Assembly (NCBI RefSeq): GCF_009914755.1
Contig: NC_060927.1
Source of the DNA: the human T2T-CHM13v2.0 reference genome, Homo sapiens
Length of the DNA: 64,000 nt
Reading direction: 5' to 3' (one strand)
Shown here: positions 1 to 64,000 of the stretch, in pieces
Position numbering within the stretch: position 1 is the stretch's first letter
How the letters are laid out: each line of letters starts with the position of its first letter
Position numbers and translations under genes: made by a program
Notes under the pieces: model-generated
What the model was told of the DNA's origin: nothing
What the model saw: the letters and a program-made list of their open reading frames with translations, nothing else
The model's database searches: none

Positions 1-239
1 GTACTCTAATTCCAGTTCAAAAGATCCCAGGGAACACTCTGATTGGCCCAACTGAAGCCAATCAACAGTGGCCAAGAGGAAGTGATCCTGTGATTAACTT
101 CCATAACACATAGTTGGAGATCTAAATAGACAAAATATTAATTGTCTATTGCAGCTTAGCATAATTTTAATGCAAGAAATTTTTTTTTCTTCTCCAAAAG
201 ATGCTGAAGTTCTCCTTCTGGCTTTAGGTCATTTTAGTT

Positions 240-560
240 TTGTTTAACAAGCAACTATTGTGAATCTGCTCTGGGGTGAGAGGTGGAGGAACCAAGAAGA
301 GTAGGACAAAGTCCTTCCTTTCAAAAACCCACATCACAGTCAAATAGGGGAGACAGCTACATAAGTAGCTCATTGCAAAGTCCTGTGATAAGTGCTATGA
401 AAGCATAGCTGGAGAGGAACCACCTAACCAAGTCTGGGTCACAGACAAGATTTCCTGTAAGAACTGATTTTGGACAGTCTTGAAAGTTGAGTTAGAAGGG
501 GAAGGGCCTTCCAAACAGAAGTGTAAAATCCAAATGATTACAGGGGCATGGTTCTCACAA
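240..560 (-). mobile_element. L2 LINE 3' fragment
   Basis: L2-like antisense motifs (gtgataagtgctatgaa, aataggggagacag); highly diverged. Confidence 0.5.
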
Positions 561-929
561 TTAATCAATTGACTGTAAACCCCTCCATGGGAGAGGTCAG
601 GTCTTTATGATAAAGATACAAATACTTTACTTTTTTTTTTTTTAGCATTTTATCATTTTCAGAACACTTATCTAACAGAAACAGTACCACAAATAGGGAA
701 ATAAGAACAAAACAAACTTCTGAGAAAAAGATGAGTAGATTTTCTTCAACAGTGCTCAGCCCACACACGCCCCACTGCAGTCCCAGGAATAGGACTGGCC
801 TGCAGGTAGGTTAATTGCTCCAAGATTGGGGCTTTGCAGGTGGGTGTGGTGGAATCTGAAAATGGCCAGGAACTTCCAAGTTGCTAAGCAATGCCTCATG
901 GGGCCTAGACTGGGCAGTGAAGGTCGATG

Positions 930-1330
930 CAGACCTGTGAGAAAAGCGAGCATCAAGGAATTTGAGTTCTAATGAGTTTAAAGAACCAAACATGGGAATA
1001 AGGCCACAAGGAGTTGGAGGGAAAGAGGGTGAAGTCTGAGATGGAAAGATTTCTGAGATTGTGTAGTTCTAGCAGGTGGCATGCTCCATAGGATGTGGCT
1101 GTGCCAGGTTTGCTGAAGAGGTCGTGGGGAAGATAGTTATTGGAGGTGAAGAGGTCAAGGACCTTTGAGACAAGATGTTGGATGTCATTGAAGTCATCAA
1201 GGTTTATGGATAAGCCTAGAGTGGAGAGCAAAGCCAAGAGGCAGGTGCGAAAGCTTTCAGGGAAGAAAGGAAATGACCAGGAGGCTATGAAAGATGGCCA
1301 CTGGGAGGGGAGAAGGAAGTAGAGATGGAT
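930..1330 (-). mobile_element. L2 LINE fragment (endonuclease-region remnant)
   Basis: ORF 953..1480(-) contains LDDFND...KVLDLFTSNNY...TATS, resembling the decayed L2 APE endonuclease (GDFN motif region); gaagaggtcaagga motif. Confidence 0.6.
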
Positions 1331-1698
1331 GACAAGAGCTTCAAGAAGAAGGCCTTTGCATGGGCATGGAAGAGCCAGGTCCATGAGCAACTGCAGAGTC
1401 GGTGGGAGACGGCCATCGCTCCACTGGCAAGATGCTCCTAAGCAAGACAGAAGAGCTGGAGATAAATGAGCAGCCCACACTCAGGAAGTAAGTGACAAAG
1501 CATCGGCCAGCATCGAAGGTGCCAGCATAGCAAATATTTGCCGAACACCAGATTCTGCCTGAATGTAAAGATCAGCTCAGTGTTCACCAAAGTGTAGCAC
1601 TGCATTACTTTTCATGAGTGAGATGGTCATTTTCTCAGTTTAAGACTAACAATCTAAGACTAACATCTTATTCTACTGTGTATTAGAAAAAATATATG

Positions 1699-2051
<353 letters not shown>

Positions 2052-4044
2052 TGTTTACCTGGAGAATTCATAGATATTATCGCTTAGAATGAGGCTAAGG
2101 TTTAAAATAGGGCCAATTTAAAAAAAATATCAACTAAATAATAAGAGATGGTACACAGGTAAGGAGGAAAGTGTGAAGGTGGTATGCAAATACCCAAAAT
2201 GTGAGAAACACTGGCTTATCCCATTTACTTTTCACAACAACTTGGTGAGTTAGATATAGCTGTAATTCCCATCTGTGTATCAGGGCTTCAAGGCTTGGGG
2301 CGTGGAGTAACCTTCTTAACTACCAGGAAGCAGTGCAGCTAAGGAAGCTGCAGCTCTGCCTTACAACCCCGAGTCTAATCACCACGATACGCTGCAGCTC
2401 CAATTCACATGAAGGAAGGAAGTCCCAGGTCTCTGTGCTACTCAGGCCTCCACCAGTCTTGGTCCTGGGTATTCTGAAGACACACAGTCACCCACGGTAT
2501 TTTTTACTGAAGTATTTTAGATGCTGGTTCAGCCCAATTTCTTCTAGAATATTTAAAACAAGAACAAAACATCCCCACAGCATCTGACCCTTCATGTGCA
2601 ACCTCAGGCTCTTTCCACAGTCTCCCCCATGCCCAGCCTCTGCCATGATGGGCTCTGGGAAGCACAGCCCCTGTGGAAAGCTCTGGCTGCTTTCCCAGCT
2701 CCCAGACTCACATGATGAGCCATGCCGCCAGACACGGGGTCTGGCTTCCCAGAAGATAGGATAGGCGATGTGGCCCAGAAACACAGGAGAGTTGACTCCC
2801 TCACCCCTGACCAGTGGGGGACAAGAGGTAGGAGAGAACCAGGGATAAATCCCCACTCCATTCCTCCATGATGGGCTGTTTCGAGGCATGGCATTTCTGT
2901 AAATCTGTTCAGAGACATCCCCCATGGCAGAATGACCAGCTGGGCCTCTTGCTGAAGCAGGGCCGGCTCAGCAAGACAGCGCCTTGCATTCCCCCCACCC
3001 TTTCCCTGTGTTCCTTCCTTCACTCTCACTCTTGCTGCCCTAGGATCGTACCTTCCCCTTACATGGCACCTCACGCTCTCTATTCAAGGGAGGCTGGGCT
3101 ACGTGAAACCAAGCAGGGATTTCCATCCTACCCCCGCCAAGCCCCCAATCTCATCCATAGCGATTTTAAAAGCCAACTTCAAAAGTGCAGTGGGCTACTC
3201 TCTCACCTCACAGGACTTCCAGAGGAGTAAAGTGACCTGCAGGCAGGGGCTGGGAGGTGAAGCCTGCTTGAGTAGAGGGTGCCATAGCAGCCACTGTGCC
3301 TCTGTAGGCCCCTCAGCATTCGGGTGGGGCGTCCAGCGAGGCAGACCACATCATCAAATGTGCAGAGACGGCAGGTGGACACGAGTGAATAGGGTGAGAA
3401 CAGCAGCCATGAGGCTGTGCAGTCTCACCCCCGCTGGGTGCTGGCTCTCCCTGCCCCTGCTTGATGGGCTGTGGGCTGGCAGCAAGTCCCTGGGATATTC
3501 CCCTTAGGTGGAGGAGGGGAAGCACCTTGTGGAGAGAGACCTTTGAACTGGACAGTGATCGAATTCCTGGATTAGACTAACATTTTTATTGGATTAGACT
3601 GGGCTTTGCTGGAGTGGACTGAATTTAGTGTTCCTGCTGCCAAGTGGGAATGAGAGCTCATTAAAGAAAGTACATGCAATTATTATTATTTTTTAAGTGC
3701 AGTTGAATTCTCCCAGGCCCCACTTTAATTTGGCCAGGAGCCCTGTCCTTGAGTGTGAACCCTGAAGAGAGCCAACCAGACTCTGGCACTTGGACAAATA
3801 GGGTTTGTTTTCTGTGGCTGGAATCACAAGGCCTCGGGTGAACCAGGATGTAGTCCAGCGGTCTAGCACAGAACCTGTCTACACAGGAGGCCTACCTGTG
3901 CACCCCCAACCACAGAGATAATGGAAATAAAACATCAGCACTTCAAGTACACTTTTAAGATTCGATTTACTGTTTGTATTCATTGTGAACATAGCTCCAG
4001 TATCATTTTGCTGGGTTTTGTATGAGCTGGGTGTATGTGTGTGT

Positions 4045-4200
4045 GTAACGGTTAAGAGCTCAGGCTCTCTGATCAGATAGACCTGATTTGAGAACCAGCT
4101 CTGTCACCAGTAATGTAAGCTTGAGCACGTTCTCAACCTTTCTGAGGCTCAGCTTGTCATCTGAAAAGTGAGCTAATCCATACCAACCTCATTGGACCAT
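4045..4200 (+). mobile_element. MIR
   Basis: ggttaagagctcaggctct...aacctttctgaggctcagcttgtcatctgaaaagtgagctaat, MIR core. Confidence 0.7.
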
Positions 4201-4219
4201 CGTGAGAAGCCAGACCCAG

Positions 4220-4720
4220 CTTCACTCACCATCTCCACCATTCCCGCCATGCCCACAGCCCACTTCCTGCTGGCTACTCTCTGCTTCCACCCTGCCCCAA
4301 CCTGGATCCAGTCTCTGCCCAGATCTGTACTCTTGGGGAGGTGGACACTGTGGACTTCACTGGGCTCGTAGCCCACTGGTCTCCGGTTGGATTTGGCCCA
4401 TGGCAGGTGCTGGCAGGGCTGAGGCAGCGGGAGGAGGGAGATGGGAGAATCTCTCCCTGCCCCCCCCTCGCTCTGGTGCCGACTGTGCCCCTGGCTGTGC
4501 CCCTTTTGTGGCTCTGGCTGTCAGTGGACTCTGATTCCCTCCTTTGACTCTTCAGGCCTAAGGTGGCCCAGCATCACTCTGAGGTTACTCTCTGGGGACC
4601 TCAGCATTCTTTAGGGCCCCCATTTGCCCTGTCCCAGAGATCTGCAAATGATCCCTTCATACGTATCGCCATGGGGACCGTCAGGGAGAATTATTTCTCC
4701 TACCTAACCTGGGGTGATGC
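4220..4720 (+). mobile_element. ERVL-type solo LTR (LTR33-like)
   Basis: ccggttggatttggcccatggcagg...cttcaggcctaaggtgg motifs typical of LTR33; diverged. Confidence 0.5.
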
Positions 4721-5424
4721 GCTCCTGGATTAGTATTTAACTGGTAATTTTCTTAAACAAACTCTCATTTTAAGAATCTAAACTATTTGTTTGACAGGAA
4801 TTTCATCTCTCCATGTAATTATGGACTTATCCTGGTTTTGATCTTTCCTAATACACATTAAAATAAACAAACACCTTTTAAAGTAAAAGTGTTCACCACA
4901 TTCCACCTAAAATCATCACTGGTACCCCCATGGCCAGTGACACCCCAGGAAAGGACTGAGTCACTGTATGTGAAGCTCTCAGCTCAGGGACACACGCTTT
5001 TTTGTCTGAGTACTGTCCTTAAAATAAGGACCCAAGTTGTCACATGGCGGCAATCCAGACATATGGCAAACCCACACCACGGAGAAACGCGTTTCTTCTT
5101 AAACTACCTATACTTTTCACAGAAAACACAACATATTCTCCTGTTGATAATAAAAGATGAGTGCCTCCTACTTCACCAGCACCCTCTTCTCCCCACTGCA
5201 GAAAGGTCAAGAAATGATCTACAATGGCCCAAAGCCCCGCCCCGTGCAAACATCAAGTCTTTCTGAAGTCCATCTTCAAATTACAAGCATTTTAAAAATA
5301 AACTTGGTGGATTCTTGCTGAGATTTTCAGACCAAGAGGCTGAATAGCTAAGACAGAACATACCACTCTTTGTTAAAAAAGAATATACCCAGAAAGCTGG
5401 GTTCAACTTCTTAACTAGGTTGAG

Positions 5425-5545
5425 CTGTGTTCTCCTTCCTCCTGCCCCAGCCCCACCCACCCCACACGCACGCACACTCGCACTCACACCCACATCCTCA
5501 CACCCCACACACACTCATACCCACACACAGCCCCTGCCTGCCCCC
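5425..5545. repeat. CA/C-rich low-complexity tract
   Basis: Degenerate (cccacac)n visible directly. Confidence 0.8.
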
Positions 5546-6989
5546 CAGTCACAGGGGCAGGGTGGCAGGTCCTTTTCTGTGCCCTCTAGCACCAGGGAAC
5601 TTGCTGCTTTCTGCACAAATTGCCTCTGGAACAAAGCAAGCTGGCCTGTGAGAGGATTTTGCCACATCTGCTGGAGCAGTGTTGCTTAGGATCAAGCAAG
5701 ACTGATGACAAAACTTATTTTTAAAAATTCTTCTTGCTATTTAAGTCACAGCAGACGATGAGCTGCACTGAGCTGTGCAGAGGGGTGCCCCATCGGGTGG
5801 GGAGCAACTTTGGCTTGATTCTAGGAAAGGGGGAGGGAAAATGACTTTAAGAAAAGAAACACACTTTGGTCATCCAGAATCTTTCTTTTTTTTTTTTTTT
5901 TTTTTTTTTCAGTTTGAGGCAAGCCTGTCTTCTGTACAAATACCAAATACCAGAACCTGCTAATCCCTAATGGAGTGAAGACAGCTACGTGGGTGTGATA
6001 ATGCCAGGAAAACCTGGGCAACTCCTGCAACTCTGAGGTCAGCTAGGCCTCTCTGGCCCTACCAGATCCAGCTAAGAGGACTGCAGACCCATAAGGCCAC
6101 AGTGAAGTTCAAGTTCCATACCCTCCAAAGATTTCTGCAAATTCCCAGCCCTTAGCCTCCTCCTAGTCCCCTCTGCCCTGGGAATCCAGAGTGGTGTCCC
6201 CTTTACCCACTCAGCTGCCCAGATGTAAACTATCAACCCTTTCACTGATTTGCACAGAAAAATCCACTCTACCCAGGCACAGCTCTTCCCTGACATAGCA
6301 TTCTCAATTTACCTCCCACAGAAAGGGCAGAAGGCAAAGGGGTGTTTTGCAAAAAAGGCCTCTGCCATTTATTTCAGTTGGGAACATTTAATCCATTCCA
6401 GTACTCCAAAAGACAGTCCAATTTTTCACATAAATAAAATCCTTATAAGAAAAATCTCTAGTTATATATGAGGTGAAAAGTACAGATTTCTTATTTTAAA
6501 CACCAGTCAGTTATTTCAGTAACCGAAGCAGCACCAAAAACATTCTGAATCAAAGTTTCTCATGCACTGTGAGTTTCTCCAGCAAAGTCCAGCATTCAGG
6601 CACCTTCTCTTTAAAGGCAAAACACAGCAAAGGAACAAAAACAAAAAAACAACCACCACCAAAGATGCTATTATGGGGCCTCTCCTGAGTGTAGAAGTGA
6701 AAGACGAAGTTCCGTGAATCACAATGGCCAACTTTTGTAACTTGCCTGTCAGGGTTTGCTGAGAAAAACCAAGAGGGCAAGATATAGGAATGGGAAGAAC
6801 AGCTTCCCCACAATGGCTGGCACTTACCTGGGCCAGGCATGGTGCTCAGCCTTGTTTTAAAATTTAATTCTATTTCTATCAAACTTAATACATACACGTT
6901 TTAAAAAGTCAAATACTACTATAAGGCTAGTAAAAAAATGTAGTGTTCCCCTCCCCATACCTTCCCCACCCCAAGTCCCAATTCAGCAA

Positions 6990-7745
6990 ATACTTTTCAT
7001 ATTTACCTCCACTTTTCTGAGTAAAAGACATACTATTGAATCCTGACTTTTCCATTTTAGACATAATCTCCTGCCTTCCTGCTATGGTTGCTGAGGGTTT
7101 TAGAAAGGATACCTTTACCTCATCTACTTTCCCTTCTACATCCTCCCCATGTAATCATGTCACAGGTTTTGTTAAATCATTATTCAATGAACATGTTATT
7201 CTCATTAAGTAAACATTGTTCAAGCTGCTCCAGAAAAGTGTTGCATTTTCTTTTGCATATGACTTTTTGTTTTCCCTGGAATTAATTATTGACTTTGCTT
7301 CCACTTGCATAATTTATGTAGCCATCACTAATTCTCCCTACAAACTCTGCAGAAGAGATGTAAAATTCCCCTGGGTATATTGAAACATATCCATCCCATC
7401 TGTACCTTGGAGATGTCCTTCCAGAAGCTGTCCTTCCTCCTGTTCCAATCTGAGCTGGTGACCTGTCATCCTTGTCACCCAGTGGTCATCCAGGGGCTTC
7501 ACTTACCAAACCCTGAATTCCCTTTGCCTCTCTTCTGTGTTGAATCACTTTTCTGGATCCTATAGCATCCTCTTTCTTTGTTAATTCCTTTATTTTGGGA
7601 TATCTGTACTAGCTTCCAGAGATCACCCTTGGTTGCTTAGCTGGATATAGAGTTCGAGGCTGAAAATGTTTTCCTCAGCATTTTGAAAGTCTTGTTCCTT
7701 TATTTTCTATATTCTGATGTGCTAAGATGATTAATGCCACTCTGA
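6990..7745 (-). mobile_element. ancient L1-related fragment (HAL1/L1ME-like)
   Basis: T-rich antisense LINE-like sequence (gcttagctggatatagag...gctgaaaatgttttcctcagcattttgaaag); shares motifs with 39300-41400. Confidence 0.5.
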
Positions 7746-8716
7746 AATTTCTCAAAAGAAGACATGCAAATGGCAAACAGGTATACGAAAAGGTGTTCAA
7801 TATCATTGATCATTGGAGAAATGCAAATCAAAACTACAATGAGATATTATCTCATACCAGCTAAAATAGCTTTTATCCAAAAGTTAGGCAATAACAAATG
7901 CTAGCGAGGATGTGGAGAAAAGGAAGCCCTCATACATTGTTGGCAAGAATGTAAATTAGTACAACCACTACGGAGAAGAGCTTGGAGGTTCCTCAAAAAA
8001 CTAAAAATAGAGTTACCATATGATCCAGCAATCTCACTCTTAGGTATATACCCAAAAGAAAGGAGATCAGTATATCAAAGAGCTATCTGTCTCATGTTTA
8101 TTGCAGTACTATTCACAATAGTCAATATCTGGAAGCAAACCAAGTGTCTATCAACAGATGAATGGATAAAGAAAATGTGGTACATATACACAGTGGAGTG
8201 CCATTCAGCCATAAAAAAAAAAAAAAGAACGAGATCCTGTCATTTACAACAACATGGATGAAACTGGAGGTCATTATGTTAAGTGAAATAAACCAGGCAC
8301 AGAAAGACAAACGTCTCATGTTCTTACTTATTTGTGGGAGCTAAAAATTAAAATAATTGAACTCGTGGAGATAGAGAGTAGAAGGATGGTTACCAGAGAC
8401 TGGGAAAGGTATGGGAGGGAGAGTGGGGATGGTTAAGGGGTATAAAAAATAGTTGGAAAGAATGAATAAGACCTAGTATTTGACAGCACAACAGGGTGAC
8501 TATAGTCAAACATAATTTAATTGTACATTTTAAAATAACTAAGAGTATGAGTGGATTATTTGTAACACAAAGGAAAAATGCTTGAGGTGATGGATCCCCC
8601 ATTCTCCATGATGTGATTATTATGCATTGCATGCCTGTATCAAAATATCTCATGTGACCCATAAATATATACACCTACCATGTACCCACAAAAATAAAAA
8701 TAAAATAAAAAATAAA
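7746..8716 (+). mobile_element. L1MA (L1MA1-3-like) 3' end, 5'-truncated
   Basis: ORF2 C-terminal remnant (gaaatgcaaatcaaaactacaatgagata) plus L1MA 3'UTR and (AAAAAT)n tail. Confidence 0.9.
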
Positions 8717-8729
8717 GATACAGGAAAAG

Positions 8730-9700
8730 AAGAAAACATTCATTATGCTGAGCACTTTTTGGGCCTGTTCAGTCTAGTAAATCATATACTTTTGTTCTGA
8801 AATATTTCAGAATATTGTTCTCTTCGATAATTTTCTCTCTTCCATTTTCTTTATTTTCTCTGGAGTATTGGGCCTCTAATATGAATCTAATGTTTTTTAC
8901 CACACTTTTTGAGACTTTACCCACTTTAGCCCCATCCTTTTTATTGCATTTTATTTCTGTTTTTGTGTTCTTTTCATTTTCAACACCTCTACCGTCCCCT
9001 AAATAGTCTTGTCTTATGGATGCAGGGCCTTCGCTCCCTTCAAGGGTGGAGCAACATGATCTCTGTTTACTCTAATTTCCTTTTCTCCTCTTGTTTTGAT
9101 ATTTGCTTTCCATGGTGAAGATTTTCCTTGTAATCATTGCCTTTTCATTTATATTAGGAAGGTGGCATCCAAGGTTGGCTGGAAGCTCATTAAGTAGAAT
9201 GAGCTTGCCAATAGGGTCTTTGCTGAGGATGATCAGGCAGGGGACCTGCTGCTGTTCCTTTGGAAGATTCCGCCAAAATTCAGTATTTCTGCTCTTTCCT
9301 CTGGTTTCTGGCCTGGGGAATCTAATGCATTCTGGGAGCCTACTGGGGAAATAGGACTGAAGTGGGGGTAAAGCTGCAAAATTTCGTTTAACCTTGTTTC
9401 TGTCCAGGGCCTCACCTCTACCCCAGCTGTGCCTGGCAACTCTGGGTTGGAAGCCAGCCTGGATCAGTTTCTTCGGAGGGTAAAACTTCAGGCTTCTGCT
9501 GGGGCAAGGAAGGCCTTGAGCTCAGGTTGTGTTGGGCAGGGATTTAACGACTCTTCACACAGACGTATCAAACCTTCTTCCTTCAGCTCCTCCAATTACC
9601 CCAACTTTCAGAGGTTCCTGGTCCTTCAATTCTTGAGTGTTTATAAGTGTCTGCAGCATGAATGGACTTGTTTCTTGTTGCCATTCCCATCTGCAGGCTT
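8730..9700 (-). mobile_element. ancient L1-related fragment, probable continuation of 6990-7745
   Basis: Antisense LINE-like pyrimidine-rich sequence resumes after the L1MA insertion. Confidence 0.4.
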
Positions 9701-9824
9701 CCGACAGCGGAGAAAGTTGAGTGTTAATTAGGTTTTATTCCTTCTGTTAGTCCTCATGGTGCATATATTCTTATTACTTGAATACAAGTCCTGGTAAGTA
9801 GGTTCCCTGCATTCTGTTGGACCT

Positions 9825-9975
9825 GTTCTCACAACCCTAGGATGTAGGTACTATTATTAACCCCAAGTAGAGAGGAGGAAATGGAGTTTGAAAGTGGTAG
9901 GTAATCTATGTTAGGGCACACTGCTGTGGTTTGAACCCAGGGAGCTTGACCACCCTTTCCCTGACCACCATGTTA
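9825..9975 (-). mobile_element. MIR
   Basis: ctcacaaccctaggatgtaggtactattattaacccc...gaggaggaaatggag. Confidence 0.65.
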
Positions 9976-10246
9976 GGCAGTCTCATGGGGTTGCAAAACC
10001 AGAAGATGGGGGTCAAGGTGCTAGAGAAGAGTGATCCTGGAAGCTCCTCTGATTGTCTGCTATTGGCTTAAATCCTCTATTGAGTCTCATGGTGAAAATT
10101 TGTTACACAGAAGTTTTTGAGAACGCAGAGCACTACTATTGTAGGCGAGCTTTGATTCCCAAGCAGCACAGACTTTGTGGCCAGGCCAGGCACCTCACAA
10201 GGTGTCTGAGCTTAGACATGACCTGAAGAAGAAAGCGTTCTGAAAT

Positions 10247-10430
10247 CAGGGGTTTTCAAATATACCACATATTAGAATCACCTGGGGAGCCTTTCACAAT
10301 CCAGATGTTTGGGAGCCCTGCCTCCCCAAATCAATTAAATTAGAATCCTTAGGAATGGGACTTTGGAATCTATATTTTGTAAAGCTTCCCAAGTGATTCC
10401 AATGTGCAGCCAAGTTTAGAACCGGGACTG
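10247..10430. mobile_element. MER5B-like hAT-Charlie MITE
   Basis: attagaatcacctggggagc...cttcccaagtgattccaatgtgcagccaagtttagaacc. Confidence 0.75.
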
Positions 10431-10435
10431 CAGAC

Positions 10436-10925
10436 CAGCAGTTTGCAAACTGTAATACGCACCTGAATTATCTGAGAATCTTGTTGCAATGCAGATTCTG
10501 ATTCACTAGGTACTATGGTCTGAATGTTGATGTCCTCCCAAAAGTCACATATTGGAACTTAGTCTCCAATGTTATGGTATTGAGAGGTGGGGCCTTCAGG
10601 AGGTGATTTGGTCAAGAGGATAGGGCCCTCATGAATGGGATTAGTGCCCTTATAAAAGAGGCTTGAGGGAGCCCTTTGCCTCTTCCACCACGTGAGGACA
10701 CAGCAAGAAGGTACCGTCCATGAGGAATGGGCCCTCACTGAACGAGACACTGAATTTGCCAGCACCTTGATCTTGGACTTTCCGGCCTCCAGGACCGTCA
10801 GCAATAAGTTTCTGTTGTTTATAAATTACCTAGTGTAAGGTATTTTGTTATAACAGCCTGAACAGACTAAGTCACTAGGTCTATCCAGCTCCCAGGTGAT
10901 GCTGCAGGTCCACGACCGCACTGCA
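10436..10925. mobile_element. MER5A1-like MITE interrupted by MLT1A
   Basis: aatgcagattctgattcactaggt on the left resumes as ctaggtct...ctcccaggtgatgctgcaggtcc on the right. Confidence 0.6.
10511..10874 (+). mobile_element. MLT1A-family MaLR solo LTR
   Basis: tactatggtctgaatg...gggattagtgcccttataaaagag...acagactaagtca; perfect 5-bp TSD CTAGG at 10506-10510 and 10875-10879. Confidence 0.9.
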
Positions 10926-12869
10926 GATAAAACGGGCAGGAAGTTATTTCCTCGGAGGCAGCATCTAAGGTTGGCATTGAGGTGTGAATTTCAAGTTAAC
11001 GGTTAAATTTTTTTTTTCATAATTACTATAAAAATTCATGTATTGCAAAAAGGGATATAAATTCTATAACAGAGTTCATCTAAAAAATGTAAGGAGAATA
11101 TTCATTAGCAAAGGCTTTATGCTTTTAAAAAGTAGATGTTACTGAAGATTTCATAAGAGAGGTGATGCTGGTTTCCACCTCACGTTAAGTTTATAACCCA
11201 AACAACCAGCTGAGAGCCCCAGGCATCCCCAGCCTCAGGACATCCAGGGGCCACTGCACCTCTCTGTGGCTTTATGTCCACTCAGCTCTTCCAGCCACTT
11301 TTTCCTGCTGAGTCCCCTTCAAGAGCAACACAAAATACCTCCCCTTGAATAAAAAAAGAATAACCTACTCTCTCCCTTAGAAGCACCACCTTGATGTTCC
11401 AAACACAGATCAATGCCTGTTCTCAAACAAAAGCAGTACTGTTTCTTAAAGGAACTGTGATAAGTTAAATATTCCTACTTCATTAGACCATGAGAAGAAA
11501 TCTAGGTTTACAAAAATAATTACGTTTTTGTGTGTTTCTATATGATGGCTAAAGAATTCTAGATGGACCCCAAGGGGTCCAAACATTCAGGGAATTTCTA
11601 GGGCTATAAAATAACCTGTATTTATTTATCTCACTTTTCTCCCATCCCCGCCTGGCTTCTCAAATTCTCTTTGCTTTTCTCCACCAGCAGACACGGGTAT
11701 CACATATCAGAGAGAAAGAATAGTTCCAGAGGAAATCTGTATTGTCCTTATTTCATAAATTGGGTTTAATAATTCATCTAAAAGAGAATTTTTAGCAACA
11801 CGGTTTGCATAGAAAAAGAGAACATGCCTTCCCTAAATAGACATCTGTTACTCTTGCTGCAACGCTGAGTGGGGAGAAAAAAGGCCAGTCGGGTCCAAGT
11901 GCATCTTTCAGATTCACTAAGGACATCATGGTCTCCAGTCCCTTAGGCAAAAGTGATTTTAGAGCACGCTGTGCAAGGAAAGGAATTTAAACCACACCTG
12001 AAAAGTCTCCTCTTTGTCACTGCAGAAATTTACCTAGAGGTCATTGTGACAAACATGCCTATTCCTAAAACATCTGCAGATTATATGTCCGTTCATTTCC
12101 TGGTCATAAAATGCCACCTGCCTAGACCCCCCACTGTTGCCTCAAATATCAAACCAATGTTGTCTTGTGGGGCAGACGGTGGCAGGTTTGGGGTCTGCAG
12201 GTCTCCACATGCACACACAAAGCTGTTTAGAACGTCAAGAAAATCAGTCATTCACACAGCTGCGCTGCTCATGCGTGACAGGCTGACTTTAAATATTTGT
12301 CACTCCAACTAGCTGACATAGGGGGAGGGGAAGCTGGTAGAATGAAAGGGGAAGAAAATTAACAGAAACCCTAATTGCCCAGGTTTGCTGCCTTGAATAT
12401 TTCTGCAGTAGCTCTGCGGCAAGCAGCACCATCAACGTTTTCAGACCTGACAATGGGAAAGTTGCCACGGAGTCAAAGACCCAGCCAAAGAGGCAATTAA
12501 TACCTCCTTTTTTATTTTAGAGACATCATCTATCTCTCTGCCCTGAAAAAAAAAAATGGCTTGAGAATTCTTTCCTAGTTCCTTTTTCCAAAGTGCCCTT
12601 ATTTTACCACGTCCTTTGCTGAGTCTTGTGCAGTCCTGGGAGCATCTGAATAAACTGAATTTCCCAAATGTTTCAAGTATCTGCAATCATATAAAGTCTT
12701 TCTCTTGAAACTTGGCACAGTCTAATGAAATAACTGAGGTATTTTTTTTGAAGGCTGTATTTTGTTTATTAAGAAAGATTGCCTGGAGCAATAACACCCA
12801 GAATTGAGAAAGAAAACGGGCACACTTATTCTACTTGGAGGTGAGTGTACTGAGCCCACCCTTCTAGAT

Positions 12870-13330
12870 AATAGTTTGACCCCTTTAAAAGTGTGATGAT
12901 CTTTGACCTGGCAATCCCATTTGTCCCAAGGAAATAGTGTGTATAAAAAATTGCTGCATTCTGGTGTCCATCATTTATAATAGCAAAAGTTGGGGAGCAA
13001 CTGAAAAGTCAAAAAATAAGGCTAGTGACAAGTTAAGTCATGGCAAATTTGTATAATGAAATACGGTGTAGTCATTAAAAACATTTGTAGTAGAATATTT
13101 GATATGGGGAAATGTTCGTGATGCATTATTAAATATAAAAATTATAAAACACCATGTACATTATGATACTGTTTTAAATTTCTTTTAATCAATTTTGTGA
13201 TAGTATATGCTTAGAAAAAAATCACTAGATTTTCAACAACGTATAGTATTATGGGGTGGAGAGCTGAGATTATGGGGAACTTTTAGTTTCTTCTTTGTCC
13301 TTTCCTGTATTTTCCTACTATAATGCATCA
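12870..13330 (+). mobile_element. L1ME 3' fragment
   Basis: ctttgacctggcaatcccattt...tttataatagcaaaagttgg remnant of ORF2 end and 3'UTR. Confidence 0.55.
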
Positions 13331-13649
13331 CTTAAAGTCAGGGAAAAAAAATCAGAAGTGTGATCAAAGCTTATGTTTTGTCACATTTAAAAGATGCTAC
13401 GAATCAGTTTAACATGCCAGTGCCCTTTATTTGATAAAGTACCATGTGTGAGATCCCACTTTGCCACGCCAAAGTCAATGACTCTGATGTTTTCCGTGCC
13501 GCTGAGTCACACGGTAGGCTACCTCTGGGTTTTCGATGAACTGAACTGTTATTTCAGAGGGAGGGAGGCGAAAAGGATTCATTATTCAATGCGTTTCAAA
13601 CCGGAGTCCAGGGGGGCGGGGGGGGGCGGGCCTGCGTTTAAAAAATAAC

Positions 13650-13845
13650 GCGTAATGGAGTTAAGATGCAGATTCTGGAGCCAGACTGTCTGAGTTCAAA
13701 GGCTCCTAATAGCTGGGCTCCTTAACCTCTCTGTGCCTCACTTCCTCGTCCGGAAATTGAAGCTAATAAGAGCACTGACTTCCCTGGGCGGCGGTTGAAG
13801 GCTACCTGTGTGGATCTGGGCACAGCGAAGAGCGGAGCCTTAACA
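13650..13845 (+). mobile_element. MIR inside the CpG island
   Basis: gttaagatgcagattctggagccagactgtctgagttcaaa...cttaacctctctgtgcctcacttcctcgtccggaaattgaagctaataa. Confidence 0.75.
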
Positions 13846-14120
13846 GGGTGAGCACGCCGGTTGCGCGCTCTCCAGAGCAGCCCAGCATCTCCCGCCAGCC
13901 TCGCTGCCCGCTCCGCCCCGGCGCAGGGGCCCCAAGCCCACAGGCAACGCCAGCGCGCTCCCAACCGCTGGAGACAGAAACAATGTGCGCGCGCACACGG
14001 CCCACGTGCACGCGCGCACGCCCACGCGGCATACAGGCGCGCACGTGCACACGCGCGCCTGCACAGCTCTGCGGCTCTGCTCCGGCCCCACAGGCCCATC
14101 TTAAAGTGTTTCGTGCTCTA

Positions 14121-14129
14121 ACTTACCAA
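14121..14129 (-). other. candidate 5' splice donor (minus strand TTG|GTAAGT)
   Basis: Plus-strand acttaccaa is the reverse complement of a consensus intronic GTAAGT donor, inside the CpG island. Confidence 0.4.
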
Positions 14130-14903
14130 ACACGTGGCAGCCGGCAGAACGAAAAGGAAAATAAATGAACTGCGACGAAATAAAGCAGGCCTTTCCGCAG
14201 TCGGCCACGTCCAACAGCCACTTGGTTCCTAGCGCTTTCTCGTTACCCGGCTTGGGCAAAGCCAGGGAAGAAGGGGATAGGACATAGGGATGGGTTAACA
14301 AAGCGGGAGCAACAGACCAAAGTAACCTCCTTGTATTGCCCCCCACCCCTCATCCCCTGGGGACACCGGCCTGGCTCCCGTGGGACCAGCATCGCCATCC
14401 CTGTCCCCTGTACGAGACTCTCCGCTGGGCCGAGGGCCGGGCTTGTGTTTGGGAAGGTGGGTGCCAGGGCCCGTGCTCAGCGACCTTCCAGAGCAACTGC
14501 ATCAAATGATGCTGGCTTTCTTCCCAGCCAGTCCCCAGCCACACCCATAGGGGACAGCAGTGGCAGCCCGGGACTCTATTTCCTGCCTACCCCTGGACAG
14601 GAAAGCCACCCGCAGGCGCCTTCACCTTGGTCCACGTCTCACTCGGATGATTCAACAAGGCTCTTTGGGAAAAAAAATTGAATTCGCCATTGAGAACACA
14701 CATAAGAAACCAATAATCATTTTTGGTTTTTATGATGGAAACAGGCACAAAAATCACAATTTTATATAGGTTCAAGACTGCTTCCTCTCAGCAGCCCAGA
14801 GCTCTTTAAAGTAAAAATAAAAATAATCTTTCAGGTTTTTTTCTTGTGTATCTTATGGAATGTATATTAAAGTCCTGAATGCTAAAACTCCATTGAAATT
14901 TTA

Positions 14904-14975
14904 TTTGGTTGGTGCAAAAGTAATTGCAGTTTTTGCCTTTTTTTAAAAAATTAAATTACTTCTGCACCAACCTAA
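14904..14975. mobile_element. MADE1 mariner-derived MITE
   Basis: tttggttggtgcaaaagtaattgcagtttttgcc...aattacttctgcaccaacctaa: MADE1 terminal inverted repeats, about 72 bp, preceded by TA. Confidence 0.9.
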
Positions 14976-15644
14976 GTAGTCTTCATTATCAAGTGAATTT
15001 CACCAACTGAACAGACTTTGAAAGAAATAGACACAAAAGGAAAAATCAGCAAACACGAATATTAAAAGTCTACTATTTAGTAGCTACTGATCCTGTTTGA
15101 AATCAATTCCTCTCTTTTTCTTCATACTGTCTCCTGGCCTCCCATATACTAGAGTTTTATAGACAACGTGGTCGCCCTCTGGAGCTGATTTGACCCCACT
15201 CCTCTTTTGGCAAAATTTTTATTTGCATTTCCCTTGTGCTCCCAACAGGTCTGTATATTAACAACATGCCTCGTTTTTGGCACAACAGCCTCATTAATTA
15301 TGTCAGCAAAGAGCTGGCACTAGGGCTCCTCAGTGCCTGGTAATTCCCATTTCCTCACTGCTGGCTTTGCTGCCTCTGAACCACCAACCATCAGCAGCCC
15401 TCATTTTCCCTCTGCCTTCCCAGCCCCCTTCCTCACCTCCATTCTCCACGCCCCTCTTCCTTGCCCACTTCCCAATACTGCAAAGAACAGAACATGAGGT
15501 CCCAGAAGAATGACCCAGCAGAACTCTACTGGTTTTATTAATATGATTATTACTTGGCCTGAAAGTGGTAGATTTCCTGGATCCATATCCCAAGTCCTTC
15601 TGGCCCTCTTTGATAAGCTTTTAATGTTGATGATGATAACAATG

Positions 15645-15850
15645 GTTATCATTTATTGAGTCTTTACTATGCACCAGCCCCTGTGCTTAAAAAAAAAGAT
15701 TACCTCCTGTAATCCCTAAAACAGCTCTAGAGACAGCTAGCATCATTAATACCATTTGACAGATTAGAAAACTGAGGCTCAGAGACTTAAGGTCACAGGA
15801 CCAGAACTGGAAGGGCTAAGGTTGGACTTAAATGTGTCTACTGTCACCAC
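15645..15850 (-). mobile_element. MIR
   Basis: atttattgagtctttactatgcaccag...cagattagaaaactgaggctcagaga. Confidence 0.8.
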
Positions 15851-17111
15851 TGCACGTCAGGACATTAGGTGGTCTCTTCTCTCACAACATGAAGCAATGC
15901 TAGCAAAAAGTGGCTAGGCGCTCAAGAGGTGTGAAACTTGGAAGTTACTCTAAAATGTTAAATGGCAGATAGTGCAGTGGCCTTACAAAATATCAGAAAA
16001 GCCATCTTTAAGAGTGTCAGTTTGTCAAAACAAATTATTGTCAAAACAAGCACAACAAGGAAAAACTGATTATGTTTTGTTTTGCTTTGTTTTCAGTTTC
16101 TCAAGCTTGCAGTAAAATGCTGAGATTCTGGCCAGTAATTTCCCCTTCAGACCTAACCTGCCTTGCCCAATGACTAGGTAAGTAGGACACAAGCAGTTGT
16201 ATTCTCATATATTACACCTAATTTTACACCATTGGCCAGACTACCACTTTCCCTTCCCAACTGCATTTGGTATCTGGGTGGACATCCCAGGGAAAGACTT
16301 TTAAAGAACTCAAGGCTCACCTCCCACCCCCGAAGACCTGCAGTGGCTGCCATATGGAAACAACTCCGTGGTCATTAGGAGTCCCTTGACTAATATGAGT
16401 TCTCAGCCATTTTTCAAAACATTTTAAAGTGTTGATTTTATACCAGGCACTAGACCCAGGCACTGTGGATAAATAAGTGTGGTCTGTATTCTAATTTCAC
16501 TTAAAAATTAATGTTTTAAAATACATTTGAACAGCTGACTCATGGGACAGAGAGAAACCAGGGATGCAGGACAATTCATATCACGTTTAAGAAAGCTAAT
16601 AGCAGAAAGGATCCAAATGCATTCTGAAAAAAGAAGAGACATTAAGGACCGGATTTTTTCATTGTTTACCAAAAATGAAGAGATCTTCTCAGGAATGCAT
16701 AGGACAGGTTTCTTGTCCATGCCACAGGGCAAGGCAAATGGTTTATCATAGCAGCTAAATTACATTATTTTCAAAAGTTACCAAAAGAGTACATGCTTGA
16801 TATGAAAAATTCAAGCCCTATAGAAACATTAAAAGGTAGTAGCCCTTTTACAGTATTAAAAGCAATAGCCCTTTCACAGTCTCCCCGGCTACAATTTCAT
16901 TCTAGGGATAACTACTGTGAACAGTTTAGTGTTGAATCAAAGGAGTCTAGGCTTCTTTCCTGAATACGACAGAAAAAAAATATCCTAAGGAACATGACCC
17001 AGAGGAAAACTGAGTTCACAGAACTTATGGAGTCTCAGCTACTGGGTTTCAAGATCCTTACTAGTGGGGTAGCTTATTCATGCCTGATCCTTGACTTCTG
17101 TTATCTGCATC

Positions 17112-17145
<34 letters not shown>

Positions 17146-17859
17146 CCTAAGATGGATAACATTTGCATGTGATTATCCAGGACTCAATGACAGTCAACAG
17201 GCAAACTACCATTCCATCCTCTGGGTAAGGCATTCCAGGTTCTGGTTAGAGGCCAAATGTGCTCATCTGGCTGCTGCCACAGTCAAGCCTTAGCCAACGT
17301 TATTGTCTTTATGTTAAATTAACTCATCACATTAGTGATGTACAGAATCTTGGGTAATGGAACAGGTACAATTTAAGGCAAGAGGAAGAAAGTCAGGCTG
17401 ATGAATCAATATCTTGGGTGAGGCACTGGAATAGGGGCTTTGGGAAGCTGGGGCTCTGGGCAGCTGACGTTCTGGAGAGGGTCTAAAAAGGAAAAAATGG
17501 GAACATGGCTCAAGAGATGGGCTAGGTTTAGACCATAACTTCACTCACTTTTCACTTTTCCTTGGAGCACATCAGTATAATATGAAGTTAGATTTGGGTT
17601 AGTTTCCATCAGTTTACATCAGCACAGATTTAACAAAGGACTCCACACATTCTGCCCCAGAAAGTTGACCTTGAAGGCTAGAGGGAGGAGGAATAGCCAC
17701 AGCTGCCACCAGGCTTCCTGATAGCCATTCTGCCGTGCATGGTCCATCATAGAAGGAGACTACATGCCCCAGCCTCCCTTGTTCAGTGTGGCCACCTAAC
17801 CCTATTCTGCTGCAAGGTAATTCGTGCAAGGGGTGTGTGCAGTGTCCCTGGAGTGTCCT

Positions 17860-18520
17860 TTATTTTAGGCTGGCTTCCCCAGAAAGAGATACTAACACAA
17901 AAACTTGAGTACAAGTTGTTTGTCTGGGAGGTGATTCCAGGAAGTATTAGTAGGAGAGTGGGGGAAATGTGTTAGTGTGAGTCTTCTGAGAAGTAGTTGC
18001 CAAGGTGGGATTACACATGAAAGGATTTTATTAGGGTAACTATCAACGTGAGGGAGAATGGGGAGGGAGCCACATGAGGCTCAGAGATCTCTCATACCTC
18101 CAGCCAAGTCTGACCCTGAGTGAAAGAGGTGGGGAAAGAATGTCTTAGACTGCCAGGCTGTCTATGGAAGGGTCAGCGAAGCCATCATGGAACCCTGGAG
18201 CCAAAGCCAGTGTTAGAGGAGCCCCACATCTCCTAGAACAACCTGCATTCGAGTGTCCCTGCTGTGCTCAGTCACTGACAGGGAGCAGCCCTTGGGAAGC
18301 ATGTCCTTCGGCTTCCTAGTGCAGCAATTGCCAGGCCCTTGGTTACCAATACTCCCTCTAATTGGAGGCAGGACTGCTAGGCACATTCTCATGGGCACTA
18401 TAGGAAATGAGGTAGGAGAGGGAAGCAGGCATCAGAGTGCACTGGTGAGCAGGTGACCACTGCGGGCAGCCGAGGTGCAGTCCTGGTTACCTCTAGGAGA
18501 CTAGCATCTTCCCCACTTGA
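17860..18520 (-). mobile_element. ERVL-type LTR fragments (LTR16/LTR40/LTR67-like), probably nested
   Basis: ggctggcttccccagaaagagatac...gggaggtgattccaggaag followed by a second LTR16-like antisense segment. Confidence 0.5.
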
Positions 18521-18603
18521 AGGGCACAGAAGGTGAGAAATAAACTCCCAATCTCTGGAAACCACTGATTTGTTGGCCTTCCCTATTGCCGCTACAGTCT
18601 TAA

Positions 18604-18959
<356 letters not shown>

Positions 18960-19540
18960 TAGAGATACCTTTTAAACTTCATTTTGGTAAGGCATTTCCA
19001 CTTGCTCTTCCCAGGAACCTTTTTGCCAAAGCTGCTAACAAACTGAATGTATAACTGATCTAAATTATGTTTCTCCACACTCCTCTCCCACCTCCTGCTT
19101 CCCTACCTGCTACAGAATCAGAAATGTGTGTTAGCCCCCAAAGTGAGGAACACAGAGCAAGGGATTCTGTGTAAAACCATGCAGAAGAATCCATCCCCTC
19201 TCCTCTCCCCCTTCCCATAAGGACATACCACCAAGTCTCTGATTATAACCATTTCTCTTCTTTACAACTCTATATAAAAACTTATGCCCCTCCCCTCAAA
19301 AAAAAAAAAAAAGGACTAGATGGAAATACACCAAAGCAATACCTGGCTTTAATAAGGTGGTTGAATTACAAATATTTTCCTTTTATTTCTTTTAATGATT
19401 TTCCATAATGAAATGTGATTTTTACCTTTTAAAATTAAATGTTTACATTAAACTATTTTTTTCTACTTTATGCTTAAAATTTTTCATAATAAAAATTATG
19501 TTTTAAAATTTCAGAGCAATTTTACCTCTTATCCTTCTGT

Positions 19541-19598
19541 ATTATTTCAGCTCAGACTGCTTTAACGAAGTGCCGTAGATCAGACAGCTTTTAAACCA
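19541..19598 (-). mobile_element. displaced 3' end of the MLT1A LTR at 20174-20480
   Basis: Reverse complement tggtttaaaagc...gttaaagcagtctgagctgaaataat matches the MLT1A 3' terminus missing from the plus-strand copy. Confidence 0.7.
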
Positions 19599-19637
19599 CA
19601 GAAATTCCTTTCTTTTTTTTTTTTTTTTTTTTTTGAG
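19599..19637 (-). mobile_element. displaced Alu 3' tail and TSD
   Basis: Reverse complement reads ctc-poly(A)-gaaaggaatttctg; agaaaggaatttctg matches agaaatacatttctg (20466-20480) at 12/15. Confidence 0.75.
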
Positions 19638-20057
19638 GTCATTTCTCTGCCAAGTAAAGTCCAGACTAGGTATTCCTACTGGGTGGGCAGCTTCCCTCCA
19701 CATGGTGACTGGGGATCCATGCTCCTGCTCCTTCCATCTTGAACTCTGAAAGTGGCACAAACACTTCCACTCATATTCTGTTGGCTGTAGTTGTCACATG
19801 GACATGGAGAACTGCAAGGGAACCTGGGGGAATGTGGTCCTGTGGTATTCCCAGGGAAAAGAGGATAGTTTTGATGACCAGCTAGTTAGTTTCTGCTACA
19901 GAAAGTGACATAATTAGAAGAATGTAAACTCAGACCAGATTTCATTTGCCAGCATACCCTTAGGAGAGACCCTTCCATCATCACCCCTTAGATTCAATGA
20001 ACTGCTCAGCCAGGGAAAAACAAGGTTTGCCATCTGCCCCAAGATCACAAGTGAACT
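19636..20057 (+). repeat. left arm of 422-bp inverted repeat
   Basis: Reverse complement of 20745-21166; only mismatches seen are 19808/20994 and 20015/20787. Confidence 0.98.
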
Positions 20058-20173
20058 AACAATCACCAAGGATTTAGAGAAGATGATATGTTTGTGTTCT
20101 GGCATCAGGAAGAATGAGGGGGTGAAGGGAAGGCCAGAGAGCAGAGGATATTAAGGTAGCAAAGGTGGGAAGG

Positions 20174-20480
20174 TGTTATAGACTGAATGTTTGTGCCTTC
20201 CTTAAATTCATGTGTTGAAATCCTAACACCCAACATGATGGTATTAGGAGGTAGGGCCTTTGTTATGTGATTAGGTCTTGAGGATGAGGCCTTCATAAAT
20301 GAGATTAGTGCCCTTATAAAAGAAACTTCAGAGAACTCCCTCACCCCTGTTGCCATATGAGGCTACAGCTAGAAGATGGCCACCTGGGGACCAGGAAGCA
20401 GGCCCTCACCGGACACCAAGTCTGCTGGCACCTTGATCTTGGACTTCCCAGCTTCCAGAGCTGTGAGAAATACATTTCTG
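20174..20480 (+). mobile_element. MLT1A0-like LTR (3' end displaced)
   Basis: tgttatagactgaatgtttgtgcc...gattagtgcccttataaaaga...ccagagctgtgagaaatacatttctg, then interrupted by Alu. Confidence 0.88.
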
Positions 20481-20746
20481 GGCTGGGCGCAGTGGCTCAC
20501 GCCTGTAATCCCAGCACTTTGGGAGGCCAAGGCGGGTGGATCACCAGGTCAGGAGATTGAGACCATCCTGGCTATATAGTGAAACCCTGTCTCTACTAAA
20601 AACACAAAAAATTAGCCAAGCGTCATGGTGGGTGCCTGTAATCCCAGCTACTCAGGAGGCTGACGCAGGAGAATGGCATGAACCTGGGAGGCAGAGCTTG
20701 CAGCGAGCCAAGATTGTGCCACTGCACTCCAGCCTGGGCAACAGAG
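20481..20746 (+). mobile_element. AluY/Sc-like body lacking its tail
   Basis: Full 5' end; gagaccatcctggcta, gagaatggcatgaacc, gagcttgcag; stops abruptly at gggcaacagag. Confidence 0.95.
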
Positions 20747-21166
20747 TTCACTTGTGATCTTGGGGCAGATGGCAAACCTTGTTTTTTCCTGGCTGAGCAG
20801 TTCATTGAATCTAAGGGGTGATGATGGAAGGGTCTCTCCTAAGGGTATGCTGGCAAATGAAATCTGGTCTGAGTTTACATTCTTCTAATTATGTCACTTT
20901 CTGTAGCAGAAACTAACTAGCTGGTCATCAAAACTATCCTCTTTTCCCTGGGAATACCACAGGACCACATTCCCCCAGGTTCCCTTGCAGTTCACCATGT
21001 CCATGTGACAACTACAGCCAACAGAATATGAGTGGAAGTGTTTGTGCCACTTTCAGAGTTCAAGATGGAAGGAGCAGGAGCATGGATCCCCAGTCACCAT
21101 GTGGAGGGAAGCTGCCCACCCAGTAGGAATACCTAGTCTGGACTTTACTTGGCAGAGAAATGACCT
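20745..21166 (-). repeat. right arm of 422-bp inverted repeat
   Basis: Reverse complement of 19636-20057. Confidence 0.98.
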
Positions 21167-21240
21167 TCAATTGTATTGAGCCACAAAAATGCTGGGGCTT
21201 GTTTGTTACAGCAGTGAGCCTACACTAACCAATAATACAC
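20901..21240 (+). mobile_element. MLT1(I/J)-like LTR; partial inverted copy lies in the left arm
   Basis: tgtagcagaaac...cacattcccccaggttcccttgcag...ggggcttgtttgttacagcag; 3' end present only on this side. Confidence 0.65.
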
Positions 21241-21624
21241 TGTTAATCTTTCATGTCTGCTAGACGTGCTTAGTAATGGTGCTCTGAATTCATGTAATTA
21301 GAAGTAAATTTGACTGCAGAGATCAAGGAAGCTCCCCTTTTTGGAGGACTTGCAACCTGAGCAATTTTGTAATCATACTACAATAGGGAGGTATTGCCCT
21401 TGATGTTTCCCATGAAATCTCATAGGATTTTCCAGATAACTGTATCTTTCCTCAATGGAAGCAGTTTTAGACAGGGAGCCTAGATTCTCTGCCCCTAATT
21501 ATCAGCAGAATGATGCATGAATCACCCAACCCCTATAAGCCTCAGAAATTATACAATCATTTTAGAGATGGACAATACCAACGGTTGTAACAACTAACTG
21601 TGGCTGAGTTACAGGTAGGGTTAA

Positions 21625-21835
21625 TCCATTAATAGACTAACTCATTTAATCTGCACAGGCACCAGTGATGTGGGTGATATTATCATTATTTTGAAAATAA
21701 GAGAAACTGAGGCACAGAGAGATTAAAACACTGCCCAAGGCCACAGCTAGTAAATATCATAATGAAATGTAATGGGCAATGTAACTCTAGGGTCAGAAAG
21801 TAAATTCTCTGGATTCTAAAATGCTGAGATTTGCA
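21625..21835 (-). mobile_element. MIR
   Basis: aactcatttaatctgcac...gagaaactgaggcacagagagattaaaacactgcccaaggccacagctagtaaat. Confidence 0.85.
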
Positions 21836-22509
21836 CCAGGATGATTTTTTTCTGTGATCGTGATGTGCTTGGTGCTGGTTTTGTGATATATCTGAACTTG
21901 GCCATTTTCTCATGCCATCACTGTGTTCCCATCCTGCTCTTGACATCCAGCCTTCTCCCATTGATGGCTCTTGCTCTGGAAATATACAGCCTTGCAAGGG
22001 AAAAGATGATCTCCCTCTTCCTTGATCTACTTAATCTGATTAGACACAAATTGTAATATGCCTTGATTCAGAGAACTTCCTTTTGCCAAATGAAGTCCCC
22101 TGAGATCTCTCACACACAAAACTTGATTTATGAACAGAAGACTCTTTCAGTCCTCTGTGATTTTCTTTATTGAAACCATGCAATGCCAACTCTCAAGCAA
22201 AAAACAGCCAGTGGTGAAATCTTGGTTTCCTATGAATTCAGGGAATTCAGAGAACATCAAAGGTCATATGTTTCAAATACAGAGTAAATCACTTTGACTT
22301 TACTCACCGGAATAACAATTAGAAAATGACAACCGGATGAGCCCTGGGCTTTAATAGGACACCTGGCTTAGAATTGAAATACTAATCAAATTATTTGTTA
22401 TGACTATTTTCAGTAATTTAGCATTTCACTTATAAAATGTCTCATCCACTCTGAATTTCTCCAATTGTAGTACATGGTGCATCATCCTGGACCATGATGA
22501 GGATAAAAA

Positions 22510-23150
22510 TATCTACCACTTATTAAGCACTCACTATGTTCCCAACACTGTGCCAAACAAAGAAACTCTAATTACCTTTTCATCCCCATTCTGTAGATAA
22601 GGAAACTGATGTTTAGAGAGGTTAAGTTACCTATCCAAGGTGTGGTAGGCAAAATAATGGCTCCCCAAAATTGTCCATGTCCTAATCCCCAGAACCTGTG
22701 AATGTTACCCTGCAAAGCAAAAGGGGCATGGCAAATGTGATTAAGTTAAGAATCTTGAGATGGGAAGATTATCTGGATTATCTAGTAGAACCAATGTCAT
22801 CACAAGGGTCTTTTTAAGAGAAGGAAGAAGGCAGGAGAGGCCTAGAAGATGTGACAATGGTCAGAATGATACAGTGCCACAAGTCAGGGAATACGGGCAG
22901 CTTTTCTGAAACTGGAAAAGGAAAGGAAATGGATTCTACCCTAGAGCCTCCAGAAGGAACACAGCCCTGTCAAACTACTTTAGATTATGACTTCTGAAAC
23001 TGTAAGATGTTAAATTTGTGTTTTTAAGGCTATGAAATTTGTCATAATTTGTTACAGAAGCCATAGGAAACTGCTCCAAAAGGTCCCATGGATGTTGAGT
23101 GGTAAAGGCAGGATGTCAACTCTGCTCCCTGTAATGCAAATACCATACTC
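22510..23150 (-). mobile_element. MIR interrupted by MLT1D
   Basis: cccattctgtagataaggaaactgatgtttagagaggttaagttacctatccaagg resumes after the LTR. Confidence 0.7.
22641..23078 (+). mobile_element. MLT1D-like MaLR solo LTR
   Basis: tgtggtaggcaaaataatggctcccc...gtgattaagttaagaatcttgagatggg...ccctagagcctccagaaggaacacagccctg. Confidence 0.88.
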
Positions 23151-23319
23151 TTTATTTCTAGATTAAATAGCCTTGGAGTTTAAATATTTGACTTAAAAAC
23201 TATGATTTATATATCATAGCAAACATATTATGAAGCAAAATATAAAACCTGAAATATGTTAAAAAGATATGAGATGTCAAAAAAATGAGATGTCAAAAAA
23301 AAAAACAAAAAACAAAGGG

Positions 23320-24460
23320 ATGGAATAGAGGGCAGAGAACCAGGCTCTTCTCTACATGGTAAATTGGTATAATGATGAGGTATAATGATGAAGGTGGTAC
23401 CACCAAAGCCATGGGGAAAGGATGGATTGCTTAGTTGATGGTGGTGGGAAATTGGATCACTATGTGTAAGAAAGTAAAACTGGAGCCCTGCCTTACACCC
23501 TCTGCAGGGAAACTCAGGGTTGATTAAAGTCCTAATTGTGAAAGGGAATACAATAGAAGAAAATATATGAGAATATCTTTGCAACCAGGAGATGGGCAGA
23601 AAAAGATAAAATCAAAAAGTTTAGTGGATTCAACTACATTATAAGTGAAAGGTTTTCCGTTCAATAGGCAGACATGATAAACAGGTGTCAGCCTGGGGAA
23701 AAATAGTTGGAATTATTTAAAAAGATAAGCCATTTTTATACTTTACAAAGAACTCTTGCAAATTAACAAGAAAAAGACAGAAATCCCAAATAGAAACTAG
23801 GCAAAAGGTATGTATAGTCAATTCACAAATGAGATTCTCAAACTCACTAATAACCAGATAAATACAATAAAAACAATGGACATAACATAGCTCACCCATA
23901 AGAAGAGAGGAAAAATCAAAAGATAATGAGTAATAAGGGTTGATAAGGTTGTGGGGAGATAGGTTTGCACACTACTGGTGAGAGGGGAATCTGGGACAGT
24001 CATTCAGGAAACCTATCTGGTATGTGCCCTGGGACCAATGACCCCCACCTCCTGGATAAACATCCTAAAGACCTGCTCACTCAGGTCTGTAAGGGGCATG
24101 TATAAAGGTGTTCACCTGTGTGTCATTTGGGTGGTAGAGCATTAGAGGCTGTCCAGGGGCCCATCCCTGGGGCAGTGAATCAGTGTGGATGGACCCACAA
24201 CATGCTCTGCAGCAGTCAGCGCTACACTGGGGGCACAGTGATGTGGATACATCTTAAACAGGATGTTGAGTGAAAAAAGAAAGAAACTGAGCAAGGTCCC
24301 TTACCCAATGCCATATGCACAAGTTAAAACACAAAATGGCACTACATAGTCCACAAGGAAACATACATTTAAGGATTTTTATTGGACCCATTGCAGTGGG
24401 TGTCTGTGGGAAAGGAATAAAAGGGATCAGGAATAAAAAGGAAAATAAATAAAGTGAACC
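23320..24460 (+). mobile_element. old L1M (L1ME/MC) ORF2-3' fragment
   Basis: Decayed ORF2 C-terminal motifs (acaaagaactcttgcaaattaacaagaaaaagac; aagggttgataaggttgtggggag). Confidence 0.65.
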
Positions 24461-25060
24461 AGAGTGATGACTCCTACAGAGCAATAATGCTAATATGATA
24501 CATAACCTAAGCTCCTTCTGTGCCTGAAATAATCGTTTAAAAAAGGGAGGACCCGTTTTTGCAAGAAGCCACACCAAACTACAGGAGCAGGTTCCTAAGG
24601 GTAGCTACTTTTCATTGTCGTGTTGGGTAGAAAATATGAAATGTGAATGTCATTTGATTCTCTAAAACACTTTGAGAGTCAGGAAGAATAAAACAGGGTG
24701 ACTTGTGCCTGGAAAAGACCTCTTAAAGTAAATCCGCTTAAAATGAGGACCAAAATGTCATTTCAAGTAGTAAAAAAAAAAAAAAAAAAAAAAAGAATGG
24801 AGTATTCTTAAACTTGAAAAGTGAAACTAAAAACAAGATAGGTTTTATCTCATATTTTACAAAATTTAATTTTCAGTGTAGCTCTGGTCTGCTGTATTTC
24901 TAGTGCTCAGAGCCAAAAATTGTGCAATAAATATTTGTTAAGTGAATGAATGAACAATGATGGCCAGTTCTTAGAACCAAGAATGAATCAAGGGTTACTT
25001 TTGTCCCCATAACTTCCTATCCCATTTTTTTCAACTTTTAACTGGTTTAACTCCAGTTAA

Positions 25061-25215
25061 TGCCACCACCCTCAGGTTAGTGACAAAAGGAGAAGGTGAG
25101 GTTAGCAGAGCCTGGGGACTGGTGTCACCTGGGAATGCTGAAACCACAGCAAGCCTGACCAATAGGACCTGAAGCTACGGAGGAGATGCATGGGCTGCTG
25201 AAGGCTCAGCTGAAG
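25061..25215 (+). repeat. displaced direct duplication, copy A (of 26452-26604)
   Basis: About 150 bp; about 8 substitutions and 2 small indels by eye. Confidence 0.95.
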
Positions 25216-26309
25216 AATTTTAGTTTTTGCTAACTTTGCATGTAACTTTTGCAATTCTCCAACTTCACAATTATTATCTTTATGAAATCCTGCCTCTTTG
25301 CAGATATTGTGATTTCTCTTTACAAGAGGCACAGACAAGGGCATTTCAATGGGACCCAATTTTGTACATGATCATTCAGAGGTGACTATTTCATTATGTT
25401 TACTTCTGCTCACCATGGTCACCCTAATTCTCTGAGGACTCTAAGAATACTCAGATTGCAAAAATGCTCTTGACTACCTCCGCTTTGCAGATAAGAAAAC
25501 TGAGGCTCACAGAAGTTACATGGCTTGCCCAAAGTCCCATTGCTTGAAAGTGCCAAACTACAGAAAGCACAATGGAAGGAAGATCAGGAGAGACGTGCCA
25601 TATCCAAAGCCCTGCAAAGGGTATGAAGGGATGGGTAAAGCTGGCAAGCAAGTGCTTTCTGTGTGCTCACTCTATTATTAATAAGTTTGTGATAATATAA
25701 TAGTAGTTATGGCAAGTAAAATGTAGCTTCTTAGTCACATGCTGAGCCATCCTTTCTCTTGGGCCCTTTATCCTATAGGTAGCAAAGAAACCTAACCGTG
25801 TCAATAGGTGATATTTCAGTCCCTCTGAGTCTAAGCAGCCTCCTTTGAGTTTCCACTGCTCCTCCCTTCTCCGCTCCAAGACGGCTATTGGATGCATGAG
25901 GAGTTTACTGTGTGCAGGTGGCAGAGGGGGAGGGAGAGGGGGACCTGCCTCTGTAGACCTGGCATCCCCTGTCCACCTGGCCACTGCCTACCCTGCTGGC
26001 ATCAGCCAAGGCTGTGGCTGCTGAGGCTTGGGATCTACACTCTCTTGGTTTATTCCAAGGGCCTGGTGATTCTCCTGCTGCTTTGCCAGGGCTGCAGCCC
26101 GGGGCTCAGTTCCCAGCCCCAGTGTCCAGACTTCTAGCCCCCATGGTGGTGATCCCTTCTAGCCAAACCTCAGCCCTCTAGGGCATGTAACACCACAAGG
26201 GCTCTGAGAATCTAGGAGTTCTCTGAAAAGACCACATGGCACTATTGCCTTCCTCAGTGGTATGTTCCACATGGGTGCCGGGTAAGAAACATTCTCCTAG
26301 ATTCCTGCT

Positions 26310-26785
26310 GGAGCCAATATTCAACCAGAAAACAGAAACTCCTTGGCGATCTAAAACAGAGGGGTTCTAGTACTGGTCAGTGGTGACACAGATGATGGAA
26401 GAGCCAAGAGGCTGAGCAGGGTGGGGTAAGACGCCCAGGATTAACAGTGGCTGCCACGACCCTCAGGCTAGAGTGACAAAAGGAGAAAGGTTAGCAGAGC
26501 CTGGGGACTGGTGTCACCTGGGAATGCTGAAACCACAGCAGACCTGACCAATAGGACCTGAAACCACGGAGGAGATGCATTGGCTGCTGAAGGCCCAGCT
26601 GAAGCAGAGAGGCAAAGGGAAATACCCCGGCCTGTCCCTTCCTCTGGCAGCCAGCCTTCCCTCAGGGCCTCCCATGAGCAGAACCTAGCTGACACGGGAG
26701 ACTGGGAAACACTGCTGGCAGCAGATGCCCAGATCCAGAGCTGGGCAAGGCAGGGGAGGGATGAGTCTGAGGGCAATGGGCCCAG
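26310..26785 (-). mobile_element. ancient MaLR LTR (MLT1M/N-like) containing duplication copy B (26452-26604)
   Basis: ttcaaccagaaaacagaaact...aaacagagggg...acacagatgatggaagagc antisense LTR motifs. Confidence 0.5.
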
Positions 26786-27704
26786 GGCAAGCACAGCCCC
26801 CAGAGGGAAACAAAAGCCCTCCTCTTGTTCTGCCTGCATAACGCACCATCTTCCCACCAAGGCTTTTGCCTAGAGAAAAGAGAACAGGACCTCTGTACTT
26901 CCCCATCTGCTCCCCGCTCTGCCTCCTGCTTCCTGTAATCCACAGGGAGCTTCCCACTCCTCTGTGTCATACTCTGTGCCTAATACAACCTTAGGGGACT
27001 TATCTCCCAAGTTGTACTCTTGAGTGGCCTAAAAGGAGTTAAAAGGTATTTTTTATCCCTAATGCCCAGGTTTTCAGACAATTGTCTTAATATGAACAAG
27101 CTGGCTTTAAGTCTCAAGTTGATCAATGACATCTTTTTCTCCTTCCTTGGGGTAATAAACCTCTTGGTTCACTTCAGCCTTAGCAGTGGAAGGCTCCAAA
27201 GGACATGATAAAGGAGGAAGTGAAAGTACATCAGCTAATAGCCCCAGAAATAGTAAACCCCTTACACTCCCACTTATGAAACGGTTCCTGTGTGACAGCA
27301 ACTGTGCCAGGAGCCAGGATTGCTGTCACTCAACCAACTCTATCATGGGGTTTCTAGCTTTGGTTCCATTTTATAGATTTGGTGCTATTGAGGCTCAGAA
27401 GGATGAATTGCCCATCCAGAATCTTAAGAAATAGAATGAGATTTGAATCCAGATCAATTTTGAATCTTCATTTCCAGCTGCTGCTTCTTCTCCCTCCTCC
27501 CCTGGTTTCCCAGTTCTTAATTCTTGTTCACAATCTCATTCCTACCCTCTTCCCTCTACCATTCCCTCTTTAGGCTTTTGGAAACTTTGATTCAAGAAAT
27601 AGAGCGGTTGGTAATAATCTCTGATGATCAGTCCGAGCTTGGCATTTTCATTTGTAAGTATAAACATTATTATTACAAAGTCTTTATTAAGCATCAGTCT
27701 GCAC

Positions 27705-28000
27705 GTGTGTCTTCACCTGGGTCCTCCCCACCCCAAAAGCAGACCCTGAGAGGGGGACTTGGGTGCAGGTGGGTTTACCTGGGAGGTGATTCCAGGGAGC
27801 CATAGTGAGGAAGAGTGAGAAGGGAGGGAGGGAAAGCCACTGGAAAATTGCCATATTGAGGTCATCACTAACAGCAGCTTGGGATAGACCTCTTGGGAGC
27901 GTAGAGGATGCTCCCAAGGCCAGAAGCTTCTCCCATAGCCGGAAGCATTCATCCACCAGCTCCCACCCCCCATGGATTGAAACTCTCCTACACCTCCAGG
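27705..28000 (-). mobile_element. ERVL-type LTR fragment (LTR40/LTR67-like)
   Basis: ccccaaaagcagaccctgagagggggacttgggtgcagg...gggaggtgattccaggga. Confidence 0.55.
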
Positions 28001-28009
28001 CTGAGCATC

Positions 28010-28433
28010 TATGGTGGGTGCCGTAGATAACCCCAGACTCACCAGCAGAGATGAAGGCTTATTTCCACAGCTGCCCTTCCAGGGGTGCTGCCTGAGAATG
28101 CCCCGAGACGCCAGCCCTCCTGGAGATGCCTCTAGTGATGAACACTGCCTCATCCAAGGCCATGCTTCCTTCCAGGGGGAAGCCCACACGCTGCTCAACA
28201 CTGGCAATATAGAAGCCTAGCCTGTCACTCTAAGTTGGGCAACTGCAGGGCCTTCCCAGCTCCAGAGCTCCTAAGGGGTCAGCACAGGCCTTTATGGGAC
28301 TGCATCACAGCTCAATTTCTTCCTCTGCCCACACCTGCCTCCATAACCGCCTTCCTCAGGGTTGACACCCAGAGCACTTCCTAATAAGCACCCTGCATGC
28401 TACTCTGCTTCCCAGAGAACCACACCAGCCACA
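28010..28433 (+). mobile_element. LTR16-like ERVL solo LTR
   Basis: 3' end cacttcctaataagcaccctgcatgcta...ctgcttcccagagaacc typical of LTR16. Confidence 0.6.
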
Positions 28434-29336
28434 GGTGTGGGGGCCACATACCTACCCTTGAGCTAGGGGAAGCCCTGGAGAAGGAAGCAGAGAACATGTG
28501 GCTGGCAGAGAGAGGCCAGGAGCACCAAGTGGCGTGAGGACTCAAGGCTCACCCAGGACTGTCCACCATACCTGTGTCTGCACTCAGGGCTGGGAGGGTG
28601 TAGGGCAGTAGCCAAGAGGCAAATGATACAGCTTGAATCAGAGCTGATTCCAAAACCACTAAACAAATCTAGATCTAACCCTATTGAAGCTAAATAGTAA
28701 TAATTATACACTGTCATTATTTTTTAGCACCTCAATGTGCCCAGGTGAAATGATGTTAATGGGAAGGAAAAGGGGAAAATTATGATTTCAAGAACAGTCA
28801 TGATGAGAACAGACATATGCCAGCGAACAAAATCCTGTGCCTTTTGTGAGCCTGACAGCTGCCTTCAGTCCTGCTGGTCTGACCCCTGTAGTGACATCAG
28901 GAAGAGTCCAGAAAGCATCAGCATTCCACTCCCACTTTCCCAGTGCAGCCAGGAAAAGGCCTAGTCACCAAGGAGGGCCTGCTTCCAGTTCTGTTTTTCC
29001 CAAGTCACTCACTGACAGGAGCTGAGGCCCATAATCAGAGGAAGCAAAAACGCTTCTCCCCTTATTGCCAAGGGAATCGCCAGGGGATGCAGAGTGGCTC
29101 CAGGAGGAAAATTATGCTGAGCTGAGGCTTAGCCATGGAGGAAGGCCCAAGGGCATCATCTATGAACGTGTACGGGGTCACCTAGGCTTTTACATGTGTA
29201 CGATGCTCGGTGTTTTGTTGTTGGGGGATTTTATAATTACCCAAATTACCTTGCTTCAACCTATTTAGCAATTCATTTAAAGGAACTCTCCTAATACGTG
29301 AAAGACCAGAAAAGACAGCTGATTAGAAATTCCAAT

Positions 29337-29685
<349 letters not shown>

Positions 29686-32614
29686 CTAATAGGGGACACA
29701 GGAATTTTCTTTTATTTGCCTAAGAACAAAAGACAAGGAAACATTATAATAATCAAAATAATCCCAGAAAAGGTAGTGGAAAAATGGACTGGACCAAGAT
29801 GATATTGAAGGACCTTCCCAATAACTGAACTGCATTCAAGGTACTTAGTCTCTTGAATGTGAGCCAGTGGCCCCTCCATGGTAAATATAAAGTTTGGGGG
29901 TCTGTGAATCCACAGATGCTCCAGATTACATATGGGGAAAGAGAGAGTCGCTTAGTAAGGCAACAAAGGTGAATAATTGTTCAAAATATCTAGTGGCATC
30001 TTCAGTCATGGTCGTTTGGCATGGAGGCAAGCGGAGTGGGATTTTCAATCTCTTTCCTCTCTTCTAAATGGAAATTAAGCTAACAGTATTCAAGGGAAGA
30101 AATGTTCACAGACTCTGAGGACCTAACGTGGCAAAAGTTAGACTCAGAATTTCCCACAGCCAAGTTTGTGGTAGTGGAAGCTTCTGGTAAAGTAGGCCTT
30201 GGGTTTTACAAAGTCAGGTACCCCTTACTAGAGGAAAGCAACATTGGGAATTATCCAGATCATCCAGAAGACAAAGGCAAAACTATGTGGTTGTCACATC
30301 ACTGCTGATGACCTTTAATGAATTCTCCAATTTACCTACCTGGGAGAGGCTTTGCATGGATTAGTCAAGCCACACAATCACTACCTAACCCTCCCTGATG
30401 GAAGGAACTGAGCCTCCCTTTAAATGAGTGTGAATTTCTGAAGGGCAAGGCCTGGGTCACTTGCCTTCAGCACACGGCCCATGCTCAGAGTCTGTTAGCT
30501 GAAAGGAAAAAGGGAAGTGGAGGCTGCCAGGAATACTCAACCTCCCCCACTCTTCCTCTTGCCACCTTACTTTCATCTTGCTCCCTACTCACAGATGACT
30601 CCGGGGCCTTGTTCCTCAAAACCATATTACCTACCATTGGGATTTGGTTTGTGTCACAATTTTTCAGATAATCATATCCAAGAGACCTCCAAAGTAAAAG
30701 GTTAGTGGCAAACACAGATGTGGAATAAATTGTACCCGTATTCCAACAGAAGAAATCCAAATCCTAAGCAATTTGAATACAAATTCAGGAGGCGAAGCGA
30801 GGGACTGTGGAGCAGAGGGGTATCCATAATGCTGGTTTTGTAAAATTTAATAAAACGTATAATTGACCTTCATTAGATTTATTCACATTACAAAAAGAAA
30901 GCATTTGCTAATGAGAAAAAGCTTTATTCCCCAAATTTCAGATCATGAATTCATTTTCCCTCTTCCTTGCTGGTTTGGCACATTTTTAAATGGCTTGGTT
31001 AAAACACTTATTAATCCTATATTAAATATCCATGACGATTAATCTCCTAAGAGCCAAGAAAAGTTGCTCCTGCTTTCTACCTCATTTTCTCCCTGACCAA
31101 AGAGTTATTTTCTCTCCCCAATGCTGCTTGTGAGCTGTATTAAAGCAGAAGAAATATACTCTAGATTAAAGGGACAAAAATAAATAAAAATAAAATGGAG
31201 ACAGTGAAAACATTTGTTAACTGGGCCACAGGCATTTTTAGGTTTCCTCCTGTGGACTTCCCATTAAGGATTATATTTAAATATGAAAAAAACAAGTTTT
31301 ATTATTAGCTGTGTAACTCATCTGTAAAATATGAAAAATAATTGTAGCTCATAAATTGTTTTGAGATTTAAATTAGTTAACCTATGTAAAGTGTATATGA
31401 TAGTGCGGAGCTCCAAAGCCTGGTTCCTCATCAGCTGTTATCATTAATTCTCCCCACTAAGTTCTCATGAGGCACTTAAGCTACTATTTTGGCACTCCTT
31501 CAAATAACATTTTAAAAAAATATCTATTCAACATTCAGTTTGTAGAGGCTGTGATAAACTAATTTTCTATTAATAAACACATATTTTTCTATGTTTAAAA
31601 TTAAAGTAACTATTCACATTGGTTATATGCAATTTTCTGGACCAGAAAAATTGGGCAGCATTAGGCTTGATTTAAATATTTAGATAATAAACCATTCCTG
31701 CCACTATACATTTTTCTGTTTCAAAATTTCAGCAACAATAGCTGCTAAACTCACCCAGAGCAGCTGGCTAGACTTGTAGTCGGTGGTCCTGCCGCTAACA
31801 TTCCACCTCTCACAAGTAAATGACAAAAACGCACAACAGAGTGCAGCCAGTCTTGGCAGTATATTTCTTCTCAAGCTCCTGCCTTCCTTGGCAGGAATGG
31901 GGCCAACTACTTTTTGTCAATTGTAACAAACCTCAATAGAGTTGAGGGAGGGAGGGTACTTTATTTCGGCTTGAGAACAATCTTCCTCCCCAACTCCCCA
32001 ACTCCCGCCCCAAAGTAAGCCCAATTTACATTTTACCAGTCACACCAGATGTCATGTTTGGAAACCTGGGTTAAGGGGCAGCACGTTTTCTGAGATATGT
32101 TTAAGTGTTCCTTCCTCTCTGGACATCTAAGCAGTTGCCCTGGTGGCCCACTCTTTAACTTAGCTTTCTGTGACCCCCAAACCAACTCCAACCTGATTAA
32201 CACTCTTTTCAAATTCTCCATTTGATTGAGCCTTATTCTTTTTGCAGAACCTTCATGTTATTTCACACAGGGCCAAAGCCACCAGTAGAAAGCAAAGAGA
32301 GGAAGGCAGAGGCTGATAGGGTCAGAACGCAAGAGCGCAGGATTTCTGGATGCAGATTTCACTCTGAGCTGGAAATGATTTGCCCTTTGGGTTCCAGTAA
32401 AATCTGTGCCATTTATCCGCCAACCTCTCAGAGGTTGCAAACTAGAGCATCTCCCTGCGGGTAGTCACCTTGACCGTGAAATGGGCAATTTCTATCCTTG
32501 TCTTATTTCGTCCTCATAGCCGCTTTGTTTCAGTTGCACCCTCCACTGAAAGAAACCCAGGTAGAGTGATTTTACCAAAATAAGGGTTTTCTTTTCCTCA
32601 TGTGATGAAAAATT

Positions 32615-33013
32615 CTAGACATGTAGCAGCCCAGGGCTGGTACAGCTGCTTAGGAATCATCAGGAACCCAAGACTGTAAACCACCATCCCTGAGCAGGTG
32701 GTTCCCAACCTCCTTGTTGAAAGATGAATGCCCTCCCCCAAAACAGCATTTGTGTTCCAGGCGAGAAGAAAGAGAAGGGCAGAGAGTAAAAGGCCTGCGC
32801 CAGTTGGGTCTGTCTCTATTTATAAGAAGCCACACCAGCAAGCTTGTGGTCATATCCCATTGGCAGGGGCTGATCATGCGATCACCGCTGGCAACAAAGG
32901 AGGCTGGGGAGTGGAGCATCTTAACTGGAACCACTGCCTTTCCAAACAAGGTCGGGGTCTTGTGGGTAAGAAAGGAGGAAGAATGGATGTAGAGGGGGAG
33001 CAGTGTCTACCAT
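32615..33013 (-). mobile_element. MLT1(J/K)-like LTR
   Basis: cccagggctggtacagctgc...catatcccattggcagg...caaaggaggctgggga...aagaaaggaggaagaatggat. Confidence 0.65.
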
Positions 33014-33452
33014 GGTACTATTATTCCTCTTTTACTGATGAGGAAACAGATTTGAAAGAGTTTCAAGACTTCTTCCAGGCATGCAGCTTGTCAGTGGCGG
33101 AGCCAGACTTCCCATTCTGGAGCTCTGTCCATACACAGTGTAGTATGGGGTGATGCAGTGAATAGGAGAAAAAATATAACCTTTGTGTTTCTCCTTCACC
33201 ATGATATAGACACAGCCTAAAAGCGAATGAGAGGAAAGACTGACCTTGTATGGCCCTGAGTAACCTCTTACAGTTATTTGCCAGTGAAGTGGGATATATT
33301 TCTGCTTTCAGCTGTTTTACCAATGGAAAAAATTTCAAGTGACTTACTCCAGCTATTAGTCAGTGGTGGCCCCAGAAGCAGCACCAGACTTTTGATGAGT
33401 TGAAGAGAGACAGGCACTTCTTGGAGACATGACCCTGCTCCATGAAAGATAC

Positions 33453-33837
33453 TGATACTTTTTGGCTCTGTGTTCCCACCCAAATCTCATGCCAAATTGT
33501 AATTCCCAATGTTCGGGGAGGGACCTGGTGGGAGGTGATTGGCTCATGGGGGTAGATTTCCTCCTTGCTATTCTCATGATAGTGAGTGAGTTCTCACATA
33601 TCTGGTTGTTTAAAAGTGTGTAGCTCTTCCCCCTTCACTCTCTCTGTCTCTTGCCACCATGTGAAGATGTGCTTGCTTCCCCTTCACCCCTCAGCCGTGA
33701 CTGCAAGTTTCCTGAGGCGTTCCCAGCCTTGCCTCCTGTACAGCCTGCAGAACTGTGCATGAGTTAAACCACTTTTCTTCCATAAATTACCCAGTCTCAG
33801 GTACTTCTTTCTAGCAGTGTGAGAATGGACTAATACA
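33453..33837 (+). mobile_element. THE1D/MSTA-like MaLR solo LTR
   Basis: tgatac...ccacccaaatctcat...cataaattacccagtctcaggta...gactaataca; perfect 5-bp TSD GATAC at 33448-33452 and 33838-33842. Confidence 0.93.
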
Positions 33838-34125
33838 GATACCCTAGAAAAACCAAAGAAGAAGAAAGCCTCTGGAGTCAATAAATATCTCCATTATTTT
33901 TATTAAATGAGATTGACACAAGAATTGAAAATTACTTCCAGGGGCAGCTGGATTTAGGTCTATGACCTTCAAAGAGGTAGGAGGTGCCCTGGCAGAATAG
34001 GCTAGAGAGCTATTTGGTTCCTTCTTCAGCAGCTCTAGGATGCCACAAATATCTGTCTGCTTTCACAGCCACATGAGCTGCACAGTGACTAAATCAGCCC
34101 CAGCACAAACCTCAGCCCTGAATTT

Positions 34126-34427
34126 TCTTCCTTTTTTTTTCTTTTTGAGAAAGGGTCTCACTCCATCGCCCAGGCTGGAGTACAATGGTGCAATCACGGC
34201 TCACTGCAACCTCAAACTCCTGGGTTCAAGTGATCCTCTAGCCTTAGCATCCCAAATACCTGGGACTTCAGGCATGCAACACCACACCCAGCAATTTTTT
34301 TTTAAATAGTAGATTCAGAGTCTCACTATATTTCCCAAGCTGATCTCAAACTCCTGGCCTCAAGTGATCCTCCTGCCTTGGCCTCCCAAAGTGCTATAAT
34401 TACAGGCCTGAGCCACCACACCCAGCC
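34126..34427 (-). mobile_element. AluJ
   Basis: agggtctcactcc, ctcctggcctcaagtgatcctcctgcc; 12-bp TSD agccctgaattt at 34114 and 34428. Confidence 0.93.
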
Positions 34428-35199
34428 AGCCCTGAATTTCTAATTTGGTTCTGTCTTCTGATCCAGATTTACTCTCCTTCTTGGCCATCTAGGCTCACCA
34501 GTTCATTGCAAAGTCTCCCGTTCGTTTTGTACTGTATATATGGGTAGCCCAGTTCTGGTCAGCAGAGTCACACATTCCAAACACAGCTCTACAGAGGTTA
34601 TCAGCTCATAAAAGTAGATCCATGGCCAAAACTACTGCACTACTCTGATGTAGCTACTCCCATTACATAGCTCTTGTCCATGAGTGTCCCAGCTACCTTC
34701 AAGCCCTTGCCTAGGTGAGGCCCTCTGCTAAACCTGACTGTTCTTCTTACCACAGTCTCCACCAGATGAATCCCTTCTCATCCTTCAGTCTCCACTTAGC
34801 TATCTCTGGCTGTCTAGAAGGGGGTTGGGATCCCCTCCAAAGGACTCTCATAGTGCCCAGTTCTGTCCAAAGTCAGAGCCAGCCACACTGTGATTAGTGG
34901 ATTTCTAGTATAATCATGTCATTTTTCATCCAAACTAGAACCCTAGAAAGAAATGTGCTATTTTTCATCCAAACTGGAACACATGGACAATGAGCATAAG
35001 CAAAAACATGTGCTCAACCCCACTGTTATCAGAGATGTTAAAATATGAAGAAGAAAGGATGTATCTTAGAATCAGTAAAATATGGCATTTAACTTTTCAA
35101 TATTCTGTTTGGACAAGTGAAACCATGCTTTTACATGGCCTTTGCAAGTATTCTGTTGTTATTGTTTGTTTATTTTGTTTTTTGTTAAATGACAGGACC

Positions 35200-36085
35200 T
35201 AGAATCAGTGAGATTTGGAGAAGCAACCACTTTGGTGCACTGCCTTGTAGGAGTAGAAATTGGTTCAGTGCATCTGGATGATATTGGACACTGTGCATCA
35301 AAAGCCTTAAAGTCATTCATGTCCTTTGACTCACTTTGACTCAACAATTCTCTCTGGACTATTCCACAATCCTATGGAAATAATCAAAGTCCTGCAAAAA
35401 TAATTCTTCATGTTCATCATAGCATTAGTAGAAAACCAGGAAGTACTTTAAATATTCAACCTATAAAGCCGATTACATTACTCTCTCTCTCTTTTTTTTT
35501 TTCCAGACAGAGTCTTGCTCCGTTGCCCAGGCTAGAGTGCAGTGGTACGATCTTGGCTCAGTGCAACCTCTCAAGTTTAAGTGATTCTCAAGCCTCAGCC
35601 TCCTGCTAGCTGGGACTACAGGCATGCACCAGCATGCCTGGCTAATTTTTGTATTTTTAGTAGAGATGGGGTTTTGCCATGTTGGCCAGGCTGCTCTTGA
35701 ACTCCTGACCTCAACTGATCCTCCAGCCTCAGCCTCCCAAAGTGCTGACATTACAAGCATAAGACACTGTGCTCGGCCCAGTGCAACTCTTTTGATACAA
35801 GGAACTATTCAAAAATTATGTCATGAAAGTTGGTTTAATGGCATGTTGTCAAGTAGGAAAAGATTTTAAAAATAATTTATACATAATTCACTTTGATTTT
35901 TAAACTGTAAAAGTAAAACTATAGATTTTTTTCTCTATATGTCAGAAAAGACTAGAGGGATATATACACCAAAATGTTTATAATAATTTTTTCCTTTATG
36001 CTTTTCAACATTTCCCAGTGGTAAACATAAATAACTTAAAATGACAAAACAACTCTAATATGTACTTTTAAGTTAAAAAAAAAAA
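35200..36085 (+). mobile_element. L1ME 3' fragment interrupted by Alu
   Basis: gcactgccttgtaggagtagaaattggttcag...ctttgactcaacaattct, decayed ORF2 end. Confidence 0.5.
35491..35778 (-). mobile_element. AluS
   Basis: gacagagtcttgctccgttgcccaggct...tttttgtatttttagtagagatgggg. Confidence 0.95.
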
Positions 36086-36377
36086 CATTTTGGATGGTGT
36101 TTCTGTGTTTCTATAATTCATCTGACTCTCAGAAAAGAGAGGTATTTTTGAAACAATCCCTTATAGGCTGGGCACTGATGTGGGGTAACAAAGCCTATAG
36201 TGTCTTGTCTTGCCAAATATTCTCTTTCTGTCATACAAAGAGCCAATGTTTTATATAAGATCATATTTTTATAGTTTTCTAAAGAAATTTTTAAGAGAAA
36301 GAATATGTTTTCATTTTGTCTTTTTTTAATGGAGCTGTACAAAATTGGCTTCAGAGCCACCTTTCATAAACATGTAG

Positions 36378-36734
36378 TGTTATGGGCCGAATATTTGCGT
36401 GTACCCAAACTTCCTGTGTTGAAATCCTAACCCCAAAGTTGATGGTATTAGGAGACAGGGCCTTTGGGAGGTAATTAGTCATAAGGGTGGAGCCCTCCTG
36501 AATGGGATTAGTGCCCTTATGAAAAAGACCCGGAAGAGCTCTCACACTTCTTTCCACCATGTGAAGATACAAGAAGTCGCAGTCTGCAACCCAGAAGAAG
36601 GCCTTCACCAGAACTGGCCATGCTGGCATCCTGATCTCAGATTCCAGCCTCCAGGACTGTGAGAAATAAATTCCTGTTGTTTATAAACCACTCAGCTTTA
36701 GTATTCTATTATAGCAGCCCAATTGACTAAGGCA
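36378..36734 (+). mobile_element. MLT1A-family solo LTR
   Basis: tgttatgggccgaat...gggattagtgcccttat...tatagcagcccaattgactaaggca. Confidence 0.9.
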
Positions 36735-36964
36735 CACAGAAAACTTGTATGTGTCTTCCAGCAGAAAAGCTGAGTCCCTCCAGGCCTTAGGGCCTAAGAT
36801 TCCAACTGCCCTGAAGGATGATGCTGTCATATCATGGTTAGTTGCAGCAATGAGAGGAGCTTTTCCAGTGCAGACCCCAATGCCTTAGCATCAAGCTTCC
36901 TGGACATCAGAGGATCTGTGCTAAGCAACAGATCAAAATTTAGGATGGGTGTTTCCCTTTGCAG

Positions 36965-37453
36965 GTTATTTCTGTTGTCTTTCACCCCCACCCTTCTATA
37001 TGCTGTTCTGTAAGTTCAGGGCTGGAAGACCGTAAACTATATTCCCAGAATCCCTGCTGGCAGGCTGTCTGTTAGGCTCGGCCAATGGAGACATTGGCTG
37101 AAGATCAATGGGAGGAGAAGAGAAGCCATCTGCTTCTGGCTCCCATATTGTGACAGTAGCTGGTGGTGCTATGGTGGCAGTAGGATTCCAGATTCAGCAG
37201 TGGAGTCAAGGCAGCCCTTTTCCACAGTTCCAGGCTTGGTCTAAGAATAATCTTCTGCGTCAGCATCTTCCCAGCACAGTGGCAGGTGTGGGCTCATGGG
37301 CAGAGCCCATACTGATCTTTGGGTAGCACTCCTTCTCCTTATTGCTCTTCCAGCCCTTCCAGGGCCGTTGTATTCAATTTTCTGTACTAAATTCTCTCTG
37401 TTTAATATACCTAGATGGTTTTCTATTTTCCTGATTGGACCATGAGTGATATA
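36965..37453 (+). mobile_element. LTR33-like ERVL solo LTR
   Basis: 3' end taaattctctctgtttaatatacctagatggttttctattttcctgattggacc. Confidence 0.65.
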
Positions 37454-38119
37454 CCGTTAATAGCTTGGATGACCAAATTCAAGGTATTTATATTTTAACA
37501 TTCTGGAAATTGATACTTTACCTCCAATACCCTTCCAAGAAATTGGAAACCCCAGTTGGAGAATCTTCAACCTCCTCCATGTTTCAAATGCTCGTTGCCT
37601 TTGGGATGGGAGCAAAGTAATGCCATGGCAACTGCTGGGTGCATAAGGGCCTGGGGGCCATAAAGGGTCTGAGTGGTTGTGTCCAGGTTATAGTCATCCA
37701 TAGTGAGGATTCCCCCTCCCCATACCCGAGACCCAGAAAAAGGACTGGACAGAAGAAACACCATTGATAACCAATAGAAATATGCCTGAGCGATAGCTGG
37801 CAGCTGCCACTGGAACTTTCTTTGTATTGGGCTTGGGAGAATGGCATATGCTGGAGGAGGGGGAGAGGAAGGGCTTACAGAGAAAAACATAGAAACTGAG
37901 AGGGTTTGAGTAGTTCGGGGGAACAGCTACATGGAATACTCTGAAAGCCTGGTCCCCCTAACAAGGAAAGTTAGCTAAACAAATCCTCTGTGTATGTATG
38001 ATTTGGGGTCTCAGAGTGGAATTCTTTCTAAAGGCATTGTTTAAAATACCATCAAAGGCCATTTTGTATCTAGGATACAGAAAACTAGCAAAGTAGTATT
38101 TAAAAGGGATAAATACCCA

Positions 38120-38122
<3 letters not shown>

Positions 38123-38169
<47 letters not shown>
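38123..38169. repeat. (CA)n microsatellite
   Basis: Perfect run of about 23 units. Confidence 0.98.
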
Positions 38170-38171
<2 letters not shown>

Positions 38172-39299
38172 CACTGGCTTCTGCTGGACTCTATCCTCCC
38201 TTCTCTCAGATTAACAGAAGAAACCCCAAGCTGGAGAGACCGGCCCATTCCCTTCGTTTTTCCTCCTGCCCAGAAGACAGTGTGGGGCTCCCCCAGTATG
38301 TGGGGCAGAAAAGAGGAGACTGGGAAAAGAGTTATGATCCAATATTGGGATAACTGAGGGCCAGTTTCAGGTCCCAGTCACTTCTATAACCCAGCAGAAT
38401 AGCATGTAGTCAGCACCCAATAAATGTTTATTGAATCAAATTTGGTCTGTGCTTCTGTGCATCTTCTCTGCAAGTCTACCAACTGGAAAGCACTTTGCAA
38501 TTTTGTTTCTGAGCCAATATACACACCATCATTTCTTTTAGCAACCTTCTGGGACTTGGATTAGCTTTGAAAAATCCACTAGCATTAGGAAGTCCTATGA
38601 AAGGGTGTGAGGATAAAGAAAGACAGTGATCGATATATTTTTGCTGACTGATGTGCAGCTCGAATGTTGATGAACAGTACCAAGTGGGCAGGTCTCATCA
38701 GACATACAACGGCAACGAAGTGGCTCACTTCTTGGGCGAGACTAACTTGAAATTGCTCTAGAAGAAAGAGGGTAGGAGATGAGCTTCCCCTTCCGAGAAG
38801 TAAATTGGCAGGGCTGACTAATTAAAGTTAAAAGCAAATGTCTGAGTCACACTTCCTGGCTTTCTGGCTCCCTCCTTTTGGTCTCCCACTTATTTCTGAA
38901 ACATGTGCTACTCCACTGGAAAACACTGCGGATAACACATTTGACACTAATGTAGACACTAATGATTTTAAGTTTCTCCAACCAAATCTGAGGATTTGTC
39001 TGTGATACAAATAAATATGTGCTTTGGGCTGTGATTTTGGATTTCCACACATTTGTTTTCTCCTTTTTTCTCTAAAGCACAAAGGTTTTCATAAATGCAG
39101 GGTGTGTGTATTGGGAGAGAGGACAATGTGGGAACTTACTGAGCCCTGAGTTATTAACATCCTGTGGGAATATGAATGTCACTGTCACTTTCCTCACAGG
39201 TAAATGGAATGGAAACTTTCAATTCTTGGTCTCACAGCACACATTTCAGAAGGAGCCTCCTTATGGTTTTGTAATTGATTTTCAAATTGTTTTTTAAGT

Positions 39300-41400
39300 A
39301 AAATAATGCTCCAAGTCTGGCAGTAAAAATCATCGGTTTTTTCCCTCCACATTCCCAACCCCCATGTCCACTCCCCAGAGACAAACACTTAGTTCAGTGT
39401 TTATCCTGAGTACTCACCCTGTTATTTCTAACTAACATGCTTATGCTTCAATTTCTTGGTTTATAAGTGTTAGAAATGATCTATTGACTTTCTATTAGGT
39501 TACATGAGAATTTAGCCCTCTTACTGATCACTGCCCCCCTCCGCCCCACCACCACCTTGCCATTTTACCTGTTCTTCTAATATGTTATTTCAGAAATTAA
39601 ATAAGTAGCCAGTGGTTATATTATTTATGACTATGTAAATATCAATCACTGCTGAGGCAGGGAGGTACTTTCATCTTTTCATTGCTTGTACAAGTTTTTA
39701 TTTTTCCTGGAGTTAATCATTGCCTTGGTCTTTTCCATTTACTTCATTTTTTATGTACTTATTTTTTTTCTCTATATCGTTCAGTGGATCTGTAAAGCCT
39801 ATGAACAACATTTTCTAAATGGCCAAGCATGTCAGATGCTCTATCAATTCTGTTGACTTCCTAGCAACCTCTCTTCTATAGCTCTACATCCTTCTCCTTT
39901 ATTCTGGACTGGGTATGGACTACATTCCTGATTTCCCACTATGATTCTTTTGACTATTTCTCTGGCTTGTTGGATCTATTATCTTCCTCCTCTTCTTTTT
40001 TCCCCCTGTTTTCTCTCCTCTTTTGCTTAAGCACATCCTCCAGTAGCTTCCCAATAATCACTTGCTTGAGAAGCAAATTTTTTCAGCTTGTACCCATCTA
40101 AAAATATTTGCTTTCAAATTTGATTGATAGGTTAGAAATATTAGTTCCTTGATTCAAAATTATTTCTCCTCATTCTTTAAAATGCATTGTTCCATTGTCA
40201 TAGGCTCCCATTGTGCTCTTGAGAAGTTTAATGGCATTATGCATCCCAATCCTTCATGTGGAACCATTTTTTGTCCCTCCCTGGAGGCTTTTAGAATCTT
40301 TTTTAAAATCCCTGATGTGCCTTGATGTGGATCTTTTTCCCATTTCCTGAATTGGATGATTATTGTGCCTAAAGTCTGGAAATTTTTAATGTAATATTTC
40401 TTTAATAGTTCCTTTCCTGCTCTTGTCTCTCATTTCCCTTTATGGAATTCTGGATTAATTATCTCATTTTCTTATCTCATCTGCCCTTTCATCCCTATTT
40501 TTGACTTTTTGTTCTGTTCTCTAGGAGAGTTCTTATACTTTATCTTCTAATTCTGCTATGTAATTTTTGAAAATTTTAGTTATATTTTTAATTTTCAAGG
40601 CTGCTTTTCTATTTTCTGTTGCTCCTTTTCAGTGACATTCTGTCCTTGTGTTTTTTGGCTGAAATACATCTTCTTTTCTCTCTGTGGCGATTAAACTAAT
40701 GCATATGCACATTTGTGCGGTGGGGGGCTGGGTCTAGGGGTATGTCTCTCCACTCTGAGTATGCGGAGAGCTTTCGAACTAGTCAGCCTCAGCAGGGGTG
40801 ATCAGACTGCATGCAAGCCTAGTCTCCAGCCCAGCGCCAGGATCAGAAGACTTTCTTCTGAGGTTATGCAGTTTCTTCAGAGGAACCATCCCGTTTCCTA
40901 GCTTTCTGCCTGGAGTAGAGGTGTCCAGATCCCCATACTTAGGAACAAAATAAGGAAACAGCAGAGGGCCCTGCTCAGGGCGCAGACTTTCTTGTCACCT
41001 GTCTGCTGTACACTCTACACCTCTGAATCAGAAATGTCTGAAGGGAAAGAAATCTCTCATTTCCTGTGGATGGTGGGTGGGACCTAGGGTTCATCCACTG
41101 TCTATATAAATAAAGCTAATGTTTTACCCTTTGTTTTCCCTACAACTTCTGCAGTTTTGGTGTTTTAAGGCCCTAGACTTTTCCAGAATTCTTTAGGGTG
41201 AGCTGTCGCATTCTTTCTGGACACTTGAGCTGAGACTATCCCTATGTGCAAAGTCAGAGATCACACCCGCAAATGCTATTTCAAAAGATTTTTAGAAATC
41301 TCTCATCTGTGTCTTTTTGCTTCTTGTCCTTGATGTTAGAATGAGTCAAATTTTATTATTTTGCTGTCATTTTAGGAGAGTTTCAAGAGGGAGCAAAGAT
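39300..41400 (-). mobile_element. ancient L1-related element (HAL1/L1ME-like)
   Basis: Long T-rich antisense LINE-like stretch sharing diverged motifs with 6990-7745. Confidence 0.55.
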
Positions 41401-41414
41401 AAAGATTTCTTTAA

Positions 41415-41672
41415 ACTATTTGCAAAACATATCCGATAAAGGTCTAGTATCCAGAATACGTAAAAACTCTTACAGCTCAGCAGTAAAAAGACAACCCAAT
41501 TAAGAAGTTGGCAAAGGATTTGAATAGGTATTTATTCAGAGAAGATATACAAATGGTCTATAAATACATAAGAAGATGCACTATTATCATTAGTCACCAG
41601 GGAAATGCAAATCAAAGCCACAATGGGATACTACTTCACACCCATTAGGATGGAAATAAGTATATGTATATA

Positions 41673-41721
<49 letters not shown>

Positions 41722-41815
41722 TTGAATAACAAGTGTTAACAAGGATGTAGAAAAATTGGAACCCTCATATATCACTGCTGGAAATGTAAAATGGTGCAGC
41801 ATTTCCCCCAGCAGA
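41415..41815 (+). mobile_element. L1M ORF2 C-terminal fragment with (CA)n(TA)n at about 41665-41721
   Basis: gataaaggtctagtatccagaat...gggaaatgcaaatcaaagccacaatg. Confidence 0.85.
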
Positions 41816-41874
41816 AAAAAAGAATCTAGGCTATTAACCACCCATCCATCTACCCAGTCATGCCTTCACTTTTC

Positions 41875-43010
<1,136 letters not shown>

Positions 43011-44149
43011 GGTAATGCTGGTTTAAACAAGAAATTAAAAGACAGGCAGAGACCTCAACCAAAATCTACTCTCCACAAATGAAGTCAGTAAACAGGCTGA
43101 CAGCTCACCGCGTGCCAGGCTCCATGCTGGAGGCTGAGAGGGAGTTAAGGAGTGGGGCTGGACACTCCAGCTGAACCAACAAGAGGAAACCAGAATAAGA
43201 ACAGGAGAGCAGACCGCCATGAGCTGCCATAAATCAGCACAGGAGACTCCCCAGCGAGGAGTAGGAAGTACCAGCCTCCCGGGTTTCTGACTGGCTGTGG
43301 AAATGAGAATATCTCAGCAGGTGTGCACCTTCCTGCCTCATCCAGAGTCCTGTGGGCACACTGCCATCACTGCCCCTCGGCTGTACAAAGCAGCCAAGGC
43401 CAGTCTTTCTCTTATCCCCACACCCCACAGACAGCCGGCCCCTCCCCCTCCTGCGGGCCTCTCTCCCTTCCCCCCTTCCCCTTTCATTCTCTCTTTCCTC
43501 ATCATCAGCCATCTAGAAGCAGAGGTCTTCATTCCTGTGTCCAAGGGGGCACGAGGACTCAGCAAATGTGAAACTCAAAGCACATCTGAAGAGCAACTAT
43601 TCCAGCGGCTGTTTACAGAGGAGAAGAGACCCAGGGTGGGTAAAGAAGCCCTCCCTCAGCATGCCCAGACAACCCAACCCCCACATCCACCCCGGGGCCT
43701 TCGCTCTAAGGTCACCAAAGACCTCATTACCACCTCACAGTTCCCACTGGCTTCCTGACCGTCCTAACTCCCTGTCTACTCCTCTGTTACATGAAAGACA
43801 AACCCTCAGGCCAATACCCAACTTCTGCCGTCCTTGGCCTCTTCTCTCTTCCCTCATGCACTTTCCTTGGGCAATGTGCTACAGAGAACAGAGCTCAACC
43901 CTTCTAGTCCAGTGACCCTCTCCTCAGGCATAGTCTCCATTCCTTACCTGAGCTCATTGGGTTGGACTGAGGATTAAATAAGATAGCATGTGTTAAAGCA
44001 CATGGCAAGTACTCAAAAAAGTGATGACAATTTTAACATCTCTTAAACTAAACTAGTTATCTTTTCTCCACCTCCAGATATAAATGGAACTAACAAACTT
44101 CAGTGATTTCAGACTTCGTTTCCCTTGGAAATAACTCCCAAAGTTATGC

Positions 44150-45350
44150 CTCTATCTGTTCCGAATGCTTTCAGACTATGTAATAGAAAACCCAATTTAC
44201 AGGGGATTTATTAGATACTGAGCTGTTTTTACTCACAGCACTTCTGACACCAAATGTGTGGGTTTTTCCCTACACCAAACAATTCTCCAGCTCTCTGGAC
44301 ATCAGCTGGCTGTTCCTACAATTCAACTCTGACTCTACCCAGAGTTAGCATCCGACTCTGCAGGTTTAAGTGCTCAGTCCCACAAGGCTACCCTCATTTC
44401 AGATACCATTCACAAGTATTGGGTCCTCAGGGTACCCACACTCTCTCCAACGTGGCTACAAGCTGAGGATTGGCGAACCACCCCCTCAGGTTTGATAATT
44501 TGTTAGAATGACTCACAAAATTCAGGCAAACACCTTGTTTACCATTACTGGTTTATTATGAAGGCTACAACCCAAGAACAGCCAAATGGAAGCAATGCAT
44601 GGGCAAGATGTGGGAGGAACACAGAGCTTCCATGCTCTTTCTGGGAGTGCCACCCTCCTAGCACCCCAATGTGTTCACCAACCTGGAAGCTTCCCAAACC
44701 CCACTGTTTGGGTTTTTTTAATGGAAGTTTCATTACATAGGCATGATTGATTAAATCATTGACCATTAGTGATTAACTCAATCTCCAGCCCTCCCTGGAG
44801 GTGGCAGTTGGGGGATGGAGGGAGCAGAAAGTCCCAACCCTCTAATGATGTCTTGGTCTTTCTGGTGACCAGCTTCATCCTGAAGTTATCTAAGAGCCCC
44901 CAGCCACCAGTTCTCTCATTAGCATACTAAAGACTTATCACTCCAGAGAGTCCAGTGGTTTCAGGAGCTATGTGCCAGGAAGCAGGGCAAAGACAAAATA
45001 TATGTTATTTAGGATGCCACAAATACAATTAATTTTTTCCCAGTATAACAAGATCTGAGAGAAGTGATTGTAATAATCAGTTCAGTTACTTAACAAGGTC
45101 ATAGTTCAATTACTTAACAAGGGCCCAGATTCTGTCCTTCTCTTCTGCTATTCTTAGCAGGTTGGCCTTTCTCCCTTGGTTGGAAAATGGTTCCCCTCAT
45201 GGGCACAGTATGGCTGCCACAGCTCCAAGCCTCATATCTGTATCCAAAGAAAGGTAAACAAAGGAAAGGATAGTGCAAATGGCATCTGTCCTTTCAGTAG
45301 GAAAATCAATATCCTCCCCCAATATCTTCCTATGTCTCTATAATACACAG
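44150..45350 (-). mobile_element. MLT1(K/L)-like LTR interrupted by MER21
   Basis: gaatgctttcagactatgtaatagaaaaccca on the left; tatggctgccacagctccaagcctcatatc on the right. Confidence 0.5.
44218..45021 (-). mobile_element. MER21-family LTR
   Basis: cacttctgacaccaaatg...cccctcaggtttgataatttg...ttcaggagctatgtgccaggaa. Confidence 0.85.
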
Positions 45351-46154
45351 AAAGGGTCAGGCGATCATACCTATAAGTAAGCAATAGATCAATCAATTGA
45401 TAGGTAGATGTACACATATCATGTATATAAAATATATATGTATTTATCTTTACATGAATATATATGTATATACACACAGTCAAGGTCAGATGAGTTGACA
45501 CTTCCACTTCATTTTTTAAGAAAAAAGAAAATTTTATTTTAAGAAAAAAGAAACAAATACTTTTATTTTTAAGAAAAAAAGAAATAATATTTTTTCATTT
45601 TGCTGAGAGCCTGTCTGTTCCAAGATTTTATGAGCACTACCTTGAATCCTGACAAACTACCAATATAAACTTTATTGTCTCATTTCAGAGCTAGGGACTA
45701 AACCCACCATTGGTTGGTTGTCCTGGTAGAGCAGGGCTGGGCCGTATATCTTGCTGATTTCAAAGGCAGAGGAATGCAGACCGAGGACAAGGATTCCCCA
45801 TTGCAGAATATGTAACCCTGGGAGAGCCCCTGAAACTCCACCGAGAACTCACGCCACCCAGGGGTAGGAAAATGCAAATTGTAGGGCTGCTGATGGGGAC
45901 CCAGAGTAAGAATCTTCCTTCCCAGTGTTTCTGGGTTGGCCTCTCTAAGGCTTCTCCAGAGTCAGCCAAAACTCGTGGAGTATTTTAAGTTCTCCATCAT
46001 AGAGTATGTCTCATCTCAGGCACATCGGAAGCCTTTTTCTCTGGCAGGAGCTAACTGCTCCCCTGCCAACCAGAACCATTAAGCTAAGACCTGAGTCCAC
46101 TCTAAGTACCACATAACCCATGTACTGAGAGAGAAGCTCTAAGCTTGACATCAG

Positions 46155-46604
46155 AGTGCCGGGTGGGATGCCGAGTTGGATACTGGACTGGGGAAAATAA
46201 ATGTTGCTGTAAAGGATGATATTGAGGCAATTAGCAAAATCTCAATATGGGTTATATGTGAAATAAGAGAGTTGGAGAAATGTTAAATTTCTCAAATTTT
46301 ATCCTTGAATTGTGGTTAAGAGAATATCCTTTTTCCTAGGAGATACACATAAAGTATTAGAGACTTGGGATCTTGGTCTCTACAATTTACTCTCAAATGT
46401 TCAGCAAAAATAAAAATAGGAATAAGTGTGAATAATAATGATAAATATGAAAAAATGAATAAGTATGCATAGTAAAAATATATCAATATGAAACATAAAA
46501 ATAAGAATAATAATGTTCATATTTTATATGGCTCAACCTTATATTACTGAAAGACAGACAGAAAGAGCATGCATGCATGCGTGCACGCATGCACTCACCC
46601 CCCG

Positions 46605-46640
<36 letters not shown>

Positions 46641-46750
46641 CAAAATGTAAGCAATAGGTGGCTCCATGTGAAAGATATGTTGGAGTCCAGTGAAATATTC
46701 TTGCAACTTTTCAGTAGGTCTAAGTTTTTTTTCTAAATACAACAAAAGAG
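46155..46750 (+). mobile_element. L1MC 3' end with embedded (GCAT)n and (CA)n
   Basis: ggatactggactgggg...agagaatatcctttttcctaggagatacac...tattcttgcaacttttc. Confidence 0.65.
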
Positions 46751-46863
46751 TTAATTTATTTTAAAAGGCCGTAGGTAGAATATACATGCTGTTTTGATGT
46801 AGTAGGCATACTGAAATATGCAGTACAAATAGGATAAAGTGGTAGCAACGCTTTTCAAGCTCT
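46669..46863 (+). repeat. displaced direct duplication, copy 1
   Basis: About 190 bp, roughly 85-90% identical to 47362-47554. Confidence 0.95.
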
Positions 46864-47361
46864 GCAATGGTGTTGCCTCCCCTTCTCCACAAAGTATATC
46901 TCCAAACAGATGCTTGGATCCTGCCCAGATAACTTCAAAATCACTCACAAACTTCCTAAAACCTGCAAGTCTCAGTAGTATTGCTAATGGGCTCATCTGC
47001 TAGAAGCTACATGTCTAGGTTCTTGACATTTAACTTATGACTTTGCCTCTTTCTCGGTTTGCTTTGAAAGACTCTAAATGGTTTTCCAAATTTGGCAGAG
47101 CCCAATTGGCCTTTCAAGGCAGATTCTAACATAAAGCTCCATGGGCACTTTGCGTCTGCAAGTTCCATTATGTTTGCCCAAACTTCACTCCTAAGGGTTG
47201 CTCCACCTACTACTACCATTAATATTAAATGGATTGGCAAAGGACCTCGGAGTAAGTGCTTCTAGAAATTGGCACATCAGGTAGATCTTCCCTTAGGTCC
47301 TCCTCAAGAGTGCATCCTCTTGAGCCTGCTGAACCCATGACACCCAGAAGGGGTTCACTTC

Positions 47362-47554
47362 TGAAAGACATATTGGAGTCCAGTGAAATATTCTTGCAAC
47401 TTTTCAGTAGTTCTGAGTCTTTTTTCTAAATACAGCAAAAGAGTTAATTTTTGAAAGGCCCTAAGGTGGAGTGTGCATGCTGTTTTGATGCAGTAGGTAA
47501 ACTGAAATATGCAGTACAAATAAGATAAAGTGGTAGCAATAATTTTAGAGCTCT
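47362..47554 (+). repeat. displaced direct duplication, copy 2
   Basis: Shares ttggagtccagtgaaatattcttgcaacttttcagtag and actgaaatatgcagtacaaata with copy 1. Confidence 0.95.
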
Positions 47555-48194
47555 AAGACCCATCATCCCACTTGAAACGGAAGCCACGGTTCCCAGGAGC
47601 TGTGGCCACCTCTCTGCATGGAACGGCCCAAGGCGGGTGCGGTCACCAGAACCCAAAAAGAAAGAGTCATTTAGAGCAAGCTGCTTTGAGAGAAGTCGTG
47701 ACCTTCTGGAAGGGTCAAAGCCAGCCAGGGGCACCCTCACTGAGAGATGGCCAGGGAATAAAAACCCCGACCTCACACACCTCCCACTCTCTCATCTCCA
47801 GCAAAGTCTCTCTCTTCTGCCCAACCCGACTAGAAGCCAGAGGGTCTAGAACTCATGGGGGCAATGATACACTGGCCAGCCCCAATAGCAGAGTATGTGG
47901 GCAAGGCTGGAGTGTGAGTCTGGAAGAGCAACTGGAACATATTGGGCATATTCCATTTCCTTATCTGCAAAACAGAAATAAAAAAAATAATACCTACCTC
48001 ACAGGGTTGTTAGGATTAAATGAGACAAACTTAAGTGGGCTGGCCTATTTCAGTGACTGTTGTTTTTATTATATTCCAGGAAGGAAACCTTTAGGGGAGG
48101 GCTCTGCCGGGAGGGATCTCGGTGCCTTTGCTTGGCTTCTCCAGTAAGGAGAGAGTGAAGAGCCCACTCACGTTGCCAGTTGGAAGACTCCTAG

Positions 48195-49575
48195 TTCTTC
48201 ATTTCAAAACTTTCTACAAAGCTACAGTAATCAAGACAGTGTAGTATTGGCAGAAGGGCAGACACAGCTCAGTGAAATAGAATTAAGAGTTGAGAAATAA
48301 ACCCTTACATTTTGGTCAATTGATTTTAGACAAAGATGTCAAGATAATTCAAAGGGGAAAAGAATAGTCTTTCAACAAATGGTGCTGGGATAACTTGACG
48401 TCCGCATGCAAGTCATGAATTTGGGCTCTTATGTCACAGACAAAAGTTAATCCCAAATGAATCTAAGAGCTAAAATTTTAAATTCTAAGCAGAAAACTTG
48501 AGTGTAAATCTTCATGACCTTGGATTAGGCAAAGATTTATTAGATATAACACCAAAACACAAATTAACTCGAGAAAAAATAGACTAATTTGACTCTATCA
48601 AAATTAAAAGCTTTTGTGCTTCAAAGGACACCATCAAGAACCTGAGAAGACAACTCCAGAATGAGAGGATATTTTCACAAATTATATATCAAATAGGAGA
48701 CTTGTATCCAGAATTTACAAAGAATTATTATAACTCAACAATCAAACGACAAATAATCCACTTTAAAAGTGGGCAAAAGATTTGAACAGACATTTCTCCA
48801 AAGAAGGTATACACATAGCCAATTTTAAAAGCACATGAAAATATGCTCAACATCTTTCAGTTATCAAGGAAATGCAAATCAAAACCACAATGAGATACCA
48901 CTTCATGTCTTATAGGATGGCCATAACAAACAAGATGGACTATGTCAAGTGTTGGCAATGATGCAGAGAAGTTGGAACCCTTGTACACTGCTGGAGGGGA
49001 TGTAAAATGGTGCAACCTCTGTGGAAAACAGTTTGACAATTCCTCACAAAGTTTAATAAAGAGTTCACCCATCAATTCCACTCCTGGATATATACCCAAG
49101 AGAACTGAAAATATATGTTCACACAAAGACTTCTACACAAATGTTCATGGCATCATTATTCATAATAGCCAAAAAGTATAAACAACCCAAATGTCCATCA
49201 ACTGACAAGTTAATAAACAAAATGTGATCTGTTCATACAGTGGAATATTATTTGGCCATAAAAAGGAACAAAGTATTAACACATGGTACAACATGGATGA
49301 ACCCTGAAAACATGATGCTAAGTGAAAGAGGTCAGATACAAAAGGCCACATATTGTATTATTTCCTTCATATGAAATGTCAAGAAAAGGGAAATTTATAG
49401 AAATGGAAAGTAGACTAATGGTTGCCACAGGATGGAGGAGGAGCAAATGGGGAGTGACTACTAATGGGTACAGGGTTTCTTTTTGGGGGTGATGAAGATG
49501 TTCTACAATTCACCAACATTTTGGTGAATTTTATGATATGTAAATGATATCTCAATGAAAATATATTTCAAAAAT
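48195..49575 (+). mobile_element. L1MB 3' portion (ORF2 end and 3'UTR)
   Basis: ctacaaagctacagtaatcaagacagtgt...ggaaatgcaaatcaaaaccacaatgagatacc...gggtacagggtttctttttgggggtgatgaa. Confidence 0.9.
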
Positions 49576-49579
49576 TCAA

Positions 49580-50520
<941 letters not shown>

Positions 50521-51354
50521 ACAAGTGTTTCTAAACTTGACCTGTTTATGATCCCTTTGGGGTAATAGGCTGCTCCACTCAACTCACACTTGCAGTAAAA
50601 ATTTGGGTGTCATTTTCATTGTTTTTATTTGTGGCCCATATCTGTTATGAGACCTAAATTTTTGCAAAGGACATTAGTTTCTTTCTTCCTCATTTCTGGG
50701 CAGAGCATCTTCCCAGGACCTGGAACTTGGTACCTGCTCCACACATTTTTGTTGAATGAACAAATGAACTCGATCAATATGTGAAACCCTGAGTTTATCT
50801 GTTTGTTTTTTAGATCAACTGTTGTCTTCTTCACGTTTCTTGTTCTGCCATTGAATGCACACTCTCTTCACTTTAGATGGGCTCTGACATCTCACACCAG
50901 GCTGCCCTTCTGGGGGAATGCCTTTCTCACTTTGCCCAAGCACTGACTCCCCAAGCCTGGCTGCCCCTCTCTGTGGGCATCATCCCAACCCAGGTCTCCC
51001 CACCTGCCTGGGGTTTGATGCTTCTCTTTGGACTGTCATGACCTCCCCTGGAATGAATGTTTACTTTGCTCTGCCTCAGCTAATGGTTTAGGACTGAACT
51101 GTTTAGGAAGGGAAGGAAAAAATAGGAAAAGAAGGGAATAAATGGGGAAAGTAAAAGAAGAAGAGGACAGGCTGGGTTTTCTTTTTCTAGTCAATCTTGT
51201 TTCCTTCACCAAACCTTTTTCTTTTTTGCTTGAATCACAGTGTATTGTATTCATGCAGTTCCCTCTATTTGGAATGGCCCCTGCCTTTGCTTTTTGAAAT
51301 TCTACTCATTCTTCAACACAGAGGACAAGTGTCTCTCTGTGGAGCCTTCTCTGA

Positions 51355-51407
<53 letters not shown>

Positions 51408-51450
51408 TATACATTCATGCACATACATGCACTCATATACACATGCACCC
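51355..51450. repeat. (CT)n(CA)n microsatellite
   Basis: Directly visible. Confidence 0.95.
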
Positions 51451-51535
51451 AAACAAAACCATTCACTAGTTCTCCTGGGTTCCTACATCACTATGGACAA
51501 GTTTGTCTTACAACGCTTAAGAAATTGCATTATGG

Positions 51536-51909
<374 letters not shown>

Positions 51910-52808
51910 CTAACACCTAGCACAAAGAGAGCATATAGTGAACACTCAAAAAATGTGTGCCAAATAAACTACCCAGTTGATTTGGCATTTATGGTCAATC
52001 TTAGTGTTGGAGAGTTGATGGGTTTTCTGTACTCCTTGGGGGTAGTATTCTGTGTCTTACAATTTAAACTTATCTTAGTGGTTTATTTCTGGACTTGTTC
52101 TATAGGACAGTGGGGGGCTGATTTAGCCCCATCTCATGGCAACTACTGACACCACCAGAAACTCACCCACAGCATTCTCAATGTGAACTCCTGCACTCAG
52201 CAGCAAGCTAATTACTGTGCTCATCACTTAAAACAAAACAAAACAAAAAAAAAAAACACTGCATTTTCGGCCTCTGTTAGCTTATAAATAAATTAACATG
52301 ACAAGATTTTCAATTCAGAAAACAATGCCAAAATATAAAGAAAAGAGGTTTTGAAAAAACAACTCAAGTGTAATTAAAGAGGAAGAATCCAATACATCCT
52401 ACGGGAATCTTTCTAACCCTGAATTCCCATGGTAGGAAAGACCCCCCAGTATTCAACACTGGAGCTAATTTAAACCTCTATCCTGTAATTTTAAATTCAG
52501 AAACTTGGGTTGCCCTGGCATTCATCATTTACCAGGCACAGTGAACTTGGTGTCTACCAACATGTGTATTTAGTTTCACAGTTAAATGTACACAACAGAA
52601 GCAACCCCCCACCCCTTGCATTCCCATTTCTCTCTCCTTTCTTTTCCTTTGCCTCTCCCTTTCTCAGACTGCGCTGAGCTGGGTGGATCTGGCTCTGTCC
52701 CAAGTTCCACTGAACATCTGGAACAATTTTTCTATTGTTCTTGATCTGAGTTTGAAAAACCACAAATAACTTTGCTAAGCACCATTTCTCCTTCATTTTT
52801 AATACCTA

Positions 52809-53156
<348 letters not shown>

Positions 53157-53594
53157 TCAGATGTATTTATTTCTCATGCTTCTGACTCGTCTATACCTTG
53201 CTCATCAAAGTTGGTTTTCTTTTTCTTTTTCAATTTTTTAATGAGCCATTTGCTACCTGAAATTACTAGGCAATCTTTGCAGTCATTGTCAGCATCTTCC
53301 AATCTTTTTTTCTTCCAGGAAGGCAGATCATGGACAGAATAAAGGACTAGGCATCAGGAACCAACAGCACCCCCACCTCCCCAAAATGCACACCCAAGAA
53401 AAGTTGATTGTCAGTTCAAAATTCAGAAGCCACCTGGTCACTAAACCTTCGGCTTAGCAGAGTGGCCCTCCTGGACATGAAGCAGAGGACTATTAATATT
53501 TTGTAGCAATGTATGCAGAGAAACTAGCAGATTAAAGAAAAGGATTTTTGTAAATGAAATGAAAGCAGACATCACAAACATTCTCACAGAATCA

Positions 53595-54005
53595 CTTTTT
53601 AAAAAAATGTTTTTTGTTGTGCAAAATATTCATAAAACAAAACTTCCATTTTAAACATTTTTGAGTGTACAACTCAGTGGCATTAAAAGCATTCACATTG
53701 CTGTGCAGCCATCACCACCATCCATCTCTCCAGAACTTTTTCATCGTTCCAAACTGGAACTCTATACCCATTAAAAAATAACTCCCTATTACCTCCTCCT
53801 GACCCACGGTAACCACCATTCTACTTTCTCTCTCTGTGAATTTGACTATTCTAAGTACTTCATATGAGTGGAATCATACCATATTTGTCTTTTTGTGTCT
53901 GGCTTATTTCACTTAGCAAAATACTTTCAAGATTCATCCATGTTTTAGATCAGAACTTTATTCCTTTTTAAGGCTGAATAATATTCCACTGTATATAGGT
54001 ATCAC
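53595..54005 (-). mobile_element. L1MB 3'UTR fragment
   Basis: gagtgtacaactcagtggcatt...ggtaaccaccattctactttct...gaataatattccactgtat, cut off by the L1PA insertion. Confidence 0.88.
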
Positions 54006-54239
54006 TTTATTATTATTATTATTATACTTTAAGTTCTAGGGTACATGTGTAGAACGTGCAGATTTGTTACATAGATATACACATGCCATGGTAGTTTGCT
54101 GCACCCATCAACCAGTCATCTACATTAGATATTTCTCCTAATGCTGTCCCTCTCCTAGCCCCCGACCTTGCAACAGGCCCCAGTGTATGACGTTCCCCTC
54201 CCTGTGTCCATGTGTTCTCACTGTTCAGCTCCCACTTAT

Positions 54240-58049
<3,810 letters not shown>

Positions 58050-58109
58050 TATGATGCTAGCTGGTTATTTTGCCTATTAGTTGATGCAGTTTCTTCATAA
58101 TGTCGATGG

Positions 58110-59137
58110 TCTTCACAATTTGGTATGTTTTTGCAGTGGCTGGTACTGGTTGTTCCTTTCCATGTTTAGTGCTTCCTTCAGGAGCTCCTGTAAGGCAGGC
58201 CTGGTTGTGACAAAATCTCTCAGCATTTGCTTGTCTATAAAGGATTTTATTTCTCCTTTGCTTATGAAGCTTAGTTTGGCTGGATATGAAATTCTGGGTT
58301 GAAAATTGTTTTCTTTAAGAAAGTTGAATATTGGCCCCCATCCTCTTCTGGCTTATAGGGTTTCTGCAGACAGATCCACTGTTAGTCTGATGGGCTTCCC
58401 TTTGTGGGTAACTCAACCTTTTTCTCTGGCTGCCCTTAACATTTTTCTGTCATTTCAACCTTGGTGAATATGACAATTATGTTTCTTGGGGCTGCTCTTC
58501 TCGAGGAGTATCTTTGTGGTGTTCTCTGTATTTCCTGAATTTGAATGTTGGCCTGTCTTGCTAGGTTGGGGAATTTCTCCTGGATAATACCCTGAAGAGT
58601 GTTTTCCAACTTGGTTCCATTCTCCCTGCCACTTTCAGGTACAACAGTCAAACATAGGTTGGTCTTTTCACATAGTCCTATATTTCTTGGAGGCTTTGTT
58701 CATTTCTTTTCATTCTTTTTTCTCTAATCTTGTCTTCATGCTTTATTTCATTAAGTTGATCTTCAATCTCTGGTATTCTTTCTTCTGCTTGATCAATTTG
58801 GCTATTGATACTTGTATATGGTTCACAAAGTTCTCATGCTGTCTTTTTCAGCTCCATCAGGTCATTTATGTTCTTCTCTAAACTGGTCATTCTAGTTAGC
58901 AATTTCTCTAACCTTTTTTCAAGGTTTTTAGCTTCCTTGCATTGGGTTAGAACATGCCCCTTTAGCTCGGAGGAGTTTGTTATTAACACACCTTCTGAAG
59001 CCTACTTCTGTCAATTCATCAAACTCATTCTCTGTCCAGTTTTGTTCCTTTGCTGGTGAGAAGTTGTGATCCTTTGGAGGAAAAGAAGCGTTCTTGTTTG
59101 TGGAATTTTCAGCCTTTTTGCACTGGTTTTTCCTCAT
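58110..59137 (-). pseudogene. disrupted L1 ORF1
   Basis: Fragments 58928-59137 and 58436-58651 (ENGTKLENTLQ...FPNLARQANIQIQEIQRTPQRY). Confidence 0.9.
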
Positions 59138-59585
59138 CTTCGTGGATTTACCTACCTTTGGTCTTTGACATTGGTGTCCTTTGGATGGGGTTTTTGTGTG
59201 GATATCCTTTTTGTTGATGTTGATGTTATTCCTTTCAGTTTGTTAGTTTTCCTTCTAACAGTCAGGACCCTCTGCTGCAGGTCTGCTGGAGTTTGCTGGA
59301 GGTCCACTCCAGACCCTGTTTGCCTGGGTATCACCAGTGGAGGCTGCAGAACAGCAAAAATTGCTGCCTATTCCTTCCTCTGAATGCTTCATCCCAGAGG
59401 GGCACCCACCAGATGCCAGCTGGAGCTCTCCTCCATGAGGTGTCTGTTGACCCCTGCTGGGAGGTATCTCTCAGTCAGGAGGCACGGGGGTCAGAGACCC
59501 ACTTGAGGAGGCAGTTTGTCCCTTAGCAGAGCTCGAGCGTTGTGCTGGGAGATCCACTGTTCTCTTCAGAGCTGGCAGGTGGGAA

Positions 59586-64000
<4,415 letters not shown>

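What the first reader, a model, noticed from the sequence alone, without database searches (positions are those of the whole stretch)
19541..20746. One Alu and its host MLT1A LTR are split onto opposite strands, showing the spacer is inverted
Seen: the MLT1A 5' part and Alu body lie on plus (20174-20746), and the Alu ends abruptly at ...caacagag. The missing ctc-poly(A) tail, a 12/15 TSD match and the MLT1A 3' end lie on minus at 19541-19637; about 11 bp of Alu consensus is lost. With L/R the flanks, A the arm and B the spacer, the inferred ancestor is L-B'-A'-R and the present state is L-A-B-A'-R. Either one two-switch event made it, or A was first copied into the Alu (L-A-B'-A'-R) and the spacer then flipped by recombination between arms. 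The second route predicts a two-state, possibly recurrent, micro-inversion about 5 kb from the CpG island.
Basis: partly seen in the sequence, partly recalled or inferred. Interest (0 to 1): 0.7.

Follow-up and report, generated by a model that had tools for sequence, protein, structure and literature searches.

The report
Small inversion split Alu and LTR
A 689-base stretch of human chromosome 3 lies flipped between two near-identical 422-base mirror copies and cuts two old repeats in half; it is likely the scar of one DNA-copying error of an already known kind, and no flip-flopping between people is shown.

Summary
The rearrangement is real. Two inverted arms of 422 nt (2 mismatches) flank a 689-nt spacer. 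An Alu body and an LTR's 5' part lie on plus; the Alu tail and the LTR's 3' end lie on minus. The two LTR pieces are colinear on other LTR copies, the LTR's 5-bp target duplication matches 5 of 5 across the break, the Alu's 12 of 15, and 11 Alu bases are lost. An older repeat crosses the right arm's outer edge, so the left arm is the copy. Both new junctions carry 2-nt microhomology. This is the known delINVdup class, or type 1-3-4-2 template switch, at kilobase scale, about 5 Myr old by arm divergence (0.6-20). One two-switch event is the likelier origin (0.55); inverted insertion followed by a spacer flip (0.35) gives identical junctions and cannot be excluded from one haplotype. Toggling today is not shown: no row at this place in an inversion table of 41 genomes mapped to this reference, and no hit at estimated coordinates in four other supplements (two only partly searched). 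No coding gene is touched. An ordinary, well-resolved structural scar.

The parts
19533..19537 (-). second copy of the LTR's 5-bp target-site duplication
   Evidence: 5 of 5 identical to 20169-20173 on the other strand
19538..19613 (-). 3' end of the split solo LTR (MLT1A-like, recalled name), including the Alu's downstream target duplication 19599-19613
   Evidence: aligns to the last part of two other LTR copies in the window; ends in CA; duplication 12 of 15
19613..19637 (-). Alu tail: three bases and a 22-nt poly(A); new junction 1 with 2-nt microhomology at 19636-19637
19636..20057 (.). left arm A, the derived inverted copy
   Evidence: 422 nt, 99.5% identical to the right arm; the old repeat inside it stops at the outer edge
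20058..20746 (+). spacer B, inverted relative to the inferred parent (689 nt with the inner microhomology)
   Evidence: carries the LTR 5' part and Alu body on the strand opposite to their 3' ends
20169..20173 (+). first copy of the LTR's 5-bp target-site duplication
20174..20480 (+). 5' part of the solo LTR, ending in the Alu's upstream target duplication 20466-20480
   Evidence: 70-72% identical to two other LTR copies in the window; starts with TG
20481..20746 (+). Alu body, cut 11 bases before its tail piece; new junction 2 with 2-nt microhomology at 20745-20746
   Evidence: 75-89% identical to 8 other Alus of the window
20745..21166 (.). right arm A', the original copy
20903..21241 (+). 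older LTR-like dispersed repeat that runs across the right arm's outer edge into flank R
   Evidence: dispersed copies match 20903-21040 (L006, 71%) and 21100-21234 (L009, 72%); the R-only part scores 66 against a shuffle maximum of 33 in 1000

Best explanation
This is a 689-nt inversion flanked by an 11-nt loss on one side and a 418-nt inverted duplication on the other, which split an Alu and the LTR that holds it, and it likely arose in one replication event with two template switches. Shown: the arms, the split elements, both target duplications, which arm is the original, 2-nt microhomology at both junctions, net gain of 407 nt. Inferred: a nascent strand left its template just past the Alu's 22-nt A:T run, annealed by 2 nt to the opposite strand 1,120 nt ahead, copied 1,109 nt backwards to within 11 nt of where it had left, and rejoined the first strand at position 702 by another 2 nt (order 1-3-4-2; the mirror path on the other strand gives the same product). 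Arm divergence puts it near 5 Myr ago (0.6-20) if the arms were not homogenised. It is likely fixed in people and likely neutral.
For: Structure. Original arm. Microhomology of 2 nt at both junctions has a chance of 0.004 to 0.026 depending on how it is counted, and there is no long homology at either junction, so recombination between old repeats did not make it. [quoted passage not shown] The same pattern at kilobase scale was called delINVdup and ascribed to template switching (PMC5829575, sections read). It needs one event, not two. No other orientation is listed in 41 genomes mapped to this reference, whose table holds chr3 calls of 336-551 nt (PMC10150506 Table S1, 11 chr3 rows, none between 28.4 and 60.9 Mb). 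Validated recombination-made inversions in one survey had repeats of 654 nt or more (PMC6748972, passage); here the longest perfect tract is 206 nt.
Against: The junctions are the same under the insertion-first route. At kilobase scale local inverted insertions outnumber delINVdup 27 to 1 in one genome (PMC5829575 Table 2), and inverted duplications were the commonest inversion class, 277 of 733 (PMC12350158, passage). That the two Alu halves were cut only 11 nt apart is natural for an insertion at a break and needs an extra assumption (gap filling up to the stall point) in the one-step path. With prior odds of 10-27 and a flip rate of 1e-6 per generation, the two-step route would be favoured, 0.66-0.84 (the rate is unknown). 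No ape or second human haplotype could be read here. The four-point model was built for short events, not for 1.1 kb.
Confidence: 0.55

Rival explanations
1. Two steps: a 418-nt inverted copy of the neighbouring DNA was first inserted at a break in the Alu's 3' end with loss of 11 nt (order 1-4-3-2), and the spacer later flipped by recombination or template switching between the new, then identical arms.
For: Same junctions and microhomology. The first step is the commonest small inversion-type variant and its targets often sit at simple repeats (PMC5829575 passage), as here beside a 22-nt T run. Arm to spacer ratio is high, 422 to 687, and that ratio goes with frequency and recurrence (PMC6748972 passage). 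Validated repeat-flanked inversions reach down to 140-nt repeats (PMC13629690 section 4). Posterior 0.16-0.84 for prior odds 10-27 and rates 1e-7 to 1e-6.
Against: Needs a second event and its spread. The other orientation was not found in the catalogues searched. Two mismatches remain in the arms. Posterior 0.003-0.05 at a rate of 1e-8, and 0.03-0.20 if the short-range type ratio is the right prior at rates 1e-7 to 1e-6.
Confidence: 0.35
2. Breakage and end joining between sister chromatids: three breaks, with the piece B'-A' of one sister joined back to front between L and the A'-R of the other.
For: Microhomology of 2 nt is also typical of end joining (established knowledge); gives the same product.
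Against: Needs three breaks on two chromatids within 1.1 kb; duplication is the feature that PMC5829575 uses to tell template copying from shattering.
Confidence: 0.07
3. The rearrangement happened while the Alu was inserting (target-primed reverse transcription with local inversion and duplication).
For: Both new junctions lie at the Alu's 3' end.
Against: The Alu's target copies differ at 3 of 15 bases and it keeps only 6 CpGs against 13-14 in the two closest Alus of the window, while the arms differ at 2 of 422: the Alu is far older than the arms. The tail and downstream target copy are regular.
Confidence: 0.02
4. Assembly artefact of this reference.
For: Only one haplotype was read here.
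Against: The arms differ at 2 positions; no misoriented region was found in this reference with 41 genomes (PMC10150506 passage).
Confidence: 0.01

Closest known systems
delINVdup complex structural variant (Collins 2017, PMC5338099, passage seen; Frith and Khan 2018, PMC5829575, sections read)
   Same: Inversion with a deletion at one breakpoint and a duplication at the other; deleted and duplicated sequences are unlike and of different length; template switching proposed.
   Different: Smaller (11-nt loss, 418-nt duplication, against about 600 and 930 nt in the Frith and Khan example); lies in the reference itself and was read from split repeats without an outgroup; probably fixed.
Four-point template switch type 1-3-4-2 / 3-1-2-4 (Loytynoja and Goldman 2017, PMC5453318, passages seen)
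   Same: Same order of switch points, same product: new inverted repeat around an inverted spacer, no prior repeat needed.
   Different: Copied piece is 1,109 nt; that model was applied to short mutation clusters, so the jump of 1.1 kb needs an uncoupled fork or a resected gap (inference).
Recurrent inversions between inverted repeats (InvFEST/HsInv set; PMC6748972 passages, PMC13629690 sections 4, 7, 13)
   Same: Spacer flanked by repeats of over 90% identity in inverted orientation, high repeat to spacer ratio.
   Different: Arms are shorter than the 654-nt minimum of the 24 recombination-made cases in PMC6748972; a second orientation is not recorded; the arms were made by the event rather than inherited as old repeats.
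Local non-tandem inverted duplication with target deletion (PMC5829575; PMC12350158 passages)
   Same: Identical pair of junctions; arm size near the reported median of 284 nt.
   Different: In that class the spacer keeps the parent orientation; here it does not.

Membership tests
delINVdup | an inverted segment relative to the parent | tested here: met
   LTR and Alu halves on opposite strands, colinear on other copies, both target duplications matched
delINVdup | deletion at one breakpoint | tested here: met
   11 nt missing against 7 of 8 Alus of the window; far below the size seen in the class's large-variant catalogue
delINVdup | duplication at the other breakpoint, unlike the deleted sequence | tested here: met
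   422-nt arms, right arm original
delINVdup | parent state seen directly in another haplotype or species | not testable with these tools
   no primate genomes are held (no relatives)
four-point template switch 1-3-4-2 | order of switch points 1, 3, 4, 2 with the middle piece reverse-complemented | tested here: met
   points at 0, 11, 702, 1120 on the inferred parent
four-point template switch 1-3-4-2 | one event, not a 1-4-3-2 event plus a later flip | tested here: inconclusive
   junctions identical under both; posterior depends on an unknown flip rate
recurrent repeat-mediated inversion | inverted repeats of over 90% identity at both breakpoints | tested here: met
   99.5% over 422 nt
recurrent repeat-mediated inversion | both orientations present in a population | tested here: inconclusive
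   absent from the catalogues searched; absence from a catalogue is not a genotype, and repeats under 1 kb were not screened unless already predicted
recurrent repeat-mediated inversion | shared haplotypes or SNPs between orientations, or polymorphism in apes | not testable with these tools
   no population or ape sequence available
MLT1A LTR and AluY subfamily names | best match to the named consensus in a repeat library | not testable with these tools
   names are recalled; only likeness to other copies in this genome was tested

The most novel reading that the evidence does not exclude
The locus is an uncatalogued two-state switch caught with its birth record: an inverted insertion created 422-nt arms, the 689-nt spacer has since flipped, and both orientations still exist in humans or apes, hidden because both share the same junction sequences. 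It would be among the smallest repeat-flanked recurrent inversions whose starting orientation is known for certain, and would show small inverted duplications turning into inversion hotspots.
Probability: 0.12. Interest if true: 0.5.

Novelty: new member of a known kind. Interest (0 to 1): 0.27.

Why it matters
As it stands, little: an intronic stretch of a predicted lncRNA, 5 kb from a CpG island, with no coding gene touched. Its use is as a clean worked example: split repeats give the parent state, both junctions and the copied arm without any outgroup. If the spacer were found in both orientations it would give a direct test of the shortest repeat that can drive recurrent inversion, and of whether some delINVdup variants are really inverted insertions that flipped later.

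Tried and rejected
(1) A MIR-like remnant that I thought ran across the A|B junction was not detected by a profile built from MIR-like copies of the window (no hit at 19960-20170 among 15 hits up to E 10), and a genome search of that junction gave only the locus itself (2 of 2 matches). That junction's parent status therefore rests on elimination. (2) A permissive alignment of arm plus flank to two dispersed copies was too noisy to use and was replaced. (3) Polarising the arm differences: at 20994, 4 of 5 dispersed copies share the right arm's base and none the left arm's, but 3 of the 4 are near-identical to each other; the second difference has no outside copy. It does not separate the routes. 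(4) An inverted Alu pair as trigger was rejected: the neighbouring Alu (18695-18966) was parallel to this one in the parent and became inverted only through the event. (5) One search's net gain of 409 counted microhomology twice; one search gives 407. (6) Catalogue searches without a hit: PMC10150506 supplement 2; PMC13629690 supplements, GRCh38 place estimated as chr3:43,899,98x-43,901,51x from the 15,655-nt offset at 44.7 Mb; PMC1270012 table S1, whose only chr3 row at 43 Mb is about 267 kb away, hg17 place estimated from recalled offsets and my positive control at 44.7 Mb absent; PMC12350158 supplements, file cut and not all places shown; PMC6749001, 12 of 14 files; full-text search for variant ids and the lncRNA name, 0 papers. 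Two further papers with the largest human and ape variant tables were not held, and bioRxiv supplements were closed, so the locus may be listed where I could not look.

Full report
1. Observation. The window holds an inverted repeat with arms at 19636-20057 and 20745-21166 and 687 nt between them. The arms are 422 nt and differ at two places. No other repeat of 93% identity or more exists in the window, and a genome search found only these two near-identical copies among 6 matches. The spacer carries, on plus, the 5' part of a solo LTR (20174-20480) and an Alu body (20481-20746). The Alu tail and the LTR's 3' end lie on minus at 19637-19538. The family names MLT1A and AluY are recalled, not tested.

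2. The two halves belong together. Aligned separately to an intact LTR copy of the window, the plus piece covers positions 19-325 and the minus piece 320-390; the minus piece scores 44 against a shuffle maximum of 28 (0 of 2000), and 29 on a second copy (2 of 2000); control pieces score 13-19. The LTR starts with TG, ends with CA, and its 5-bp target duplication is identical on the two sides of the break, on opposite strands (about 0.001 by chance). The Alu's target duplication matches 12 of 15. In 7 of 8 other Alus of the window 11 bases lie between the end of this body and the start of this tail piece; the eighth has 13. So the parent had L joined to the reversed spacer with 11 more bases.

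3. Which arm is new. A dispersed repeat on chr8 matches 21100-21234 at 72%, across the right arm's outer edge at 21166. The part beyond the arm scores 66 alone against a shuffle maximum of 33, while the flank beyond the left arm scores 20. The right arm is therefore in its original place and the left arm is the copy. The A|B junction is taken as parental by elimination; a MIR-like remnant that I looked for there was not detected. Parent: L, 11 nt, B', A', R. Present: L, A, B, A', R. Net gain 407 nt.

4. Mechanism. Both new junctions have a 2-nt microhomology and nothing longer; the chance of two such is 0.004-0.026. Junction 1 lies two bases from a 22-nt T run. On the parent the switch points fall at 0, 11, 702 and 1120, the order 1-3-4-2, with 1,109 nt copied backwards. 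Loytynoja and Goldman report this order as an observed type that makes an inverted repeat around an inverted spacer, 23% of 794 human-chimp events, against 31% for 1-4-3-2 (PMC5453318, passages). Frith and Khan show a kilobase example, name it delINVdup and prefer template switching (PMC5829575, parts 2 and 3 and passages); the class is among those listed by Collins 2017 (PMC5338099, passage). I infer a stalled nascent strand that copied the exposed opposite strand back to near its stall point and then rejoined; that step is not shown.

5. The rival. An inverted insertion into the Alu (order 1-4-3-2) followed by a flip of the spacer gives the same junctions. Such insertions are much commoner at this scale: 27 against 1 delINVdup in one genome, 277 of 733 inversion-type calls in 1,019 people (PMC12350158, passage). 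A simple calculation gives this route a posterior from 0.003 to 0.96 across prior odds of 1.35-27 and flip rates of 1e-8 to 1e-5 per generation, so the answer hangs on a rate nobody has measured for 422-nt arms. For it: the arm to spacer ratio is high, which goes with recurrence, and validated cases exist with repeats from 140 nt. Against it: the 24 recombination-made inversions of one survey had repeats of 654 nt or more, the longest perfect tract here is 206 nt, and the other orientation is not recorded. I put one step at 0.55 and two steps at 0.35.

6. Age. Two differences in 420 nt give about 5 Myr at 0.43-0.5e-9 per site and year, interval 0.6-20 Myr; they fit a human-chimp level of divergence (P 0.12), barely a gorilla level (0.04) and not an orangutan level (0.0002) (rates and divergences are recalled values). 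Gene conversion would make the arms look younger than they are. The Alu is older: 3 of 15 target bases differ and it keeps 6 CpGs against 13-14 in its two closest relatives in the window.

7. Is it polymorphic or in print? Porubsky 2023 Table S1, inversions of 41 genomes against this reference, has 11 chr3 rows, three of them 336-551 nt, and none between 28.4 and 60.9 Mb. The 612 repeat-flanked candidates of Moreira-Pinhal 2026 gave no hit at the estimated GRCh38 place, but that set screens reference repeats only from 1 kb up unless a prediction existed. Feuk 2005's human-chimp list has no row here, which would fit an event shared with chimpanzee but is weak, since my coordinate control was also absent. 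Partial searches of two more supplements and a full-text search found nothing. Tables that I could not open may list it. The likeliest reading is a fixed, uncatalogued event.

8. Function. By the annotation given with the finding, the locus lies in the first intron of a predicted lncRNA on minus; the CpG island is at 13401-14550. A transcript through it would fold into a stem of about 420 pairs (421 of the first 422 bases paired in the predicted structure). There is no evidence that this matters.

9. Verdict. Observation confirmed, reconstruction supported, class known, toggling unshown. New member of a known kind; interest 0.27. The most novel open reading, both orientations still present in humans or apes, has probability 0.12.

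Noticed in passing
window 19636-21166: A transcript of the predicted lncRNA through the locus would form a stem of about 420 pairs; on that strand one of the two arm differences would be an A opposite C, a context recalled as favoured for RNA editing.
   Followed up: partly
window 18695-18966 and 20481-20746: The event turned two parallel Alus into an inverted, head-to-head pair 1.5 kb apart (85% alike over 137 nt).
   Followed up: partly
window 13401-14550: CpG island (observed/expected about 1.0 over 500-nt windows) with no annotated gene start in the table given.
   Followed up: no
window 10508-10880 and 36377-36745: Two more LTRs of the same broad family, uninterrupted, 70-72% alike to the split one.
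   Followed up: partly
window 17130-17156 and 19298-19324: Two poly(A) runs followed by similar 12-nt flanks (85% over 27 nt); probably chance.
   Followed up: no
L003, L004, L005 (chr1, three places): Three dispersed copies of the older LTR-like repeat give identical scores and context, as expected of a segmental duplication.
   Followed up: no

What the first reader, a model, noticed from the sequence alone, without database searches (positions are those of the whole stretch)
19636..21166. Recent 422-bp near-perfect inverted duplication with 2-bp microhomology at both junctions
Seen: 19636-20057 is the reverse complement of 20745-21166 with two mismatches, around a 687-bp spacer. The arms include non-repeat sequence plus part of an ancient MLT1 LTR whose 3' end continues only beyond the right arm, so 21166/21167 is an original join. 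The novel junctions are ttttg[AG]gtcatt (19636-19637) and gcaacag[AG]ttcact (20745-20746); at each, the AG is shared by both parental sequences. Established: short microhomology with local inverted copying is the signature of replication template switching (FoSTeS/MMBIR). Inference: about 0.5% arm divergence means a young event or ongoing arm-to-arm gene conversion.
Basis: partly seen in the sequence, partly recalled or inferred. Interest (0 to 1): 0.8.

Follow-up and report, generated by a model that had tools for sequence, protein, structure and literature searches.

The report
Small inversion with duplicated end
A 1.1-kb piece of human chromosome 3 was flipped and one 422-base end of it was kept in both orientations, a clean but ordinary example of a common kind of small human rearrangement in non-coding DNA.

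Summary
19636-20057 is the reverse complement of 20745-21166, with 420 of 422 bases matching and 687 bp between the arms. It is the only inverted pair of 150 nt or more in the window, and the arm has only these two copies in the genome.

Broken transposable elements give the ancestral state without an outgroup. The spacer ends in an Alu body that lacks its last bases and its A-tail. The missing tail (T22+G), the Alu's target-site duplicate and the rest of the MaLR LTR that the Alu had entered all lie inverted, directly left of the left arm. The right arm runs without a break into an older MLT1-like LTR.

The ancestor was therefore tail | rc(spacer) | arm | flank. One event inverted spacer plus arm (1109 bp), kept a second arm copy and lost about 11 Alu bases. 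Each new join has a 2-nt AG overlap.

It did not say that the spacer itself is inverted.

The mechanism is inferred. Two microhomology-guided template switches are the most likely (~0.5). Staggered breaks with end joining, or fold-back priming followed by a spacer flip, remain open.

Age is roughly 2-5 My (CI 0.3-17) unless gene conversion keeps the arms alike. This is a new member of a known class, and interest is low to moderate.

The parts
19505..19598 (-). 3' remainder of the MST-like MaLR LTR (family name recalled), in reverse orientation. It is the part missing from the LTR fragment in the spacer. The left limit is approximate.
   Evidence: The 3' tails of 19 of 19 genomic copies of this LTR align to the reverse complement of this stretch with z>3 against shuffles. 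All alignments start at 19599-19612 and reach 19505-19557. In 17 of 19 they score higher here than on 21167-21279.
19599..19612 (-). 3' copy of the Alu's target-site duplication (reverse complement reads GAAAGGAATTTCTG)
   Evidence: It matches the 5' copy at 20467-20480 (GAAATACATTTCTG) in 11 of 14 positions. It lies between the inverted A-tail and the LTR remainder.
19613..19635 (-). The Alu's A-tail (22 T on the + strand) plus G, the severed 3' end of the Alu at 20481-20746, now inverted and 1.1 kb away from its body
   Evidence: T run 19613-19634. A/T tails of Alus in other loci align here and end at 19637 at the latest (6 alignments end at 19637). Two of two complete Alu ends found in the window read ACAGAG + 14 nt ending CTC + A run.
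19636..19637 (.). New join 1: an AG shared by the Alu tail (..TTTTGAG) and the arm
   Evidence: derived and parental strings side by side.
19636..20057 (-). Left arm, an inverted copy of the arm. Together with the spacer it forms the 1109-bp inverted segment 19636-20744.
   Evidence: At mismatch 19808 the left arm carries A, while two independent old homologues carry T like the right arm and one carries C.
20058..20171 (+). Single-copy stretch of the spacer. Its join to the left arm (20057/8) is inferred to be ancestral.
   Evidence: 19900-20175 finds only itself and the other arm in the genome at E<=1. Ancestral contiguity is inferred by elimination, because all other ends are accounted for.
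20172..20480 (+). 5' part of the MST-like MaLR LTR, cut off where the Alu entered. 20467-20480 is the 5' target-site duplicate.
   Evidence: 39 other genomic copies at 76-80% identity, with alignments ending at query 310-331 of 331, i.e. at 20459-20480.
20481..20746 (+). Alu body ending ..CAACAGAG. It lacks the last 14 nt and the A-tail.
   Evidence: Alus of other loci align from 20475-20492 to 20746/20747 and never further. It is 80-86% identical to three other Alus of the window.
20745..20746 (.). New join 2: an AG shared by the Alu body (..ACAGAG) and the arm's inner end (..GTTAG|TTCAC in the parental join)
20745..21166 (+). Right arm, the arm in its original orientation and at its original outer join
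20887..21258 (+). Old MLT1-like MaLR LTR (family name recalled) that runs from inside the right arm across 21166/21167 to its 3' end
   Evidence: Alignments L029 21069-21258, L033 21111-21239, L035 21055-21239, L036 21158-21257 and L038 20887-21247 are each uninterrupted across 21166/7. With matched probes, 5 of 5 run 73-92 nt beyond the right arm.

Best explanation
One lineage-specific, non-homologous rearrangement produced this locus. The ancestral order on the + strand was [inverted LTR remainder - target-site duplicate - Alu tail] | rc(spacer) | arm | [MLT1-like 3' end]. In the ancestor the Alu and its host LTR were whole and on the minus strand. In the present order, spacer plus arm (1109 bp, 19636-20744) is inverted, a second copy of the 422-bp arm remains in its original place (20745-21166), and about 11 nt of the Alu are lost, a net gain of about 411 bp. 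I put this structure at about 0.85-0.9.

Most likely mechanism (inferred, about 0.5): a replicative template switch of the FoSTeS/MMBIR kind with two switches, each guided by 2 nt. The growing + strand left its template just past the 22-nt A/T tract of the Alu tail (..TTTTGAG). It annealed by AG:CT to the opposite strand at the arm/flank border 1.1 kb ahead. It copied backwards through arm and spacer until it was 11 nt from where it had left (..CAACAGAG). It then annealed by AG:CT at the spacer/arm border and went on through arm and flank. In four-point notation the order on the ancestor is 1-3-4-2.

The product has no recognisable function. It lies in an intron of a predicted lncRNA and is a potential hairpin/cruciform and a substrate for arm-to-arm conversion and spacer flipping.
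For: Shown:
- The arms match at 420/422 and have only two copies in the genome.
- The Alu body stops at 20746/7. Its tail, target-site duplicate (11 of 14) and host-LTR remainder lie inverted at 19505-19635 (19 of 19 LTR copies, z>3).
- The MLT1-like LTR is continuous across 21166/7 (5 of 6 copies) but not across the left arm's outer end.
- 2-nt overlaps are present at both new joins. Overlaps of 2 nt or more at both joins are expected by chance with p = 0.024 under random joining.
- Complete Alus in the window have 14 nt between ACAGAG and the A run (2 of 2). Here only C, or CTC, remains, so 11 nt are missing if both overlaps are counted as Alu.

From the literature:
- Inverted duplications of under 1 kb placed within 5 kb of the other copy made up 54% of sequenced 'inversions' in the 1000 Genomes set and were judged not typically due to retrotransposition (PMC4617611, passages).
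- Human non-homologous inversions with small gains or losses have been ascribed to single FoSTeS/MMBIR events (PMC6748972, passages).
- The four-point description of template switches comes from PMC7954356 (passages).
Against: No outgroup or second human haplotype could be examined, so the ancestral state rests on transposable-element continuity alone. The join 20057/8 is called ancestral only by elimination, because the region is single-copy. Two nucleotides of overlap are also compatible with classical or alternative end joining. The product is equally well made by staggered breaks, or by a fold-back-primed duplication followed by a flip, because all four joins would be identical. The target-site duplicate is diverged (3 of 14 differ). 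In 2 of 19 LTR copies the tail scores slightly higher on the right flank than on the left (L011, L018), since the 3' ends of the two MaLR families are alike. In one search, 3 of 5 MLT1-like copies also hit the left flank for the same reason.
Confidence: 0.5

Rival explanations
1. Staggered breaks plus end joining (the model proposed for Drosophila inversions). A double-strand break occurs in the Alu tail with loss of about 11 nt, together with a pair of single-strand nicks 422 nt apart on opposite strands flanking the arm. The overhangs are filled in, the middle fragment is turned round, and the ends are joined by NHEJ/MMEJ using 2-nt overlaps.
For: The structure is an inverted segment with an inverted duplicate of ancestrally single-copy sequence at one breakpoint only. 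This is what Ranz et al. describe: 17 of 29 inversions had inverted duplications, 12 of them at one breakpoint only, with a median size of 321 bp (PMC1885836, passages). The two Alu-side ends lie 11 nt apart, as the two sides of one break would. Overlaps of 2 nt fit end joining.
Against: It requires 422 bp of duplex to be unwound between two nicks, plus a second break, all in one cell cycle. The authors themselves name the unwinding length as a difficulty. Nothing in the sequence speaks directly against it.
Confidence: 0.2
2. Two steps. (i) A break in the Alu tail is resected by more than 1.1 kb. The 3' overhang folds back on a 2-nt AG:CT match, with the 687-nt spacer as the loop, copies the arm, unfolds and joins the other end by a 2-nt match. 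This gives tail | arm' | rc(spacer) | arm. (ii) Later, recombination between the two 422-bp arms flips the spacer to today's orientation.
For: All four joins of the flipped and unflipped forms are identical, so today's sequence is compatible. Fold-back priming at resected breaks is documented, and a preprint on L1-induced breaks reports inverted duplications with 2-bp microhomology from self-annealing 3' overhangs (10.1101/2024.12.14.628481, passages; titles and abstracts of PMC10622511, PMC11724301 and PMC3907307 in the listing). Simple inverted duplications are the commonest inversion-type variant in humans. Inverted repeats drive recurrent flips (PMC6748972, PMC3961182, passages).
Against: It needs two fixed events where one suffices. 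The inverted repeats shown to drive human inversions were 654 bp to 24 kb, so 422 bp is below that range.
Confidence: 0.15
3. The event is much older than 0.5% divergence suggests (shared with distant apes or monkeys), and the arms are kept alike by gene conversion.
For: Close inverted repeats are known substrates for conversion (general knowledge). The single strand folds with 421 of 422 arm positions paired.
Against: Without conversion, P(2 or fewer differences) is 0.036 at 1.6% pairwise divergence and 0.0003 at 3%. The event must post-date the Alu insertion. The 22-nt A run of the severed tail is still uninterrupted.
Confidence: 0.1
4. The left arm is a retrocopy. A transcript through the right arm was reverse-transcribed by L1 machinery and inserted in minus orientation, the T22 run being its new poly(A) tail.
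For: On the minus strand the left arm is followed directly by C + A22. The 5' end of the copy shows a 2-nt overlap, as 5'-truncated L1-type insertions often do (recalled).
Against: The A run is followed by a target-site duplicate and the LTR remainder that belong to the Alu in the spacer, so the tail is the old Alu's own. No direct repeat flanks the left arm (inspection). The spacer's inversion is left unexplained.
Confidence: 0.02
5. Assembly or cell-line artefact: a chimeric fold-back read or a mis-join created the second arm.
For: None found. It cannot be excluded without reads.
Against: The arms differ at two positions and are separated by 687 bp. The joins show a coherent biological signature: one broken Alu, an 11-nt loss and 2-nt overlaps. 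The source is a telomere-to-telomere assembly (hub annotation).
Confidence: 0.03

Closest known systems
Small inverted duplications ('inv-dup') of the 1000 Genomes structural-variant map (Sudmant et al. 2015, PMC4617611)
   Same: The duplicated stretch is under 1 kb (422 bp). The inverted copy lies within 5 kb of the original (687 bp away). It is not made by retrotransposition.
   Different: Here the sequence between the copies is itself inverted relative to the inferred ancestor and 11 nt are lost, so it is inversion plus duplication. Whether it is polymorphic in people is unknown.
Inversions with inverted duplications at a breakpoint (staggered-break model, Ranz et al. 2007, PMC1885836)
   Same: An inverted segment is bounded by inverted copies of ancestrally single-copy sequence. 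The duplicate is at one breakpoint only, and its size is close to their median of 321 bp.
   Different: The scale differs: a 0.7-1.1 kb inverted segment against chromosomal inversions. The organism is human, not Drosophila. The mechanism is not established in either case.
FoSTeS/MMBIR template switching (Hastings et al. 2009, PMC2621351, seen as listing/abstract only) and the four-point template-switch model (PMC7954356)
   Same: There are two joins with short microhomology, copying of nearby sequence in reverse complement, and gain together with a small loss. It can be fully described by four switch points (order 1-3-4-2).
   Different: The short-range events catalogued in great apes involve tens to hundreds of nucleotides; here 1109 nt were copied. 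The disease-associated FoSTeS/MMBIR events are usually kb to Mb. No direct evidence of replication is available here.
NAHR inversions between pre-existing inverted repeats (PMC6748972, PMC3961182)
   Same: The present structure, a spacer between 99.5% identical inverted arms, is the substrate of such flips.
   Different: The arms here are a product of the event, not its cause: the left arm interrupts an Alu. At 422 bp they are shorter than the 654 bp-24 kb repeats reported to drive human inversions.

Membership tests
Small inverted duplication (inv-dup) structural variant | A duplicated stretch under 1 kb, with the copy in inverted orientation within 5 kb of the original | tested here: met
   422-nt arms, 687 nt apart. 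Criterion from PMC4617611.
Small inverted duplication (inv-dup) structural variant | Not produced by retrotransposition (no new tail or target-site duplication around the copy) | tested here: met
   The A/T run next to the left arm belongs to the older Alu, together with its target-site duplicate and host-LTR remainder. No direct repeat flanks the arm.
Small inverted duplication (inv-dup) structural variant | Spacer left in its ancestral orientation (plain insertion of the inverted copy) | tested here: not met
   The Alu body adjoins the right arm while its tail adjoins the left arm in the opposite orientation, so the spacer is inverted relative to the ancestor.
Inversion with inverted duplication at a breakpoint | The segment between the duplicates is inverted relative to the ancestral arrangement | tested here: met
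   Shown by continuity of one Alu, its target-site duplicate and two LTRs. Not confirmed with an outgroup.
Inversion with inverted duplication at a breakpoint | The duplicated sequence was single-copy before the event | tested here: met
   Only two full copies in the assembly.
Inversion with inverted duplication at a breakpoint | Ancestral arrangement seen in an outgroup species | not testable with these tools
   No primate genomes or other human assemblies are held; only the window's own assembly could be searched.
FoSTeS/MMBIR template switch | Microhomology at each new join | tested here: met
   AG at 19636-7 and at 20745-6, each shared by both parents. Chance of 2 nt or more at both joins is 0.024.
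FoSTeS/MMBIR template switch | Complex product (two or more joins) templated from nearby sequence, with gain of material | tested here: met
   Two new joins, 1109 nt in reverse complement, +422 and -11 nt.
FoSTeS/MMBIR template switch | Origin in replication or break-induced synthesis rather than cut-and-join | not testable with these tools
   The product sequence is the same under the staggered-break and fold-back-plus-flip models.
NAHR inversion between pre-existing inverted repeats | The inverted repeats were present before the inversion | tested here: not met
   The left arm sits between the body and the tail of one Alu, so it arrived with the rearrangement.
L1-mediated retrocopy / twin priming | A new poly(A) tail and target-site duplication flanking the inserted copy | tested here: not met
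   The tail is accounted for by the older Alu. No flanking direct repeat.

The most novel reading that the evidence does not exclude
The rearrangement is specific to the human lineage and may still be polymorphic, possibly in spacer orientation as well. It would then be a kilobase-scale, single-fork template switch (four-point order 1-3-4-2) that started at the 22-nt A/T tract of an Alu tail. That would link the short-range template-switch mutations of great apes (tens of nucleotides) to the common inv-dup structural variants by one process. A bolder variant is that the initiating lesion was an L1 endonuclease nick in the Alu tail that left no insertion, as suggested for some fold-back junctions in experimental L1 clones (preprint).
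Probability: 0.2. Interest if true: 0.5.

Novelty: new member of a known kind. Interest (0 to 1): 0.3.

Why it matters
The locus is a clean case in which the ancestral state, both breakpoints, the 11-nt loss and the 2-nt overlaps can all be read from one genome, because the break fell inside an Alu nested in an LTR. It could serve as a worked example, and as a test locus in ape and pangenome assemblies, for how small inversion-plus-duplication variants arise. It could also show whether 422-bp arms suffice for spacer flipping and arm-to-arm conversion. No gene, exon or annotated regulatory element is affected. The locus lies in an intron of a predicted lncRNA, and the annotated silencer is 6 kb away.

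Tried and rejected
1. I first read the LTR fragment in the spacer (20172-20480) and the LTR end right of the right arm (21167-21258) as two halves of one element split by Alu plus arm. That would have made the right arm the insertion. I rejected it because the tails of 19 of 19 copies of the spacer's LTR match the inverted left flank (17 of 19 better than the right flank), and copies of a different, older LTR run uninterrupted from the right arm into the right flank.

2. Retrocopy or twin-priming origin of the left arm (T22 as a new tail): rejected, see the rival explanations.

3. Single fold-back at one break: worked through by hand, it gives the unflipped spacer, so it can explain today's order only with a second step.

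4. Transposable-element evidence for the join 20057/8: none, since 19900-20175 is single-copy.

5. blastn at word size 9 did not pick up the short LTR tail on the left flank except in L026 and L023. Pairwise local alignment with shuffle controls was needed.

6. Rfam scan of 19000-21800: no family at gathering score.

7. Earlier findings of this scan were not open to the session.

8. Literature: no paper holds 'LOC107986081'. Searches found papers on the class but none naming this locus. Coordinates could not be searched, and supplementary tables of variant catalogues were not opened.

All comparisons were pairwise with genomic copies, so the family names (MST-like, MLT1-like, Alu) are recalled labels, not tool results.
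Full report
**Observation.** Arms 19636-20057 and 20745-21166 are 422 nt each with 687 nt between them. A base-by-base comparison finds two mismatches: 19808 A against 20994 (reverse-complement T), and 20015 G against 20787 (reverse-complement A). That is 99.5% identity. It is the only inverted pair of 150 nt or more within 10 kb in the 64-kb window. A search of the whole assembly with the arm returns six matches. Two are the arms themselves. The other four are weak partial hits (71-78% over 89-138 nt) to an old repeat inside the arm. The sequence was therefore single-copy before the duplication.

**Anatomy of the spacer and the left flank.** The spacer has three parts:
- a single-copy stretch, 20058-20171 (only the stretch itself and the other arm match);
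- the 5' part of a MaLR LTR, 20172-20480 (39 other copies at 76-80%, out of 6117 first-look candidates of which 40 were scored; I call it MST-like from recall);
- an Alu body, 20481-20746.

In one search, Alus of other loci align to this body and stop at 20746 or 20747, never further. The body ends ..CAACAGAG. Two of two complete Alu ends found in the window by pattern have 14 more nucleotides ending in CTC and then an A run, so this Alu lacks its end and its tail.

The missing pieces lie directly left of the left arm, in reverse orientation:
- G at 19635 and 22 T at 19613-19634. A/T tails of other loci's Alus align here and end at 19637 at the latest (six alignments end there).
- 19599-19612, whose reverse complement GAAAGGAATTTCTG matches the 14 nt just before the Alu body (GAAATACATTTCTG, 20467-20480) in 11 of 14 positions. 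This is the Alu's target-site duplication.
- 19505-19598, to whose reverse complement the 3' tails of 19 of 19 copies of the spacer's LTR align with z>3 against shuffles, always starting at 19599-19612. In 17 of 19 they score higher here than on the right flank 21167-21279; the exceptions are L011 and L018.

One Alu nested in one LTR has therefore been broken. One side of the break is now next to the right arm, and the other side is next to the left arm and turned round.

**Anatomy of the right flank.** A different, older MaLR LTR (MLT1-like, name recalled) runs from inside the right arm across 21166/21167 to about 21258. Six genomic copies were examined:
- L029 (21069-21258), L033 (21111-21239), L035 (21055-21239) and L038 (20887-21247) align uninterrupted across the join, with 56 nt or more inside the arm.
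- L036 crosses with only 9 nt inside (21158-21257).
- L034 starts at 21202 and does not cross.

With matched probes (150 nt of arm plus 130 nt of flank), all five crossing copies run 73-92 nt beyond the right arm. On the left arm, two stop at the arm's end. Three hit only the flank behind the A run, which is the similar 3' end of the other LTR.

**Reconstruction.** Write Y' for the inverted tail side, S for the spacer, A for the arm in right-arm orientation and R for the right flank. Three adjacencies follow:
- Alu continuity requires S next to Y.
- LTR continuity requires A next to R.
- The only ends left, the arm's inner end and the start of the spacer, are joined today at 20057/8.

The single-arm ancestor is therefore Y' S' A R, and the present sequence is Y' A' S A R. 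The block S'A (1109 bp) is inverted and A is present a second time. If both AG overlaps are counted as Alu, 11 of the 14 terminal Alu nucleotides are missing, for a net gain of about 411 bp. The ancestral status of 20057/8 is an inference by elimination, and no outgroup was available.

**Junctions.**
- Join 1: the derived sequence reads ..TTTTTG AG GTCATT... The arm's parental sequence reads ..AATTGA AG GTCATT.. (reverse complement of 21153-21182). Complete Alu tails in the window read, in reverse complement..TTTT GAG.
- Join 2: the derived sequence reads ..GCAACAG AG TTCACTTG... The parental sequence reads ..GATTGTT AG TTCACTTG.. (reverse complement of 20043-20072). Complete Alus in the window read ..ACAG AG C...

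Each join thus has a 2-nt overlap. Under random joining, an overlap of 2 nt or more has probability 0.156 at one join and 0.024 at both (standard formula recalled). This is mild evidence that microhomology was used.

**Mechanism (inferred).** The simplest single event is a template switch with two switches:
1. Synthesis leaves the template just after the A/T tract of the Alu tail.
2. It lands by AG:CT on the opposite strand at the arm/flank border, 1.1 kb ahead.
3. It copies back through arm and spacer to within 11 nt of the starting point.
4. It lands by AG:CT at the spacer/arm border and continues.

In the four-point notation used for great-ape template switches (PMC7954356, passages) the order on the ancestor is 1-3-4-2. 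Human non-homologous inversions with small gains and losses have been ascribed to single FoSTeS/MMBIR events (PMC6748972, passages).

Two rivals give exactly the same product:
- Staggered breaks with fill-in and end joining, as proposed for Drosophila inversions. There 17 of 29 inversions carry inverted duplications, 12 of them at one breakpoint only, with a median size of 321 bp (PMC1885836, passages).
- A fold-back-primed inverted duplication at a resected break in the Alu tail (precedents passages and in the listing), followed by a flip of the spacer through recombination between the arms. Worked through by hand, a single fold-back gives the unflipped spacer, so this route needs two events. 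The inverted repeats known to drive human inversions are 654 bp or longer.

My odds are about 0.5 for the one-step template switch, 0.2 for staggered breaks and 0.15 for the two-step route. The remainder goes to artefact and other explanations.

**Rejected readings.** The T run is not a new retrocopy tail. It is followed by the old Alu's target-site duplicate and host LTR, and no direct repeat flanks the left arm. The arms did not pre-exist as inverted repeats, because the left arm interrupts an Alu. An assembly artefact is unlikely given two arm differences, the spacer and a coherent break signature, but reads were not available.

**Age.** There are two differences in 422 sites and no CpG in the arm. 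With per-lineage rates of 0.5 or 1.0 x 10^-9 per year (general knowledge), the point estimates are 4.7 or 2.4 My, with Poisson 95% limits of 0.3-17 My. If the arms had been diverging as long as sequences that differ by 1.0-1.2% (roughly human-chimpanzee, general knowledge), two or fewer differences would be seen with probability 0.12-0.21. At 1.6% the probability is 0.036, and at 3% it is 0.0003. Without gene conversion the event belongs to the African-ape or human lineage. It may or may not be shared with chimpanzee. It post-dates the Alu insertion. At 19808 the left arm carries A, while two independent old homologues carry T like the right arm and one carries C. This is weak evidence that the left arm holds the derived base.

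**Properties and context.** As a single strand (DNA parameters) the 1531 nt fold to -650 kcal/mol, with 421 of 422 arm positions paired to their mirror partner. The locus is therefore a potential hairpin or cruciform, tempered by the long spacer. No Rfam family matches 19000-21800. By the hub's annotation the locus lies in an intron of a predicted lncRNA, with nothing functional annotated within it.

**Comparison with what is known.** In the 1000 Genomes map, inverted duplications made up 54% of sequenced inversion-type variants. Nearly all involved stretches under 1 kb placed within 5 kb of the other copy, and they were judged not typically due to retrotransposition (PMC4617611, passages). 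This locus fits that class in size and spacing. It differs in that the intervening sequence is inverted and 11 nt are lost. It equally fits the 'inversion with inverted duplication at one breakpoint' class.

No paper in the searchable library names the lncRNA. The class searches did not surface this locus. Variant-catalogue supplements were not opened, so it may well be listed there.

**Verdict.** The locus is a new member of a known kind, with low-to-moderate interest (0.3).

Noticed in passing
window 18642-18987 versus 20474-20743: A second Alu on the minus strand forms diverged inverted matches (85-86% over 72-137 nt) with the spacer's Alu, 1.5-1.8 kb away. In the inferred ancestral orientation the two Alus would have been direct repeats. 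It plays no evident part in the rearrangement.
   Followed up: partly
window 19298-19327 versus 19604-19633: An A15 run with adjoining bases pairs loosely (77%) with the T run of the severed Alu tail (pair I6). This is probably low-complexity chance.
   Followed up: no
L003, L004, L005 (G000 contig C1 at about 205.58, 144.11 and 121.30 Mb): Three chromosome-1 loci give identical scores and identities to the old repeat inside the arm, so they are copies of one segmental duplication and count as one independent homologue.
   Followed up: no
window 19636-20057: The 422-nt arm contains no CpG at all, at 47% G+C. This lowers its expected mutation rate and makes the age estimate slightly conservative.
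   Followed up: no
window 19613-19634: The severed Alu tail is still an uninterrupted run of 22 T. That is long and pure for an Alu whose body is only 80-86% identical to neighbouring Alus. Long A/T tracts are plausible stall or nick sites, and the break lies 1-3 nt from this run.
   Followed up: partly
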